Shown in pieces: positions 1 to 64,000 of a stretch of DNA of 64,000 nucleotides. Location: the NCBI GenBank assembly GCA_031409275.1, contig JANNXA010000044.1, forward strand, positions 1 through 64,000, in the 5' to 3' direction. Made by a program: the position numbers and the translations under genes. The notes under the pieces are model-generated. The model was given only the letters and a program-made list of their open reading frames with translations, was not told the origin of the DNA and did not search any database. Numbering within the stretch: the first letter of the stretch is position 1; each line of letters starts with the position of its first letter. This stretch comes from Planctomycetota bacterium (GTDB lineage: Bacteria; Planctomycetota; B15-G4; SIAN01).

Positions 1-183
1 TAGCCCGGTTTATTCACGAGCCCCGTCGCGAGGCGACGGGATGTCGGCGCAGGACGAGGAGGGAAATCGCGGCTCCGACGATGCGGGTCTGCCGACCCGC
101 TGAGGAAGGAGCGCGGTTTTCCGACGATGTCATGCGTCGACAGACCGAGCTGCAGCAGGGCGCTCGTGAATAAAGCGGGCTAG
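1..183. mobile_element. MITE-like palindromic element (non-autonomous)
   Basis: Terminal inverted repeats tagcccggtttattcacgagc (1-21) and gctcgtgaataaagcgggcta(g) (162-183) match 20/21. Ends are (C)TAG and the interior folds into a long hairpin. No transposase in the window. Confidence 0.75.
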
Positions 184-195
184 AACGACGCGCGC

Positions 196-1860
196 ATGGC
201 CACCGATGTTCGACACCACCGCAGAGAGCGTCAGCCCGGTCACTCGGCGCAGCCGCCCCACCGTGGCGCGAGCTGCGCGATCGCCGTGCTCGCGGCGACG
301 CTCCTCGCCACTTGCGGCGCACCTCCGCGCGACGACGCGTCGGCGGCTTCCGCCGCGGCAGAGTCGCCGCTCGCGACCACGACGACGCCTGCTCTCGCGG
401 TCGCGCCGCAACGTCTCGCGTTCGGTGCGGTGGCGCGCGGCGCGCCGCTCGACGGCCATTTGACGTTGGCCAATCGCAGCACGGAACTGCTTTGGATCGA
501 CGAGCTGCAACTCGACGGCGCGCCCGCGCGCCTTCGTTTCGCCGGCGCTGATGGCGTGCCGACGCTCGTCGACGCACGCGACGAAACGACCGGCGGCGAG
601 GCGACCGCGCCGACTGCATCACGTCGCCTTGCGCTGCGACTGGCGCCCGGCGCCAACGCCACCCTCGACGTTTCGATCGTCACCGACGAACTCGCGAGCG
701 GGCCGGGCAACGCTCGGCTGCGAATCGGCTTCAGCAACATCGCACCCGCCACCGACGATCGCTTGCCGGCGCACTCCATCGCGATCCCCGTCGAGTTCAT
801 CCTCGGCGCGCCCGCCGGGTCGACACCCCTGGTCGCGCAGCCGGCGGTCATCGACTTCGGCAACGTCTTCGTCGGCGAAGTGCTCCACCACGAGGTCTTG
901 CTGTCGAATCCGGGCCCCGGCGACGTCGTGCTCACCAAGGTGAAGAACTCGTGCTCCTGCACCGCTTCTGCGCTCGAGATCGATGGCCGGCGCTTCAGCG
1001 CCGCCGAGCTCGAGCAGACCGATCACCTCGGCACCCTCTCGCCCGGCGAAACGGCGCGCCTCGAGGTCGAACTGCTGACGACGCGCGTCGCGCGGAAGCA
1101 GTCCTCGCTGCACCTGAGCAAGGTGATCCTCGTTCACACCGACGATCCGAGCGCACGACCGCTCGCGGTTTCGCTGCGCGCGACCATCTCGACGCCCTAC
1201 TTCGCCGAGCCGGAGACGCTCGACCTCGGCCGCGTGCGCGTGGGGGCGAGCGCGACCGCCGTCGCACGCCTCTCCTCCGATCAGCTCGGCGAGTTCCGCA
1301 TCACGTCGGCGACGTCGGGCTGCCCCGAAGCGCTGCGCGCCCGCATCGAACGCGAGCAGGAGGCTCCGGACGCGCGGGTCGCATGGCGGCTGCACGTCGA
1401 ACTGTTGCCTGGCGCGCCGCTCGGGACCACGCTGACGCAGGTCGAGCTCGCCGTCGATGACCCGCGGCTTCGCACGATCGTCGTGCCGGTGCAGTTCACG
1501 ATCGAGCCCAACGTCGACTTCCTCGACAACCGCCCCGATCGCCTGGAACTGCTCGACTTCGGGCAGGTCGTCATCGGAGTCGGAGCGACGCTCGAACTCG
1601 TCATCGAGAACCGCCACCCCGAGGTCCCCTACCGGCCAGGCAAGGTGGAGCTGGCGCGCGGACGTCCGACCAGCACCGGCATCGCCGTGGAGCTGATCGA
1701 GAAGGTCGCCGGCACCAGCTACGTCGTTCGCCTCACCGCGCCGCCCGCGCTGGGACGTGCCACGTTCTTCCAAGGCGAGGTGGTGATCACCGCCGACCAT
1801 CCCGAGATCCCGGTGAAGCGGTTTCCCTATCGCGGCTGGTACAAGCCCGCCGGCGGGTGA
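196..1860 (+). CDS. DUF1573 / Ig-like (ASH, choice-of-anchor D-like) repeat lipoprotein
   Basis: Lipobox-like LLATC. Repeated P..(L/I)DFG.V strands; VKNSCSCT and TSGCP motifs typical of DUF1573; LSPGETARLEV. Start codon uncertain. Confidence 0.7.
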   Translation: MATDVRHHRRERQPGHSAQPPHRGASCAIAVLAATLLATCGAPPRDDASAASAAAESPLATTTTPALAVAPQRLAFGAVARGAPLDGHLTLANRSTELLWIDELQLDGAPARLRFAGADGVPTLVDARDETTGGEATAPTASRRLALRLAPGANATLDVSIVTDELASGPGNARLRIGFSNIAPATDDRLPAHSIAIPVEFILGAPAGSTPLVAQPAVIDFGNVFVGEVLHHEVLLSNPGPGDVVLTKVKNSCSCTASALEIDGRRFSAAELEQTDHLGTLSPGETARLEVELLTTRVARKQSSLHLSKVILVHTDDPSARPLAVSLRATISTPYFAEPETLDLGRVRVGASATAVARLSSDQLGEFRITSATSGCPEALRARIEREQEAPDARVAWRLHVELLPGAPLGTTLTQVELAVDDPRLRTIVVPVQFTIEPNVDFLDNRPDRLELLDFGQVVIGVGATLELVIENRHPEVPYRPGKVELARGRPTSTGIAVELIEKVAGTSYVVRLTAPPALGRATFFQGEVVITADHPEIPVKRFPYRGWYKPAGG

Positions 1861-1903
1861 GCGGCGCCGCGAGGCGCGCGCAGGCACGAAGCGGAGTCGA
1901 CCG

Positions 1904-4057
1904 ATGCCGCAGCGACGCGATCGACGGGCGGCGCCCACCAAGGTCGTGGCATCGCGCGCGGCAGCGTGCGTGGCGGCGGCGTGCGTGGTCGCCTGCGGCG
2001 CGCCGATCGGCCGCGAGACGGCGGCAACGGCACCGAGCCACCTCGCGCTGCTGGTTGGCATCGACGAGTATTCGCCGGCAGCCGGATCGCGCCGGCCCGA
2101 TTCGTTGGCCGGCGCGAAGCGCGACGTCGAGCTGGCGCGTTCCGTACTGGTCGATCGATTCGGCTTCCCCCTCGAGTCGATCCGGATGCGCTGCGATTCC
2201 GAGGCGACGCACGAACGGATCGTGCGCGACTGGAAGGAGTGGCTGATCGATCGAGCCGGCGCCGAGACGGAGGTCGTCTTCTGGTTCTCGGGACACGGTT
2301 CGCGCTGCCCCGACGCGGCAGCGGGGCGCGGCGGCGAGGTCGGCGGCTACGACTCGACTCTTGCGACCTACGACAGCCGAGTGCCGCCGACCATCGGGGT
2401 CGACGGCAAGACGACGGCGCGCGGTGGCTACGACTTCACCGACGATGAGCTGCACTCGCTGCTGCGCGCCCTCTCGACCCGGACGTCGCGGATCACCGTC
2501 GTTACGGACTCCTGCCATTCCGGCGGCGTCACGCGCGGCGGCCCGAGAGTTCGCTTCACCGGCGACTTCGAACGATCGCTGGAGCGCGAGGACATCGCCG
2601 ATTTCTGGCCACAGGACGTGCCGTTCCTGGAGGACGGCGATCCGGCGCGAGCGGCGCCGACTCCATGGGTGCATGTCGCCGCCTGCGCGTTCGACCAATC
2701 GGCGGTCGAGTACGTCGCGACGGCCGCCGACGGGGCCAAGCTCACCAACGGCGCGCTGACCTTCTTCCTCGCGCAGGAACTGCGCTGCGCGCCAGCCGAC
2801 GATTCGTGGCGTTCGTTGACCCGTCGCGTCGCGCTCGACATCAGCAGTTTCCATCGCGAGCAGCAGGTGCAGGCGGAAGGAGAGCTCGATCGCGAGATCT
2901 TCGGCACACGAACGCGGCGACCACCAGGCTTCGGGGCATGGGTCGGCCCGGCGTCACGCCTGATCGACGTCGATGCCGGCGCGCTCCAATTGCTCTCCGT
3001 CGGTCAGCGGCTCGCAATCGTGGAGGAGGGCGGCCAGCCACTCGGCGAGGCGATCGTGACGCAGGTCGCTCCGGCGACCTCGATCGCGCAGTTCGAGGGC
3101 GAGCTGCCGGCGCTGGCCCAAGTGACCGCGGTGCGCGCGCTGCCGCAAGTCGCTCCCGACGCCAATCCCCTCACGCTCCACATCGCCCCCGACCCGCGTC
3201 TCGACACGCTGGTGGCCGAACTCTCGAAGCCACTCGCAGCACCGTCGGCCGAACCGACCGCCGAGGTGCCACCCCTCGTCGTCGAGCGCGACCGGTTCGG
3301 CTCCGCGCCGCTCGAACTGCGCGCGCGCGACACCGGCTTCGAGCTGCTCGTGCGGCCCGCGGGTCCGACGCGCGCGCGCTTCGACACCATCCCGACCGCT
3401 GAGCGCGTGCGCGCCGTCGTCGCAGAGGAGCAGCGTTATCGCGAGCTGCTCGCGCTTGGCGGACAGACCGGGTCGTTTCGCGTCGAGGCGAAGCTGGAAT
3501 TGGCGGCGCCCTTCGCGGCGCAGGTGCACGCCGACGGCAGGACCGGCTGCGTCCGCATCGACGACGATCCATCCGCGACCGAGCAGGCCGACCTCGTCTT
3601 GACGCTCGATCCGACGACCTGCGACGCACCGCTCTGGCTGACCGTCTTGCAGGTGAGCGAGGATCGAACGATCACCCGCCTCGTCCCGACGACCGACGGT
3701 GCACGCGACTCGATCCTCTTCCCCGGCAAGCCGACGCGGCTGCCGCTGTCGCTCGACGCAACTCGTCTCGACGGGCTGGCGCGCGACGGCATCGACCGCC
3801 TGCTGATCTTCGCCACCGAGGACTACGCCGACTTCGGGCCCTTCCTCGACCGCAGCGGCACGTTTCGATCGGCGGAGGAGACGGCCCGCGCGGTGGCGAC
3901 GCGCGGAGGTCGGTCGCTGCCGGGCGCTCTCGCCCGCGCCCTGGTGGCCGCTCCAACGCGCTCTGCCGACGCCTCCGAACGCTTCGGCGTCGCGGTGCTC
4001 GACGTGCAGCTGCTCACGACCGGAACTGCGGCCACGGGCGCTGCGCCGAGCCGTTGA
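1904..4057 (+). CDS. Caspase-family (C14, metacaspase-like) protease, probable lipoprotein, with C-terminal DUF4384-like domain
   Basis: LALLVGIDEY, FWFSGHGS (catalytic His), TDSCHSGG (catalytic Cys), GALTFFL. N-terminal hydrophobic stretch ends in VVAC. Confidence 0.9.
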   Translation: MPQRRDRRAAPTKVVASRAAACVAAACVVACGAPIGRETAATAPSHLALLVGIDEYSPAAGSRRPDSLAGAKRDVELARSVLVDRFGFPLESIRMRCDSEATHERIVRDWKEWLIDRAGAETEVVFWFSGHGSRCPDAAAGRGGEVGGYDSTLATYDSRVPPTIGVDGKTTARGGYDFTDDELHSLLRALSTRTSRITVVTDSCHSGGVTRGGPRVRFTGDFERSLEREDIADFWPQDVPFLEDGDPARAAPTPWVHVAACAFDQSAVEYVATAADGAKLTNGALTFFLAQELRCAPADDSWRSLTRRVALDISSFHREQQVQAEGELDREIFGTRTRRPPGFGAWVGPASRLIDVDAGALQLLSVGQRLAIVEEGGQPLGEAIVTQVAPATSIAQFEGELPALAQVTAVRALPQVAPDANPLTLHIAPDPRLDTLVAELSKPLAAPSAEPTAEVPPLVVERDRFGSAPLELRARDTGFELLVRPAGPTRARFDTIPTAERVRAVVAEEQRYRELLALGGQTGSFRVEAKLELAAPFAAQVHADGRTGCVRIDDDPSATEQADLVLTLDPTTCDAPLWLTVLQVSEDRTITRLVPTTDGARDSILFPGKPTRLPLSLDATRLDGLARDGIDRLLIFATEDYADFGPFLDRSGTFRSAEETARAVATRGGRSLPGALARALVAAPTRSADASERFGVAVLDVQLLTTGTAATGAAPSR

Positions 4058-4072
4058 GGATCGACGCCCCTC

Positions 4073-4338
4073 CTATTCCCATTTGCCCGTCAGCACGAAC
4101 GCCCCCCACGTCGCCGGCAGCGTGTCGCCGTACTTCTCGCGGTTCTTCTGCAGCATCGCGAGCTGGGCGTTGGTGCGTCGCGAGGTGGATCACGGCGTGA
4201 CGCGGGAGTTCGGCAGTGCCGTACTTCACCTTGTGATGACGCGCGACGGCGCCGGCCTCGCGACGCGTGTCGGACAGCGGCATCCAGGTTCGCGTGAAGC
4301 TGCCGCGGTTCGAAGATGCAGCGGCGACTGGCTCGCCC
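4073..4338 (-). pseudogene. Internally deleted remnant of a CHAT-domain (caspase HetF-associated) protease gene
   Basis: Minus strand reads RGSFTRTWMPLSDTRREAGAVA...ELPRHAVIHLATH, then in another frame NAQLAMLQKNREKYGDTLPATWGAFVLTGKWE*. These match CHAT motifs PL..T..E, HLATH(G) and AQL.ML...P..W.AFVL.G.W. The LSAC catalytic segment is absent. Confidence 0.8.
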
Positions 4339-6474
4339 TCAACGCCGCTCGGTTCCCCTTTCCACCACCCGCATGTCGAGCGCGGCGACGCCCCACGAAA
4401 CCGCCTCGGTCACGCGCATGCGAACGCCGCGAGTGACCGTCCGGCAAGGCGCCAGCGCGTCCTGCAGCGCGACCGGAAGGCGGCTGCCGTCGCCGCGAAA
4501 GCGAGCCGGCTCTTCGGTCGACGCCATGAAGACGCCGCCGCCGCGCTGGAACTCCTTGAAGTCGGCAGGAGTCTCGGTGGCGATGACGAGGAGGCGATCG
4601 ACGGCGGGGCGCTCGAGGCCGGGAATGACGGTCGGAAAGACGCTCAGCCGAATCGTCAACGGCTCGCCCGGCCGCGCGCGGTTGTCAGTGGCGCCGTCCA
4701 CGGGGTAGATCGGCGCCACCGCCCGATCCTCGCTGATGCACAGCACGGCGACGTGCATCGGCTGCGTCCACCCCTTGGCGTCGAGCGTCACTCGCAGGTC
4801 GAGCGCGGCGCCATGCTCGGCATCGGTTCCGACCGGCACTTCGATCCACACGCCGCCGCCTTCCTGAGCGAGGAGCGTGCGTGTCGCCGGATCGCCGGCC
4901 AGCTCGATCGGCGCGAACTCGACCTTGATCGGAGCTCCGCCTCGAGTCGAGGCAAGCGCCAGAAGCTCGCGGTAGCGCAGCTCGTCGGCCGCGTTCGCGA
5001 GGAGGGTCGGCCAATCTTCATGCTCGGCCACCAACCGATCGGGAAGCGTCATCACTCCGAAGCGACCGTCGTCGCGCGGCGCGATCGCGAGCGCCGCCGT
5101 CCGCGGCAGATCGCGGAACACGCAGAACCGCGGCGCTTCGGACGCCGCGAGGCGGGCCGCCAGATCGTCGAACTGGGCGCCAGCGGCAACGAAGACTTCG
5201 AGCGGCGGGGCGCCCGGTGGGCGCGCGACCTCGGTTGCCCGAACCGCGCGGCGCGCGGGTGGCACCGCGACCGAGTCCGGCAGTCGCGCGGTGGCGCGGT
5301 TGGGACCGGCCTCGACGACCTCGGCCAGCCCGATTGACGCGCCCGCATCGTCGCTCAGCTCGACCTGCGAACCGACGCGCAGCAGCTGCAGCGTGCCGGC
5401 GAAGAGCTGCGCGGAGCGGCCGTCGGCTGCGAGCTCCGCCGCGAACCCGCGTGGCGGCGGACCGAATTCGCCGGCAAACAGCTTCCGGTCGAGATCGCCC
5501 TCCGCCTGCACCTGTTGATTGCGGTAGTGGTTGGAGACGTCAAGCGCCGTCCGCCGAGCGAGCGTCGCATAGGTGAGGCCTGGTTCGGCACGTTCGAGCG
5601 CGTCGCATAGAAACCAGGTGAAGGCTCCGTGCGTACGCACCGTGCCGTCGGCCAGCACGATCGGGTGCTCGTGCGCCGGATCACGGTGGGTGCAGGCGGA
5701 CAGCGCAACATGCGGTACCGACTCACCGCGGCGCGGGTCGTCGTCGTCGATCCAGTCGACCTCGTTCGGCCAGAACGCCGCGACGTCCTCACGGCGCAGC
5801 GAGCGCTTCGCACTCTCAGCGAAGCGCACCACGGAAGGTGCCGCGCCGCCGCCCGCCTCACCACCGCCGCGCGTGGCGCCCCCCGCATGACAGGAATCGA
5901 GCACGAACGTGATGCGCGTCGTCCGTTTCGCCAGCGCACGCCGCAGCGAGTAGAGCTCGTCGTCGGTGAGGTCGAAGCCGGGCCGTTCACCGCCGTCGCG
6001 GCTGTCGAAGCAGACCAGCGTGTTGTCCTTGCCATCCTCTTCGCGCGCGGCAGCGTCGGGCGCCAGCGAGCCGTGGCCCGAGTACCAGAAGAGCGCCTCG
6101 GTCTCCGGTCCGGCGCGCGCGATCAGATGGTCGTGGAACGCCTGCACGACGGCCGCGTGGGTCGCCTGAGCGTCCTGCAACGTGACGATGTCGTTCTCGG
6201 AGAAGCCGAAGCGGCCGATCAGCAGCGCCCGCGCGCGCGCGATGTCGTTCTTGGCACCGCTGAGCGTGGCGGGCCGCAACGACCCGGCAGCCGGCGAGTA
6301 TTCATCGATTCCGACCAGCAGGGCCAGCCGCGTCGGTGCCGCGCCGACGCCGGGCGTCGCACGAAGCGCGGTCGGCTCAGCGGAAGCCTCCTGCCTCGCG
6401 CCTCGCGCCACCGCCGATGAGTCGAGCGCTGCCGCCAGCGCCCCGATCTTCATCCACGCCGTCCATGGGCGCAT
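4339..6474 (-). CDS. Caspase-family (C14) protease, paralogue of 1904..4057, probably exported
   Basis: LALLVGIDEYSPAAGS, FWYSGHGS, LDSCHAGG, HGAFTWFL. ATG at 6474 is preceded by GGAGCGGAG. Confidence 0.9.
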   Translation of the reverse strand: MRPWTAWMKIGALAAALDSSAVARGARQEASAEPTALRATPGVGAAPTRLALLVGIDEYSPAAGSLRPATLSGAKNDIARARALLIGRFGFSENDIVTLQDAQATHAAVVQAFHDHLIARAGPETEALFWYSGHGSLAPDAAAREEDGKDNTLVCFDSRDGGERPGFDLTDDELYSLRRALAKRTTRITFVLDSCHAGGATRGGGEAGGGAAPSVVRFAESAKRSLRREDVAAFWPNEVDWIDDDDPRRGESVPHVALSACTHRDPAHEHPIVLADGTVRTHGAFTWFLCDALERAEPGLTYATLARRTALDVSNHYRNQQVQAEGDLDRKLFAGEFGPPPRGFAAELAADGRSAQLFAGTLQLLRVGSQVELSDDAGASIGLAEVVEAGPNRATARLPDSVAVPPARRAVRATEVARPPGAPPLEVFVAAGAQFDDLAARLAASEAPRFCVFRDLPRTAALAIAPRDDGRFGVMTLPDRLVAEHEDWPTLLANAADELRYRELLALASTRGGAPIKVEFAPIELAGDPATRTLLAQEGGGVWIEVPVGTDAEHGAALDLRVTLDAKGWTQPMHVAVLCISEDRAVAPIYPVDGATDNRARPGEPLTIRLSVFPTVIPGLERPAVDRLLVIATETPADFKEFQRGGGVFMASTEEPARFRGDGSRLPVALQDALAPCRTVTRGVRMRVTEAVSWGVAALDMRVVERGTERR

Positions 6475-6723
6475 CGCTCCGCTCCACTGATGACACCCCG
6501 ATCGATGGGGTGTGCGAGCGCGGCGCATGCCCACAGGGGGCGAGCGAAGCTACCGCCGCGACCGGGAGAACGCCGCAGCGTGCCACCCGCGTCCAGCGCC
6601 GCCACGCCGGCCCATCCCTGCAGCCGACCGTGCCGCTCGGTAGTGTCCTCGTGGTCGCACGAACCCCATCACCCGGCCGCTGCGATCACTCCATCTCTCT
6701 CGAGTCCAACTCCTCCGAACGTC

Positions 6724-8193
6724 ATGAACACCAAGAAGAAGAGCCGCCGCGCACCCGCAACCGCCACGAAGAAGCACGCGAAGAAGCCACTCGCCAGGAA
6801 GGCGCTGGCGCGCAAGCGCGCGGCGGAGGGGAAGGCATCGCCCACGCGGAAGCGCGCTCGCAAGGTCGCGACGAAGGTGGCCGCCCGGCCGCGCGTGGTC
6901 GCGATGGCGCTGCCGTCCGATCTCGTCCCGTCGAAGGAGGGGGCGAGCCTCATCCACGATTGGAACGCGGATGGCGCGCGACCGACCCGCAAGCTCGGCT
7001 TCGTCGACGAGACGTTGCGCGACGGCCTGCAGTGCCCGTCCGTGACGGACCCGCCGGTCGAGAAGAAGATCGCGATCCTGCGGTTGATGGTGGCTCTGGG
7101 CATCGACGCGGTCGACATCGGCCTGCCGGGCGCCGGCGGCATCGTGAACCAGCACGTCGAGCAGCTGCTGCGCGTCATCAAGGATGAGCAGCTGCCGATC
7201 GAGCCGAACTGCGCGGCGCGCACCGTGGTGCGCGACATCGCGCCGGTTGCCGAGATCCAGCAGCGCGTCGGCCATCGGCTCGCGGTGTCGATGTTCATCG
7301 GCTCGAGCGCGATCCGGCAGTACGCCGAGGACTGGACGCTCGACAAGATGCTGAAGGCTTCGGAGGAGGCGCTCGCCTTCGCGAAGAAGGAAGGGATCCC
7401 GATCCTCTACGTGACCGAGGACACAACCCGTGCCCGGCCCGAGACGATCGAGAAGCTCTATGGCCTCGCGCTCGATTACGGGGCCGAGCGGCTCATCGTC
7501 TGCGACACCTGCGGCCACGCGACCCCAAGCGGCGTGAAGCGGCTGATCGCGTTCGTGCAGGCGCTGGTGAAGAAGAAGAAGTCGACCGCGAAGATCGAGT
7601 GGCACGGCCACATGGACCGCGGGCTCGGGGTCAACAACTCGATCGCGGCCTTCGAAGCGGGCGTCGATCGCGTGCACGGCTGCGGGCTCGGCATCGGCGA
7701 GCGCGCCGGCAACACGCCGCTCGACCTGCTGCTGGTGAACCTGAAGTTGATGGGCTGGATCGACCACGACTTGTCGCGACTGGGCGAATACTGCCAGCGC
7801 GTCGCCGAAGCGGTCGACGTGCAGATCCCCTACAACTACCCCGTCTTCGGCAAGGACGCCTTCGAGACCGGCACCGGGGTCCACGCCAGCGCGGTGATCA
7901 AGGCGCTGAAGAAGGGCGACACCTGGCTCGCCAACCGCGTCTACTCCGGCGTGCCGAGCGACCTGTTCGGCCTCTCGCAGAAGATCGCCATCGGCCCGAT
8001 GAGCGGCAAGTCGAACGTCGAGTTCTGGCTCGAGCAGCGCGGCATCGCCCGCAGCGACGTGCTGGTCGACGCGATCCTCGCGCGCGCGAAGAGCTCGCGG
8101 AAGCTGCTCGGCGAGGAAGAGCTCTCGCTCCTCGTGCAGGAACTCGGCTCGAGAACGGCCACGCCGGCCACGACGAGCACGGCCTCCTCGTGA
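6724..8193 (+). CDS. leuA: LeuA-family (2-isopropylmalate/homocitrate synthase-like) DRE-TIM enzyme without the C-terminal allosteric domain, with Lys/Arg/Ala-rich N-extension
   Basis: DETLRDGLQ, HGHMDRGLG, GIGERAGNTPL, TGVHASA, GPMSGKSNV. Substrate is not determinable from sequence. Confidence 0.8.
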   Translation: MNTKKKSRRAPATATKKHAKKPLARKALARKRAAEGKASPTRKRARKVATKVAARPRVVAMALPSDLVPSKEGASLIHDWNADGARPTRKLGFVDETLRDGLQCPSVTDPPVEKKIAILRLMVALGIDAVDIGLPGAGGIVNQHVEQLLRVIKDEQLPIEPNCAARTVVRDIAPVAEIQQRVGHRLAVSMFIGSSAIRQYAEDWTLDKMLKASEEALAFAKKEGIPILYVTEDTTRARPETIEKLYGLALDYGAERLIVCDTCGHATPSGVKRLIAFVQALVKKKKSTAKIEWHGHMDRGLGVNNSIAAFEAGVDRVHGCGLGIGERAGNTPLDLLLVNLKLMGWIDHDLSRLGEYCQRVAEAVDVQIPYNYPVFGKDAFETGTGVHASAVIKALKKGDTWLANRVYSGVPSDLFGLSQKIAIGPMSGKSNVEFWLEQRGIARSDVLVDAILARAKSSRKLLGEEELSLLVQELGSRTATPATTSTASS

Positions 8194-8200
8194 CGCAACG

Positions 8201-8235
8201 CGAGCCGTCGCGAGGGTCGACCTCACGACGGCTCG
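8201..8235. terminator. Strong hairpin between convergent genes
   Basis: cgagccgtcg(c)gagg...cctc(a)cgacggctcg stem just after the leuA stop. No U-tract. Confidence 0.45.
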
Positions 8236-8302
8236 CTCGAACTTGGGATCATCCGTTCCTCCCGCGGCGGGCCTCTTCCCCTCCCCGCGCTTCCCGTCGT
8301 GC

Positions 8303-9151
8303 TCACCGCGGGAAGTGCAGCTCCGCCTTCGAGCTCGGGTGGTTGCAGTAGTCGCAGCTGAGGTAGAGCGTGAGCTCGAACGCCGTCGGCTCGATCTCCA
8401 GCCCCGACTGCGCCATCCCGAGCAGCCATCCATCGGCGGCCAGCAGCGCACGGTCGATCGATGCGGTCATCGTCACGTAGTAGTCGTTCTTCTCGACATC
8501 GGGCGTGTCGTCGTCGTCGTGGAACAGCTCCTCGATCTCGCTGGTGTTCCCGAGGTTGCGCGTCCAACCGATGCTGCCGCCGGAGCCGACCGGCGAACTG
8601 CTGGCGCCGACGACGACGGCGCCGCTGCTCGCCACGACGACCCCGCCGCTCGCTTCCGTCGCGCAGCCGGTCGTCGCTTCACCGGCCGCAAGCGTGCCAT
8701 AGGCCTCCGCGCGCGCGTCGGAGCCGGGCGGATCGCTGATCTGCGCACGTGCCTTGAACGAGACCTGTGCTTGCGCGCGACCGCGTCCCTCGGTGTGCGT
8801 GCATGCCGGGCACTGGCGAGTGTGGTGCACCTCCCAGCGCGCGATGGCGGCTGCCTTCGAAGCCTGCGTCAGCGTGATCCGGCTGCCCGGCGAGATGGCG
8901 TAACCGTCGAGATCGAACGGGCGAGCGGAGGCGTCGCAATGGCCGCGGTACTGCGCCAGCGAGCGCCCCACTCGCTTCGACTCGTCGAGCGATTCGTAGC
9001 TCGGCGACTGCGTCTTCGAGACGGTCCAGTCGCACCGATAGACGCCATCGCAGTTGTAGTTCCGGCAGGTCTTGCGCGATTGCCCGCGCGCCGCCGACGT
9101 CGCGCCGGCCATCACCAGCACGACTCGCGCGGCCAGACGAATCCAGGACAT
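8303..9151 (-). CDS. Secreted Cys-containing hypothetical protein
   Basis: Signal peptide MSWIRLAARVVLVMAGATSAARG, RBS AGGAG, 9 Cys including CPACTH and CDYCNH. Confidence 0.7.
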   Translation of the reverse strand: MSWIRLAARVVLVMAGATSAARGQSRKTCRNYNCDGVYRCDWTVSKTQSPSYESLDESKRVGRSLAQYRGHCDASARPFDLDGYAISPGSRITLTQASKAAAIARWEVHHTRQCPACTHTEGRGRAQAQVSFKARAQISDPPGSDARAEAYGTLAAGEATTGCATEASGGVVVASSGAVVVGASSSPVGSGGSIGWTRNLGNTSEIEELFHDDDDTPDVEKNDYYVTMTASIDRALLAADGWLLGMAQSGLEIEPTAFELTLYLSCDYCNHPSSKAELHFPR

Positions 9152-9219
9152 GGCAGGTTCTCCTTGTTCATGGCGCCAGCGCGTGCGTCCGCCCCATGCG
9201 TTCGCGCACGCTGGCGCGA

Positions 9220-10857
9220 TCACTCCCTGCAACGCACCTCGAACTCCCGCGTCGGATCGAGCTCGGCCAGCGTGAAGGCGGTGCGGCCAAGCGTCGCGCG
9301 CGAAGCGCCGTCGCTGGAGCGCGAGTCCCAGGTGGCAACCAGGATGAAAGGAAGCGTCGTCGCCATGGCCTCGCGGTCGTGCGCCGCCGCTGCATACGAC
9401 AGCGCCCACAAGCCACCGAAGAGGACGAAGCGCCCGTCGCCGTCGGTGAACGCCCGCGGACCGAACACTCCCGCGTGCACGCTCGCACCGACGGCCGGCG
9501 TTCCGTCCGGCGTGAAGACGCGACCGCGCATGCAGTCGGGCCGGCCCGCGTCGTCGCGCTCGCGACGCGTAAAGCGCATCTCGAGCGTCTTCGTGGCACC
9601 GGAGCTTTCGTCGAACGGCACGAACTCATGCGCTCCGTAACCGACTCCGACGGTGCCGTCGCGCTCGCGATCGAGGCTGGCTAGGACGAGGAACTGGCGA
9701 CGAGCGATCGGAAGCACGAACTCGCCGAGCGCGTCGACCTGTTGGTCGAGCGGCACGGGATCGTGATGCTCCGAATCGGAGCCCGTGTAGACGGCGACAT
9801 GAGCGCCGCGCGCCGGCGTGTCGTCGGCGAAGAGGACGCGGCCGCGCACGACGTTCGCAGCGGCGGCCATCAGTTCGACGCACTCGGTCGCACGATCGCT
9901 GATCACCACGCCGTCGCGCAACGCGTGCGAGTAGGGGCCATCGGGCCAGAAGACGACGCTGTACTGCTCGCCCGGCGGCAACGACAGCCGCGCGTGGCCA
10001 TCGCGAACGGAGACGAAACGACGCCCCTCGCGCGCCTCGAACTGGCGCGACTGCCACCCTTCGCCGTCGGTCGCCGCGAGCCGGCGAATCGCCTCCTCGA
10101 AGCCAATCGGCCCGGGCGGCTGCGCATCGACCTCGCTGCGAGCGGGCAGGCTCGGAAAGAGCGGCGCGCGATCATCGGGCGGCGCGCCGCTCACGCTGAC
10201 GCGCGTGGTGACCACGGTGAAGAGCTCCTCGATCGACGGATCGCGCAGGCTGCGATCGACCACCAGCGCGACGCCCGACACCGGCACGCCGTCGACCCCG
10301 CCGCGAGCGCGGAGTTCAAGCTCGCCACAACGCGACAATGCCACCGTCACTTCGACGTCGGGATCGTGGGGTCCGAGCAACACGTCGGTGGTCGCCGGCA
10401 GGTAGCCCTCGTCGCATCCCGCGACGACGAACAGGCGTGTCCAGTACGACTCGACCACGACCGGGTTCTCGGCGTAGCCGCGCGCCTCGTAGGCGACCGT
10501 CTCTTCCTCGACGTCTTCGCGAGCGGCCACGAGCGGCACCGGCAGCGCGATCCACGCCTGCGGGAGCGGTGCACCGGTGACCCCATCGACGACGCGCAAG
10601 GTCACTCGCCCACGCTCCGGTTCGAGCGGCGACGCCGCATCGGCCACGCGCTGCGCGACGACGGGCAGCGGCATCGACAACGGCACCACCAGGGAGGGGC
10701 GCGTCGGCGGCGGGACGGCCAACGGGACTGGCCGGCGGTGCCACCACCGCTCGACGGCGACGGCGCCGAGCGCCAGCACCAGCGTCACCGCCAGCGACAC
10801 CCGTCTCCGACCGTTCCGGCCTGCGTCGCCGTCGCGCGACGCCGCGTCGTGTCCCAT
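9220..10857 (-). CDS. Membrane-anchored carboxypeptidase-regulatory-like (transthyretin-like beta-sandwich) repeat protein
   Basis: N-terminal TM helix. Repeats of RVVDGVTGAPL, VRGRVLFADDTPARGAHV and MRGRVFTPDGTPAVGASV...TDGDGRFVL. Confidence 0.7.
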   Translation of the reverse strand: MGHDAASRDGDAGRNGRRRVSLAVTLVLALGAVAVERWWHRRPVPLAVPPPTRPSLVVPLSMPLPVVAQRVADAASPLEPERGRVTLRVVDGVTGAPLPQAWIALPVPLVAAREDVEEETVAYEARGYAENPVVVESYWTRLFVVAGCDEGYLPATTDVLLGPHDPDVEVTVALSRCGELELRARGGVDGVPVSGVALVVDRSLRDPSIEELFTVVTTRVSVSGAPPDDRAPLFPSLPARSEVDAQPPGPIGFEEAIRRLAATDGEGWQSRQFEAREGRRFVSVRDGHARLSLPPGEQYSVVFWPDGPYSHALRDGVVISDRATECVELMAAAANVVRGRVLFADDTPARGAHVAVYTGSDSEHHDPVPLDQQVDALGEFVLPIARRQFLVLASLDRERDGTVGVGYGAHEFVPFDESSGATKTLEMRFTRRERDDAGRPDCMRGRVFTPDGTPAVGASVHAGVFGPRAFTDGDGRFVLFGGLWALSYAAAAHDREAMATTLPFILVATWDSRSSDGASRATLGRTAFTLAELDPTREFEVRCRE

Positions 10858-10958
10858 CGCTGCGCTCCCACGTTGGCGTCGGCGGCCAGCGCCAGGAGCG
10901 GCGCAGCACGGTCCGTCACCGACCGTGAATGCCGCCGACGGACGTGCGGAGCGTCAAA

Positions 10959-11345
10959 TCACCAAAGGTCGAAGGCAAGCAGGCTGAGCACGATCGTCGC
11001 GACATAGAGCGGAAAGAAGACGAGGTAGAGGCGGACGTGGATGCGCTTCCAGCCGCGCATTCCGGTCACGACCAGCGCGATCAGGGAGACCAACGCGAAC
11101 GACGCAACCCAGATGTGGATACGCAGCAGCTCCGGCGAGCGGACCGGGAAGTCCCAGCGCAGACCCCGCGCGAGCAGCTCGACCGCCAGCAGCCCGACCA
11201 GAACCATCAGCGCGCCCGTCTTGCCGAGGCGCTGATGCAGCGCGAGATTTCGGCGACGCACCTGGAAGGCGCGCACGAAGACGAAGAGCGCCGAGATCAT
11301 CAGGAGCTCGGCGAACCACAGGAAGGCCAGTTCCAGCGTCATCAC
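10959..11345 (-). CDS. DUF420-family membrane protein
   Basis: Four hydrophobic helices with RRRNLALHQRL, LRIHIWVA and WKRIH His pattern. Confidence 0.65.
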   Translation of the reverse strand: MMTLELAFLWFAELLMISALFVFVRAFQVRRRNLALHQRLGKTGALMVLVGLLAVELLARGLRWDFPVRSPELLRIHIWVASFALVSLIALVVTGMRGWKRIHVRLYLVFFPLYVATIVLSLLAFDLW

Positions 11346-11431
11346 GACTCCGATCGGGGACAGGAGCCGCGTCTTATAGTCCCGCGCCGTTCATGCCCCG
11401 CGGCGCATCCATGCCGCATGAGGAGAAGGCC

Positions 11432-13519
11432 GTGCTGCAGGAATTCCGCCGTGCCGTGCTGGCGATCGCGTTCGTCACCGCCCCGCTCGCGCACGCGGCC
11501 GACGCGCCCGCCAAAGGCGCGACGGCGGGACCCCCGCTCACGACGCAGGACCTCTTCCGCATGAAGCTGGTCAGCGCGGCGACGATCGCCCCCGACGGCT
11601 CGGCGATCGCGTACACGGTGGCGGTGCCGCGCGACCCGCTCGCCGGAAAGGACGGCCCGGGTTGGAGCGAGTTGTGGGTGGCCGGCGCCGATGGAAAGGT
11701 CCGCCCCTTCATCACCGGCGAGGTGAACGTCAGCGGCGTCGACTTCGCGCCGGACGGCAAGCGGTTGCTGTTCCTGGCCAAGCGCAGCGGCGACAAGGCG
11801 AAGAGCCTCTATGCCCTGCCGCTCGACGGCGGCGAGGCGCGCAAGCTCTTCGAGCACGAAAGCGACGTCACCAGCTTCGCCTTCCACCCGACGCTCGAGC
11901 GCATCGCCTTCACGACGACTCCGGTCGACAAGGGGCGCAAGGAGGCGATCGACAAGGGCTTCAGCCAGGAGGTCTTCGAGGAGGAGTGGGTCAACGCGCA
12001 GCTCTTCGTCGCCGACCTCGAACTGCGCGGCGCGAAGCCGCAGCTGATCCCGACGCAGGGCCACCCGACCGACCTGCGCTGGTCGCCCGACGGCCGCCGG
12101 CTGCTGATGGCGCTCGCGCCCGACCCGCTCGTCGACTCGTCCTACATGCGCCGCCAGCTGCACATCGTCGAGGTGCCGTCGGGCGAGGTGGTCGCCAAGC
12201 CCGACCACGACGGCAAGCTCGGCATGTCGACCTTCAGCCCGAGCGGACGTCTGGTGGCCTTCATCTCCGCGAAGGACAACCACGATCCCCAGCAGGGGCG
12301 GCTGATGGTGGCGAACGCGGCCGGCGGCTTCACCAAGGAGCTGCTGCCCGACTTCCTTGGCCACTTCGTCAGCTGCGCCTTCATCGATGACGACACGCTG
12401 CTCTACCTCGCCGATCGCGGCTGCGAGACGCTGATCGGCAGCATCGAGGCCGACGGCAGCAGCAACGTCGAGCTGCTGGCGGAGCCCGGCTTCGTCGTCT
12501 CGACGTTGGCGCTCGCGAAGGACGGCAAGCATGCGGCATTGGTCGCCCACACCGCGCAGTTCGGCAACGAGCTCTTCTCGTGGGACGTCGGTGGCGCGAA
12601 GCGGCGGCTGACCACGCTGAACCCGTGGCTCGCCGATCGCGACCTCGGACGGCAGGAAGTGGTGCGCTACAAGGCGCGCGACGGCCTCGAGATCGAGGCG
12701 CTGCTGGTGTGGCCGCAGGGTCGCAAGCAGGACGACGCGGGCGCGAAGGTTCCGCTGGTCGTGATCGTGCACGGCGGACCGGAGGCGCACTACCGCAACG
12801 GCTGGATCACGCGCTACAGCGAGCCGGCGCAGGTGCTCGCGGGCAAGGGCTACGCGGTCCTGCTGCCCAATTACCGCGCCAGCACGGGCCGCGGGGTCGA
12901 GTTCTCGATGCTCGACCACAAGGACCCAGCCGGCAAGGAGTTCGACGACCTCGTCGATGGCGTCGACTTCCTGATCGCGAAGGGCATCGTCGATGGCGCC
13001 AAGGTCGGCGTCACGGGCGGCAGCTACGGCGGCTATGCCTCGGCCTGGTGCGCCACCAGGTACACGGCGCGCTTCGCCGCCGCCGTGATGGGCTTCGGCG
13101 TCTCGAACCTGCTGTCGATGATGGGGACCTCCGACATCCCCGACGAGCACTACCTCGTCCATCACCGCATGCACGTCTGGGACGACTGGCAGCTCTTCCT
13201 CGAGAGGAGCCCGATCTTCCACGCCGCGCAGAGCAAGACGCCGCTGCTGATCCTCGCCGGCAAGGCCGATCCGCGCGTGCCGCCGTCGCAATCGATGGAG
13301 CTCTATCGCTACCTGAAGGTGGCCGGCCATCCCGCCGTGCGCCTGGTGCAGTATCCGGGCGAAGGCCACGGCAACGCGCGCGCCGCGAGCCGCCTCGACT
13401 ACCACGCGCGACTGCTTCAGTGGTTCGACCACTACTTGATGGGCGCCGGCGGTCCGCCGCCCGCCGACGAAGTCGACTACAAGGGGTTCGTCACGGGCGA
13501 TTCGAGCGCGAAGGGGTGA
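11432..13519 (+). CDS. S9 family (prolyl oligopeptidase / acylaminoacyl) peptidase, secreted
   Basis: Signal peptide, PD40-like propeller (APDG, SPDG), VHGGP, GGSYGG nucleophile, D.RVP, EGHG. GTG start after AGGAG. Confidence 0.95.
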   Translation: MLQEFRRAVLAIAFVTAPLAHAADAPAKGATAGPPLTTQDLFRMKLVSAATIAPDGSAIAYTVAVPRDPLAGKDGPGWSELWVAGADGKVRPFITGEVNVSGVDFAPDGKRLLFLAKRSGDKAKSLYALPLDGGEARKLFEHESDVTSFAFHPTLERIAFTTTPVDKGRKEAIDKGFSQEVFEEEWVNAQLFVADLELRGAKPQLIPTQGHPTDLRWSPDGRRLLMALAPDPLVDSSYMRRQLHIVEVPSGEVVAKPDHDGKLGMSTFSPSGRLVAFISAKDNHDPQQGRLMVANAAGGFTKELLPDFLGHFVSCAFIDDDTLLYLADRGCETLIGSIEADGSSNVELLAEPGFVVSTLALAKDGKHAALVAHTAQFGNELFSWDVGGAKRRLTTLNPWLADRDLGRQEVVRYKARDGLEIEALLVWPQGRKQDDAGAKVPLVVIVHGGPEAHYRNGWITRYSEPAQVLAGKGYAVLLPNYRASTGRGVEFSMLDHKDPAGKEFDDLVDGVDFLIAKGIVDGAKVGVTGGSYGGYASAWCATRYTARFAAAVMGFGVSNLLSMMGTSDIPDEHYLVHHRMHVWDDWQLFLERSPIFHAAQSKTPLLILAGKADPRVPPSQSMELYRYLKVAGHPAVRLVQYPGEGHGNARAASRLDYHARLLQWFDHYLMGAGGPPPADEVDYKGFVTGDSSAKG

Positions 13520-13550
13520 GCGCGGCGGCGCGCGCACCGCAGCGCGGCCC

Positions 13551-13895
13551 TCAACTCGGGCCGAGCCGCGCCTCCACTCCGGCGACGAGCAGATCGACGA
13601 GTTCCGGATCCATGAACGGGTAGTCGTCCGGGATGTCGAGGACGTGGATCGGGCGCGCGCCGACGGCGTCTCGATGAGCTTGCAGCTGCTGCTGCCGGTG
13701 GCGCGACTCCATCACGAAGATCACGTCGGCCCACGCGACGTCATCCGTAGCAAGACGCCGCACCGCGCTCGAGCTCAGCCCACGCGAGCGAGCGTCGAAA
13801 CGAGGCGATCTCGCGAAGAGCCGCTGCGCCGTCGGGCTGCGCCAACGGTTCCGGCTGCAGACGAACAGCAGCTTTTGCCGCGCTTGCTTCGCCAT
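13551..13895 (-). CDS. Low-molecular-weight protein-tyrosine-phosphatase-like protein
   Basis: LFVCSRNRWRSPTA (CX5R), WADVIFVME, LDIPDDY. Confidence 0.9.
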   Translation of the reverse strand: MAKQARQKLLFVCSRNRWRSPTAQRLFARSPRFDARSRGLSSSAVRRLATDDVAWADVIFVMESRHRQQQLQAHRDAVGARPIHVLDIPDDYPFMDPELVDLLVAGVEARLGPS

Positions 13896-13899
13896 CGCC

Positions 13900-15828
13900 T
13901 CAGCGCTCGTCGCCCTCGTCCTGCTCCTCTTCGCCGTCGGCTGCCAACGGCTCGATCGCGTCGGCCGCGGGGTGCAGCGTCGAGAAGAACGGGGTCGCGG
14001 CGTCTTGCGCCAGATCTCGCCAGCAGTCGATCGGGCAGTCGTTGCAGATCTGACCGAAGAACTCCTCGACGAGCCCGCGCTGGAGCTGCGTCGCCAGCGT
14101 CACCGCGTCGGAGGCGCTGAGCGTCCCACCTTCCGGTTGCAGTGCCGCGACGAGCTCCGGCTGCGGCGCGGCGCCGGCGGCGCGACGACTGACCAGCTTT
14201 CCTTCGCGGCGCAGCGCCACGACCGCGGCCGCGACGCGCTGCGCGAGCTGCTCGAGCGCCGCTTCCCGCGGCCGTCGCGAGGGCGCGACGAGGTGCAGCG
14301 AGTTCTCGAGCAGCAGCGACGCGTACTCGGTCACGTCGAGCCGCGCCAGATCCTCGCCGCGTGGCAGGCGGACGTCGCGGAAGAGGCGTTCCTTCAGCCC
14401 TTGGCGCAGCTCGGGGTCCCCGAGCTCGCCGGCCAACGCCACTGGCTCGAGCTGCGACTGCACCAGGAAGAACGAGCGCGCGACGATGCCGAAGAAGAGC
14501 TCGTTGGTCGGCGCCACGACGCACGGCGTCGACGCCTCGGCGTGCTCGGTCAGCGCGTCGCCACGGAACGACGTCTGCGCCGGCCACGCCAATGCGCGCA
14601 GCAGCAGCGCCAGCGGCGTCTCGCGACGCAACTCGTGCCAGAGACCCATGTAGGAAGCCATGGCGGTGAGGCGCACACGCAGCGGCTCGCGATCGAGCTT
14701 GGGCAGCGCCGCCTCGGCCCAGTCGTCGGCGACGTGGTCGGCTCGCGGCAACTCGACGCCTGCGTCAAGAAGGTCGCCCGCATCGAGGAACCAGGAGGCG
14801 TACTCGCCGCGGCGGAACAACGCCTCGACCGGCTCGGGCGGCATCGTGATCACCAGCGGAGCGCTCGGCGCGGGTCGCGGCGCGAGCTTGACTGGCGCCA
14901 GCAACGCCAGCGACTGCGCATCCGCTTCGGAGAGTTCGTGACCCGCCTTGTGGCCACGCTCCGCCGCGTCGGCCAGCAGTCGCGCCGCCAGCTCGACGGG
15001 CGCGCGCACGAAGTCCACGCCATCGACTCGAACCTCGTCCAGCAGCTTCTCGATCGCCTTCTTCGACTGGCGCGGGAAGACGATGACGTCCTCGACGCCT
15101 CCATGCACCGCGAAGGCGACGTGCAGCACCGTGTGGCTCGAATCGGGATTGCGGATGCCAGCGAAGAGGGTCGCGCCACCGATGCCATCGCAGCTCGACA
15201 GCCACGCGAATCCTTCGACGAGGCGCGGGCGCGCCGCGTCGGCCGCGAGCGCTTGATCCACCACCGCCTTCAGCTCGACCGACAGGGGCTTGGCCAACAG
15301 CGGCTCGTAGAGCAGCGGCGCGGGAGTCCCGCAACGAGCGCGCGCGCGTTCGAGGCGCGCAAGCAGCGGCGCTTGCAACGGGAGCGGCAGCTCGAGCAGC
15401 GCGGCCGCGATGGCGACGCCGTCGTTCGGCGTCGCGACCAGCTCGGCCACCCGCTCGACCAACGCGGCCTCGAACTCGGGCGGGACGGCGCGCAGGCGGG
15501 CCAGCGCAGCGGCACGCGCGGCGTCGGGCGTCGGCCCGGCGGGCTCGCTGCCCAGCGCCGCGCTGCTCGCGGAATCGACCGCCACCAACCAACCGTGGTC
15601 GGGCGCGAGCTTCCCGAGCAGCTCGACCAGCGCGGCCTCTTCCTCGCCGCTCTCTTCGTCGTCCTCGGCCGCGCTCTGCGCATCCTCGATCGCGTCTTCG
15701 ATCGCCGCGATCAACGCCCCCTTGCTGCAGCCGCTGGTACGGACGGCGAGGTCGGCGTCATGCAGCGGCGGGAACGCGAGGAGGTCGTGGAGGATCGAAC
15801 GCGGATCGGCGGCGGAATCGCGGCTCAA
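13900..15828 (-). CDS. Hypothetical helical protein with C-terminal Cys cluster
   Basis: Long ORF with coding-like composition. SSCDGIGG motif and C-terminal CNDCPIDC. Confidence 0.7.
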   Translation of the reverse strand: MSRDSAADPRSILHDLLAFPPLHDADLAVRTSGCSKGALIAAIEDAIEDAQSAAEDDEESGEEEAALVELLGKLAPDHGWLVAVDSASSAALGSEPAGPTPDAARAAALARLRAVPPEFEAALVERVAELVATPNDGVAIAAALLELPLPLQAPLLARLERARARCGTPAPLLYEPLLAKPLSVELKAVVDQALAADAARPRLVEGFAWLSSCDGIGGATLFAGIRNPDSSHTVLHVAFAVHGGVEDVIVFPRQSKKAIEKLLDEVRVDGVDFVRAPVELAARLLADAAERGHKAGHELSEADAQSLALLAPVKLAPRPAPSAPLVITMPPEPVEALFRRGEYASWFLDAGDLLDAGVELPRADHVADDWAEAALPKLDREPLRVRLTAMASYMGLWHELRRETPLALLLRALAWPAQTSFRGDALTEHAEASTPCVVAPTNELFFGIVARSFFLVQSQLEPVALAGELGDPELRQGLKERLFRDVRLPRGEDLARLDVTEYASLLLENSLHLVAPSRRPREAALEQLAQRVAAAVVALRREGKLVSRRAAGAAPQPELVAALQPEGGTLSASDAVTLATQLQRGLVEEFFGQICNDCPIDCWRDLAQDAATPFFSTLHPAADAIEPLAADGEEEQDEGDER

Positions 15829-15893
15829 GGCGAGGCTCCAGGGGGCGCACGCGGAGCGCGCGGGGCCGCGGACAGTAGCGCGCGGCGCCGCCG

Positions 15894-16712
15894 TCAGCTC
15901 GCCGACGGCGGCGTACGGCCGTGATCACGCGCCACGGCGCGTGCGAACCACCAATCGAGCAGCCACGGCGCCAGCGCGCTCGCAGCGATCAGCGCACGAC
16001 CGGGCAGCCCCATCACGAGGCGCGAACGACGCCTCGCCATCGCGCGTGCGATGCGACGGGCGGCCTCCTCGGCGCTCATCGTGAAGGCGCTTCGGAAGTG
16101 GCGTGGATGGGTGCCGACGATGACGCGGTGATCGGCGAATGGGGTCGCCGTCAATCCTGGTTCGACCTGCAGCACCTGCACTCCGAAACGCGACTCCTCG
16201 GCACGCAACGCTTCGCTGAACGACGCGAGCGCCGCCTTCGTCATGCAGTAGGCGCCGAGTGCCGGCACGCCGCGCCGTCCCACCACCGAGCCGACGTTCA
16301 CCACCATCCCGCGCGCGCGACGCAACGCCGGCAACGCCGCTTGCGTCGCCTCGACCACCGCCTGGACGTTCACGGCGAACAGACGCTCGAGTTCGGGGCG
16401 CGGCGCCTGCGCAAGGAACGCGGAGAGCCCGTAGCCGGCGTTGTTGATCAGCACGTCGAGGCGACCCAAGCGCGCCAGTGCCTTCGCCACCAGTTGCTGC
16501 GCAGCGCCCGGCGTTGAGAGATCGGCGCACATCACCTCGGCTCGGCCGCCCGCAGCGACGACCGCTCGCGCGGCGTCCGCGAGGCGATCCTGGTCGCGCC
16601 CGGCCAGCACCAGCGATGCACCCGAACGGGCCAGCTCGACGGCGAGCGCGCGGCCGATGCCGCTGCTGGCGCCGGTCAGGAGGATGGCGAGCGGCGGCGC
16701 GGAGTCGGTCAT
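15894..16712 (-). CDS. SDR family NAD(P)-dependent oxidoreductase
   Basis: TGASSGIG, NNAG, YCMTK. Confidence 0.95.
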   Translation of the reverse strand: MTDSAPPLAILLTGASSGIGRALAVELARSGASLVLAGRDQDRLADAARAVVAAGGRAEVMCADLSTPGAAQQLVAKALARLGRLDVLINNAGYGLSAFLAQAPRPELERLFAVNVQAVVEATQAALPALRRARGMVVNVGSVVGRRGVPALGAYCMTKAALASFSEALRAEESRFGVQVLQVEPGLTATPFADHRVIVGTHPRHFRSAFTMSAEEAARRIARAMARRRSRLVMGLPGRALIAASALAPWLLDWWFARAVARDHGRTPPSAS

Positions 16713-16743
16713 GGGCGCGATCTTGCCGTCGCGCGCGAGAGAC

Positions 16744-18621
16744 TCACTGAATGGCGACTTCGACCCAGTTGGTCCAGCTGCCATCCTTGCGACGCCCGCC
16801 GAGCCTGGAACCGACCAAAGCCTGCGCCAACAGCGTGACGCCGCTCAGCGCCGGGTCGGCCTCGATGTCGAACGCGAGATCGAAGCGATCACCGGCGAAA
16901 CTCGGCTCGACCCAGACGACGAAGTAGGGAGCGATGGCGAGTCTGCCGCGATAGGGCGGCGTCGCGATCGACAAGGCCGGCGGGACACCGGCAATCAGCA
17001 TCAACGTATCGTTGCGCTCGATGAAGGTCGACCACACCCCGCCGCCACCTGGCACGAGGTCGCCCACTACAGTGATGGCCGGCGTCCGCTTGAAGATCGC
17101 CTCAGCCCTTCCGAATCGCGTCTCGACGGCGAGCGTCGCCAGTCCAGCTTCACCGACCGGCACACTCAGTCGCAGATTCCCGGCGTCGAGAAGAACGAGG
17201 TCGCGCGCCGGTTCGCCGTCCAAGGTCACCACGAGGCCCGCTTCGGCACGGAACGAACCGCCGTTGCAGAGCACCACGGTCTCGTCCCGAGCATCGCCAC
17301 GATCGGGCGACATGGTGAGCAGCGTCGGTGCGCGGCATTCGTAGCGGACGACCGTGCCGGCGTAGCCATTCGCCGTGCCGATCGAAGCGACCAACAGGTC
17401 GCCCTCGCCATCGCCGTCGGCATCGCCCATGGCCGCGAGGCCCGCGCTGAGCCGCTCGCGAATTGCGCCGTCGATGTGGGTGATCTCAGAGCCGTCGGCA
17501 CCTGACAGCACCTGCAGTTGGCCGTTGTTGTCGCTGCCATGCGTCGGATGGCTGACCAACAGATCCCCGACCCCATCTCGGTCGAGGTCGCCCGCGTCGG
17601 CGAGCAGGAGCCCCGCGAGATCACCATCTTCAGCGCCATCGGCGCGCCACAACTCGCTCCCGGTCTTCCCGGAGTAGAGGTAGATCCTCCCCTTCTGCCC
17701 GGCGCCGAAGGCCCACGCGCCGGTCAAGTAGTCGCGCACGCCGTCCGCGTCGACATCGGCGAGCGAAGTGGTGCTCCAGCCGTAGAGGTCGACGGCGAAC
17801 ATGGAGCTGTTTTCGCCGTAGTGATTGCGCAGGACCGACCCGTCGCTGCCCGAGCGGACTTGCAAGCGGCCGACGACGTTGTTCGACGCATCGAGCCAGA
17901 ACGGAGAGCTGACCAGGAAGTCCGCGATGCCATCGCCGTCGACATCGTCGGTCCCGGCAAGAGCTTCGCCGAGGTTGCAGCCCGGCTGCGAGCTGATGAA
18001 GTGGATGAGTTGGAGACCGGTCGCCCCGTCGAAGACGTCGAAGCTAGCGGCGCCGGGGGCGCCGATGGCGACCTCGCCCACGCCATCGCCGTTCTGATCG
18101 CTCAACACGGCGATGGCGGCTCCGAACGTGTCGCCGGGCGTCGCACCGCTGAAGCTGCGCACGAGCGTTCCGTCCGCGCCCGAATAGAGCTGGACCGACC
18201 CGCTCACCGTACATCCTGCCACGTTCGGAGCACCGACCAGGACGTCACCGATGCCGTCACCGTTCACGTCGCCGGCAGCGCAGACCGCCGCGCCGAGCTG
18301 ATCGTCGAGGCTCGTGCCGCGCCAGGTGTGGAGGAGCCCGCCATCGGCACCCGAGACGAGGTAGGCGGCGCCGCCGTGCCAGGCGTTGACGCTGGAGCTC
18401 GGCGCGCCCGCGACGAAGTCGGAGATCGAGTCCCCATCGACGTCGCCCACCCAGGCGATCGCCTGCCCGAAGTCATCGAAGATCGCTTCACCGGCGCTGG
18501 TGAATTCCAGCTCCTGGGCCGAAGCCGCCGGGCCTGGCAGGACGGCGGCGACCACGGCAAGGAAGCCGGCGATCGCGCCTGGGCGCGCCGCGACGGCTCG
18601 ACGATCAAGAGGGGTCGGCAT
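16744..18621 (-). CDS. Secreted FG-GAP / integrin-alpha beta-propeller protein with IPT/TIG domain
   Basis: About seven repeats of FG....GDVDGDG..D.LVGAP...YSGADG, then an IPT-like segment and an SGVTLLAQAL C-terminal module. Confidence 0.9.
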   Translation of the reverse strand: MPTPLDRRAVAARPGAIAGFLAVVAAVLPGPAASAQELEFTSAGEAIFDDFGQAIAWVGDVDGDSISDFVAGAPSSSVNAWHGGAAYLVSGADGGLLHTWRGTSLDDQLGAAVCAAGDVNGDGIGDVLVGAPNVAGCTVSGSVQLYSGADGTLVRSFSGATPGDTFGAAIAVLSDQNGDGVGEVAIGAPGAASFDVFDGATGLQLIHFISSQPGCNLGEALAGTDDVDGDGIADFLVSSPFWLDASNNVVGRLQVRSGSDGSVLRNHYGENSSMFAVDLYGWSTTSLADVDADGVRDYLTGAWAFGAGQKGRIYLYSGKTGSELWRADGAEDGDLAGLLLADAGDLDRDGVGDLLVSHPTHGSDNNGQLQVLSGADGSEITHIDGAIRERLSAGLAAMGDADGDGEGDLLVASIGTANGYAGTVVRYECRAPTLLTMSPDRGDARDETVVLCNGGSFRAEAGLVVTLDGEPARDLVLLDAGNLRLSVPVGEAGLATLAVETRFGRAEAIFKRTPAITVVGDLVPGGGGVWSTFIERNDTLMLIAGVPPALSIATPPYRGRLAIAPYFVVWVEPSFAGDRFDLAFDIEADPALSGVTLLAQALVGSRLGGRRKDGSWTNWVEVAIQ

Positions 18622-18660
18622 GGAGGAACTACCCAACAACGGAATGGTGTCAGCCAACGA

Positions 18661-18740
18661 CTAGGTAAAAACCCTAGCCCCTCGGATCGCAATCAAAATT
18701 TTTTGACTCGTCCCAAGACTCGACGCGCGTCGAGCCGCTC
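18661..18740. promoter_or_regulatory. AT-rich divergent promoter region with operator-like palindromes
   Basis: ctagg-taaaaac-cctag, tcaaaa-tt-ttttga and ctcgacgcgcgtcgag lie between divergent genes. Confidence 0.4.
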
Positions 18741-18897
18741 GGCTTTGCGACGAACGCGAACGCAGCCAAGGTCCTTGAAACTGAACGGCATCGACGGGCG
18801 CTTCCGCCATCCGGCCGTGCAGCGATCGTTGAAGCTCGAAGCGAGCGCCGTGCCGCCTACGATGCAGCGTGCCGCGCGCCGCTCTGGAGCCCACCGC

Positions 18898-19590
18898 ATG
18901 GATCCTGCCGTCACCCCGCCGGGTTCGCTGGCCCTGAACGCCACGGAACGACGCATCCTCGGCGTGCTCATCGAGAAAGGGCTCACCACGCCCGAGTACT
19001 ACCCCTTGAGCGTCCACGCGCTCCTCGCGGGGTGCAACCAGAAGAGCAATCGCGAGCCGCTGACGAACTTCGACGAGGAGCAGGTCGAGGTCGGCCTGCA
19101 ATCGCTCGAACCACGCGGTCTCGTCTTGTCGGTACTCGGCGAATCGAGCCGCGTGGTGCGTTGGCGGCAGGAACTGGTGCGCAAACTGGAACTGTCGGTG
19201 GTGGAAATTGCCGTCTTGGGCGAGCTGCTGCTGCGCGGCGCTCAGAGCGAGGGCGACCTGCGCGGCCGAGCCAGCCGGATGCGACCGGTCGAATCGCTGG
19301 AAGCGCTGCGCGAGGTGCTGGAGAAGCTGCGGCGGCGCACGCCGTCGCTCGTCATGCGCCTGTCGCCCGAGGGGGCCGCGCGCGGCGCCCGCTGGACCCA
19401 CGCGATGGCGGCGCCAGAACAGCTCGCCAGGTGGCAGGCCGAGGAGGGGCGCGCCGGCGCCGCCGCGGCGCCCCGTCCCGCTGGCGGCGTGGAATCCCCC
19501 ACCCTCGCGGAATCGTCGACCAGCCTCGAGACCCTCGCCGCCCGCGTCGCCGCGCTCGAAGCACGGGTCGCGGCGCTCGAAGGACGCTGA
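18898..19590 (+). CDS. DUF480 (YceH-like) protein
   Basis: ERRILGVLIEKGLTTPEYYPLS..AL..GCNQKSNREP, LLLRGAQS.GDLRGRASRM, C-terminal coiled coil. Confidence 0.92.
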   Translation: MDPAVTPPGSLALNATERRILGVLIEKGLTTPEYYPLSVHALLAGCNQKSNREPLTNFDEEQVEVGLQSLEPRGLVLSVLGESSRVVRWRQELVRKLELSVVEIAVLGELLLRGAQSEGDLRGRASRMRPVESLEALREVLEKLRRRTPSLVMRLSPEGAARGARWTHAMAAPEQLARWQAEEGRAGAAAAPRPAGGVESPTLAESSTSLETLAARVAALEARVAALEGR

Positions 19591-19614
19591 GCCAACGGGC
19601 GGAGCGCAGCGCGT

Positions 19615-22600
19615 TCAGCCGACCTGGACCGAGCGGCGCTGCTGCCGTGGGACGCGCTCGTCGGCGGTGAGGATGCCGACCAGGTTCAGCGGATCCGCGG
19701 CGGCGACTTCGGAGCTCGCCGCCAGCGGTTCCCCGCTCGCGGTGGCCAGCGCGTCGTGGTCGCGGCGCACACGGCGACGTTTGCGCAACATCGCCACCGC
19801 ATCGGGCAGCGCGTACTGCTCGCCGTCGAAGCCGGCGACGAAGCGCCCACCGCGAACCTCGCCGCGCAGCTCCATGACCCGATAGCAGCGCAGCAGATCG
19901 CGCCACGGCACCGGCAGGCGCTCGCGCTCCAGCGTGCGGCGCAACACGATCCCCCATCGCTTCAGGAGCTGTCTCGCCACCAGCTCGATCTGCTCGGGTC
20001 GTGCAGGTGGCGCCAGCGTCGTCGCGGCTGGATTCTCCGGCGCGTCGCCACGGAAGCGACTCCACCGCCCCACCGTGAGGATCGGCAGCTTGCGCCGCGA
20101 CGGCGGGACGATGAGCTGTCGCAGCGCGCCGTACGAATCGCAGGTGATCGCGCCGCGCGCCACCAGCTCCTGCAACGCTCCTTCGAAGTGCGAGTCGAGC
20201 AGGCGTGAGGCGCGCTGCAGATCGCGCGGGAACATCGCGCCGCCGGTCGCCAACGCCCCCAACAGATCGCACGCCGGGCCGCTCGCTTCAGTGAGGTCCG
20301 CCGGCGGCGCCAGCTCGAGCCACTGCGACAGCTGCGCGCGCGGAATCAGGCAGATCGGCGCGGTTCGAATCGACGCGACTCCGCTCGACGCGAGCCGGCC
20401 CCACGCGAACTCGCCGCCAAGCGCCAACTGGTCGAGCCACTCGCGACGAAACTGCTTCATCCGGCGCGGCAACACGCTCGCCTCCCACGCCGCCGCCGGC
20501 ACCTCGAAACCGCAGAGCTGGTCGATCAGCGTGCGCAGTCCCGCGAGCCCCTCGACTCGCGTGTCGGGCTCGACGTGCTGCCACGCGGCGAGGAAGCGCA
20601 AGTAGTCGGCGGCGCTCACCGCTTCGATCTCTTCGCGCAACCGCTCCAGCGTGTAGCGATGGATGCGCGCCAGCAACCGTCGCTCGCACCACGCTTCGTG
20701 GCCGTCGACCTGCGTGCGCATCACCACGCCTTGCTGTTCGAGCGCGTAGAGCAGCGGCAGCTCTTCGCCGCCGCGACAGACGAAGGGGCCGAGCGCTTCG
20801 AGACGACCGCGCATCAGCAACAGCGGATCGCTCATGCCATCGACCGCACGCCAGCGGCCCGCCTCGCACCGCACGCGACCGGCGGCTTGGAGCTCGTCCA
20901 GCCACGCCTGCCAGGGCGCCGCTTCCTCGGCCGTGACCCAGCCCATCCAGAGCAGCGCCTCATGCACCTCTTCGGCGCCGCTGGGCGACGGCCACGCCTC
21001 CTCGCGCACGCGCGCCACGGCATCGGGTGCCAGCGCCCCGATCGCTTGCGCCTGCGCGCTCGGCAGCGAACGACGAGTGAGCACCGCCTGGGTGCGTCGC
21101 TCCTCCAATGGCGCATCGTCGAGGAAGGCGTAGGGCCGCGCCGCCAGCACGCTGCGCGCGAAGGCCGACGGCTCGACGGTATCGACGGCGACGCGCTCGA
21201 TGGCGCCGCTCTTCAGCTGCGTCAGCACGTCGACGAGCCCGGCCGAATCGAGCGCCTCCTGCAGGCAATCCTCCATCGTCTGGCGCACCAGCGGATGGTC
21301 CCACGGGATCTCGCGATCGCCCGCGGGCAACGTTTCGCCGCACGCGATCGCTTGCGGGAACGCCGCCGCGAGCAGGTCCTCGGCACGCATCCGCTGCAGC
21401 GGCGCGGGCACCTTGCGGCCATTGCGCATCCGCTCCAGCACCAGGCTGCGCGTCACGTTCCAGCGCCAGCGCGTGGCGAACATCGGCTGATCGAGGATCG
21501 CCTGCGCCAGCAGCTCGACCACCGTCGTCGAACTCAGGTAGTCGAAGACCTCGGCCAGCGGGAAGCTGTGCATCGTGCCGAGGCTGATGACCAACGCGTC
21601 TTCGTTGGCCGCGGCCTGCAGCTCGAAGCCGAAGCCGCGGCAGAAGCACTTGCGCAGCGCCAGCCCGAACGCGCGATTGATGCGCGAGCCGAACGGCGCA
21701 TGCAGCACCATCTGCATGCCGCCGCTCTCGTCGAAGAAGCGTTCCAGCACGAGCCTCTGCGGGGTCGGCACGCAGCCGAGCACGCGCCGCCCTTCCTCGA
21801 TCTGCTCGACGATCTGCTCCGCCGCCGCCGGCGGGACACCGCACTCCTCCACCAGCCACTGCTGCGCCGCCGCGACACGAACTCCCTTCGCACGGCCGAG
21901 CGCTGGCGTGCGCACCGGATCGAGACGCGCGTCGACGGCATCGCGCACGCGACCGACGGCGGCCGACAGCTCGCGCGTGCGGCCCGGCGCCTCGGCGACC
22001 CAGAAGGGCAACGTCGGCGGCGCGCCCTTCGCATCGACCACCCGCAACGTCCCCTTCTCCTGCCGCACGATCTGCCACGACGTGTTGCCGAGCTGGAAGA
22101 TGTCGCCGCCGCTGCTCTCGATGGCGAAGTCCTCGTGCACGCTGCCGACGAAGGTCCCTTCCGGCTCGAGCAGCACCTGCCAATCGGCGACGTCGGGGAT
22201 GGCACCGCCCGACTGCAGCGCGACGAGGCGCGCGCGCCGGGTCGCCATCACGCGCCCCTGCACGCCATCCACATGCAGCAATGCGTGGCGCCCTTGCGAG
22301 TGCAGCGCCAGCACCGCATCGAAGCGGGCGCGAGTCAGGTCGCGGTACGGCCATGCGCGACGACACGCCGTAAACAGCCCCTCGAGCGACCACGCCTCGC
22401 CAACGCACGCGGCGACCATCTGCTGCGCCAGGATGTCGAGCGGAGCGATCCGCTCGGGCGTCGGGTCGAGCTCGCGCGAACGGACCGCGTGGAGCAGCGC
22501 GGCGCTCTCGGTCAGCTCGTCGAGAGTGACGGGGAAGAGGCGGCCCTTGGGGACCTTGCGGATCATGTGGCCGGCGCGGCCGACCCGCTGCAGGAAGGTG

Positions 22601-23631
22601 GCGATGCTGCGTGTGCTGCCGACCTGCACCACGAGGTCGACGTCGCCGATGTCGATGCCGAGTTCGAGCGACGCGGTGGCCACCAGCGCCTGCAGCTTCC
22701 CGGCCTTCAGCCGCTGTTCGGCGTCGAGGCGACGCTCCTTGCTCAGGCTCGAATGGTGGCAGCCCACCTGCTCCTCGCCCAGCAGCTTGGTCAGTTGCGC
22801 GGACACCCGTTCGGCCAGCTTCCGGGTGTTGACGAAGACCAGCGTCGTCTTGTGCGCGCGGACCAGCGTGGCGATGCGCTCGTAGATCTCGCCCCACTGC
22901 TCGTGCGAGCAGATGGTCTGCAGCGGCGAGCCGGGCACGTCGATGGCGACGTCCATGGTCCGGAAATGGCCGACGTCGACGATGAACGGCGTGCGCCCGG
23001 CGCCGCAGACGAACGCGGCCGTGCGTTCGATCGGCTTCTGCGTCGCCGAGAGCCCGATGCGCTGGAAGTCGCCGGCCAGCGCGACGAGACGCTCGAGCGA
23101 CAGCGCGAGGTGGCTGCCGCGCTTGTCGCCGGCCAGCGCGTGGACTTCATCGACGATGACCGTCTTCACCGTGCTCAGGATCTTGCGCCCGCCACCGGAG
23201 GTCAGCAGCAGGTAGAGCGACTCCGGCGTGGTCACCAGCACATGCGGCGGCCGACGCGTCATCGCCTGGCGCTGCGACTGCGGCGTGTCGCCCGTGCGCA
23301 CCAGCACGCGCACTTCAGGCAGCGACGGGTCCATCTCCCGCAACTGCGCGAGCGGCCCGGCGAGGTTCTTCTGCACGTCGTTGCTGAGCGCGCGCAACGG
23401 CGAGAGGTAGAGCACCTGCGTCTCGTCGCGCAACTCGCTTCCCTGTCGCAGCAGCAGATCGAGCGCCCACAAGAACGCGGTCAGCGTCTTGCCCGACCCG
23501 GTCGGCGCCGCGATCAGCACGTGCCGCCCCGCCGCGATCGCCGGCCACCCCTGCTCCTGCGGCGGCGTCGGCGCGCCGAACTGCTCGGCGAACCAGCGCT
23601 GGACGGTCGGGTGGAAAGCGGAGAGCGACAT
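19615..23631 (-). CDS. lhr: Lhr-family ATP-dependent SF2 helicase (full-length, with C-terminal winged-helix/glycosylase-like region)
   Basis: APTGSGKT, DEVH, SAT, QRVGRAGH, DILAQQ, ERFFDESGGMQ, GEVRGGRFVAGFDGEQYALP. Confidence 0.95.
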   Translation of the reverse strand: MSLSAFHPTVQRWFAEQFGAPTPPQEQGWPAIAAGRHVLIAAPTGSGKTLTAFLWALDLLLRQGSELRDETQVLYLSPLRALSNDVQKNLAGPLAQLREMDPSLPEVRVLVRTGDTPQSQRQAMTRRPPHVLVTTPESLYLLLTSGGGRKILSTVKTVIVDEVHALAGDKRGSHLALSLERLVALAGDFQRIGLSATQKPIERTAAFVCGAGRTPFIVDVGHFRTMDVAIDVPGSPLQTICSHEQWGEIYERIATLVRAHKTTLVFVNTRKLAERVSAQLTKLLGEEQVGCHHSSLSKERRLDAEQRLKAGKLQALVATASLELGIDIGDVDLVVQVGSTRSIATFLQRVGRAGHMIRKVPKGRLFPVTLDELTESAALLHAVRSRELDPTPERIAPLDILAQQMVAACVGEAWSLEGLFTACRRAWPYRDLTRARFDAVLALHSQGRHALLHVDGVQGRVMATRRARLVALQSGGAIPDVADWQVLLEPEGTFVGSVHEDFAIESSGGDIFQLGNTSWQIVRQEKGTLRVVDAKGAPPTLPFWVAEAPGRTRELSAAVGRVRDAVDARLDPVRTPALGRAKGVRVAAAQQWLVEECGVPPAAAEQIVEQIEEGRRVLGCVPTPQRLVLERFFDESGGMQMVLHAPFGSRINRAFGLALRKCFCRGFGFELQAAANEDALVISLGTMHSFPLAEVFDYLSSTTVVELLAQAILDQPMFATRWRWNVTRSLVLERMRNGRKVPAPLQRMRAEDLLAAAFPQAIACGETLPAGDREIPWDHPLVRQTMEDCLQEALDSAGLVDVLTQLKSGAIERVAVDTVEPSAFARSVLAARPYAFLDDAPLEERRTQAVLTRRSLPSAQAQAIGALAPDAVARVREEAWPSPSGAEEVHEALLWMGWVTAEEAAPWQAWLDELQAAGRVRCEAGRWRAVDGMSDPLLLMRGRLEALGPFVCRGGEELPLLYALEQQGVVMRTQVDGHEAWCERRLLARIHRYTLERLREEIEAVSAADYLRFLAAWQHVEPDTRVEGLAGLRTLIDQLCGFEVPAAAWEASVLPRRMKQFRREWLDQLALGGEFAWGRLASSGVASIRTAPICLIPRAQLSQWLELAPPADLTEASGPACDLLGALATGGAMFPRDLQRASRLLDSHFEGALQELVARGAITCDSYGALRQLIVPPSRRKLPILTVGRWSRFRGDAPENPAATTLAPPARPEQIELVARQLLKRWGIVLRRTLERERLPVPWRDLLRCYRVMELRGEVRGGRFVAGFDGEQYALPDAVAMLRKRRRVRRDHDALATASGEPLAASSEVAAADPLNLVGILTADERVPRQQRRSVQVG

Positions 23632-23769
23632 GGCGCCAGACCGTACAGAACGCGAACGGGCATGGGTAGGGGGCGGGCGAAGTGGATCTCGTCGCGGTTA
23701 CCGTGCGTCAAAGGAACGCCGAGCGCCGAAGCGCGCGCCGTACCGACGGCCTGGCACGGAGGTCCTGCG

Positions 23770-24405
23770 ATGAACGAGGTCGAGCGCCGTCCCGATCCGC
23801 CGAGGGGCGACGCGACCGAGACGCTGCTCAAGCGTGCCCGCGCGGGCGACGCTGCCGCCTTCGAGCAGCTCTTCGCGCTGCACGGCGAACGGCTCCGGCG
23901 CAGCGCTCGCGCCAAGGTGCCGACGGCGCTGCGCGCCCGGATCGACGACTCCGACGTCGTGCAGGAGGCGTTGGTCGACGCGGTCACCCATCTCGACTCG
24001 TTCCAGGAACGCGGTGAGGGGTCGTTCCGGCGCTGGCTCTCGGCGCTGCTGCGCAATCGGCTGCTGATGACGATCCAGAGCTGCCTCGGCCGGCAGAAGC
24101 GCGACGCGCGGCGCGAGACGCACCTGAAGGAGCACTCGGGTTCCAAAGGGCGCGGCGTCCGGGTCGCTTCGCCGCAGAGCTCACCGTCGGCGGCCGCGAT
24201 GCGCGGCGAGCGGCGACTGCTGCTCGAGCGCGCCATCGCGACGTTGCCTGCCGACCACGCGCAGGTGCTGCGGCTCGTCCGCCTCGAGGAGCGGTCGATC
24301 TCCGAGGCCGCAGCGGCGATGGGCCGCACGGACAATGCGGTGAAGAAGCTCCTCGCGCGTGCGCTGCTGTCGCTGCGCGAGGCGCTCGACGCCGGAACGG
24401 CCTGA
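23770..24405 (+). CDS. ECF RNA polymerase sigma-70 factor (kinase-associated type)
   Basis: ARAGDAAAFEQLF, RIDDSDVVQE, SFRRWL, SSPSAAA, sigma4 HTH MGRTDNAVKKLLARAL. Confidence 0.92.
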   Translation: MNEVERRPDPPRGDATETLLKRARAGDAAAFEQLFALHGERLRRSARAKVPTALRARIDDSDVVQEALVDAVTHLDSFQERGEGSFRRWLSALLRNRLLMTIQSCLGRQKRDARRETHLKEHSGSKGRGVRVASPQSSPSAAAMRGERRLLLERAIATLPADHAQVLRLVRLEERSISEAAAAMGRTDNAVKKLLARALLSLREALDAGTA

Positions 24406-24409
24406 TGCG

Positions 24410-27343
24410 ATGGATGAGAGCGCAATCGGGGACGCGGTCGCCACCTGGCTCGAGCTGAAGCGCAGCGGCGGTGCGCCGTCGCTCGACGACTACGTCGCCC
24501 GCCACCCCGCCATCGCTGCCACGCTGCGGCGCTGCCTGGTCGACCTCGACTCCGCCGATTCGCGCGGCGCCACCGCGGTCGCTCCCGACCTCGACCTGCC
24601 ACGCGATTTCGGCGACTTCCGGCTGCTGGCGCTGCTGGGCCGCGGCGGCATGGGCATCGTCTACGCGGCGGAACAGAAGAGCCCGCGGCGCCGCGTCGCG
24701 CTCAAGATCCTGCCGCTCGGCGCCGCGGGCCACCAGGCGCACGCGCGCTTCCTCCGCGAGGTCGAGCTCACCGCGAAGCTGAGCCACCCGAACATCGTCG
24801 AGGTGCTGCAGGCCGGCGAGCAGGAGGGCGTCCCGTGGTACGCGATGCCACTCCTCGAAGGTGCGTCGCTCGATCGCGTCGTCGAAGGGTGGCGCCGCAA
24901 TCCGACGCGCGCGCCGCTCGCGAACGGCCGCGAACTCGCGGCATGGATCGCCCGCTTCGCCGAGGTGGCGCGCGCGCTGGCCGTCGCCCACGCCGCCGGC
25001 GTGCTGCACCGCGACTTGAAGCCGAGCAACCTCTTCCTCGAACGGATCGAGGGCGGCGCCGAGCGGCTGCTGCTGCTCGACTTCGGGCTCGCTCGCCGCA
25101 GCGATGGCACCGGCACGCTGCAGAGCGAATCGCCGGTCGGCACGCCGCGCTACATGAGCCCCGAGCAGGTGGTCGGCGAGAAGTTGCTGGTCGACGCGCG
25201 CAGCGACGTCTACTCGCTGGGCGCCACGCTCTACGAGATCGTGACGCTGGAACCGCTCTTTCGCGGCAATGAGCGCGAGGCGATCTTCCGCGCGATCCTG
25301 CTGACCGAGCCGCGGCCGCCGCGCCGCGCCGACACGCGCGTTCCGCGCGACCTCGAGAACGTGATCCTCAAGTCGCTGGAGAAGCGACCCGAACGGCGCT
25401 ACGCCGATGCGACCGCTTTCGCCGATGACTTGCAGCGCTTCGTCGACTTCCAGCCGGTGAAGGCACGGCCGGTCGGTCCGGGAGGCCGGCTGCTGCGTCG
25501 CATGCAACGCAACCCGGTCGTCGCCGCGGCGCTGGCGTTGGCGCTGCTGGTCGCGATCACGGCCATGGTGGCGTTGCCGTTGCAGCGAGCGCGCGACGCG
25601 AGCGAGCGGCGGCGTCAGGCGCGCGCCGAGGTCGCGGCCACGCTGCAGCGGTCGCGTGCCGCGCGCGAGCGAATCGCCGCCGTCGAGGCCGAGATGAGCC
25701 AGCTCGCGGCGCAACGCGCGACGCTCGAACTCGCGCTCGAACCGTGGCGCGCGCCGAGCGAGAAGAGCCGGCTGCTCGAACTCGACGCCGCCCGCGACAC
25801 GCTCGCATCCGAGCGCGACTCGCTGCTCGACCGGGCGACGTTCGAACTGCTGCGCGCGATGCAGCTCCTTCCTGGCGAGACCGCCGCCCGCGAGGAGTAC
25901 TCGGCGCTCCTCTCCTTGGGCTACTGCGGCGCCGAGCAGAATCGCGAGCAGGAGCGGATGGACCGCTTCCGCGGCCTGATCGAGCGCTTCCATGGAGCGC
26001 TGCACGGCACGCTGCGTCTCACGCTCGCTCCGCCCGACGCATCGCTCCGGCTCTTCCGCTACGTGCACTCCGGCGCGCTGCTGCTGCCGGTGCCATGCGG
26101 GGCCGACGGGGAAACGGCAGCCGAGCCGCTCGAGGGCGTCGAAGTCGACGGGCCGTGGTGCGGCGCCGAGCTGACCGCGGTGAGCGGCGCCACCGACCTG
26201 CTGCGGCCCGGCGACGTCATCACCCGCTTCTGCGGTTTCAGTCCGCAGAACCTCGCCGGCATCGAAGTGGAGATCGGCTCCGTCGGCAGCACCCATCGCC
26301 ATCGCGTGCGTCGCGTGCGAGACGGCGCGGCGGAGGACGTCGAGATCCCGGCGCGCCAGCTGACGTCGCTGACGGCGAAGCCGTTGGTGCGCGACCCGTT
26401 CGAACTGCGCCGCGATGCCGTGAGCGAACTGCACCACGACGGTGCGCTCCTTCTGCGGCTGCCGGTCGGCAGCTACCTGCTGCTCGCGGAATGCGACGAC
26501 CATGCTCCCGTGCGCCTGCCGGTCTGGATCAGCGAAGGGCGCGCGCTCGAGTTCACCGTCGAGCTCCCGGAACGCTCGCAGGTGCCCGATGGCTGGGTCG
26601 TGGTCCACGGCGGCCCGAGCTGGATCGGCGGCGACCGCGAGGCGGCGGGCGCCACCTTCGGTCGCGAGGTCGACTTGCCGACCTTCTTCATCGAGCGCGT
26701 CGAGGCGACCAAGCGCGACTACGTCGACTTCGCGACCGCGCGCTACCTCGAGGATCCGCGGGCGGCGCAACGGCTGGTGCCGAGCACGCGTGATGGCAAG
26801 CCGCGCTGGAAATGGCAAGACGGGCGCGCGACCTTCGACGCGGGCGCGCTCGCTCCGTTCGGCGAGGAGTACACGTTCGCCGAGCCGATCTACGGGCTGA
26901 CTCTGGAGCAGATCGCCGCCTACGCGGAGTGGCGCACGGCGCAGATCGGCGACCCCGATTTCGAGTGCGACCTGCCGAGCGCGGAGGAGTGGGAGCGCGC
27001 CGCGCGCGGCGCCGATGGCCGCCGCTTCCCATGGGGCGACGGCTTCGACTGGACCTTCGCGAAGAACGCGCTGGCCGCGCCGCTGAACGACGTTGGCGCG
27101 CCCGTCGAAGAGCCGGGCGGCCTCTTCCCGGTCGACTGCTCGGTGTTCGGCGTGCTCGATCTCGCCGGCAGCAACCGTGAGCTCGCGCGCGAGGCGGACG
27201 GCTCGTTCCGACTGCGCGGTGCATCGTGGGGACTGAACGAGGACAACGTCTTCCACTGCGCGTCGCGCTCGAACTTCGGCGCCGTCAATTTCGGCGAGAG
27301 CGGGCTCGGCTTCCGGCTGGTGATGCGGCGGCGCAGGAGCTGA
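24410..27343 (+). CDS. Membrane Ser/Thr kinase with coiled coil, PEGA-like/PDZ-like region and C-terminal FGE-sulfatase (SUMF1) domain
   Basis: LGRGGMGIVY, VALK, HRDLKPSN, DFGLAR, GTPRYMSPEQ; TM helix; LPSAEEWERAARGADGRRFPWG, DLAGS..E, LGFRLV. Confidence 0.93.
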   Translation: MDESAIGDAVATWLELKRSGGAPSLDDYVARHPAIAATLRRCLVDLDSADSRGATAVAPDLDLPRDFGDFRLLALLGRGGMGIVYAAEQKSPRRRVALKILPLGAAGHQAHARFLREVELTAKLSHPNIVEVLQAGEQEGVPWYAMPLLEGASLDRVVEGWRRNPTRAPLANGRELAAWIARFAEVARALAVAHAAGVLHRDLKPSNLFLERIEGGAERLLLLDFGLARRSDGTGTLQSESPVGTPRYMSPEQVVGEKLLVDARSDVYSLGATLYEIVTLEPLFRGNEREAIFRAILLTEPRPPRRADTRVPRDLENVILKSLEKRPERRYADATAFADDLQRFVDFQPVKARPVGPGGRLLRRMQRNPVVAAALALALLVAITAMVALPLQRARDASERRRQARAEVAATLQRSRAARERIAAVEAEMSQLAAQRATLELALEPWRAPSEKSRLLELDAARDTLASERDSLLDRATFELLRAMQLLPGETAAREEYSALLSLGYCGAEQNREQERMDRFRGLIERFHGALHGTLRLTLAPPDASLRLFRYVHSGALLLPVPCGADGETAAEPLEGVEVDGPWCGAELTAVSGATDLLRPGDVITRFCGFSPQNLAGIEVEIGSVGSTHRHRVRRVRDGAAEDVEIPARQLTSLTAKPLVRDPFELRRDAVSELHHDGALLLRLPVGSYLLLAECDDHAPVRLPVWISEGRALEFTVELPERSQVPDGWVVVHGGPSWIGGDREAAGATFGREVDLPTFFIERVEATKRDYVDFATARYLEDPRAAQRLVPSTRDGKPRWKWQDGRATFDAGALAPFGEEYTFAEPIYGLTLEQIAAYAEWRTAQIGDPDFECDLPSAEEWERAARGADGRRFPWGDGFDWTFAKNALAAPLNDVGAPVEEPGGLFPVDCSVFGVLDLAGSNRELAREADGSFRLRGASWGLNEDNVFHCASRSNFGAVNFGESGLGFRLVMRRRRS

Positions 27344-27388
27344 GCCGAAGCTCCACCCCTGCGCCGCGACGGATTCGTCCTGGAGCGA

Positions 27389-29161
27389 TCAACGCTTGCC
27401 GGCTCCGCGCGCGTTGTAGATCGCGGAGATCATCGCGGGCGTCAGCGTCCGCTTGTAGAGCGCCAGTTCATCGATCTCGCCCGCCAGCGACTGCGTCTCG
27501 CCCGAGTAGGGATGGCGCGCGATCAGCAGCGGGTGGCCGTTGCTCAGGTTGCCGAGCACGCTGGTCGGGATCGCGATGGGCGTGCCGACGATCTGGCCGT
27601 CGACGTAGAAGGCGATGGTGTCTTGCGTCGCGCTGGCGAAGTCGCGATCGACGATCACGGCGACGTGATGGTAGAGGCCGTCGGCGACGAAGCCGGCCGG
27701 GTTGCTGGCCGTTCCGATGTTCCACCAGGTCGAGTTGGCGGCGATCTGGAAGGAGAGGTAGCCGTTGTAGAGGTACATCGCGTACCCCTTCACCGCGGAG
27801 GCGCCGCTCATCTGCCGCTTGTCGACGATGTTGCGCACGGCGCGCGTGTCGCAGGTGCGCACCCAGCAGTCCCACGTGAAGCTGCCGGTGCCGACGTTCA
27901 GCGTCGCCGCGGTCGGGACCTTCACGCCATCGTTGCTGTCCGCGAAGCCGAGGCCGGTCTTCGCCATGCCCTCCTCGTGCACCGGGGCGACCGACCAGGC
28001 GAAGTAACCGTCGTTGCCATTGCCCGACGAATCGAGGATCAGGCCGCTGGTGTCGTCGAAGCGCCAATGGGCCGCGGCATTGGTCGGGCTGGTGACCGTG
28101 GTCTGGCTGGTCGCGTGGCAGGTGACGCGATTCGCCGCAGGATCGGCGACGAAGACCCGTTCGCTGCAGCGCGGGTAGATCGAACTGCCGAGCTTGACGC
28201 TGTCGAAGAAGCGACCGTACTCGACGCGCGAAGGACCGGTCATCAGGCCGGGTCCGGTGCTGACCGTCTCGCCATCGAGCGGGCGAACGGTGCCGTTGTT
28301 CGCATAGCAGTCCTTGAAGAAGAGCCGCTCGGCCTTCGTGCTGGTGGCGGCGCCCGGCGGATCGATCACCCACAGGCGCTCGCTCTCGTCATGGGCATCG
28401 ATGCTCATGCGCTGGAGCGCCGGCACGCCGCTGCTGCGCACGAAGAAGTCGCTGCCGCTGCGATTCGAGGCCATCAGGCAGCCGCAATCATCGGCGACGA
28501 GGACGAGGTCGCTCTCGGTCACCGTCACGTCGGCCGGCCGCGAGATGAACGGCACGTAGCTCGTGATCGGGACGGGCAGGTTGCAGTACGGCGGACCGAC
28601 GAACGGGGTGAACCAGCTGGCGTCGATGCGATCGGTCAGCTTCAGGTTGCGGTCGGCGACGTAGACATCGCCGTGCCTGTCGACGGCCAGCGCGACGATG
28701 TCGTTCCAGTTCGGCGTGCTGGAACTGCAGAGCCTGTCGTTGCCGAGGATGTCCTTCGTGAAGAGCAGCGCGACCCCGCTGCTGACGTCGTTGACAGCGA
28801 AGTAGACCTGCCCGAAATTCGGCGAGCGCTCGTTGTCGTCGCACGCCACCGCCCGGATGCGCATCGTGTAGCTCGAGTCGCTGAACCAGACCGCCGGCGT
28901 GGTGCTGGCCAACGTTCCGTCGCTCTTCAGCGGATAATGCAGGAGCTCGTTGGCGCCGGCATCGACGACGAAGAGCGAGTGGTTCGCGTACGACGCGAAC
29001 GTACCGATCGGCGAGTAGACCGCGACGTCGATCGGCGAGAAGCTCGAACCCTTGGTGATCTGGTACTTGAACGGGATCTGCTCGACCGAAACCGCGAGCG
29101 CGGGTCCGGCGGAGAGAGCGAGGAACGCGGCGAGCGGCCGCAACGCGAGCTGGATCGACAT
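27389..29161 (-). CDS. Secreted NHL-like beta-propeller + LamG (concanavalin-like) domain protein
   Basis: Signal peptide; LAVDRHGDVYVAD; AHWRFDD...DSSGNGNDG, HHVAV, FYVDG, GEIDELALYKRTLT. Confidence 0.88.
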   Translation of the reverse strand: MSIQLALRPLAAFLALSAGPALAVSVEQIPFKYQITKGSSFSPIDVAVYSPIGTFASYANHSLFVVDAGANELLHYPLKSDGTLASTTPAVWFSDSSYTMRIRAVACDDNERSPNFGQVYFAVNDVSSGVALLFTKDILGNDRLCSSSTPNWNDIVALAVDRHGDVYVADRNLKLTDRIDASWFTPFVGPPYCNLPVPITSYVPFISRPADVTVTESDLVLVADDCGCLMASNRSGSDFFVRSSGVPALQRMSIDAHDESERLWVIDPPGAATSTKAERLFFKDCYANNGTVRPLDGETVSTGPGLMTGPSRVEYGRFFDSVKLGSSIYPRCSERVFVADPAANRVTCHATSQTTVTSPTNAAAHWRFDDTSGLILDSSGNGNDGYFAWSVAPVHEEGMAKTGLGFADSNDGVKVPTAATLNVGTGSFTWDCWVRTCDTRAVRNIVDKRQMSGASAVKGYAMYLYNGYLSFQIAANSTWWNIGTASNPAGFVADGLYHHVAVIVDRDFASATQDTIAFYVDGQIVGTPIAIPTSVLGNLSNGHPLLIARHPYSGETQSLAGEIDELALYKRTLTPAMISAIYNARGAGKR

Positions 29162-29250
29162 GGCGATCTCCTTCCTTCGAGGTTGGGACGCCATACGACG
29201 TCCGTGCCCTGAGGAATGGCGATCGTGTCGCGAGAGTGCCGCGGTCTCGT

Positions 29251-29745
29251 TTACGTCCTGAACCAGATTCGGCCGGAGCGGTCCGCGCGACTGCGCGCCG
29301 CGGCGTGCGAATCGGCGTTCGAATCGGGCTGGCCCGCGTCGAGCGGCGGCGGGCGGTGGATCCCGACCCAATGGCCGGCGGGATCGCGCGAGGTCCAGAT
29401 CGAACCATCCTCGTCCATGAAGAAGAGGTGCGGCGCGCGGTGGTCGAAAGTCAGCGGCCATGCATGAAGGCGCAGCCCCGTCACCGTCCGCTGCACGCGG
29501 TAGGCGTAGCGCGAGCCGTCCGGCGCCACGATCGCCGGCGGCGGGCACGCTTCTCGGAGCGCCGTCGATCCGGCGCACGCATCCAACGCTCGCGCGGTGG
29601 CCAGCACCTGCATCGTCGCGATCACCGCAGCCTCGGGCGGGTGGGACGGCGGGAAGTGCGGGATCACCAGCGCTCCCAGCAGCGGCAGCGCGACGAGCGC
29701 CACGATCAAGAGCCCCGCGCGCGTCGAGACGTTTCGGTTCCACAT
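29251..29745 (-). CDS. Pilin-like (Pilin_GH/DUF2950-like) membrane-anchored protein
   Basis: Hydrophobic N-helix ending LVIPHF, EAAVIATM, YAYRV, HAWP, FFMDEDGSI. No canonical prepilin G|F site. Confidence 0.5.
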   Translation of the reverse strand: MWNRNVSTRAGLLIVALVALPLLGALVIPHFPPSHPPEAAVIATMQVLATARALDACAGSTALREACPPPAIVAPDGSRYAYRVQRTVTGLRLHAWPLTFDHRAPHLFFMDEDGSIWTSRDPAGHWVGIHRPPPLDAGQPDSNADSHAAARSRADRSGRIWFRT

Positions 29746-29791
29746 GCCGCCTCGATCGACCGAGACGGTCAGCGCAATTGAGCTTCGCTCC

Positions 29792-30205
29792 TCACCGTCG
29801 CGGCGCGAGCTCCTCCAGCAGCGCGCGGACCTTGGTGCTGACGAGGTCGCGCACCTTGCGGAAGTCGGCGGGCTCGAGGTGCTTGGGGTCGGGGATCTGC
29901 CAGTCGAGGCGGCGGCTCGCCTTCACCAGGGGGCAAGCATCGCCGCACCCCATCGTCACCGCGACGTCGTAGTCGAGCGCCTCGACCTCCTTCAGCGACT
30001 TCGAACGGTGCGCGGCGAGGTCGTAGCCGAGGTCCGCCATCGAGGCGATCGCCTTCGGGTTCACGATGCCGGACGGTCGCGAGCCCGCCGACACCGCCTC
30101 CACCTCGAGGCCCATCTCGCGCGAGTGGAGCCGCGCGAACGCCTCGGCCATCTGGCTGCGGTTGCTGTTCTCGACGCAAACGAAGAGGAGTCGCGTGGGA
30201 GCCAT
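29792..30205 (-). CDS. arsC: Arsenate reductase ArsC / LMW-PTP family
   Basis: LFVCVENSNRSQMAEAF, SAGS.P, TMGCGDACP, W.IPDP. Confidence 0.85.
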   Translation of the reverse strand: MAPTRLLFVCVENSNRSQMAEAFARLHSREMGLEVEAVSAGSRPSGIVNPKAIASMADLGYDLAAHRSKSLKEVEALDYDVAVTMGCGDACPLVKASRRLDWQIPDPKHLEPADFRKVRDLVSTKVRALLEELAPRR

Positions 30206-30232
30206 GGCGCGAAGCCTACAGCGATGCGCCGC

Positions 30233-30982
30233 TCAACCGCGCGACGTGACCGGCTCGCCCCAGACGTCGCGCAGGAACGCGGCAAGTTCCGGGTCGTGGC
30301 GCAGCAGCTCGGCTTGCACGAACGGGAAGAAATCGTTGCAGCCGAACCACGCCTCGCTCGCCTCGGCGAAGTATTCGTCCGATGTGTTCATCGCGTAATG
30401 GCGAGTCGGCTCGCCATTCCAGTGCAGCACCTCGTCGTAGCGCCCCGACGCCTTCGCCGCCGCGAAGAGCTCCTCGAGCCGCGCCCCTTTCGAACCCGGT
30501 CCATCGCCCGCCGCGAGCTGCCGATCGTCGAAGCCGTGCGCCAGCTCGTGCAGCACCATCCACGGCTGCTCGCGCGTCCAGCTCACGAAGCTCGCCGCGC
30601 TCGCGATCTCGACCGCCTTCGCCTTCTGCGGGTCAAAGCCGTTCTCGCGCAGCCACTCGGGGGAGGGGTGGTAGCAGGCGCACGGCGCCACCGGATCGTC
30701 GACGCCGAGCCAGATCGCGATGGTGCGCAGCTGCGCCAGCGGCTCCGGGCGCACCTTGCGCTCGATCTGCGCGAGCTGGCAGTCGAGCTCGGCCAGCGCT
30801 TCGTCGCCCAGCGGCTTCTGCGCCGCGAGCAGCCGTTCGTCCACGTGGACGGTGAAGCCGCGGCGTGACGTGGTCACGTAGGTCGTCTCGACGCCTTTCG
30901 AGCGCGTCACGACACGCTCCTCGCCGCCGCTCAGAAGCACCGCGAACAGGCCGATTCCAATCGCGCGCATCATCGTCGTCAT
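30233..30982 (-). CDS. Secreted zinc metallopeptidase (HEXXH gluzincin, anthrax-LF/MtfA-like)
   Basis: ACYHPS, VLHELAHG, YAMN..EYFAE.SEAWFG.NDFFPF. Confidence 0.88.
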   Translation of the reverse strand: MTTMMRAIGIGLFAVLLSGGEERVVTRSKGVETTYVTTSRRGFTVHVDERLLAAQKPLGDEALAELDCQLAQIERKVRPEPLAQLRTIAIWLGVDDPVAPCACYHPSPEWLRENGFDPQKAKAVEIASAASFVSWTREQPWMVLHELAHGFDDRQLAAGDGPGSKGARLEELFAAAKASGRYDEVLHWNGEPTRHYAMNTSDEYFAEASEAWFGCNDFFPFVQAELLRHDPELAAFLRDVWGEPVTSRG

Positions 30983-31082
30983 CGCTACCTTCCCGCTCCG
31001 CGTGTCGCTGCCGCCCGCCGATGCTCACCACGATTCATGCAGGGTCGAGCAGCGGCTCCCTCTTCGGCCGATCATCGACGCC

Positions 31083-32891
31083 ATGAGCTCTTTCGACAAC
31101 GCCGCGCTGGTGCTGGCCGCCGCCGCCATCCTCGTCTTCCTGCTGCATCGGCTCGGGCAGAGTTCGATCGTGGCCTACCTGCTGATCGGCGTGGCGGCGG
31201 GGCCGTTCGCGCTCGACCTCGTGCCGTCGGGCGCCGTCGTCGCGCAGATGGCCGAGGTCGGCGTCGTGCTGCTGCTCTTCTTCATCGGCCTCGAATTCGA
31301 CGTCCGCCGCCTGAAGCGCATGGCGCGCCTGGCCACGCTCGGCGCCGCCGCGCAGTTGACGGCGACCACGCTGCCGCTGGCCGCGCTGGCGCGGCTGCTC
31401 GGCATCGGCTGGGTCGAGGGGCTCGCGCTCGGCTTCTGCCTGGCCGTCTCGTCGACCACCATCGCGATGCAGGTCTTCGAGGAGCGGCGCGAGGCCGACT
31501 CCCACGTGGCCAGCGAATGCGTCGCGTTGTCGATCGGGCAGGACCTCGCGGCGATGGCCGTGCTGGCGATCTCCGCGATGTTCTATGGCGCCGGCGGCGG
31601 CCACGGCGGCGCGCCCATCGGCGGCGCGGGCAGCTCGTGGCGAGCGTTGCTGCTGCTGGCGCTGCCGCTCGTCTTCCTGGGCGCGCGCTTCACCTTGCCG
31701 CGGCTGTTCCAGCGCATCGCGATCGCCAAGCACTCCGAAGCGTTCGCGTTGGCGAGTCTCGCCGCGTGCCTGGTGGTGGCGGCGATCGCCAATCAACTCG
31801 GCGCGAGCCTCGCGCTCGGCGCTTTCCTCGCCGGGATGGTCTTCGCCGACACGCCATTCGAGCCGCAGATCCGCGCCGATCTCGCCACCGTCAAGCGCCT
31901 CACGCTCGGCCTCTTCTTCGTATCGATCGGGATGCTGGTCGACCTGCCCGCGACGCTGCGCCAGCTGCCGCTGTTGCTGACCGCGATCGTCGTGATCGTC
32001 GTCGTGAAGACGGCGGCGGCGGCACTGACGCTGCGCATGCTCGGCCGGCCATGGAGCAGCGCGGCGGGCACCGGGCTCGCGCTGGCGCCGATCAGCGAGT
32101 TCGCGTTCGTGCTCGCCTCCTCGGCGGGCGGAGTCGCGCTCTTCTCGCCGTCCACGCAAGCGTTGCTGGTGCCGCTCGCGGTGCTGTCGATGTTGCCGGC
32201 ACCGCTGCAGGTCGCGTGGTCGATCCGTTTCGGCCATTGGTGGGGTCGTTGGCGCGGCGGCGCCGACCTGAAGCGGCGCGAGGTCCGGCGCGCGCGCCAG
32301 GCGGCCGCAAGCCCACCGCCGCCCAACGAGGCACCGGCGCCGCTCGCCATCGTCGTCGGCTATGGCCCGGTCGGCCGCACGCTTTGTCGCATCCTGCTGC
32401 GGTTGCGCGTGCGCGTCGTCGTGATCGACTTCAACAGCACGACCATCGAGCGCCTGAAGAAGCTCGATCGCGATGCCGTGTTCGGCGATGCCAGCCAGCG
32501 CGATGTGTTGCGGGCGGCGAAGATCGACGTCGCCAAGTGGCTGGTGGTGACGCTGCCCGATCATCACAGTCGCACCGCCATCGTCGCCACGGCGCGTTCG
32601 CTCAAGCCGCGGCTCAACATCCTGACGCGCGCGCGCTACCTCGACGAACGGGACGCGCTCGAACGCGTCGGCGCCGACTCGATCGCCTACGAGGAGGCAG
32701 AGGTGGCCGTCGAGCTCGCTCACCTGCTGATGCGGCAGCTCGAGATCGCGCCGGCGCTGCTCGAGTCCGAGGTGCAGGCGATCCGGTCGGAGATCTCGGT
32801 GCGGACCGGATTCACGTTGGTGTTGCCGGCGACCCAGAAAGTTGCAGCGCGTTTGCCGCCGTCGCCACCGCCGGACCCGCCGGCGAAATAA
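31083..32891 (+). CDS. CPA2 cation:proton antiporter with TrkA-N (KefC/YbaL-like)
   Basis: AEVGVVLLLFFIGLE, SSTTI, QDL, LGAFLAG, FFVSIGM, SEFAFV, VGYGPVG. Confidence 0.93.
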   Translation: MSSFDNAALVLAAAAILVFLLHRLGQSSIVAYLLIGVAAGPFALDLVPSGAVVAQMAEVGVVLLLFFIGLEFDVRRLKRMARLATLGAAAQLTATTLPLAALARLLGIGWVEGLALGFCLAVSSTTIAMQVFEERREADSHVASECVALSIGQDLAAMAVLAISAMFYGAGGGHGGAPIGGAGSSWRALLLLALPLVFLGARFTLPRLFQRIAIAKHSEAFALASLAACLVVAAIANQLGASLALGAFLAGMVFADTPFEPQIRADLATVKRLTLGLFFVSIGMLVDLPATLRQLPLLLTAIVVIVVVKTAAAALTLRMLGRPWSSAAGTGLALAPISEFAFVLASSAGGVALFSPSTQALLVPLAVLSMLPAPLQVAWSIRFGHWWGRWRGGADLKRREVRRARQAAASPPPPNEAPAPLAIVVGYGPVGRTLCRILLRLRVRVVVIDFNSTTIERLKKLDRDAVFGDASQRDVLRAAKIDVAKWLVVTLPDHHSRTAIVATARSLKPRLNILTRARYLDERDALERVGADSIAYEEAEVAVELAHLLMRQLEIAPALLESEVQAIRSEISVRTGFTLVLPATQKVAARLPPSPPPDPPAK

Positions 32892-32973
32892 GAGCGCCTG
32901 ACAGAACGGGCGCGTCGCACCGAGATCGAGCGAGGCCGCCGGTCGAGCGCAGCGGACGTTCTGTTCGGCGCTC
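32892..32973. repeat. Short palindromic (MITE/REP-like) element
   Basis: gagcgcctgacagaacg / cgttctgttcggcgctc inverted repeat (15/17), directly after the TAA stop. Confidence 0.45.
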
Positions 32974-33054
32974 GAAGCTGTCACCGCGGCTGTCGACACT
33001 CACTACTTCGTGACAACCGCAAAGAGACGGGGGCTCTACCGAGAGGACACTCTC

Positions 33055-33489
33055 GTGACGACTCCCAATGTTCCAGAGTTCCTGCTGCTCGATGGGCGCC
33101 GCGTCGATCTCGCGGCGCGCCGCATCGACCCGTGGCCGCTGAACCTCCCTGACGCGCGGGCTGCGCCTGCTGGACGACTCACGCGAACGGAGGTGGCGAT
33201 CCTGCGCCTGCTCGCGTCGCATGCACCTTCGACGGTGTCCCGCGACGAGATGCTGCGCGTGCTGTGGAACCTCTCCGCACGCAGTTCGCGGACGCTCGAC
33301 ACCCACATCACGCGGCTGCGGCGCAAGCTGGAGGAGGACCCCGCGGCGCCGCGTTTCCTGCTGACCGTCTACCGGGTCGGCTACCGCCTCGAATGGCCGC
33401 GGGAGCTCCCCCAGGCCGACCACCTGCCGCGACCGGGGGCGAGCAACGGCTACTTCGGCCACTCCAACAGCGCGTCCGCGTCGCCGTAG
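33055..33489 (+). CDS. Stand-alone OmpR/PhoB-type winged-helix DNA-binding protein (no receiver domain)
   Basis: LTRTEVAILRLL...VSRDEMLRVLW...RTLDTHITRLRRKLE.DP..PRFLLTVYRVGYRL. GTG start after GAGG. Confidence 0.88.
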   Translation: MTTPNVPEFLLLDGRRVDLAARRIDPWPLNLPDARAAPAGRLTRTEVAILRLLASHAPSTVSRDEMLRVLWNLSARSSRTLDTHITRLRRKLEEDPAAPRFLLTVYRVGYRLEWPRELPQADHLPRPGASNGYFGHSNSASASP

Positions 33490-33539
33490 TTTCCCTGCCG
33501 TGCGGGTCTCCACTCCCCCGCCGGCGGGAGCGAGACGCC

Positions 33540-34628
33540 ATGAACGTGAAGTTGACGAACGCCTTGGTGTTGATGGGACTGACGGCGCTGCCGATCGCAT
33601 CGCCGTGGATCGACGACGCGGCCACCGCCGCAAAGGGCGGCGACGTGGCCGCGCAGGTCCGCGCGCTTGGAAGCGACGACGCGGACACTCGCCAGGCGGC
33701 GTTCGACGCGCTCGAGAAGATGGGCGAAGCGGCGCGTCCAGCGCTGGAGCAGGCCAAGAAGAGCAGCGATGCCGAGACGCGCTTCAGTGCCGCGCTGCTG
33801 CTCGATCGACTTGACGGTCGCAGCGGCACGCGCGACCGCGCCATGGAATCGGTCGGCGGCGGCCGCGGGTGGCTGCGCGACGCGGAAGAGAACGACGACC
33901 GCGCCGACCCGGCGCAGGAGTCGAAGCCGCAGCGCGGCGTGGTCCGCCGCAGCCACCGCGCCTGGCCCGCTCCGTTCGACCCGACCGAGCTCGAACGGCA
34001 GATCGAACAGATGCACCAGGAGATGCTGCGCCGCCTGAACGACGTCCGCAACGGCGTGCGTCCTTCGAGCGAGCAGCACTCCGCGCGACAGTCGATGTCG
34101 ATGCGCATCGATGCCGATGGCCGTGTGGTCGCCGACGTGGAGCGTGACGGCAAGCGCGAGCACTACGAAGCGGACTCCGTTGATGCGCTGCGCGCCGAGC
34201 ACCCCGAGCTGTTCGAGAACTTCGGAGAGTTCTCGCTTCAGGACGCGCCGCCCATGCGCGGCGTCCCGCAGTGGCGCGGCGCAGCGCGCCGGCCGTTGCA
34301 GATCGAGACGCCGCGTGGCACCACCGATCGCGAGCCGCAGGATGCGACTCGCCCGCGGCTCGGCGTTCAGGTCGAGCCAGTTCCCGAGGCGGTCGTCGAC
34401 TACCTTGAACTCGAAGACGGGGTCGGCCTCCACGTGGTCGACGTGGTCGCTGGCAGCACCGCCGAGACGCTCGGGATCCGGCGCAACGATCTGCTGGTCG
34501 AGGTGAATGGGCGCACCATCCGCGGCATTGCCGACGTGCAGGCCGCGCTGGGCAAGGAGTCGGCGAAGAACACGGCGAAAGAGACCCATGTCACCGTGCT
34601 GCGCAAGGGAGTGAAGCTCGAGCTGTGA
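33540..34628 (+). CDS. Secreted HEAT-repeat + PDZ domain protein
   Basis: Signal peptide, LGSDDADTRQAAFDALEKMGEAARPAL, RLGV...GSTAETLGIRRNDLLVEVNG. Confidence 0.85.
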   Translation: MNVKLTNALVLMGLTALPIASPWIDDAATAAKGGDVAAQVRALGSDDADTRQAAFDALEKMGEAARPALEQAKKSSDAETRFSAALLLDRLDGRSGTRDRAMESVGGGRGWLRDAEENDDRADPAQESKPQRGVVRRSHRAWPAPFDPTELERQIEQMHQEMLRRLNDVRNGVRPSSEQHSARQSMSMRIDADGRVVADVERDGKREHYEADSVDALRAEHPELFENFGEFSLQDAPPMRGVPQWRGAARRPLQIETPRGTTDREPQDATRPRLGVQVEPVPEAVVDYLELEDGVGLHVVDVVAGSTAETLGIRRNDLLVEVNGRTIRGIADVQAALGKESAKNTAKETHVTVLRKGVKLEL

Positions 34629-34768
34629 GCCGGGTGCGCCGTCACCGCAAACTGCGCACGCCCCAGCCGACACTCACGGGATCAGGACGGTCGCTGCCAC
34701 TGCCCGGCGGCGACCGTCAGCTGCCATCACGCACGGGGAACGGGCCCGCCTGACGCCGTTCGCCCCCC

Positions 34769-34820
34769 ACGTCCGCGTCGCCGACACCCTGCGGCGGCGC
34801 GGACGTTCCTTTCTTCTTCA
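34769..34820 (+). terminator. Intrinsic terminator
   Basis: acgtccgcgtcgccg...cggcggcgcggacgt hairpin followed by tcctttcttctt. Confidence 0.6.
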
Positions 34821-34960
34821 TCTGGCGGTGCGCACCTTCCTTTCCGTCCGCGCGCTTACTAAGACGCAGCGGCCTTCGCGTTCGACGCGACGCGCGCGAC
34901 CGCCTCCCGGTCGCTCATGTTGTTCGTGTTCTCCTGCTTCTTCCCGCGATATCGGAGCTG

Positions 34961-35671
34961 ATGGTGCACCAAGACACGTTGCTGGGGTTCGAGCGCGCGA
35001 TCGCCCTGGCCCTGATGAAAGTTCGCGAGCTCTACGCCGAGGGCGCGTTGCCGCCGGTGCTCGAAGCGCTGACCCTGATCGCGCCGCCGCGCGGCTTCGC
35101 AGCCAATGTGGAGCTGCGCCCCTACACCGACCACGCGCGCCAGGACGAGTGGCAGCGCGATCCCTCGTGGGATCCGCGCAACGGCGAGGTGCACCTCACC
35201 TTCGAATCGTCGCGCGACGACGGCAGCGCGCGCCCCAAGCAGGACGATCGCCCGCGACTCGAGCGCGCGCCGCAGGTCGAGCGCCATGACCACCGCGCCC
35301 CCGAAGTCGCGCCGCCCGATCCCGAGCAGGCGCTCCTCGACGTGATGGGCGTCGTCGCCCACGCCGAGGCCGATCCCGCCTTCAAGTTCCTCGCGCTCAA
35401 GTACCTCCGCGATCAGCTGCTGCCGCGCCAGGTCGCGTGGGGCTTCCTCCAGAACGAGGCGCAGATCCAGATCAACCGCGCCATCGACGCCGGCCTGCTG
35501 GTCACCGGCAAGGTCGAGAACCCGCGCATGCCGCAGTACCCGGTCACCGCAGTGGCGCTCAATCGCGAGCACCCGCAGGTGCAGGCGCTGCTGGCCTCGC
35601 TCGGTGGTGGCGCGGCGACCACGAACGCGGCGACGAAGGCCGCTCCCGAAACCGACGACGAGCCAAGCTGA
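34961..35671 (+). CDS. Hypothetical protein, possible C-terminal winged helix
   Basis: GGAG RBS and strong codon bias; C-terminal INRAIDAGLL...VENP...VTAVALNREHPQV. Confidence 0.75.
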   Translation: MVHQDTLLGFERAIALALMKVRELYAEGALPPVLEALTLIAPPRGFAANVELRPYTDHARQDEWQRDPSWDPRNGEVHLTFESSRDDGSARPKQDDRPRLERAPQVERHDHRAPEVAPPDPEQALLDVMGVVAHAEADPAFKFLALKYLRDQLLPRQVAWGFLQNEAQIQINRAIDAGLLVTGKVENPRMPQYPVTAVALNREHPQVQALLASLGGGAATTNAATKAAPETDDEPS

Positions 35672-35797
35672 GGCGAGCTGAGGCCACCGCGCGGTCGCCC
35701 GTCAGCGGCAGGGCGCGGCACTTCGCAGCGGGTTTCGCCATTCCAAGGGTCGGCCAGCGCCATCCGCGCTCGCCCCCAAGGAATCGGAGGACCCGAC

Positions 35798-37552
35798 ATG
35801 ATCGTGAAGCACATGCTCGCCGGATTCGTGGCGACCGCGGCCCTCGCCGCCGGAGCGGCGGCCGCGGTCGAGAACTACCCGTACCAGTACGACGTCCTCG
35901 GCAACAGCCTCACCTTCCAGCCGATCGACGTCGCCGTCAGCGCGCCGATCGGCGTCAACGTCAACTGGCTGAACCACTACCTCTTCGTCGTCGACGGCGC
36001 GACGAACGAGTTGCAGCGCTTCACGCTCGACTCGACGGGGGATCTGGTGAGCCAGGTGCCCGCCGTCTGGTTCAGCGATCCAAGCGGCTCGACGCGCGTC
36101 ACGGCCGTCGCGCTCGACGACAACACCGCCTCGCCGACCTTCGGCTACGTCTACCTGGCGACTCAGGACCTCAACACGTCGCTCTGGACGCTGCGCACCT
36201 TCGACAGCTTCGGCACGCCCGGCATCTGGAGCCAGGACCTCATCGGCTGGCAGGACATCGTGGCGCTGGCCGTCGACAAGCACGGCGATGTCTACGTCGC
36301 CGACGCCGGACTCGGCCGCACGTTTCGCTACGCCGTCAACCAGTTTTCGACCTGGCTCAGCTTCCAGTTCATCGCCGCGAACGCGACCTTCATGCCCTAC
36401 AACCCGATCCCGGCCGACGTCACCGTCACCGAGAGCGACCTCGTCCTCGTCGCCGACCAGTCGGGGACGCTGATGGCTTCGAATCGCAACGGCACCGACT
36501 TCTTCAACCGCTCGCTCGGTGTGCCGCTGATCGGCTCGCTCAGCATCGACGCGCATGACGCGAGCGAGCGGTTGTGGGCGCTCGATCCGCCGGGCCCGGC
36601 GACCAGCTCGTTCGGCGACCGCTTCTTCTTCCCCTCGTGCTACGCCGGCAACGGTTTCGGCAACACGGTCGACGGCCAGACCGATCCGAGCGGCCCCGGC
36701 CTGCTCGGCGCTCCGGTCCGCGTCGAGTTCGCCCGCTTCTTCGACAAGCTCCCGACCGTCACCAATCCGCGTTGCAGCGAGCGCGTCTTCGTCGCCGACC
36801 CGAAGGGGAGCCGCGTCGTCTCCTTCCTCGTGCAGCAGGTCGCTCGCCAGCCGTCGCCGAAGCCCTCCGCGTGGTGGCGCTTCGACGAGCTCGGCGCGAC
36901 CGTGCTCGACTCGTCGGGCAACAGCAACACCGGCACGTTCGCGCCGTGGATCCCGGCCGCTCGCGAGGAGGGGATGGTCAAGAACGGTCTCGTGTTCAAC
37001 GACTTCGGGGACGGCGTCAAGGTACCGAGCTCGCCTTCGCTGAACGTCGGCATCGGCAGCTTCACGCTCGAATGCTGGGTGCGCACCTGCGACACGCGCG
37101 CGGTCCGTGACCTCGTCGACAAGCGCCTCATGTCGGGCCCGAACGCTCTGGCCGGTTACGCGCTCTACCTCTTCAACGGCTACCTCTCGTTCCAGATCGC
37201 CGCGAACGGGACCTGGTGGAACATCGGCACGGCGCCCATCGCGGCCGGCTTCGTCGCCGACGGCCTCTTCCACCACATCGCCGTCGTCGTCGATCGCGAC
37301 GCCTCGAGCCCGAACTTCAACAAGCTCCTCTTCCACGTCGACGGCGCGCTGGTGGGCCTGCCCGTCGCGATCCCGGCCACTGTGCTCGGCAACCTGAGCA
37401 ACAACCGGCCGCTGTTGATCGGGCGCCATCCGGTCTCGGGCGAGGCGCAGGCGCTGAAGGGCGAGCTCGACGAGATCACGCTCTTCAAGCAGGCGCTGTC
37501 GACGGTGCAGATCCAGAAGATCTTCGCGGACCGCGGCGCCGGAAAGCCGTGA
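35798..37552 (+). CDS. Secreted NHL-like + LamG protein, paralogue of 27389..29161
   Basis: GGAGG RBS and signal peptide. Shares PADVTVTESDLVLVAD, CSERVFVADP, CWVRTCDTRAVR and NGYLSFQIAAN with the paralogue. Confidence 0.9.
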   Translation: MIVKHMLAGFVATAALAAGAAAAVENYPYQYDVLGNSLTFQPIDVAVSAPIGVNVNWLNHYLFVVDGATNELQRFTLDSTGDLVSQVPAVWFSDPSGSTRVTAVALDDNTASPTFGYVYLATQDLNTSLWTLRTFDSFGTPGIWSQDLIGWQDIVALAVDKHGDVYVADAGLGRTFRYAVNQFSTWLSFQFIAANATFMPYNPIPADVTVTESDLVLVADQSGTLMASNRNGTDFFNRSLGVPLIGSLSIDAHDASERLWALDPPGPATSSFGDRFFFPSCYAGNGFGNTVDGQTDPSGPGLLGAPVRVEFARFFDKLPTVTNPRCSERVFVADPKGSRVVSFLVQQVARQPSPKPSAWWRFDELGATVLDSSGNSNTGTFAPWIPAAREEGMVKNGLVFNDFGDGVKVPSSPSLNVGIGSFTLECWVRTCDTRAVRDLVDKRLMSGPNALAGYALYLFNGYLSFQIAANGTWWNIGTAPIAAGFVADGLFHHIAVVVDRDASSPNFNKLLFHVDGALVGLPVAIPATVLGNLSNNRPLLIGRHPVSGEAQALKGELDEITLFKQALSTVQIQKIFADRGAGKP

Positions 37553-37575
37553 GCGCCGCGCCCGCTGGATCGCAC

Positions 37576-37617
37576 GCGCCGCCGCCCGCCGCGAGGAAGC
37601 TCCGGCGGGCGGCGGCG
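37576..37617. terminator. GC hairpin downstream of the LamG gene
   Basis: cgccgccgcccgccg...cggcgggcggcggcg stem. Confidence 0.5.
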
Positions 37618-37713
37618 TTCCAGGCCGACGATTTGACACCGCACAAGAGGAGCACACTGCCGCGCGCGCCCCGCCCGCAGTAGCGTGCCCGCCGCGCTTC
37701 CCCCTCTCCGTTG

Positions 37714-40356
37714 ATGCGACTCGTGCTGTTCCTCTGGTGCGCCACCGCCTTCGTCCTGATCGCGCCGATCGCCGCGTTGATCCTCGCACGCGCGACGCGG
37801 TTGGAGCTGCGCGTCGAGCGTGAGCGGCTCCGGGCAGTGACCGCACGCCTCGCGAAGCTCGAGGCGGCCGCGGCGGCCCGCGACGCGCAATCGCCGTCGA
37901 CGCCAGCGCTGCCAGAGCCGACGCTGCTGCGACCTTCACCGCCACCGCCCTCGCTGCCGCCGACGGCGACGCCCATTTCGATCGCACCGGCCGCTGCCGC
38001 CGATCGGCCGCTGCCGCGCTCGCTGCCGAATCCGCGACGCCGGCCGCAGCGCGCCGACGGCGACCTCGAGTACACGATCGCCTCGCGCGGCTACGTCTGG
38101 GTGGGCGGCATCGCGCTGGCGCTCGCCGGTTCGTTCTTCGTCAAGTACGCGGTCGACCACTTCCACTTCGGCCCCGCGCGACGCTGCCAGCTCGCGACCC
38201 TGTTCGGCCTGGTGCTGATCGCCCTCGCGGAGCGCTTCCGCAAATCGTCGGCGAACATCGCGCAATCGCTGTCGGGCGCCGGCGTCGCGGTCCTCTATGC
38301 CGCGCTGTACGCATCGGTCAGCCACTACCAGTTGCTCTCGCCGCTGGTCGGGCTGCTGCTGCTCGCCGTGACGACCGGTGGCGCGGTGGCCTTGTCGTTC
38401 CGGCACGGGGTCGCAGTCGCGGTCCTCGGAATGGTCGGCGGCTATGCGATGCCCGCGCTGCTCGGACCCGACGCGCTGCCCGCCGAGTTGCGATTCGTCT
38501 ACTTCGCTGCGCTGCACGGCGGGCTCTGCATCACGTCGACGCGCCGACGACCGCACGCCGTCGGGATGATCTCCCTGGCGGCGACTGCACTGTGGACCGC
38601 CTTTGAGCTGCATCCGCTGCGCGGCGACTTCGCGGCCGACGCCTTCGCCCTCTTCGCCCTCGTCGTCGGGGCGACCTCGTGCGCGAGCGGGCTCGCGGCC
38701 GCCGAGCGCGACCCATCGCAGCGGCTCGCACCCATCCCGACCGAGACCTTCTTCGGCGCCGCCCTCGCCGCGCTCCTCATCAGCGCGGGGCTCGATCGCG
38801 CCCACTATCCGCCGCACCTGTGGTGGTCGGTTGCGGCGATCGGCGGCGGCGGGATGGTGCTCGCCCGGCTTCGCACCGAGGCGATGGCCCTCCCGTGGAT
38901 GACCGCCACGGCGGGCGCCATCTCGTTGGCGATGTTCGCGCTGGCGCGAAGCGGGAACGCTGCCGTCAGCTGGATCGCCAGCGGCGGAGCGCTGCTCTAC
39001 GGGGTCGGCGGCTCGCTGGCTTCGTTCGGCGCGCGCCGACCGGCCTCGCTCGCGTGGGTCGCGGCGATCGCGCCGGCAGCGCTGCTCGGCATCGCGTGGT
39101 GGACTCGAGCGCCGGCACCGGCGTGGATGCCGTGGTGGACCGTGGCGCTCCTCTTCGGCGGGATGCACGCCGCGTTCGCGCACGCCCGGCTCCGCCGCCG
39201 CACGGAACCGACCGCGCGGGAAGCCGCGGTGCCGCACGTCGTCGCCGCGGCCGCGGCGATCGGCGCAGCGGTCGCGATGGCGTTCGACGACGAGCCGGTC
39301 GCCGTCGCCTTCGCGCTGCTCGCGCCACTCCTCGTCGCCGCGGCCCGTCGCCTCGATCTCGCGGAGCTGCGCGATGTCGCGGCCGTCGCGGCAGCGATCG
39401 GTTTCCTGCGCACGCTGCTGTGGGACAACCCGGCGGCGCGGCTGCTTCGCGGCGATCCTCCGCACTGGCCGTGGCTCGCGGCGACGGTTGGCGTCCCGAT
39501 CGCGGCCTTCGTCGCGGCGGCCTACCTGCTCCGCGTCGATGAGGCGCGCCACCCGAAGCGGCGCTACGTCCTCGCCGCCTCGCGCCTCGCCGTGCTGTTG
39601 GTCGGCCTCGCGTGCCGCTACGGCTGCGACCACAGGAACCTGTCGACGTTCGACGCGATCGAGGCCGGCCTGCTCGTCTCAGCGTGGCTCGTGCTGGCGA
39701 TCGGGTTCGCGGAATTCGTGCGGCGCGCGCCGGCGCTGATGCCGCGGATCGCGGGTCTGGGAACCGCCGCTCTTGCCGTCGGGGCGCTGCTCTTCGCTCA
39801 TCAGGCGGGCGCGAGTCCGTTCGATCGGCACGCCGGACTCGGCGAGACGCCGCTCGCCAATCCGTTGCTGCTCCTCTACGCGCTGCCGGCCGCGCTGCTG
39901 TGGGTCCTGGCGCATCGTTGGCGAAAGTCGGGCCAGTCGGACGCTGCGGCTGCGGCCGCCGGCGTCGCGATGCTCGTCGGGTGGTGGTGGGCGACCGTCG
40001 CGACGCGTCACGCCTTCGTCGGCGCACCGCTCGGCAGTGACTTCCCCGCCGGGCGCGAGCTCTACGCCTACTCGGCGGTGTGGATCGTCTACGCGGTGCT
40101 GCTGCTCGTCGCCGCCATCCGGACGCGGAGCCGCGCCGTGCGCGCCGCCTCGGCGATCGTCATGTTCGCCGCGGTCCTGAAGGTCTTCCTCGTCGATGCC
40201 GCCGGTCTGCGCGACCTGTGGCGCGTCGCCTCGTTCCTCGGACTCGGGATCGTGCTGATCGTGCTGGCGCGCGTCTATCAGCGGCTCGACTTCGGGCGTC
40301 CGATGCAGCCGCCTGCGCCACCAACGGACGGAGCGACGGCGCCGAAGCCACCGTGA
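37714..40356 (+). CDS. DUF2339 family integral membrane protein
   Basis: LE..IASRGYVWVGGIAL..AG.FFVKYA, YAALYA...YQLL, C-terminal YSAVW...LKVFLVDAAGLRDLWRVASFLGLG. Confidence 0.92.
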   Translation: MRLVLFLWCATAFVLIAPIAALILARATRLELRVERERLRAVTARLAKLEAAAAARDAQSPSTPALPEPTLLRPSPPPPSLPPTATPISIAPAAAADRPLPRSLPNPRRRPQRADGDLEYTIASRGYVWVGGIALALAGSFFVKYAVDHFHFGPARRCQLATLFGLVLIALAERFRKSSANIAQSLSGAGVAVLYAALYASVSHYQLLSPLVGLLLLAVTTGGAVALSFRHGVAVAVLGMVGGYAMPALLGPDALPAELRFVYFAALHGGLCITSTRRRPHAVGMISLAATALWTAFELHPLRGDFAADAFALFALVVGATSCASGLAAAERDPSQRLAPIPTETFFGAALAALLISAGLDRAHYPPHLWWSVAAIGGGGMVLARLRTEAMALPWMTATAGAISLAMFALARSGNAAVSWIASGGALLYGVGGSLASFGARRPASLAWVAAIAPAALLGIAWWTRAPAPAWMPWWTVALLFGGMHAAFAHARLRRRTEPTAREAAVPHVVAAAAAIGAAVAMAFDDEPVAVAFALLAPLLVAAARRLDLAELRDVAAVAAAIGFLRTLLWDNPAARLLRGDPPHWPWLAATVGVPIAAFVAAAYLLRVDEARHPKRRYVLAASRLAVLLVGLACRYGCDHRNLSTFDAIEAGLLVSAWLVLAIGFAEFVRRAPALMPRIAGLGTAALAVGALLFAHQAGASPFDRHAGLGETPLANPLLLLYALPAALLWVLAHRWRKSGQSDAAAAAAGVAMLVGWWWATVATRHAFVGAPLGSDFPAGRELYAYSAVWIVYAVLLLVAAIRTRSRAVRAASAIVMFAAVLKVFLVDAAGLRDLWRVASFLGLGIVLIVLARVYQRLDFGRPMQPPAPPTDGATAPKPP

Positions 40357-40394
40357 AGTCGGGCGAGCACGCCGACGGCGACGCGACGCGACGC

Positions 40395-41342
40395 TCAGCG
40401 CGTTCGCGCGGCGAGGCGGCCGACCTCGGCCAGCACTTCCTGGTCGGCGTCGCTCGGCCAGTCGCCGATGACGCCGGTGTCGTAGTAGACGGTGACGACC
40501 CACGGCGCGCGACCCGGCGGCTTGATCCAGACCACGTCGTTGCACTTGACGGTCACGTCGTCGCCGCCGCCCGTGCCGGTCTTGTCACCGGCGACCCACT
40601 CGCTCGGCAGTCCCCGGCGCACACGGTCGGCGCCGGTCGTCGTCGCGATCATCCACTCGCGCAGCGTCTGCCGCGCCGCGGGCGCAAGCGCGCCGCCGAG
40701 CAGCCGCGCGACCAACTGCGCCATCGCGCGCGGGGTCGTCGTGTCGCGCACGTCGCCCGCGCGGACGTCGTTCATCTCCGGCTCGTAGCGGTCGAGCCGC
40801 GTGGTCGCGTCGCCATGCGCACGGCAAAAGGCGATGAACGCTGGAGGTCCGCCAACGTCGCGCAGCAGCAGATTGGCGGCGCCGTTGTCGCTGGTCGTCT
40901 GCGCTGCCTCGGCCAGCTCGGCGAGCGTCAACTCCGCCGCCGATTCGCCGCGCGCGGCGGCCGCATCGACGGCGGCTTGCGTGACCGGCGAATGCCCCAC
41001 CAGGTCGGCGGGTCCGACGCGCAGCCGCGTCTCGAGCGGCCGGCCACCGAGCGCTGCGCGGTCGAGGACCATCGCCGCTAGCACGAGTTTGAACGTCGAG
41101 CACATCGAGAAGCGCTCGTCGAGGCGATGGCCGCGAAGCGTGCCGTCGCCGGTGTCGAGCAGCGCGACCCCGAGCCGGCCGCCGCCTTCGAGTCGAGCGA
41201 GCGCGCGCTCGAGGTCGGTCGCGCTCGCGCCGTTCCGGTCGCTCGTGCCGATCGGATCGCTCTCGAAGGCGCGACAGCTCGCCAGTGCGGCCCCGGCCAG
41301 GAAGAGCAGGAAGTTGCGGCGGTCGACGTTCGCGCGGTTCAT
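40395..41342 (-). CDS. bla: Class A beta-lactamase with Tat-lipoprotein signal
   Basis: RRNFL...ALASC; RFSMCSTFK, SDN, RLDRYEPEMN, DTTTP, DKTGT. Confidence 0.95.
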   Translation of the reverse strand: MNRANVDRRNFLLFLAGAALASCRAFESDPIGTSDRNGASATDLERALARLEGGGRLGVALLDTGDGTLRGHRLDERFSMCSTFKLVLAAMVLDRAALGGRPLETRLRVGPADLVGHSPVTQAAVDAAAARGESAAELTLAELAEAAQTTSDNGAANLLLRDVGGPPAFIAFCRAHGDATTRLDRYEPEMNDVRAGDVRDTTTPRAMAQLVARLLGGALAPAARQTLREWMIATTTGADRVRRGLPSEWVAGDKTGTGGGDDVTVKCNDVVWIKPPGRAPWVVTVYYDTGVIGDWPSDADQEVLAEVGRLAARTR

Positions 41343-41467
41343 CGCGGCGAACGCTACGGCCGCCGCGCGTGCGTGTCGAGCGGCGGCGACGCGTGGAACA
41401 GGCGCGGCGCATCGCTCATGATCGCGTGCGAGTTCGACGAACCGTTCTTCGACGAGGCGAGCAGACG

Positions 41468-42316
41468 ATGGCGCTCCCGCTCTACGTGGTCGATGCATTC
41501 GCAGCGGAGCCGTACACCGGCGGGCCGGCCGGCGTGGTGCTGCTCGATCGACCGGCCGACGCGCGCTGGATGCAGCTCGTCGCGCGCGAGGTGAACCACG
41601 CCGAGACCGCTTTCGTCCATCCGGAGACGACGGCGGGCGGCGCCGCGTGGCGCCTGCGCTGGTTCACGCCGACTGTCGAAGTCGACCTCTGCGGCCACGC
41701 GACGCTCGCCGCCGCCCACGTCCTCTGGCAGAGCGGCCGAGTCGCCCCCACGTCGGCCGCGCGCTTCCTCACTCGCAGCGGCGAGCTGACGGCGCGGCGC
41801 GGCGACGCCGACGGTGCGATCGAGCTCGACTTCCCCGCGGAGCTGGCGCGCGAGGAGACGCCGCCCGCCGCGCTGCTACTCGCGCTGCGACTGCCGACAC
41901 CGCCGCGCTTCGTTGGCCGCAACCGCATGGACTGGCTGGTCGAGCTCGCCGAGCCCGACGCCGAAGCGACGCTGCGCGCGCTCGAGCCCGACCTCGCGCT
42001 GCTCGCGACGATCCCGACGCGCGGCGTGATCGTCACGTGCGCCGCGGCGCGCCAAGGGCCGATCGACTTCGTCTCGCGCTTCTTCGCCCCCGCCGCTGGC
42101 GTCCCCGAGGATCCGGTCACCGGCTCCGCCCACTGCGCGCTCGCCCCTCACTGGGCCGCGCGGTTGGGCCGCTCGACCCTCACCGGCTTCCAGGCGAGCG
42201 CGCGCGGCGGCACCGTCGGCGTCGAGCACCGCGGCGCGCGCGTCCTCCTGCGCGGCCGCGCCATCACGACGGTGAAGGGCGAGCTGCTGGCGGAGGAGTC
42301 GCGGGCGCCGGCGTGA
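41468..42316 (+). CDS. PhzF family epimerase/isomerase
   Basis: VDAF, ETAFV, LRWFTPTVEVDLCGHATLA, EDPVTGSAHC. Confidence 0.95.
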   Translation: MALPLYVVDAFAAEPYTGGPAGVVLLDRPADARWMQLVAREVNHAETAFVHPETTAGGAAWRLRWFTPTVEVDLCGHATLAAAHVLWQSGRVAPTSAARFLTRSGELTARRGDADGAIELDFPAELAREETPPAALLLALRLPTPPRFVGRNRMDWLVELAEPDAEATLRALEPDLALLATIPTRGVIVTCAAARQGPIDFVSRFFAPAAGVPEDPVTGSAHCALAPHWAARLGRSTLTGFQASARGGTVGVEHRGARVLLRGRAITTVKGELLAEESRAPA

Positions 42317-42376
42317 TGCAGCCTCCGCGCTCGCCGCGCCGGCGGTGGCTGGTCCACCGCCGCCGACGCCGGTCGC

Positions 42377-44947
<2,571 letters not shown>

Positions 44948-45007
44948 CGGTGAAAGCGAGCGGGGAGAGCCGCGCGCCGGATGGCGCGTGGCGAGAAGAG
45001 GTCGTGC

Positions 45008-45418
45008 TCAGTCGGGGTAGACGAAGGTGACCGGCCGTTCGATCGCCGGATTCACGCTGAGATGCACCGGGCAGGTGAGCGCCGCGTGCTCCAGCGCTGC
45101 GCGCGCCTCCTTCGGGAGGCCGGCGGGCAGTTCGAGGCGGATCGGCAGGCGGCCGATGCGTCGCTGCGGATCAGCGACCATCTCCTTCACGACGTGGCCG
45201 CGCGCACCTTCGAGCTTCCAGCCGTGGCGCTTCGCCACGATCCCCATGATCGAGAGCATGCAGGTGACGAGCGCCGTCGCCACGAGGTCGGTGGGCGAGA
45301 AGCTCTCCCCCAACCCTTGGTTGTCCTTCGGCGCATCGGTCGTGAGCTGCGTCCCCGACGGCCCATGCGTCGCCGTGCAACGCAGCCCGCCGACGTAGTC
45401 GACCTTGATCTCGACCAT
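45008..45418 (-). CDS. OsmC family protein
   Basis: TDAPKDNQGLGESFSPTDLVATALVTC, TCPVHLS. Confidence 0.95.
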   Translation of the reverse strand: MVEIKVDYVGGLRCTATHGPSGTQLTTDAPKDNQGLGESFSPTDLVATALVTCMLSIMGIVAKRHGWKLEGARGHVVKEMVADPQRRIGRLPIRLELPAGLPKEARAALEHAALTCPVHLSVNPAIERPVTFVYPD

Positions 45419-45639
45419 GAACGCTTCTCACCCACGATGCCCCCGCTCGCCACGAATCGGGGCGCATGGGGAAGGCGGCGGAGGATAGCGGGACCCGAGG
45501 GCAAGCGGGGAGTGGGGAGGGCGAGGGGCGGGAGGTCACCCTTTCGCGATTGGTGACGTCTAGCGGTGACGAGGGGGAAGTCGATGCGCTTGACGATCGC
45601 TTCGGCCGCCGGCCCTCGACACGATCGGGTTCTATCGCC

Positions 45640-47133
45640 GTGACCTCGCCACTCCGGTTGCTGCTCGATACGAACGTGCTCATCCCTCTCGAGCCGACGA
45701 CGCTCGAGGCGGTGGAGGAGCTCTCCCGACCTGCGCTCGACTTCGTTCGTCGCGCCCAAGCGGGCGGCGCGAAGCTGCTGCTGCATCCCGCTCAACGCCG
45801 CGACCTCGCTCGCGATCCGGTGCGCGATCGACGCCTTCTCCGACAGCTCCAGTTGCGCCGCTACAGCGAGCTCGAGCATCCGCCGGGGATCCCCGCCACG
45901 GTGACGGCCGCATGCGGCGTCGCGCCGGTCGACTCGAACGACTGGGTCGATCATCTGTTGCTCGCGGCGGTGGTGCACAACGCGGTCGACTTCCTCGTGA
46001 CCGAGGATCGCGGCATCCACGCCAAGGCCCGGCGCCTTGCCGTCGCCGATCGGGTCCTCGGAATCGACGACGCCGCCGCTCTCCATCCTCCGGCCGAGAC
46101 GTTGCCCGGTCGCTTGCCGACGAGCGTCCGGCAGACCGTCGCGCACGAGCTCTCGATCGACGATCCGATCCTCGAGTCGTTTCGCCGGGACTACCCCAAG
46201 TTCGATTCCTGGTGGGCGAACTGCCAGAAGGAAGCGCGCACCACCTTCGTCATCGACGGCGACCAGCACGGGGTCGCCGGAATGGCCGTCGTGCACCCCG
46301 AGAGCGATTCACCGGGTGGCGTGACCGGCAGGCTGCTGAAGCTCTGCAGCTTCAAGATCAGCGAGCGATTCTCCGGACGAAGGCTCGGCGAGCTGCTGCT
46401 GAAGTCCGTCCTGCGCCATGCCCAAGAGCGGGATTTCGATCACTGCTTCGTCACCGTTTTCCCGAAGCACGCCGGCCTCATCGCGCTGTTCGAGGACTTC
46501 GGTTTCGAGGAACGCGGGGATTGGGGTGAACGCGGAGAGAAGTGGTTTGTGAAGCCGCTACGGGAAAACGCGGTGCCGCGGGACCGGCTGGAGGCCCTGA
46601 GCGCCTCCGACTTCCACGTCTTGCTCGGCCCCGACCATTTCCGCCGCGACGTGAAGTGGTACCTCGTGCCGATCCAGCCGCGCTACTCCGACATCCTGCT
46701 GCAGGAGACCGCCGCACAGGGGGCGCTGTTCGCCACGCAACTTCCGTTCGGCAATGCGCTGCGGAAGGCGTACCTCTGCAATGCACAGATCAAGTCGCTC
46801 GAGCCTGGCGACGTGCTCGCGTTCTATCGGAGCGGCTCACGACAAGGAGTGATCGCGCTCGGTGTTCTCGAACGATCGATCAGGACGGCGTCAACGGAGG
46901 TGATCCACCAACTCGTCGCTCGTCGAACGGTCTACTCCGCGGAGGAGATCGAGGCGAGGCCCGTGAAGCCGGTCCTCGTGCTGCTCTTCCGCCACGCGCA
47001 CACGTTCCATCCCGAGCTACCGGCCGACAAGGCAAAGGAAGCCAAGTTGTTCCGCTCCGCGCCGCAGTCCATCATGCGCCTCGGCGCGGAGGGGGTCCGA
47101 TGGATCGTCGAGCAGATGGCGAAGTTGCGCTGA
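45640..47133 (+). CDS. PIN-GNAT-EVE/PUA-like fusion protein
   Basis: PIN: LLLDTNVLI...DWVDHLLL...FLVTEDRGI. GNAT: LKLCSFKISERFSGRRLGELLL...FEDFGF. PUA-like: VPIQPRY...KAYLC...PGDVLAFYRS. Start uncertain. Confidence 0.85.
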   Translation: MTSPLRLLLDTNVLIPLEPTTLEAVEELSRPALDFVRRAQAGGAKLLLHPAQRRDLARDPVRDRRLLRQLQLRRYSELEHPPGIPATVTAACGVAPVDSNDWVDHLLLAAVVHNAVDFLVTEDRGIHAKARRLAVADRVLGIDDAAALHPPAETLPGRLPTSVRQTVAHELSIDDPILESFRRDYPKFDSWWANCQKEARTTFVIDGDQHGVAGMAVVHPESDSPGGVTGRLLKLCSFKISERFSGRRLGELLLKSVLRHAQERDFDHCFVTVFPKHAGLIALFEDFGFEERGDWGERGEKWFVKPLRENAVPRDRLEALSASDFHVLLGPDHFRRDVKWYLVPIQPRYSDILLQETAAQGALFATQLPFGNALRKAYLCNAQIKSLEPGDVLAFYRSGSRQGVIALGVLERSIRTASTEVIHQLVARRTVYSAEEIEARPVKPVLVLLFRHAHTFHPELPADKAKEAKLFRSAPQSIMRLGAEGVRWIVEQMAKLR

Positions 47134-47552
47134 TCTCGGTCAAGCCCGAGTACGCCGAGCGGATCCTCGCGGGCAGCAAACAGGTCGAGTTCCGGCGCGC
47201 GGCGTTCGCCCGGAAGGTGACGCACCTCGTGCTCTACGCGACGAAGCCGACCGGTCGACTCGTCGCGCTCTGCGAGGTGTCGAGGGTGCATCGCGGCGCG
47301 CCCGCGGAGCTGTGGAAGAGCTTCGGTTCGGTCGGCGGGATCGGCGCCGATCGCTACTGGGCCTACTACCGCGGCGCGCCCCGCGCAGTGGCGATCGGCA
47401 TCGCTTCCGTGCGGCGTCTCGCGGAGGGGCTCACGCTGCGCGATCTCGGCATCGTCGGGCCGCCACCACAGAGCTACCGCTACGTCGATCGCGCACGAGC
47501 GGAACGGCTGCTGACGACCCCACCCAGGACCGGAGCGGTCGAAGGACGGTGA
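47100..47552 (+). CDS. ASCH domain protein
   Basis: LISVKPEYAERILAGSKQVEFRR (GxKxxExR), YATKP.G, PPQSYRY. Overlaps the upstream gene by 34 nt. Confidence 0.9.
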   Translation: MDRRADGEVALISVKPEYAERILAGSKQVEFRRAAFARKVTHLVLYATKPTGRLVALCEVSRVHRGAPAELWKSFGSVGGIGADRYWAYYRGAPRAVAIGIASVRRLAEGLTLRDLGIVGPPPQSYRYVDRARAERLLTTPPRTGAVEGR

Positions 47553-47653
47553 CTTCCCGACGGCCGCGCGATGCGCGCGTGGCGGTAGCGTGACGACCAC
47601 CGTGCGCCCCACTGCGTTACGCCGCTTCGCTTCGTCCTGAGGAGCCCCTGCTG

Positions 47654-48454
47654 ATGCCCGACCGCCGCGCCTTCTCCGTCGCGATCTTCGCGCGCCATCG
47701 CGGACGAGTACTGCTGATCCATCACAAGCGGCTCGCGACGTGGCTGCCGGTCGGCGGTGAGGTCGAGGCGGGGGAGACGCCGCTCGAGGCGGCGCGGCGC
47801 GAGCTGCGTGAAGAGACGGGGCTTGAAGGCGAGTTCGTCGAGGCGACCGGCACGACGCGCGTGACCGGCACGCCAGCCGGTCTGCTCGCCTACGAGGAGC
47901 ACGCGGCGGGCAGCAAGGGGCTGCATATGAACTTCTGTTTCGTCGCCGACGTCGCGAGCGAGCGGATCGTCAGCGACGACTCGTTCGGCGACCATCGCTG
48001 GGTCGACTCAACCGCGGGGATCGATTGCCCGCCGAACGTGCGCGAGCTGGTGACGATGGCGCTCGCAGCGCCGACAACCGCGAGCGCGGAGGGTCGCGCT
48101 TCGCTGGTCGCGCTCACTCGCGCCTGGCTCGCCGCGTTCAACGCGCGGCAGCTCGAACCGCTGCTGGCGCTGTACGACAACGACGCACGCCACTTCAGCC
48201 CGAAGCTGCTGGCGCGCCGGCCCGAGACGAAGGGGCTGGTCGTCGGCAAGCAGGCGCTGCGCGATTGGTGGGCCGACTGTTTCGAGCGACTGCCCGGTCT
48301 CCACTACCAGGAACGAACCATTGCAACGTCGACCGACGGCCGCGTGCTTCTCGAGTACGAGCGGACGGCGCCGGGCGAGGCGCCGCTGGCGGTCGCCGAG
48401 GCCTTCACGGTGAGGGCGGGTCGCATCGTCGAATCGCGCGTCTACCACGGCTGA
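47654..48454 (+). CDS. NUDIX hydrolase fused to SnoaL-like/NTF2 domain
   Basis: Nudix box GGEVEAGETPLEAARRELREETG; WLAAFNARQLEPLLALYDNDARHFSPKL...IVESRVYHG. Confidence 0.9.
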   Translation: MPDRRAFSVAIFARHRGRVLLIHHKRLATWLPVGGEVEAGETPLEAARRELREETGLEGEFVEATGTTRVTGTPAGLLAYEEHAAGSKGLHMNFCFVADVASERIVSDDSFGDHRWVDSTAGIDCPPNVRELVTMALAAPTTASAEGRASLVALTRAWLAAFNARQLEPLLALYDNDARHFSPKLLARRPETKGLVVGKQALRDWWADCFERLPGLHYQERTIATSTDGRVLLEYERTAPGEAPLAVAEAFTVRAGRIVESRVYHG

Positions 48455-48491
48455 TCCGCAGCGGACGATGTCACATCGTTACGCTCGCGAC

Positions 48492-49355
48492 ATGGTTCGC
48501 TTCGCCGTCGCTCTCGTCACCTCGCTGCTGCTGATCCGTTGCAGCGGCTCCACCGCCAGCTCGGCCGCTGGCTCGGCGGCACCCACGACCATCGAGTTTC
48601 GGGTGATGAGCTGCAACGTCCGCTACGGCACCGCCGACGACGGACCCGACGCGTGGCCGCTGCGCTGCGAAGCGCTGGCCGATGCCATCACCGCCACCGC
48701 GCCCGACGTGCTCGGCGTGCAGGAGGCGCTCGACTTCCAGGTCGAGTTCCTGGCGCGACGACTGCCCCACCATCGCCGCGTCGGGCAAGGGCGTGACGGC
48801 GGCGCGCTCGGCGAGCACGCGGCGCTCTTCCTCGATGAACGCCTCTTCGAACTGCGCGACCACGGCGACTTCTGGTGGAGCGAGACGCCCGACGTGGTCG
48901 CGTCGGTCGGCTGGGACGCGGCGCTGACGCGGATCTGCACGTGGGCGCGTCTGCGCGTGCGTGCGACCGGTCGCGAACTCCACGTCTGGAACACCCACTT
49001 CGACCACCGCGGCGAGCAGGCGCGACTCGAGAGCGCGCGCCTCATCGCGCGCCGGATCGCAGCGACCGCGGGTCCGCACCTCGTGCTGGGCGATCTCAAC
49101 TGCGGCGAGACGAGCGCACCGCTCGCCGCGCTGCGAGCGGCCGGCCTGCGCGACACCTTCCGCGATCGCCACCCCGACACGACCGTCGTCGGCACGTTCC
49201 ACGCGTTCCGCGGCACCACCACCGGCGACAAGATCGACTACGTGCTGGTCGATCGCGGCTTCGAGACGCTCGCCGCCGAACTGCTCACCGCCCCCGCCGC
49301 GAACGGCCGCTGGCCGAGTGACCACCACTTCGTCACGGCGACGCTGCGCTGCTGA
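48492..49355 (+). CDS. Endonuclease/exonuclease/phosphatase (EEP) family lipoprotein
   Basis: MSCNVRY, DVLGVQE, NTHFDH, GDLN, KIDY, SDH. Confidence 0.93.
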   Translation: MVRFAVALVTSLLLIRCSGSTASSAAGSAAPTTIEFRVMSCNVRYGTADDGPDAWPLRCEALADAITATAPDVLGVQEALDFQVEFLARRLPHHRRVGQGRDGGALGEHAALFLDERLFELRDHGDFWWSETPDVVASVGWDAALTRICTWARLRVRATGRELHVWNTHFDHRGEQARLESARLIARRIAATAGPHLVLGDLNCGETSAPLAALRAAGLRDTFRDRHPDTTVVGTFHAFRGTTTGDKIDYVLVDRGFETLAAELLTAPAANGRWPSDHHFVTATLRC

Positions 49356-49382
49356 CGCGACGCGACGGCGCGCTCCGACTCG

Positions 49383-49976
49383 CTACGAACTCGCCGGCTC
49401 GAGCCGCTGCGGGACGCCCGCGTCGTCGAGGACCAGGATGCGCGTCGACGGCGGGAGGTCGCGTCCGGAGAAGGCGCGCACGACGCGGAAGCGGTGGGCG
49501 TCGCGGCGGTCGGGCTCGACGGTCAGCAGCGGATCGTGATCGGCGCCCAAGAGCGCGCGCACGTCGGCTGCGCTGCGCAGCGCGAGCCGCTCGGCGGCCG
49601 CGAAGGCGACGAGATCGTCGGGAAGGAAGAGGTCGTAGAGGTGCGCGTCGCCGACGCGCGCGAGGAGGTAGCGATCCTCGAGCAGGGCGCCCGCGGCGTC
49701 GGGGTGGTTCGGATCGCAGACGGCGTGGAAATGGAAGAGGGTGACGCCTTCGGGCACCGCGACGCGCGCGCGCAGGAAGTCGAGCCTCGGCGAGCGCTCC
49801 TCCGACCAGCCGACGCAGCGCGTGTAGTGCGGCCGCTTGGCCCACTCGGCGAGCGTGCGACACGCGTCGATGAAGCGGTCGCTCACGGGCCGCGCTGGCG
49901 CGGGCTCTTGCGCACCCGGCCGGCTGCAGGCGGCGAACACCAGGAGCAGCATCAACTGCATCAAGAGCCTCGGCAT
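49383..49976 (-). CDS. Hypothetical lipoprotein
   Basis: Lipobox FAAC and GGAG RBS. Confidence 0.65.
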   Translation of the reverse strand: MPRLLMQLMLLLVFAACSRPGAQEPAPARPVSDRFIDACRTLAEWAKRPHYTRCVGWSEERSPRLDFLRARVAVPEGVTLFHFHAVCDPNHPDAAGALLEDRYLLARVGDAHLYDLFLPDDLVAFAAAERLALRSAADVRALLGADHDPLLTVEPDRRDAHRFRVVRAFSGRDLPPSTRILVLDDAGVPQRLEPASS

Positions 49977-50102
49977 GGTGGCGCTCCGGCGCGGGGCAAA
50001 GCAGCGACGGCGTCCATCTTCGGCGCGACGGGGTGCGACCGCTGTATCGGCAACGTATCGAAACCGCCGGCGCAGGGCAGCGCGCGAGCTCGCGCCGCTC
50101 GC

Positions 50103-50870
50103 CTACTTCACCAGCCCCGCGGCTTCGACCGCGCGGCAGTACTTGCTCATGCGCTGCAGCTCGACGTTGTGGGAGTTGAGCGCGGCGCAGAGCCAGCTCG
50201 GCAGGATGCGGTCGAACTTCACTTCGAGCACGCACCACTCGGGCGGCATGAACCACTTGCCACGGGTCGGGTCGCCGCGCAGAGAGAAGTCGTGGGTGCG
50301 CCACTTGAGGTTGCGGTCGAGCGTGATGCGAAGGTCGCGGCGCCACGCGTCGAAGAAGGCGGCGCGGTTGTAGCTGACGATGACCTTTGGTTGCAGCCGC
50401 TCGCGCTTGGCCAGCACGTAGACCTCATCGAGGACCGAGTCGCCTGCCTCGTAGTGGCCGGCGCAGATCGCGCGGATGCGCTCCTCCGCCTGCGCCACCG
50501 GCAGGATCGAGCGTCGCTTGGCGACGCCGAGGTTCAGGCGCTGCTTGATCTCGATGAAGGCGTCGGGCGCATCGGCGCCGTAGGTGCGCACGCGCACCTT
50601 GCGGCGGAACTTCTCGCCGTCGAGCTTCTCCCAGTAGGCGTCGAACCCTGGCGAATCGAGGTAGAGCGAGGTGACCTTGTAGAAGCCGTCCGCTCCGGCG
50701 TTGGCGTCGCGCTTCACGTACGGCTCGATGGTGTCCAGCACCGCCTGCGCCTGCCGGTGATGCAGCACGTACTTCAACTCGTAGCGGTCGAAGCGCAGCT
50801 CGACGCCGCGCTTGGCCGCGGTGACCGGCGCCGCTTCGCTGCTCCCCGTCGACGACGGCAGCGCGCTCAT
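50103..50870 (-). CDS. VTC-domain (polyphosphate polymerase, CYTH/TTM fold) protein
   Basis: RYELKY, SLYLD, RRKVRVRTY, FIEIKQR, YNRAAF, RITLD, LEVKF, SKYC. Confidence 0.93.
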   Translation of the reverse strand: MSALPSSTGSSEAAPVTAAKRGVELRFDRYELKYVLHHRQAQAVLDTIEPYVKRDANAGADGFYKVTSLYLDSPGFDAYWEKLDGEKFRRKVRVRTYGADAPDAFIEIKQRLNLGVAKRRSILPVAQAEERIRAICAGHYEAGDSVLDEVYVLAKRERLQPKVIVSYNRAAFFDAWRRDLRITLDRNLKWRTHDFSLRGDPTRGKWFMPPEWCVLEVKFDRILPSWLCAALNSHNVELQRMSKYCRAVEAAGLVK

Positions 50871-53587
50871 GGCGTCCCCTCCACGGCCGGCTTCACCACG
50901 AGGCCCGCGCCCTTGCTCTTCTTCGGCAGCGAGAACTTGCCTTCGGTGACGCACGCCTCGAGCGTCAACGTCGACTCGGCGTCGATCTTCACGTCGGTCT
51001 TGTTGCCGCGCAGCGTGCAGCGCACCAGATGGCCGAGCCCGCCGCCTTCGTAGCGCCAGTTCTTGTCGTACGACGCCACGCCGGTCAGGCACTCCTCGAC
51101 GATCGTGTCGCGGATGCGCGGATCGGAGCCGTCCTTGATGCCGATGCCCGTGACACAACCCGCGAAGCGGCAATCGGAGAGCTCCGGGAACGAGCCCTCG
51201 CCGATCGAGATGCCCTTGTCGCCCGCCCCCACCACGGTCAGCCGCTCGACGTCGACGCGACCGGTCATCATGTCGAGCCCGTCGTTCAGCGGCCGCAGCA
51301 CCGTGATGTCGCGGATGGTGCCCTGGCACAGGTCGAAGTCGATGGCGTCGGCGATCGCGTCCTCGACGCGCACGCGCTCGAAAAGGACGTCATGGCACTT
51401 GCCGAGTCGCACCGTGTCGTCGCCGAGCAGGTTCGCTGCGAAGAAGCTGTCGCGCACGACCAGTCGATCGACGAGGTGCACCGAGAACATCCCGGAGTAG
51501 TAGAGGTAGCCGACGGTCGCTTCCGACCCGCCCACCATCGACACGTGGTCGAGCACGCTGCCATCGCAGCCGTGTCCTTGCAGCGCGATCACCCCGTACG
51601 GCTGCGCGGGATCGAGCCGCTCGAAACGCACGTCGCGCCAATCGACGCGCGACTGCAGCTGCAGCGAGACGCCCGGCCCGAGCTTCACCACGCTCCCGGC
51701 CGCGATCGAGAGCGACTCGCGCGGCCCGAGCTGCAGCGTCTCCTTCACTTCGACGACACCGCTCCATTCGAGCTGCCGCGGCGTCGGCGGCTCGGCGCGC
51801 CGCCAAGGGTGCACCGACTCGACGGCGAGGAAGCCGTTGGGCGCTCCCTCGTGCACTTCGATCGCGCCGCTGCCCACGGTTCGCTCGGCGCCGATGCCCA
51901 GGAGCCGCGGCAGCGCCGCATCGCCCACGCGCAGCAGGAACGGGCTCTCGAGCGCGGCGAGGCGCGTGAACTCGCGATGCTGCGAGAAGGTGTCCTGTCC
52001 CTCGGACGGCCGTTGCTGGTACGACGCGGTGAAGTCGCGCCCTGCCGGCAGCAGCACCGACGGATCGTCGAGGAGCAGTCGATGGCCTTCGACATGCGCC
52101 GCCACACGGCGATCCCCGAGGCTGATCGCGCCGTTGAAGTCGCGGTCCTCGTAGAGGTCGAACGCGGGCGGCGCCGTCTCGAAATCGAGCGCGACGAGGC
52201 GCAGCGACGCGACGGCGGTGGCGTGGAGGCGCAGGCGCGCGACGCCGTCGATCGGCGCGGCCTGCGCGAACGCGAGCTCCGCCACGGCGTGCTGCTGGCG
52301 GACCGTCTGGTGGCGCTCCTCGATCTTGCGGCGCACGCCGCGGAAGGCGAGTTCGAGCCAGCGGTCGAGCGACACGCTGGCGCGACGCAACGCCTGCTCG
52401 GCGCGATCGAGCACGGCGAGCTGCACGCGCGGCGTCGCTTCGCTGGCGAGCTGCGTGTCGATCAGCGCCGCCACCCGATCGAGGAAACGGGGGTCCTGCG
52501 CCAGTCGCAGGAAGAGGCGACTGGCCGTCGTCTCGACGCCCTGGCCCGCCGGCATGTTGAGCAGCGGATTCCACAGGTAGCCGGAGAGCTTTCCGGCCAG
52601 CAGGTCGAGGCCGATCTTCTGGTTGTGCGAAAGGTCGACGTGCTGGTCACCGTGGTAGCAGAGGATCGCGTAGTAGAGGGCGAAGCTCGGATCGAGCAGC
52701 GAGTCGAGCGCATCGAGTCCGTCAGGAGCTGGATTCGCCGTCGCATCCAGCAGGTCGGAGAGCCACGGCCGCCACGACTCGGGGTACTTGTTCCAGCGCG
52801 CTTCCTTCTCCCACAAGTAGGGATTCCACGACAGCTCCCACGACGAGGAGGAGGGCACGTCGGGCACGAAGAGCTCGCCGTAAAAGAGGTCGCCGGGCAT
52901 CTCGCCGACGCGACGCAGGAACGATTCGTCGACCTGCTCTTCCAGCAGGTAGACGCCCTCGTCCTCGAGGTTCACGTAGAGATGGACCAGACGCGTGAGC
53001 GGCGCCGGCAGACCGTGCGCGCGCGCCAGCTCGAAGGTGATGAGGCTCGCGAGGCGGTCTTCGAGCGGCGTCAGGTTCAGCACGCGCTGTCCGCCGACGA
53101 ACTCGCGTTTCTTGGTGCGCAGCTTCCATGACTTGCGCGCGAAGAAGTAGTTCTCCATGCGCTGGCCGCGCCAGTTGGCGTCGACCTCGAAGTTCTGGTC
53201 GCCGTTCACCGTCAGCACGCCGCGCTGCTTCGCGCGCGCCGATTCGGGGAGGTCGGCGGCGAGCGCGTCGATCGAGCTGCCGTCGACGCGCAGGTCGTAG
53301 ACGTCGACGCCGTCGTCCGGGGCCGCGGCGTCGACCGCGATCGCCGGCACCGGCCGCTTGAGCGGCAGGAAGCGGCGCGAGCGCGAGCCGAAGACGTCGC
53401 GAATCGAACGCTGCACCATCGTCCGCAGCGTGCCGACGCGCAGGTCGCGCACCAGTTCGCCGTGGAAATTGCGGATCTCTGCGTTCCAGAAGCTGCCGAG
53501 CGCGGCGATCCACAGCCACACCGACACCGCCAGGAACGGCAGCGTCAGCAGCACGACGTCGCGCAGCAGGTTCCGGGAGCGACGCAT
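50867..53587 (-). CDS. Membrane-anchored CotH-like kinase + right-handed beta-helix protein
   Basis: N-terminal TM; WRG...KSWKL, GLPAP...LYVN...GVYLLEEQVDESFL; C-terminal DAIDFD, DGLDM, DKGISIGEGS, GIGIKDGS repeats. ATGA overlap with the VTC gene. Confidence 0.88.
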   Translation of the reverse strand: MRRSRNLLRDVVLLTLPFLAVSVWLWIAALGSFWNAEIRNFHGELVRDLRVGTLRTMVQRSIRDVFGSRSRRFLPLKRPVPAIAVDAAAPDDGVDVYDLRVDGSSIDALAADLPESARAKQRGVLTVNGDQNFEVDANWRGQRMENYFFARKSWKLRTKKREFVGGQRVLNLTPLEDRLASLITFELARAHGLPAPLTRLVHLYVNLEDEGVYLLEEQVDESFLRRVGEMPGDLFYGELFVPDVPSSSSWELSWNPYLWEKEARWNKYPESWRPWLSDLLDATANPAPDGLDALDSLLDPSFALYYAILCYHGDQHVDLSHNQKIGLDLLAGKLSGYLWNPLLNMPAGQGVETTASRLFLRLAQDPRFLDRVAALIDTQLASEATPRVQLAVLDRAEQALRRASVSLDRWLELAFRGVRRKIEERHQTVRQQHAVAELAFAQAAPIDGVARLRLHATAVASLRLVALDFETAPPAFDLYEDRDFNGAISLGDRRVAAHVEGHRLLLDDPSVLLPAGRDFTASYQQRPSEGQDTFSQHREFTRLAALESPFLLRVGDAALPRLLGIGAERTVGSGAIEVHEGAPNGFLAVESVHPWRRAEPPTPRQLEWSGVVEVKETLQLGPRESLSIAAGSVVKLGPGVSLQLQSRVDWRDVRFERLDPAQPYGVIALQGHGCDGSVLDHVSMVGGSEATVGYLYYSGMFSVHLVDRLVVRDSFFAANLLGDDTVRLGKCHDVLFERVRVEDAIADAIDFDLCQGTIRDITVLRPLNDGLDMMTGRVDVERLTVVGAGDKGISIGEGSFPELSDCRFAGCVTGIGIKDGSDPRIRDTIVEECLTGVASYDKNWRYEGGGLGHLVRCTLRGNKTDVKIDAESTLTLEACVTEGKFSLPKKSKGAGLVVKPAVEGTP

Positions 53588-53588
53588 C

Positions 53589-54692
53589 TCAGTCGCCCCC
53601 TTCCGCGGGAGCGAGGTTCGCGCGCGCCTTGCGGATCGTGCGCTGCGCCTTCGCCGACAGCTTCGGCGCGGCACACGAGTACGTCAGCGTCACACGCGCC
53701 ACTTCATCGCCCGGCACGCCGGTGAAGAGCTCCGCGTAGGCGTTCACGCCGGAACCTTCGCGATGGAGGTAGCCGATCCTGGGCAGACGGTCCTCGACCC
53801 GCCCATCGCGCCGCTCGACGGCCATCGCATCGATCGTGAAGCCGTCCCACAGCTGATCGAGCCGCAGCTGCACCACCAGCTCGTCATGCCAGGGCCACGG
53901 CTCGAACATGGCCGCCGGGAACTCGACGCTGCAACGCTCGCCGCGCGGCATCCCCCACTTCTCTTCGTGGCGAAAGAAGCGGCCATGCTCGACCGGGATG
54001 CCCACCGCGCCGAGCACCTTGCGCTCGAGCGACGAGCGCGGGATGCCGACCTTCAGCGTCGCCTTGGGCGCGGCGCGAATCAGGGCCCGCTCCCATTCAT
54101 CAGCAACCCAGCCGATCTCCGCGAACGCGTTGATCTCGCCAAGGCACGCCAGGTAGTCCTCGATCACGCCAGGGTGATGCAACGTCAGCTCGAAGGCGCG
54201 GCGCAGCGATTTCGCGGCGTCGGCGTACTCGGCCTCCGACTCGAGCGCGCGCCCTTGCGCCCACCAGAGCGGGTAGTCCAGCGGCAGCCGCTCGAGCAGC
54301 GGCGTCAGCGCTTCGGCGCCACGCTTGGCGCGGCCCTCGCGAGTGTGGAGTTCGGCCAGCAGGACTCCGGCGTCGCTGACCGCATGCGACCAGAGCTGCG
54401 CGGGCTGGATCTTCGGGTGCTGGGCGAGGAAGCGTTCGAGACGGACGCGGGCCGCCGCCACTCCGCCATCGCCCGCCCCCGCCTCGACGCGCGCCGCCGC
54501 GACCTCCTCGAAGGTCCGCTCGTAGAACCAGGCGCGCGCGGCGATCGTGAGGCCGAGATCGACGTCGTCGGGAACGAATGCGACGTAGGCCCACAACCCG
54601 CCGCCCAACACGAGGACGAGCAGGAGGTAGAGCGCCGCCAGCCAGCGCCGATGCCGGTAGGCGAGCGTGCGGAGATGGAGGAGCGTGGCCAA
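53589..54692 (-). CDS. Membrane-anchored TPR-containing protein
   Basis: N-terminal TM helix; TPR-like PLDYPLWWAQGRALESEAEYADAAKSLRRAFEL. TTG start uncertain. Confidence 0.72.
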   Translation of the reverse strand: MATLLHLRTLAYRHRRWLAALYLLLVLVLGGGLWAYVAFVPDDVDLGLTIAARAWFYERTFEEVAAARVEAGAGDGGVAAARVRLERFLAQHPKIQPAQLWSHAVSDAGVLLAELHTREGRAKRGAEALTPLLERLPLDYPLWWAQGRALESEAEYADAAKSLRRAFELTLHHPGVIEDYLACLGEINAFAEIGWVADEWERALIRAAPKATLKVGIPRSSLERKVLGAVGIPVEHGRFFRHEEKWGMPRGERCSVEFPAAMFEPWPWHDELVVQLRLDQLWDGFTIDAMAVERRDGRVEDRLPRIGYLHREGSGVNAYAELFTGVPGDEVARVTLTYSCAAPKLSAKAQRTIRKARANLAPAEGGD

Positions 54693-54710
54693 GCGGCGCT
54701 CGCGGCGCGG

Positions 54711-55406
54711 CTAGAGCTGAATCTGCGAATGGCCCATCACGAGCTGCGCATGGACCGATCCATGCACGGCGCGCAACGCAGCCAGCAGCGCCTGCTCCCC
54801 GCCCGCCTTGCGCGGCGTCACCGACCAGACCACTTCGACCTTGCCCGAGCCGTCACTATCGACGGAGAGCAGATCGGAGGCCTGCAGATGCGCGTAGAAG
54901 GCCTCGTTGAAGACGGTGTGGTAATCGACCTTCTCGTCGACCAGCAGCTTGAGCAGCAGCTCGACGTTCGGACGCGCGCCGACGTTGAAGCGCGCGAGGA
55001 AGTAGATCATCGCGCTGACCAGCAGCGTGAAGATCAGCGCGACGGCACCGAAGCCGGTGCCGCACGCCATGCCGATCGCGGTGGTGAGGAAGTAGAAGGC
55101 GACATCGCGACTCTCCTTCACCGCGTTGCGGAAGCGGATGATGGAGAGCGCACCCACCAGGCTGAAGGCGCGCGCGATGTTGGTGCCGATGATCCCCATC
55201 ATCAGCGAGACGACCACCGCCATGATGATCATGGTGTGGACGGACGACTGCGAGTAGGACGGGCCGGCGTGCGTCATCTTGTAGACGTAGCCGATAAACA
55301 TCGAGAGCAGGAACGCCCAGATGACGGCGCGCAGCATGTCGAGCACCGGCAAGGTGTCGACGAACCCGCTCGTGGGAAGCAGTTGGTGGAAGAAGTCGGA
55401 AAGCAC
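54711..55406 (-). CDS. DUF4956 family (MgtC-like) membrane protein
   Basis: IGTNIARAFSLVGALSIIRFRNAVKESRDVAFYF...IGMACGTG plus ACT-like C-terminus. Confidence 0.93.
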   Translation of the reverse strand: MLSDFFHQLLPTSGFVDTLPVLDMLRAVIWAFLLSMFIGYVYKMTHAGPSYSQSSVHTMIIMAVVVSLMMGIIGTNIARAFSLVGALSIIRFRNAVKESRDVAFYFLTTAIGMACGTGFGAVALIFTLLVSAMIYFLARFNVGARPNVELLLKLLVDEKVDYHTVFNEAFYAHLQASDLLSVDSDGSGKVEVVWSVTPRKAGGEQALLAALRAVHGSVHAQLVMGHSQIQL

Positions 55407-55519
55407 CGGTGGCGCGCTCCTGGAACTGAGTCGTCAAGACTGCGTGAAGATCGACCGGATGGTAGCCCCGGTTTGAGGAACTTCCCCCGGACCGCCGCGG
55501 GGAACACGAGGAGACCGCC

Positions 55520-56197
55520 ATGCGCGTCCTGCCTGCCCTCTTCGCCGTCGCCCTTGCAGCGGCCGCGCGCGACTCGACGACGGAAGACTTCGAGCAGGCG
55601 CCGCTGGAACAGTGCCCGCCAGGATTCACCGCGGCGACGACACTCGGTCGTCCGGAGCTGAAGGCGGAGCAGGCGGTCTGGCAGATCGCGGCCGACACCG
55701 CCGCCCCGTCCGGCAAGCAGGTCGTGCGACTGCTGCGGAGCGCCAACCGCGACGAGCTCTTCAACCTCCTGCTGCGCGACGCCGTCCCGCCGGCGGACGT
55801 CGCGCTGTCGGTGCGTCTGCGCGCCGATGGCGGCGAAGAGGACCGCGGCGGCGGCGTGTTGTGGCGCGCGGTCGACGCCCAGAACTACTACGTCACTCGC
55901 TGGAACCCGCTCGAGAAGAACCTGCGCGTCTATCGCGTCGTCGATGGCAAGCGCGTGCAGCTGCAGTCGGTGCCGATCGAAGCCGACGCCAGGACGTGGC
56001 ACACGCTTGCGGTGGTGATGCGCGGCCGCGTGATCGAAGTCTCGTTCGATGGCACCAAGGCGGCATCGTGCGCGGACCCGACGTTTGCCGCCGCCGGCAA
56101 GGTCGGGTTGTGGACGCGCTCGAACGCCGTCAGCTCGTTCGACGACCTGGTGGTGGGCGAGGCTCCGCAGCTGCCGCCCATCCGCTTTCCTAGGTGA
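55520..56197 (+). CDS. Secreted concanavalin-like (DUF1080-like) domain protein
   Basis: GEEDRGGGVLWRAVDAQNYYVTRWNPLE.N.RVY, WHTL.V, GKVGLWT...SSFDDL. Confidence 0.8.
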   Translation: MRVLPALFAVALAAAARDSTTEDFEQAPLEQCPPGFTAATTLGRPELKAEQAVWQIAADTAAPSGKQVVRLLRSANRDELFNLLLRDAVPPADVALSVRLRADGGEEDRGGGVLWRAVDAQNYYVTRWNPLEKNLRVYRVVDGKRVQLQSVPIEADARTWHTLAVVMRGRVIEVSFDGTKAASCADPTFAAAGKVGLWTRSNAVSSFDDLVVGEAPQLPPIRFPR

Positions 56198-56315
56198 TCC
56201 CCCGCTCGGCATCTCTCCTCATCGAGCGCAGCAACCCGCAACGTCGACGCTCTTCTCGACAACGCTGACAACGCCAATTCCGGCGGTCGTCACGGTGTCC
56301 CTTCGAGATCAGCGC

Positions 56316-59156
56316 ATGAACCTTCGAGAGTTCCGCGGCCTTCGTGGAAAGCTGGTCGCGAGCCTGGCTCTGGCCACGCTGGTGCCCATGGGGTTGGTCA
56401 GCTCGATCACCCTGACGAAGGCCGATCGATCCATCGAAGAGCGCGTCGGGGCGAATCTCGCCGACCATGCGCGCGCGGCGATCGACAAGATCGACCGCAA
56501 CCTCTTCGAGCGCTACGGCGATGTGCAGTCCTTCGCGTTCCACCCTGCTGCGCGCGGCTCGGCGGCGGAAGTCACCGCCGCGGCCAACTTCTTCTGCAAG
56601 GCCTACGGCATCTACGACCTGATGTTGATCGTCGACCTCGACGGCAAGGTCGTCGCGTGCAACGACGTCGCCGCGGACGGCAAACCGATCGCGAGTCGTG
56701 AGCTGCTCGGCACCGACGTCTCCACCGAGCCCTGGTTCGCCGCGGTCCGCAGCGGCACGATCGCCACCGGCGAGTCGTGGTACGCCGATCCGCGCCGCGA
56801 ACCGCTCGTGCGACGTGCCTGCGGCGGTGACGGCTACGCGCTGACGTTCGCCGCGCCGATCGGTGATGCCGCCGGCCGAATGCAGCGCATCTGGGTCAAC
56901 TACGCCTCCTGGTCGCGGGTCGTCGGCGAGATCACCGACGAGGTCCGCTCCCAACTCGCCATGGTCGGATCCAAAACGGTCACGACGCAAGTGCTGGCAC
57001 GCGATGGCACGCGCCTCGACAACCTCGATTCGACGGATGCCCTCTCGGCCAGCCCGGGATCGTCGAGATTCGCCGTCACCGCGCACAAGGAGTCGGGCGT
57101 CGACGGTTTCACGGTCGAAGACGACCCCGCCGGCGCGCAGCTCGTCGGGCGCGCGCGCTCCACTGGAGCGCTCGGTTTCGCCGGCTACGGTTGGAACGTC
57201 CTGGTCCGACAGCAAGCCGGCGAGGCGCGTGCGGCAACGAGTCAGCTGCACGCGACGTTCTGGACCATCGCCGGCGCCGTCATCCTCATCGGGCTGGCCT
57301 TCTCGATCTGGTTCTCCGCCAGCCTCGCCACGCCGTTGCGTTCGACCTGCGCAGTCGTCGAGTCGGTCGCGCGTGGCGAACTCGGCCGGGCGCTGAACGT
57401 CGATTCCCATGACGAGATCGGGCGCATGGCCAACGCCGTCCGCCACACGAGTGCCGTGCTCGGTGCGCTGGTCGCCGAATCGTCGCGTCTGCTCGCGGCC
57501 GCCAAGGAGGGACGCCTCGGCGAGCGCATCGACGCCAGCAAGTTCGACGGCAGCTACCGCGAGCTGTGCAATGGCATGAACGACCTGCTGGCCACCATCG
57601 CAACGCCGATCCGTGAAGGGTCGGCGGTGCTGCATCAACTCGCGCGCGGCAACCTCGACGCCGAGCTGACGGGCTCGTTCCCGGGCGAGCTCCAGGCGAT
57701 CCCCGACTCGGTCCGCAACATCGGCAGCGTGCTGCGCCAGTTGATCGCGCAGTTGCATGGCCTGGTCGCTGCAGCCGACGCCGGCCAGCTTTCCGCGCGA
57801 CTCGACGCCGGCCCCTTCGAGGGCAGCTGGCGCGAGCTGTGCACGCAGATGAACCGGATGCTCGACGGACTGCTCGCGCCGATCGGCGAGGCGAGCGCGG
57901 TGCTGGCGCGCGTGGCGCAGGGCGACCTCACCGCGACGATGAAGCTCGAGTGCCGCGGCGATCATCGCCGTGTGCAAGAGCATCTCGAGCAGACCACGAC
58001 CGTCCTGCGCTCGGTCACCAGCGAGTTGTCGCGACGGATCGCCGCCTGTCGAGAGGGTCGACTCAGCGAGCGAGCGCCGCTCGGTTCGCTGGCCGGCAGC
58101 TATCGCGAGCTGCTCGAGCAGGTGAACCAGATGCTCGACAGCGTCGTGCAGCCGATCCAGGAGGCGGGAGGCGTGCTGGAACGCGTCGCCGGTGGCGACC
58201 TCACGGCGCGCGTGACCGGCGACTACTCAGGCGACCACAACCGCATGAAGGTGGCGGTCAACTCCGCCGTCGATGCGATGGCAGGCGCGGTGCACGAGAT
58301 CGCGGCGAGCGCCGATCAGCTCGGCAGCGCGGCCAACGAGTTCTCCGCGACGGCGCGCGAGATGGGAGCGAAGAGCGAGGAGACCGGCGCGCAGGTTCGC
58401 TTCGCCAGCGACCGCTGCGAGCACGTGCACAAGAGCATCCAATCGGTGGCCGCAGCCGCCGAAGAGCTCTCCGTCTCGATCCGCGAGATCGCCCGCAATT
58501 CTTCGGACGCCAGCACGATGGCGACCGACGCGGTTCAGTCGGCCCAATCGACCAACGATTCCGTCCAGCGGCTCGGCCAATCGAGCCTCGAGATCGGCAA
58601 TGTCGTCAAGCTGATCGCGTCGATCGCCGAGCAGACCAATCTGCTGGCACTCAATGCTGCCATCGAGGCGGCGCGTGCCGGCGATGCTGGCAGGGGCTTC
58701 GCCGTGGTCGCCAACGAGGTGAAGGAGCTCGCCCGTCAGACCGCTGGCGCGACCGATCAGATCGGCAAACACATCGCGACGATCCAGGCCGACACGCGCG
58801 GCGCCGTCACCGCGATCCAGGGAATCGGACAGGTGGTGAAGCAGATCTCCGAGTACCAGAACTCCATCGCCAGCGCCGTCGAGGAGCAGAGCGCGACGAC
58901 GCAGGAGATCAGCCGCAGCGTGAACGAGGCGGCCTGCGCGAGCGCAGAGATCGCGGTGTCGATGACCGGCGTCAACAAGACCGCACAGCAGAACGTGTCC
59001 GGCGCCACGAAGACCCGCGACGGCTCGCACGAACTCGAGCAGATGGCGCTCGGGCTGCAGCGACTGGTCGGCCGCTTCGAGCTGGGCGCCGCCGAGATCG
59101 CGGCGGCGAGGCCCGCACGCGAGCGCGAACCCGAACCGGAGCTCGCTCGCGCATGA
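56316..59156 (+). CDS. Methyl-accepting chemotaxis protein (Cache sensor, poly-HAMP)
   Basis: Two TM helices, DKIDRNLFERYGDVQ, repeated HAMP-like units, IAEQTNLLALNAAIEAARAGDAGRGFAVVANEVKELA. Confidence 0.96.
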   Translation: MNLREFRGLRGKLVASLALATLVPMGLVSSITLTKADRSIEERVGANLADHARAAIDKIDRNLFERYGDVQSFAFHPAARGSAAEVTAAANFFCKAYGIYDLMLIVDLDGKVVACNDVAADGKPIASRELLGTDVSTEPWFAAVRSGTIATGESWYADPRREPLVRRACGGDGYALTFAAPIGDAAGRMQRIWVNYASWSRVVGEITDEVRSQLAMVGSKTVTTQVLARDGTRLDNLDSTDALSASPGSSRFAVTAHKESGVDGFTVEDDPAGAQLVGRARSTGALGFAGYGWNVLVRQQAGEARAATSQLHATFWTIAGAVILIGLAFSIWFSASLATPLRSTCAVVESVARGELGRALNVDSHDEIGRMANAVRHTSAVLGALVAESSRLLAAAKEGRLGERIDASKFDGSYRELCNGMNDLLATIATPIREGSAVLHQLARGNLDAELTGSFPGELQAIPDSVRNIGSVLRQLIAQLHGLVAAADAGQLSARLDAGPFEGSWRELCTQMNRMLDGLLAPIGEASAVLARVAQGDLTATMKLECRGDHRRVQEHLEQTTTVLRSVTSELSRRIAACREGRLSERAPLGSLAGSYRELLEQVNQMLDSVVQPIQEAGGVLERVAGGDLTARVTGDYSGDHNRMKVAVNSAVDAMAGAVHEIAASADQLGSAANEFSATAREMGAKSEETGAQVRFASDRCEHVHKSIQSVAAAAEELSVSIREIARNSSDASTMATDAVQSAQSTNDSVQRLGQSSLEIGNVVKLIASIAEQTNLLALNAAIEAARAGDAGRGFAVVANEVKELARQTAGATDQIGKHIATIQADTRGAVTAIQGIGQVVKQISEYQNSIASAVEEQSATTQEISRSVNEAACASAEIAVSMTGVNKTAQQNVSGATKTRDGSHELEQMALGLQRLVGRFELGAAEIAAARPAREREPEPELARA

Positions 59157-59335
59157 GCCGGCGGGCGTACCGGACTCGAGAGAGCGGCGACGACCGCGCT
59201 CGCGCCGCAGTCGCGAAGTGCTGCGCTGCTCGCGACAACTTCGCCATGTGGTGCGAGTCGGCTCGCCTGCCCGGCTAGTGTTCGCGCGCGGCCCGAATCC
59301 CGAGCCGCGCACCACGCGATCGATCGGAGCAGCGC

Positions 59336-59467
59336 ATGGCCAAGACGAAGGCGAAGGCGAAGAAGAACGCGAAGAAGAAGCCCGCGACGACCGCCAAGAA
59401 GACGCGCGGCAAGGCGTTGCGGGCGCGCAACGACGCGAAGTTCAAGGTCGGCAAGGACCTGCGCTAA
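59336..59467 (+). CDS. 43-aa lysine-rich small protein (absent from the ORF track)
   Basis: GGAG RBS; MAKTKAKAKKNAKKKPATTAKKTRGKALRARNDAKFKVGKDLR*; all third codon positions G/C; downstream hairpin at 59481-59524. Confidence 0.75.
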   Translation: MAKTKAKAKKNAKKKPATTAKKTRGKALRARNDAKFKVGKDLR

Positions 59468-59581
59468 GCACCAACGGGAACGCCTTCCGCGGGGCATCGC
59501 CCCGAACGGGTGCTCGCGGAGGCGGCCGTGATCGAGTGATGCGGACGCTCGCGACGAGCGGCGTCGGCCGGCCCCGACCGA

Positions 59582-60664
59582 TCAGCGCTTGAGCCAGTGC
59601 GCGTACTGGATCGGCAGGAGCTGCTGCGGCTTCTCGACGCCGAGCGCCTTGGCGGCGTGGAACGGCCAGTAGGCGTCCTTCAGCATCTCGCGCGCCAGGA
59701 TCACGCAGTCGGCGTGGCCCTCCTTGACGACCGCCTCGGCCTGCGCCGGGTCGCCGATCATCCAGCCGGCACCGCACGGCAGGCCCACTTCGCGACGGAT
59801 GCGCGAGGTGGTCGGCACCATGAAGCCCGGACCCCACGGGATCTTCGAGATGTCGGGCGTCACGAAGCCCTGGCTCACGTCGATGAAGTCGAGACCGCGG
59901 GCTTTCAGCCGCTTCAAGAGCTCGATCGATTCCTCGACCGTCACGCCACCCTCGACCCAATCGGTCACCGAGAGGCGCACCGCCAGCGGGAAGCGATCGG
60001 GCCACGCCGCGCGCACGGCGTCGAACGTCTCGATCAGGAAGCGGCAGCGGTTCTCGAAGCTGCCGCCGTATTCGTCGGTGCGCTGGTTCGAGAGCGGCGA
60101 GAAGAACTCGTGCGCAAGGTAGCCGTGCGCGAAATGGAGCTCGAGGAAGCGGTAGCCAGCGGCGACGGCGCGCTTCGTGGCGGCGGCGAAGTCGTCGCGC
60201 ACCTTGGCGATCTCCGGCTTCGTCAGCGCCCTCGGCGTGAACGGCAGGTTGGCGCCGAACGCCTGCGCGGAGGGCGCGAGGATCGGCCACGGTTTCTCGT
60301 CGGGGCCGAGGTGCTTGTCCCCCTCCCACGGCCGCTGTGCGCTCGCCTTGCGGCCGGCGTGACCGATCTGGAGTCCCGCCACGGCTCCATGCTGCTCGAC
60401 GAACTTCGTGATGCGCGCGAGCGGCTCGATCTGCGCGTCCGACCAGAGCCCGGCGTCGCCGTAGCTGATGCGCCCCTCAGCGGAGACCGCCGTCGCCTCG
60501 GCGATGACGAGTCCGGCGCCACCCACCGCGCGCGCGCCGAGGTGAACCAGATGCCAGTCGGTCGCCTTGCCGTCCTCCGAGGAGTACTGGCACATGGGCG
60601 AAACGACCACGCGATTGCGCAGCGTGACGGACCGGAGCGTGAGCGGCGTGAAGAGCGCGGCCAT
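59582..60664 (-). CDS. NADH:flavin oxidoreductase (Old Yellow Enzyme, YqjM/NamA-like)
   Basis: SPMCQYSS, HAGRKAS, HFAHGYL..EFFSPLSNQRTDEYGGSFENR. Confidence 0.95.
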   Translation of the reverse strand: MAALFTPLTLRSVTLRNRVVVSPMCQYSSEDGKATDWHLVHLGARAVGGAGLVIAEATAVSAEGRISYGDAGLWSDAQIEPLARITKFVEQHGAVAGLQIGHAGRKASAQRPWEGDKHLGPDEKPWPILAPSAQAFGANLPFTPRALTKPEIAKVRDDFAAATKRAVAAGYRFLELHFAHGYLAHEFFSPLSNQRTDEYGGSFENRCRFLIETFDAVRAAWPDRFPLAVRLSVTDWVEGGVTVEESIELLKRLKARGLDFIDVSQGFVTPDISKIPWGPGFMVPTTSRIRREVGLPCGAGWMIGDPAQAEAVVKEGHADCVILAREMLKDAYWPFHAAKALGVEKPQQLLPIQYAHWLKR

Positions 60665-60701
60665 TGGCGGACCTCATGACTGGGAAGCGAAGGAGCCGAG
60701 A

Positions 60702-60875
60702 ACGCTACCAGCCCTCTGGAGAAGTCGCCGCGCGTCTGCTGAGTGGATTTCGACTCGGAACGAGGAGGAGGTTCGAAGCCGACTCCGGGTCGAGTTGTCG
60801 AGGAGCTCCGACGAAGTCGTGGCTTGCGAGACGCCGTCGCGCAACACGAAGAGTTCTCCCGCGGGCTGCTAGCGT
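60702..60875. mobile_element. MITE-like palindromic element in divergent intergenic region
   Basis: acgctaccagccctctggagaagtc versus reverse complement of gagttctcccgcgggctgctagcgt: 21/25. Right end contains CTAG. Confidence 0.65.
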
Positions 60876-60911
60876 GCGCACCGTCGTCCGCATCACTCGG
60901 AGAGCGCTTCG

Positions 60912-62705
60912 ATGACCTGGGAGTTGTGGTTCACGCTGGCGGTGCTGCTGCTGATGGTGGCGGCGCTGGCAAAGAACTTCGCGACCGACATGGTGATGGT
61001 CGCGACGCTGGCCGCGTTCATGACCGCCGGACTTTGGAGCGACAAGTTCCCGAGCGGCGCGAAGCTGGTCGCCGGGCTTGGCAACGACGCGCTGGTGACG
61101 GTGGCCGTGCTCTACGTCGTGGTCACGGGTCTGGCGCGCACGGGCGCGATGCAGATGCTGACCCGGCCGTTGATGGGGCGACCGAAGTCGGTCAGCTCGG
61201 CGCAGCTGCGGGTGATGGCGCCATGCGCGGTGCTCTCGCCCTTCCTGAACAACACGCCGATCGTGGCGATGTTCCTGCCGGTGGTGAGCGACCTCTGCAA
61301 GCGCACCGGGATCTCGCCGTCGAAGCTCTTCATCCCGCTCTCCTTCTCCACGATCCTCGGCGGCTGCTGCACGCTGATCGGCACCAGCACGAACATGGTC
61401 ATCGCCGGGCTCGTCGTCGCGGAGACGGGGCGCCACGATCTGCTGCGCATGTTCGACCTCGCCTGGGTCGGCGTGCCGTGCACGGTCGTCGGCATCGCCT
61501 TCCTCGTGCTCACGGGCCGCTGGCTGCTGCCCAACCGCAAGTCGACGCTCGACGTCGGCGGCGATCCGCGCGAGTACACCGTGAGCATGGAGGTCGAGCC
61601 GGGCAGCCCGCTGGCCGGCCAGTCGATCGAAGCAGCCGGGCTGCGCGGCCTGCCGGGCGTCTACCTCGCGGAGATCGACCGACGCGGCCACGTGCTGCCG
61701 GCGGTCGCGTCGACCGACCTGCTCGAGGCAGGCGACCGTCTCGTCTTCGTCGGCATCGTCGACTCGGTCGTCGACCTGCAGAAGATCCGCGGCCTGCGCC
61801 CCGCCACCAACCAGATCTTCAAGCTCGACGCGCCGCGCGCCGAGCGCTGCATGCTCGAGGCGGTCGTCTCCGGCCACTGCCGGCTGATCGGCCAGTCGAT
61901 CCGCGACGGCAAGTTCCGCAGCGTCTACAACGCCGCGGTCATCGCGGTCGCGCGCGCCGGCCACCGGCTGAAGCAGAAGATCGGCGACATCGTGCTGCGT
62001 CCCGGCGACACACTGCTGCTCGAGGCGCATCCCGAGTTCGCCGACCAGCAGAAGAACTCGAAGGAGTTCTTCCTCGTCTCGAAGCTGGCCGACTCGACGC
62101 CGCCCGGCCACGAGAAGGCGTGGCTCGCCGCCGGCATCACCGTCGCGATGGTCCTCGTCGCCGGCTTCGAGTGGCTGTCGATGATGCACGCCGGCTTGCT
62201 GGCGGCGATGGCGATGCTGCTGACCGGTTGCTGCACCACGCAGGCGGCGCGGCGCAGCCTCGACTGGGAAGTGCTGATCACCATCGCGGCCGCGCTCGGC
62301 ATCGGCGAGACGATGCGCACGACGGGCCTCGCCGCGACCATCGCGAACGGCGCCGTCGGGCTGGTGCACGGCAGTCCGTGGCTCGCGTTGGTCGTGATCT
62401 ACTTCACGACGATGGTGCTGACCGAGCTCTTGAGCAACAACGCGACCGCCGCGCTGATGTACCCCATCACCATGGCGACCGCGCACTCGCTCGGCGCCGA
62501 TCCCAAGCCGTTCCTGGTCGCGATCATGATCGCGGCGTCCTGCGGGTTCGCGACGCCGTTTGGCTACCAGACCCACCTCATGGTCTATGGGCCCGGCGGC
62601 TACAAGTTCTCCGACTTCCTGCGCGTCGGTGTGCTGCTCGATCTGCTGGTGATGGCGGTGACCATCACGGTCGCGCCACTGGTGTGGCCGCTGCTGCCCA
62701 AGTGA
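60912..62705 (+). CDS. SLC13/DASS family permease with two TrkA-C domains
   Basis: FLNNTPIVAMFLP, LGGCCTLIGTSTN, TELLSNNATAAL, FATPFGYQTHLMVYGPGGYKFSDF. Confidence 0.95.
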   Translation: MTWELWFTLAVLLLMVAALAKNFATDMVMVATLAAFMTAGLWSDKFPSGAKLVAGLGNDALVTVAVLYVVVTGLARTGAMQMLTRPLMGRPKSVSSAQLRVMAPCAVLSPFLNNTPIVAMFLPVVSDLCKRTGISPSKLFIPLSFSTILGGCCTLIGTSTNMVIAGLVVAETGRHDLLRMFDLAWVGVPCTVVGIAFLVLTGRWLLPNRKSTLDVGGDPREYTVSMEVEPGSPLAGQSIEAAGLRGLPGVYLAEIDRRGHVLPAVASTDLLEAGDRLVFVGIVDSVVDLQKIRGLRPATNQIFKLDAPRAERCMLEAVVSGHCRLIGQSIRDGKFRSVYNAAVIAVARAGHRLKQKIGDIVLRPGDTLLLEAHPEFADQQKNSKEFFLVSKLADSTPPGHEKAWLAAGITVAMVLVAGFEWLSMMHAGLLAAMAMLLTGCCTTQAARRSLDWEVLITIAAALGIGETMRTTGLAATIANGAVGLVHGSPWLALVVIYFTTMVLTELLSNNATAALMYPITMATAHSLGADPKPFLVAIMIAASCGFATPFGYQTHLMVYGPGGYKFSDFLRVGVLLDLLVMAVTITVAPLVWPLLPK

Positions 62706-62844
62706 GCGGCGCCACGCGGCGAAGCGCGCTTCAACGCAGGCGTGGCTTCGGAATCGACGCGAGCCGCCCCCCGGAAGGGACGGCCCGCGGGCTCGAATGA
62801 CGCGAATGCACACGACACCATTCCGGCGACCGAACGTGAGATGC

Positions 62845-63324
62845 TCAGTTGCAGTCCGTGCAGATTCCAGACAAGGTGCCAAGCAGCTTGCCAGTTGGAC
62901 TTGAACAACTCCCTGAGCATGCTGAGGAGCAGCGCGTGAAGATGCTGATGGCATTCACGCCGCCACAGTCTTCCGGCCAGTTCTCGAGCCGGAATCCACC
63001 TGTCGGAGCAGGACCGAACGGCTTCCACGGAGGGCCCGATCCGGTGATGTACTCGACGGTGCATCCCGTCCCGCATCCCGCTTTCGCCACGCCGTCGGCG
63101 TAGTAGGTGAACTTGCACTGAGTGAGCGTGCTGCAATCCTCCCTACATGCGCCGTCGCTCGACATGATTCCAAAGTTCAATGTTGACAGATCCAGGCAAC
63201 CTGAGGGTGCGGTGGAGAGGAGTACCGAAGACGTACCATCACAGCCATCGCACACCTCGCTTCGGGGCGCGGCCGGAGCGAGGCCGAGCAGCGTTGCTGC
63301 AAGCGTGAGCAGAATGAACTTCAT
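62845..63324 (-). CDS. Small secreted cysteine-rich protein (14 Cys)
   Basis: AAGGAG RBS, signal peptide MKFILLTLAATLLGLA, CDGC...CTDC. Visibly lower GC3. Confidence 0.75.
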   Translation of the reverse strand: MKFILLTLAATLLGLAPAAPRSEVCDGCDGTSSVLLSTAPSGCLDLSTLNFGIMSSDGACREDCSTLTQCKFTYYADGVAKAGCGTGCTVEYITGSGPPWKPFGPAPTGGFRLENWPEDCGGVNAISIFTRCSSACSGSCSSPTGKLLGTLSGICTDCN

Positions 63325-63527
63325 CACCGACTCCTTGTCCTGAGACATCGACAGGCGCACGGACGCCGCGACGGCGACGCCCGGCCATACGCCTGCCCTC
63401 GATGAGACACCAACGAACTGGTTCATCGGGCAACAACAACTGCACTACGCCGCAGTGCGGGTGTTGATTGACCGCGCGCGTCGAACGTGCGCAGCGATCA
63501 CACGCATACCGCTCGCTGGCCCTGCGA

Positions 63528-64000
63528 TCACTTTCGCTCTTCGAGGATCTCGAGCGCTTCACGTTCCCTGCCCTCGAGAATGCCCCCGACGTACTTGTTC
63601 AAGTCCTCGAGCGCCGGCTCTTCGCCATGATCGAGCGTGATCGAGATGGGCGTCTGATCGGGCAGGAATGTGACATGCACGAGGAACTTGCCCTTGTCGC
63701 CGCCAGCGGAGACGCCCCCGAGCGGACCGGGCACCAGTTTCTTGTAGAGCCCACGCTCGATCCGATCTTTGATGATCCGACCTCGCTCTTCGTCCAGATC
63801 CGTCCTGGCGTCCAGGAGATCCTGGTCGGTTCGTCGCATCGCCGCGAGGAGCCGCGCCTTCTTCACTGGTGCGAGCTCCTCGTCGAACTCGATCCCGCGG
63901 GCGCACGCGCGGGCGATCTCGAGCATCGCGGGGCTCGGCACTGGCGAATCCGAGGCCTGGGTCGAATCAACAGGCGCAACGGGAGCGCCCGCCGTCTCCG
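63528..64000 (-). CDS. Hypothetical protein, 5' end outside the window
   Basis: Open frame to the window edge with charged helical C-terminus. Confidence 0.55.
   Translation of the reverse strand, partial: ETAGAPVAPVDSTQASDSPVPSPAMLEIARACARGIEFDEELAPVKKARLLAAMRRTDQDLLDARTDLDEERGRIIKDRIERGLYKKLVPGPLGGVSAGGDKGKFLVHVTFLPDQTPISITLDHGEEPALEDLNKYVGGILEGREREALEILEERK

Follow-up and report, generated by a model that had tools for sequence, protein, structure and literature searches.

Candidate polyphosphate-fed envelope phosphorylation module encoded by a planctomycete operon of DUF4956, TPR, CotH and VTC genes

Three genes encoding a CotH protein, a polyphosphate polymerase and a DUF4956 protein adjoin Gram-positive pel loci, e.g., SIR_1594-1592 of S. 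intermedius; the available portions of the two reports (bioRxiv 10.1101/768473; PMC12345266) state that the trio was not found outside pel. As excerpted from PMC12345266, aggregation in sputum medium fell by more than 50% when the DUF4956 or the CotH gene was deleted, a report that the excerpt does not extend to the VTC deletion, and of the DUF4956 and CotH deletions one raised and the other lowered Pel levels. If the genes formed a linear pathway, their deletions should look alike; since the S. intermedius deletions gave no shared phenotype, they count against such a pathway. The original prediction had noted that the trio recurs in bacteria without a described mechanism, and this recurrence is in print beside pel operons; the trio is thus known from the literature and is not a new observation. 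As to its mechanism, a literature search that covered few subscription journals turned up nothing beyond the pel papers and the listing of a C. perfringens locus.

In B. subtilis, CotH works in the spore coat. The CotH protein described here shares the fold of the Bacillus spore-coat CotH (PDB 5jd9, 5jda) and keeps its HN motif, its adenine-clamp aromatics and, as D318, the equivalent of its catalytic Asp; in contrast, it is planctomycete, membrane-anchored and fused to a beta-sandwich and a beta-helix, and has Asn at the second essential Asp. The eukaryotic VTC complex (yeast Vtc4/Vtc3/Vtc1; PDB 3g3q, 8i6v, 7ytj) is alike in its homologous catalytic tunnel domain with polymerase residues and in the genetic link of the enzyme to a small membrane protein whose basic residues are conserved. 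However, the planctomycete enzyme stands alone, without SPX domain or membrane segment, and retains E31; its membrane partner is MgtC-like, not DUF202-like, and a kinase-like partner predicted to face outward is added. MgtC/SapB is homologous to the DUF4956 protein over the membrane and ACT domains, whereas the latter carries the motif ARAFxLVGALSIIRFR, scores below the MgtC Pfam cut-off and is tied to VTC genes. MgtC has been linked to phosphate homeostasis in Salmonella and, in the accessible text of the same source, is described as a phosphate-uptake inhibitor, not as a polymer channel (PMC7980370).

The four genes of the operon (Table 1) lie in a window of 64,000 nucleotides, i.e., the whole stretch of DNA that was analysed. 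That they are co-oriented and tightly packed, as originally proposed, was confirmed by ORF calls, sequence and Pfam: 18 nt separate the DUF4956 and TPR genes, the TGA of the TPR gene (53591-53589) is followed by one G and the ATG of the CotH gene (53587-53585), and the CotH and VTC genes overlap by ATGA (50870-50867). VTC, DUF4956 and CotH were all above the Pfam cut-off within this one operon, and the NCBIfam scan gave 0 matches above cut-off. A promoter/terminator scan found no promoter-like site and 4 sites resembling terminators (2.1 expected), none of the latter at the operon end. Judged by eye, the flanking ORFs encode a chemoreceptor, an unknown secreted protein, a Nudix-like protein and an endonuclease/phosphatase-like protein. 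By this judgement and a domain scan of two neighbours and the chemoreceptor, the operon lies outside any pel locus, and glycan-synthesis genes do not adjoin it.

Table 1. Genes of the operon and regions of two of their products (regions in amino acid residues).
Feature	Position or regions	Strand	Details
DUF4956 gene	55406-54711	minus	GTG start, 231 aa; Pfam DUF4956 E=3e-14
TM-TPR gene	54692-53589	minus	TTG start, 367 aa
TM-CotH/beta-helix gene	53587-50867	minus	ATG start, 906 aa; Pfam CotH E=4.6e-12, Beta_helix E=9.5e-8
VTC gene	50870-50103	minus	ATG start, 255 aa; Pfam VTC E=2.5e-44
TPR protein regions	N-terminal membrane anchor; TPR-like ~60-205; C-terminal ~150 aa without family match	minus	hydropathy, TPR matches
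CotH protein domains	kinase domain ~95-435; beta-sandwich linker; right-handed beta-helix ~600-880	minus	Pfam, profile, AF2/Foldseek

All four genes in the order DUF4956, TPR, CotH, VTC were found in 8 of the 14 related loci, among the loci shown, so the arrangement is not due to chance. Like the pel-locus trio, the operon holds the three families contiguously, with a secreted CotH, a cytoplasmic VTC and an MgtC-plus-ACT membrane protein. It differs by the lack of a pel locus, by its gene order and by the extra TM-TPR gene; moreover, the pel-locus CotH has FN3, whereas the window CotH is membrane-anchored with a beta-helix and has Asn for the WD-motif Asp.

Tight co-inheritance of VTC, DUF4956 and CotH, proposed earlier as a check, was found across genomes and extended to CotH genes distant from VTC. 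Among 151 genomes of the same phylum, which as relatives are not independent, VTC was present in 41, DUF4956 in 40 and CotH in 40; VTC co-occurred with DUF4956 in 39 genomes and with CotH in 36, where 10.9 were expected by chance. In comparison, the control PPK1 was distributed independently of VTC (25 observed vs 24.7 expected). VTC as a substitute for PPK1 was ruled out by this independence and by the PPK1 encoded in the host genome, which makes VTC unnecessary for ordinary storage polyphosphate. DUF4956 lay within 6 kb of VTC at 47 of 57 VTC loci. Of 90 CotH matches at a distance above 10 kb from the nearest VTC, 85 were in VTC-positive genomes; fragmented assemblies inflate this count of unlinked genes. 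Such unlinked CotH genes occurred in 25/41 VTC-positive and 4/110 VTC-negative genomes, with as many as 13 in one genome; since they are nearly confined to VTC genomes, the link exceeds operon-sharing. Five of the 41 VTC genomes lacked CotH, and five CotH genomes had no VTC match even with a custom profile, in a search without a positive control. In a second phylum (121 genomes), VTC was present in 7/7 genomes with DUF4956 above cut-off and in 5/6 CotH genomes. Three of 14 control genomes, Bacteroides thetaiotaomicron and Corynebacterium glutamicum among them, carry all three families, and B. subtilis has CotH alone, without VTC or DUF4956. Loci L039, L041 and L030 adjoin glycosyltransferase or epimerase genes. 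VTC, DUF4956 and CotH very probably belong to a shared pathway.

We read the operon as a polyphosphate-fed envelope phosphorylation module, with a probability of roughly 0.4. ATP is thought to be scarce in the cell envelope. Soluble VTC would polymerise phosphate from ATP in the cytoplasm, the MgtC-like DUF4956 protein would pass the VTC-made phosphoryl donor across the inner membrane, and on the far side the anchored CotH/beta-helix protein would spend it on phosphorylating an envelope glycan or protein. Of the original proposal of such a trans-envelope system, the VTC active site, the co-inheritance and the N-in/C-out prediction stood; a Vtc1-type subunit did not, a CotH using bare polyphosphate fits the residues less well than one with a nucleotide donor, and the TPR gene is limited to some lineages. 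The broader claim, that stand-alone VTC and a channel of the MgtC family, without kinship to Vtc1, form a coupled polyphosphate synthase-translocase supplying phosphoryl groups to all exported CotH kinases in non-sporulating bacteria, is doubtful at present. A supply of exported CotH kinases by VTC and DUF4956 would explain why unlinked cotH genes are nearly confined to VTC-positive genomes.

In the split VTC synthase first proposed, DUF4956 would stand in for the Vtc1-type membrane subunits, which are of the DUF202 family. The DUF4956 protein proved to be a full-length homologue of MgtC (hhalign, 98% probability over 194 columns spanning membrane and ACT domains; the Pfam MgtC match is weak); its alignment with bacterial DUF202, built from only 6 sequences, reached 1%. 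A profile search gave no DUF202 match in this protein or in the genome. DUF4956 as a Vtc1 homologue or split-off Vtc1 subunit was therefore ruled out, and any channel role would be convergent. An AF2 model (mean pLDDT 91) and fold searches assigned an ACT fold to the C-terminal domain. In the fold searches, which barely probed the membrane part, the ACT domain alone was matched, with no Vtc1 chain among the matches listed, and the DUF4956 profile found nothing at E<0.1 among solved structures. The arginines of the RFR motif, R91 and R93, are invariant (105/105), R79 occurs in 94/105 sequences, and invariant basic residues lie at both predicted ends of the small-residue helix. The basic motif claimed earlier is borne out, with a predicted cytoplasmic location. 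A complex prediction for three DUF4956 copies with VTC scored at best 0.22 against a mark of 0.32, with controls that failed to fold, and is neutral on a pore. The yeast VTC channel is lined with basic residues, as described in the accessible part of PMC9911596. DUF4956 itself may tentatively be regarded as the conduit.

The MgtC homology over both domains and the ACT domain also favour a trans-membrane regulatory module without polymer export, in which the CotH/beta-helix protein would sense or modify something outside, DUF4956 would regulate from the membrane as MgtC does, using its ACT domain to sense a ligand, and VTC would make cytoplasmic polyphosphate or another phosphorylated signal tuning envelope polysaccharide synthesis. 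The opposite Pel shifts excerpted above, the Asn in CotH and the suggestion of the preprint authors that polyphosphate remains cytoplasmic (bioRxiv 10.1101/768473) point the same way. However, this leaves the near-confinement of unlinked CotH genes to VTC genomes unexplained, and adaptor-like and outer-membrane-duct-like genes accompany VTC-DUF4956 pairs in the host genome (C16, by eye) and at L014 (HlyD_D23, below cut-off), which suggests export. Such regulation is rather unlikely.

The second membrane-anchored product, the TPR protein, has one N-terminal hydrophobic segment with arginines ahead of it and is predicted from hydropathy to be N-in/C-out, facing the periplasm. Its TPR match is weak (E=0.018, below cut-off); TPR_16 was matched in 10 of 14 family members at E<=0.01. 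A homologue search gave 13 homologues. One homologue (P0027) has TPR look-alikes in the Atlas, with no usable match there for residues 200-345. The TPR gene had no match in 5 of the related loci shown. It would be an optional, lineage-limited accessory partner, for which a scaffold role is a guess.

The CotH protein likewise has a single N-terminal hydrophobic segment preceded by arginines, and the outward orientation claimed for it agrees with an N-in/C-out prediction. Its profile matched B. cereus CotH 5jd9 (E=2.5e-12), and Foldseek with the AF2 model returned 5jda (E=1.7e-10) followed by glycanases and tailspikes with beta-helices. R140, E216, D220, Y236, D318, H321, N322 and W339 are kept. 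Among 18 close homologues, E216, D220, Y236, D314, H316, H321 and N322 are invariant, and D318, aligned to the catalytic Asp (B. subtilis D228), is found in 17. The WD-motif Asp is replaced by N340 (16 Asn, 1 Asp and 1 gap in the close homologues), whereas it is retained in most distant homologues and sister clades. N340 maps by alignment to B. subtilis D251; changing that Asp to Ala abolishes activity according to the available text of a preprint (10.1101/469122), from which, second-hand to the structure paper, the residue roles were taken. The catalytic loop 317-322 has a pLDDT below 50 in the AF2 model, so the model is silent on whether D314 or H316 replaces the lost Asp. A weak prediction is that the Asn-substituted protein is active.

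Y236 and W339 (18/18 and 17/18 close homologues) correspond to Tyr142 and Trp245, which sandwich the adenine in CotH-AMP as stated in the same available text (10.1101/469122). The kept clamp suggests a nucleotide ligand; with Asn at the essential Asp, the earlier idea that this CotH uses bare polyphosphate lost ground to a nucleotide donor, judging from these residues. With the same wiring, ATP or adenosine-capped polyphosphate might thus be passed, CotH being an adenine-nucleotide kinase; VTC residues E31 and E107, which depart from the Vtc4 pattern or add to it, would fit this as well. However, the clamp is not universal, since several VTC-linked CotHs lack the Tyr or the Trp, and we consider this variant improbable. 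Bare polyphosphate rather than a nucleotide-linked species as the CotH donor is held only weakly. About equally improbable, perhaps slightly more so, is that the pathway ends with exported polyphosphate, serving as a surface polyanion or a store of cations, with the CotH of this clade a weakened binder or processor whose acidic beta-helix holds polymer or glycan. The Asp-to-Asn change in this clade, with Asp kept in sister clades, the 23/57 VTC-DUF4956 loci without nearby CotH, and the Cthe_2159 beta-helix protein in the place of CotH at L012 favour this, but the strong constraint on the rest of the CotH site and the presence of CotH somewhere in 36/41 VTC genomes oppose it.

The remaining step, polyphosphate synthesis by VTC as first predicted, fits a polymerase-type active site. 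The 255-aa protein has no hydrophobic segment by hydropathy and is soluble, and its VTC domain alone covers the full length in Pfam, with no SPX domain. The family profile matched yeast Vtc4 (3g3q, E=9e-21) and, among solved structures, solely Vtc2, Vtc3 and Vtc4 (10/10). R29, K33, R93, R95, K109, Y167, R169, R181, E216, K218 and K243 are each invariant in 96/96 sequences; K33, R93, R95, K109, Y167, R169, E216, K218 and K243 align with Vtc4 K200, R264, R266, K281, Y359, R361, E426, K428 and K458. TTM hydrolases require a four-Glu acidic patch absent in Vtc4, as given in the accessible part of PMC4641920; by sequence alignment, three of its four positions are basic here (R29, K118, K218) and E31 is retained. 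With the Vtc4 catalytic residues kept and three hydrolase glutamates basic, VTC looks polymerase-like, and its chemistry is probably of that type. At the position of the invariant E31 (96/96), Vtc4 carries Thr, which leaves room for a different chemistry; E107 is likewise acidic. That VTC is a triphosphatase or cyclase, in line with other tunnel metalloenzymes of bacteria, and makes no polymer is very improbable: E31 and the precedent of AtTTM3, for which fold and tunnel residues alone proved misleading (PMC4641920, accessible part), speak for it, and the basic patch, the invariant K458 equivalent and the exclusive Vtc matches against it. The 'VTC' of PMC6514570 is a name for an unrelated domain.

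Of the genomes sampled from this phylum, roughly one in four (41/151) carries the module, and many of these carriers encode several exported CotH kinases without a known phosphate donor; because of its atypical CotH, the window locus is a poor model for them. If VTC and DUF4956 supply the donor, this would answer how kinases operate outside the bacterial cytoplasm. It would also be the first transport role for an MgtC-family protein and would establish a second, PPK-independent polyphosphate synthase in prokaryotes.

ORF and sequence inspection of the window confirmed the four ORFs of the operon and their junctions as originally described. The domain labels DUF4956, CotH with beta-helix and VTC scored above the Pfam cut-off, while TPR was sub-threshold in the window protein but matched in 10 of 14 family members. 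The closest relatives of the VTC (73-90% identical) were from Planctomycetota or Phycisphaerales, and within the class, 7/42 genomes had a match to the CotH/beta-helix profile at E<=1e-20. Among 14 related loci, picked as the longer ones among the relatives, all four genes occurred in identical order in eight (L028, L030, L032, L034, L035, L044, L045 and L048, of which L045 and L048 duplicate L007 and L009); one (L036) was truncated by the contig start. CotH/beta-helix and VTC were present in five (L039, L040, L041, L046 and L047), with DUF4956 in four of these and varying gene order. Since a profile search gave no TPR match in these five of the 14 loci, the TPR gene is regarded as accessory. 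The loci L039, L040 and L041 are of low GC (31-38%), with CotH/beta-helix and VTC adjoining glycosyltransferases or a sulfatase; DUF4956 also lies in L039 and L040, and L040 encodes DUF655, which we take to be an archaeal family.

Coordinates of the operon and of further features in the window, its own genome (G000) and a related locus (L012)
Feature	Location	Strand	Observation
DUF4956	window 54711-55406	-	operon
TPR	window 53589-54692	-	operon
CotH/beta-helix	window 50867-53587	-	operon
VTC	window 50103-50870	-	operon
225-aa divergent gene	window 55520-56197	+	signal-like N-terminus; no Pfam or NCBIfam match; similar gene upstream of DUF4956 in L007, L009, L032
555-aa ORF	window 45466-47552	+	putative PIN-plus-GNAT fusion, then ASCH-like ORF (by eye)
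Beta-lactamase-like ORF	window 40395-41498	+	putative class A, Tat-like leader (by eye)
Second VTC-DUF4956 pair	G000:C16:131866-136856	-	no CotH within 20 kb
Split trio	G000:C22:269238-271707		VTC + CotH, no DUF4956
Split trio	G000:C40:16761-19159		DUF4956 + CotH, no VTC
VTC-DUF4956	L012:11562-13469		followed by Cthe_2159 beta-helix protein instead of CotH

The pair on contig C16 is followed by genes read by eye as adaptor-like, outer-membrane-efflux-like and metallo-beta-lactamase-fold. In the CotHs on C22, C40 and C16, P[HS]GMD replaces the WD motif. The genome of L012 carries a second, CotH-linked VTC-DUF4956 set.

The co-occurrence of VTC, DUF4956 and CotH was counted in 151 genomes of the phylum, each at least 90% complete. 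VTC was found in 41, DUF4956 in 40 (three of the 40 genomes or hits near or below the cut-off, 38 genomes above), CotH in 40 and the whole trio in 36. VTC occurred with DUF4956 in 39 genomes and with CotH in 36, against 10.9 expected by chance, while the control pair VTC and PPK1 gave 25 against 24.7; the genomes are related rather than independent, and these figures are counts without P values. Of 140 CotH matches (after removal of five second fragments of single genes), 50 lay within 10 kb of VTC, and 85 of the 90 away from it were still within VTC-positive genomes. Unlinked CotH occurred in 25/41 VTC-positive and 4/110 VTC-negative genomes, a count raised by contig breaks; limited to matches >15 kb from the contig start, it occurred in 19 and 4. 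In a second phylum, sampled by 121 genomes around that of L012 (Anaerolineae), eight had VTC, all seven with DUF4956 above cut-off had VTC, and five of six with CotH did. In five CotH genomes VTC was not found even with our own VTC profile; one of them has DUF4956. The CotH genes of L086-L090 (G004, G065, G126, G272; no VTC found), several with signal-like N-termini, are exceptions to the dependence of CotH on VTC.

A VTC profile built from 96 sequences matched, among solved structures, only Vtc2, Vtc3 and Vtc4 (best E=9e-21). Invariant across the 96 were the positions aligned to Vtc4 R196, K200, R264, R266, K281, Y359, R361, R373, E426, K428 and K458 (yeast numbers computed from profile alignment offsets). 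According to PMC4641920, K458 is catalytic in the polymerase and dispensable in the hydrolase, and an acidic patch of four Glu, absent from Vtc4, forms a second metal site in TTM hydrolases. In our sequence alignment, three of the four patch positions are basic in the window VTC and one is acidic and invariant (E31). The invariant Vtc4-type residues and the basic patch positions favour, but do not prove, a polymerase-type transferase.

The AF2 model of DUF4956 (mean pLDDT 91) contains an ACT domain in addition to five membrane helices. Loop 1, loop 3 and the ACT domain are predicted to lie inside, since family-average positive charge is highest there (mean K+R 2.0, 3.8 and 2.3; others 0.4-0.9). 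R91 and R93 are invariant (105/105) and R79 is kept in 94/105; they sit at opposite ends of one small-residue helix, a placement that would suit an anion path; the yeast channel is lined by basic residues (PMC9911596). The proposed "split VTC" of VTC and DUF4956 was not supported as such: hhalign gave full-length homology to MgtC (98%, 19 sequences) and no similarity to bacterial DUF202 proteins (1%, six sequences), and a profile search found no DUF202 in the window's own genome. Thus, "split VTC" is at best an analogy. In the literature, MgtC is a protein that restricts the uptake of phosphate (PMC7980370).

CotH/beta-helix matched B. cereus CotH first and beta-helix glycanases next, by profile and fold. 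By hydropathy, its only hydrophobic segment is N-terminal and follows four arginines, so the remainder is predicted to be periplasmic, in line with the outward orientation proposed. B. subtilis CotH mutants D228Q and D251A are reported as inactive, with Tyr142 and Trp245 as adenine clamp (10.1101/469122). In our mapping of 18 close homologues, the D228 equivalent D318 (17/18) and the clamp equivalents Y236 (18/18) and W339 (17/18) are retained. N340 occupies the position of D251 (Asn 16, Asp 1, gap 1), a presumed metal ligand; distant beta-helix CotHs mostly retain Asp, so the exchange is particular to this clade. Because the remaining site is strongly conserved, the enzyme has more probably been weakened or altered than lost to decay.

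The simplest account, with a probability of roughly 0.38, would be that the operon supplies the envelope with a phosphoryl donor: this would explain a cytoplasmic enzyme of polymerase type, its obligate partner in the membrane with invariant arginines, and exported kinases whose occurrence depends on both. The periplasm is not known to have a regular ATP pool. Its weak links are DUF4956 as channel, the identity of the donor and the activity of the window CotH. A regulatory module without export is less likely. A preprint version of PMC12345266 suggests that polyP stays cytoplasmic in S. intermedius. In sputum medium, deletion of DUF4956 or CotH lowered aggregation by >50%, with more Pel in the former and less in the latter; the passages on VTC deletion name no such aggregation effect (PMC12345266). 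Still less likely is a nucleotide as donor, although retention of the adenine clamp argues for a nucleotide as CotH ligand. Next comes polyP itself as the end product. That the VTC, with E31 acidic and three patch positions basic, is a hydrolase is very unlikely.

Accessory genes of pel loci in Gram-positive bacteria include cotH, DUF4956 and a polyphosphate polymerase gene (bioRxiv 10.1101/768473), and PMC2879425 lists a C. perfringens locus with such genes. The authors of PMC12345266 found the trio nowhere outside pel loci; by the present counts, it is widespread beyond them. The passages of PMC10657179 mention no bacterial VTC, and the literature searched, of incomplete coverage, offered no mechanism for the trio. 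The operon is real and conserved. It varies a set of genes that earlier papers had noted, and the function proposed for it is a candidate one. Unlike the eukaryotic VTC system, it lacks that system's membrane-subunit type and SPX domain, and only by inference does it work alike. Tentatively, a stand-alone VTC and an MgtC-family channel may form a bacterial polyP synthase-translocase feeding exported CotH kinases.
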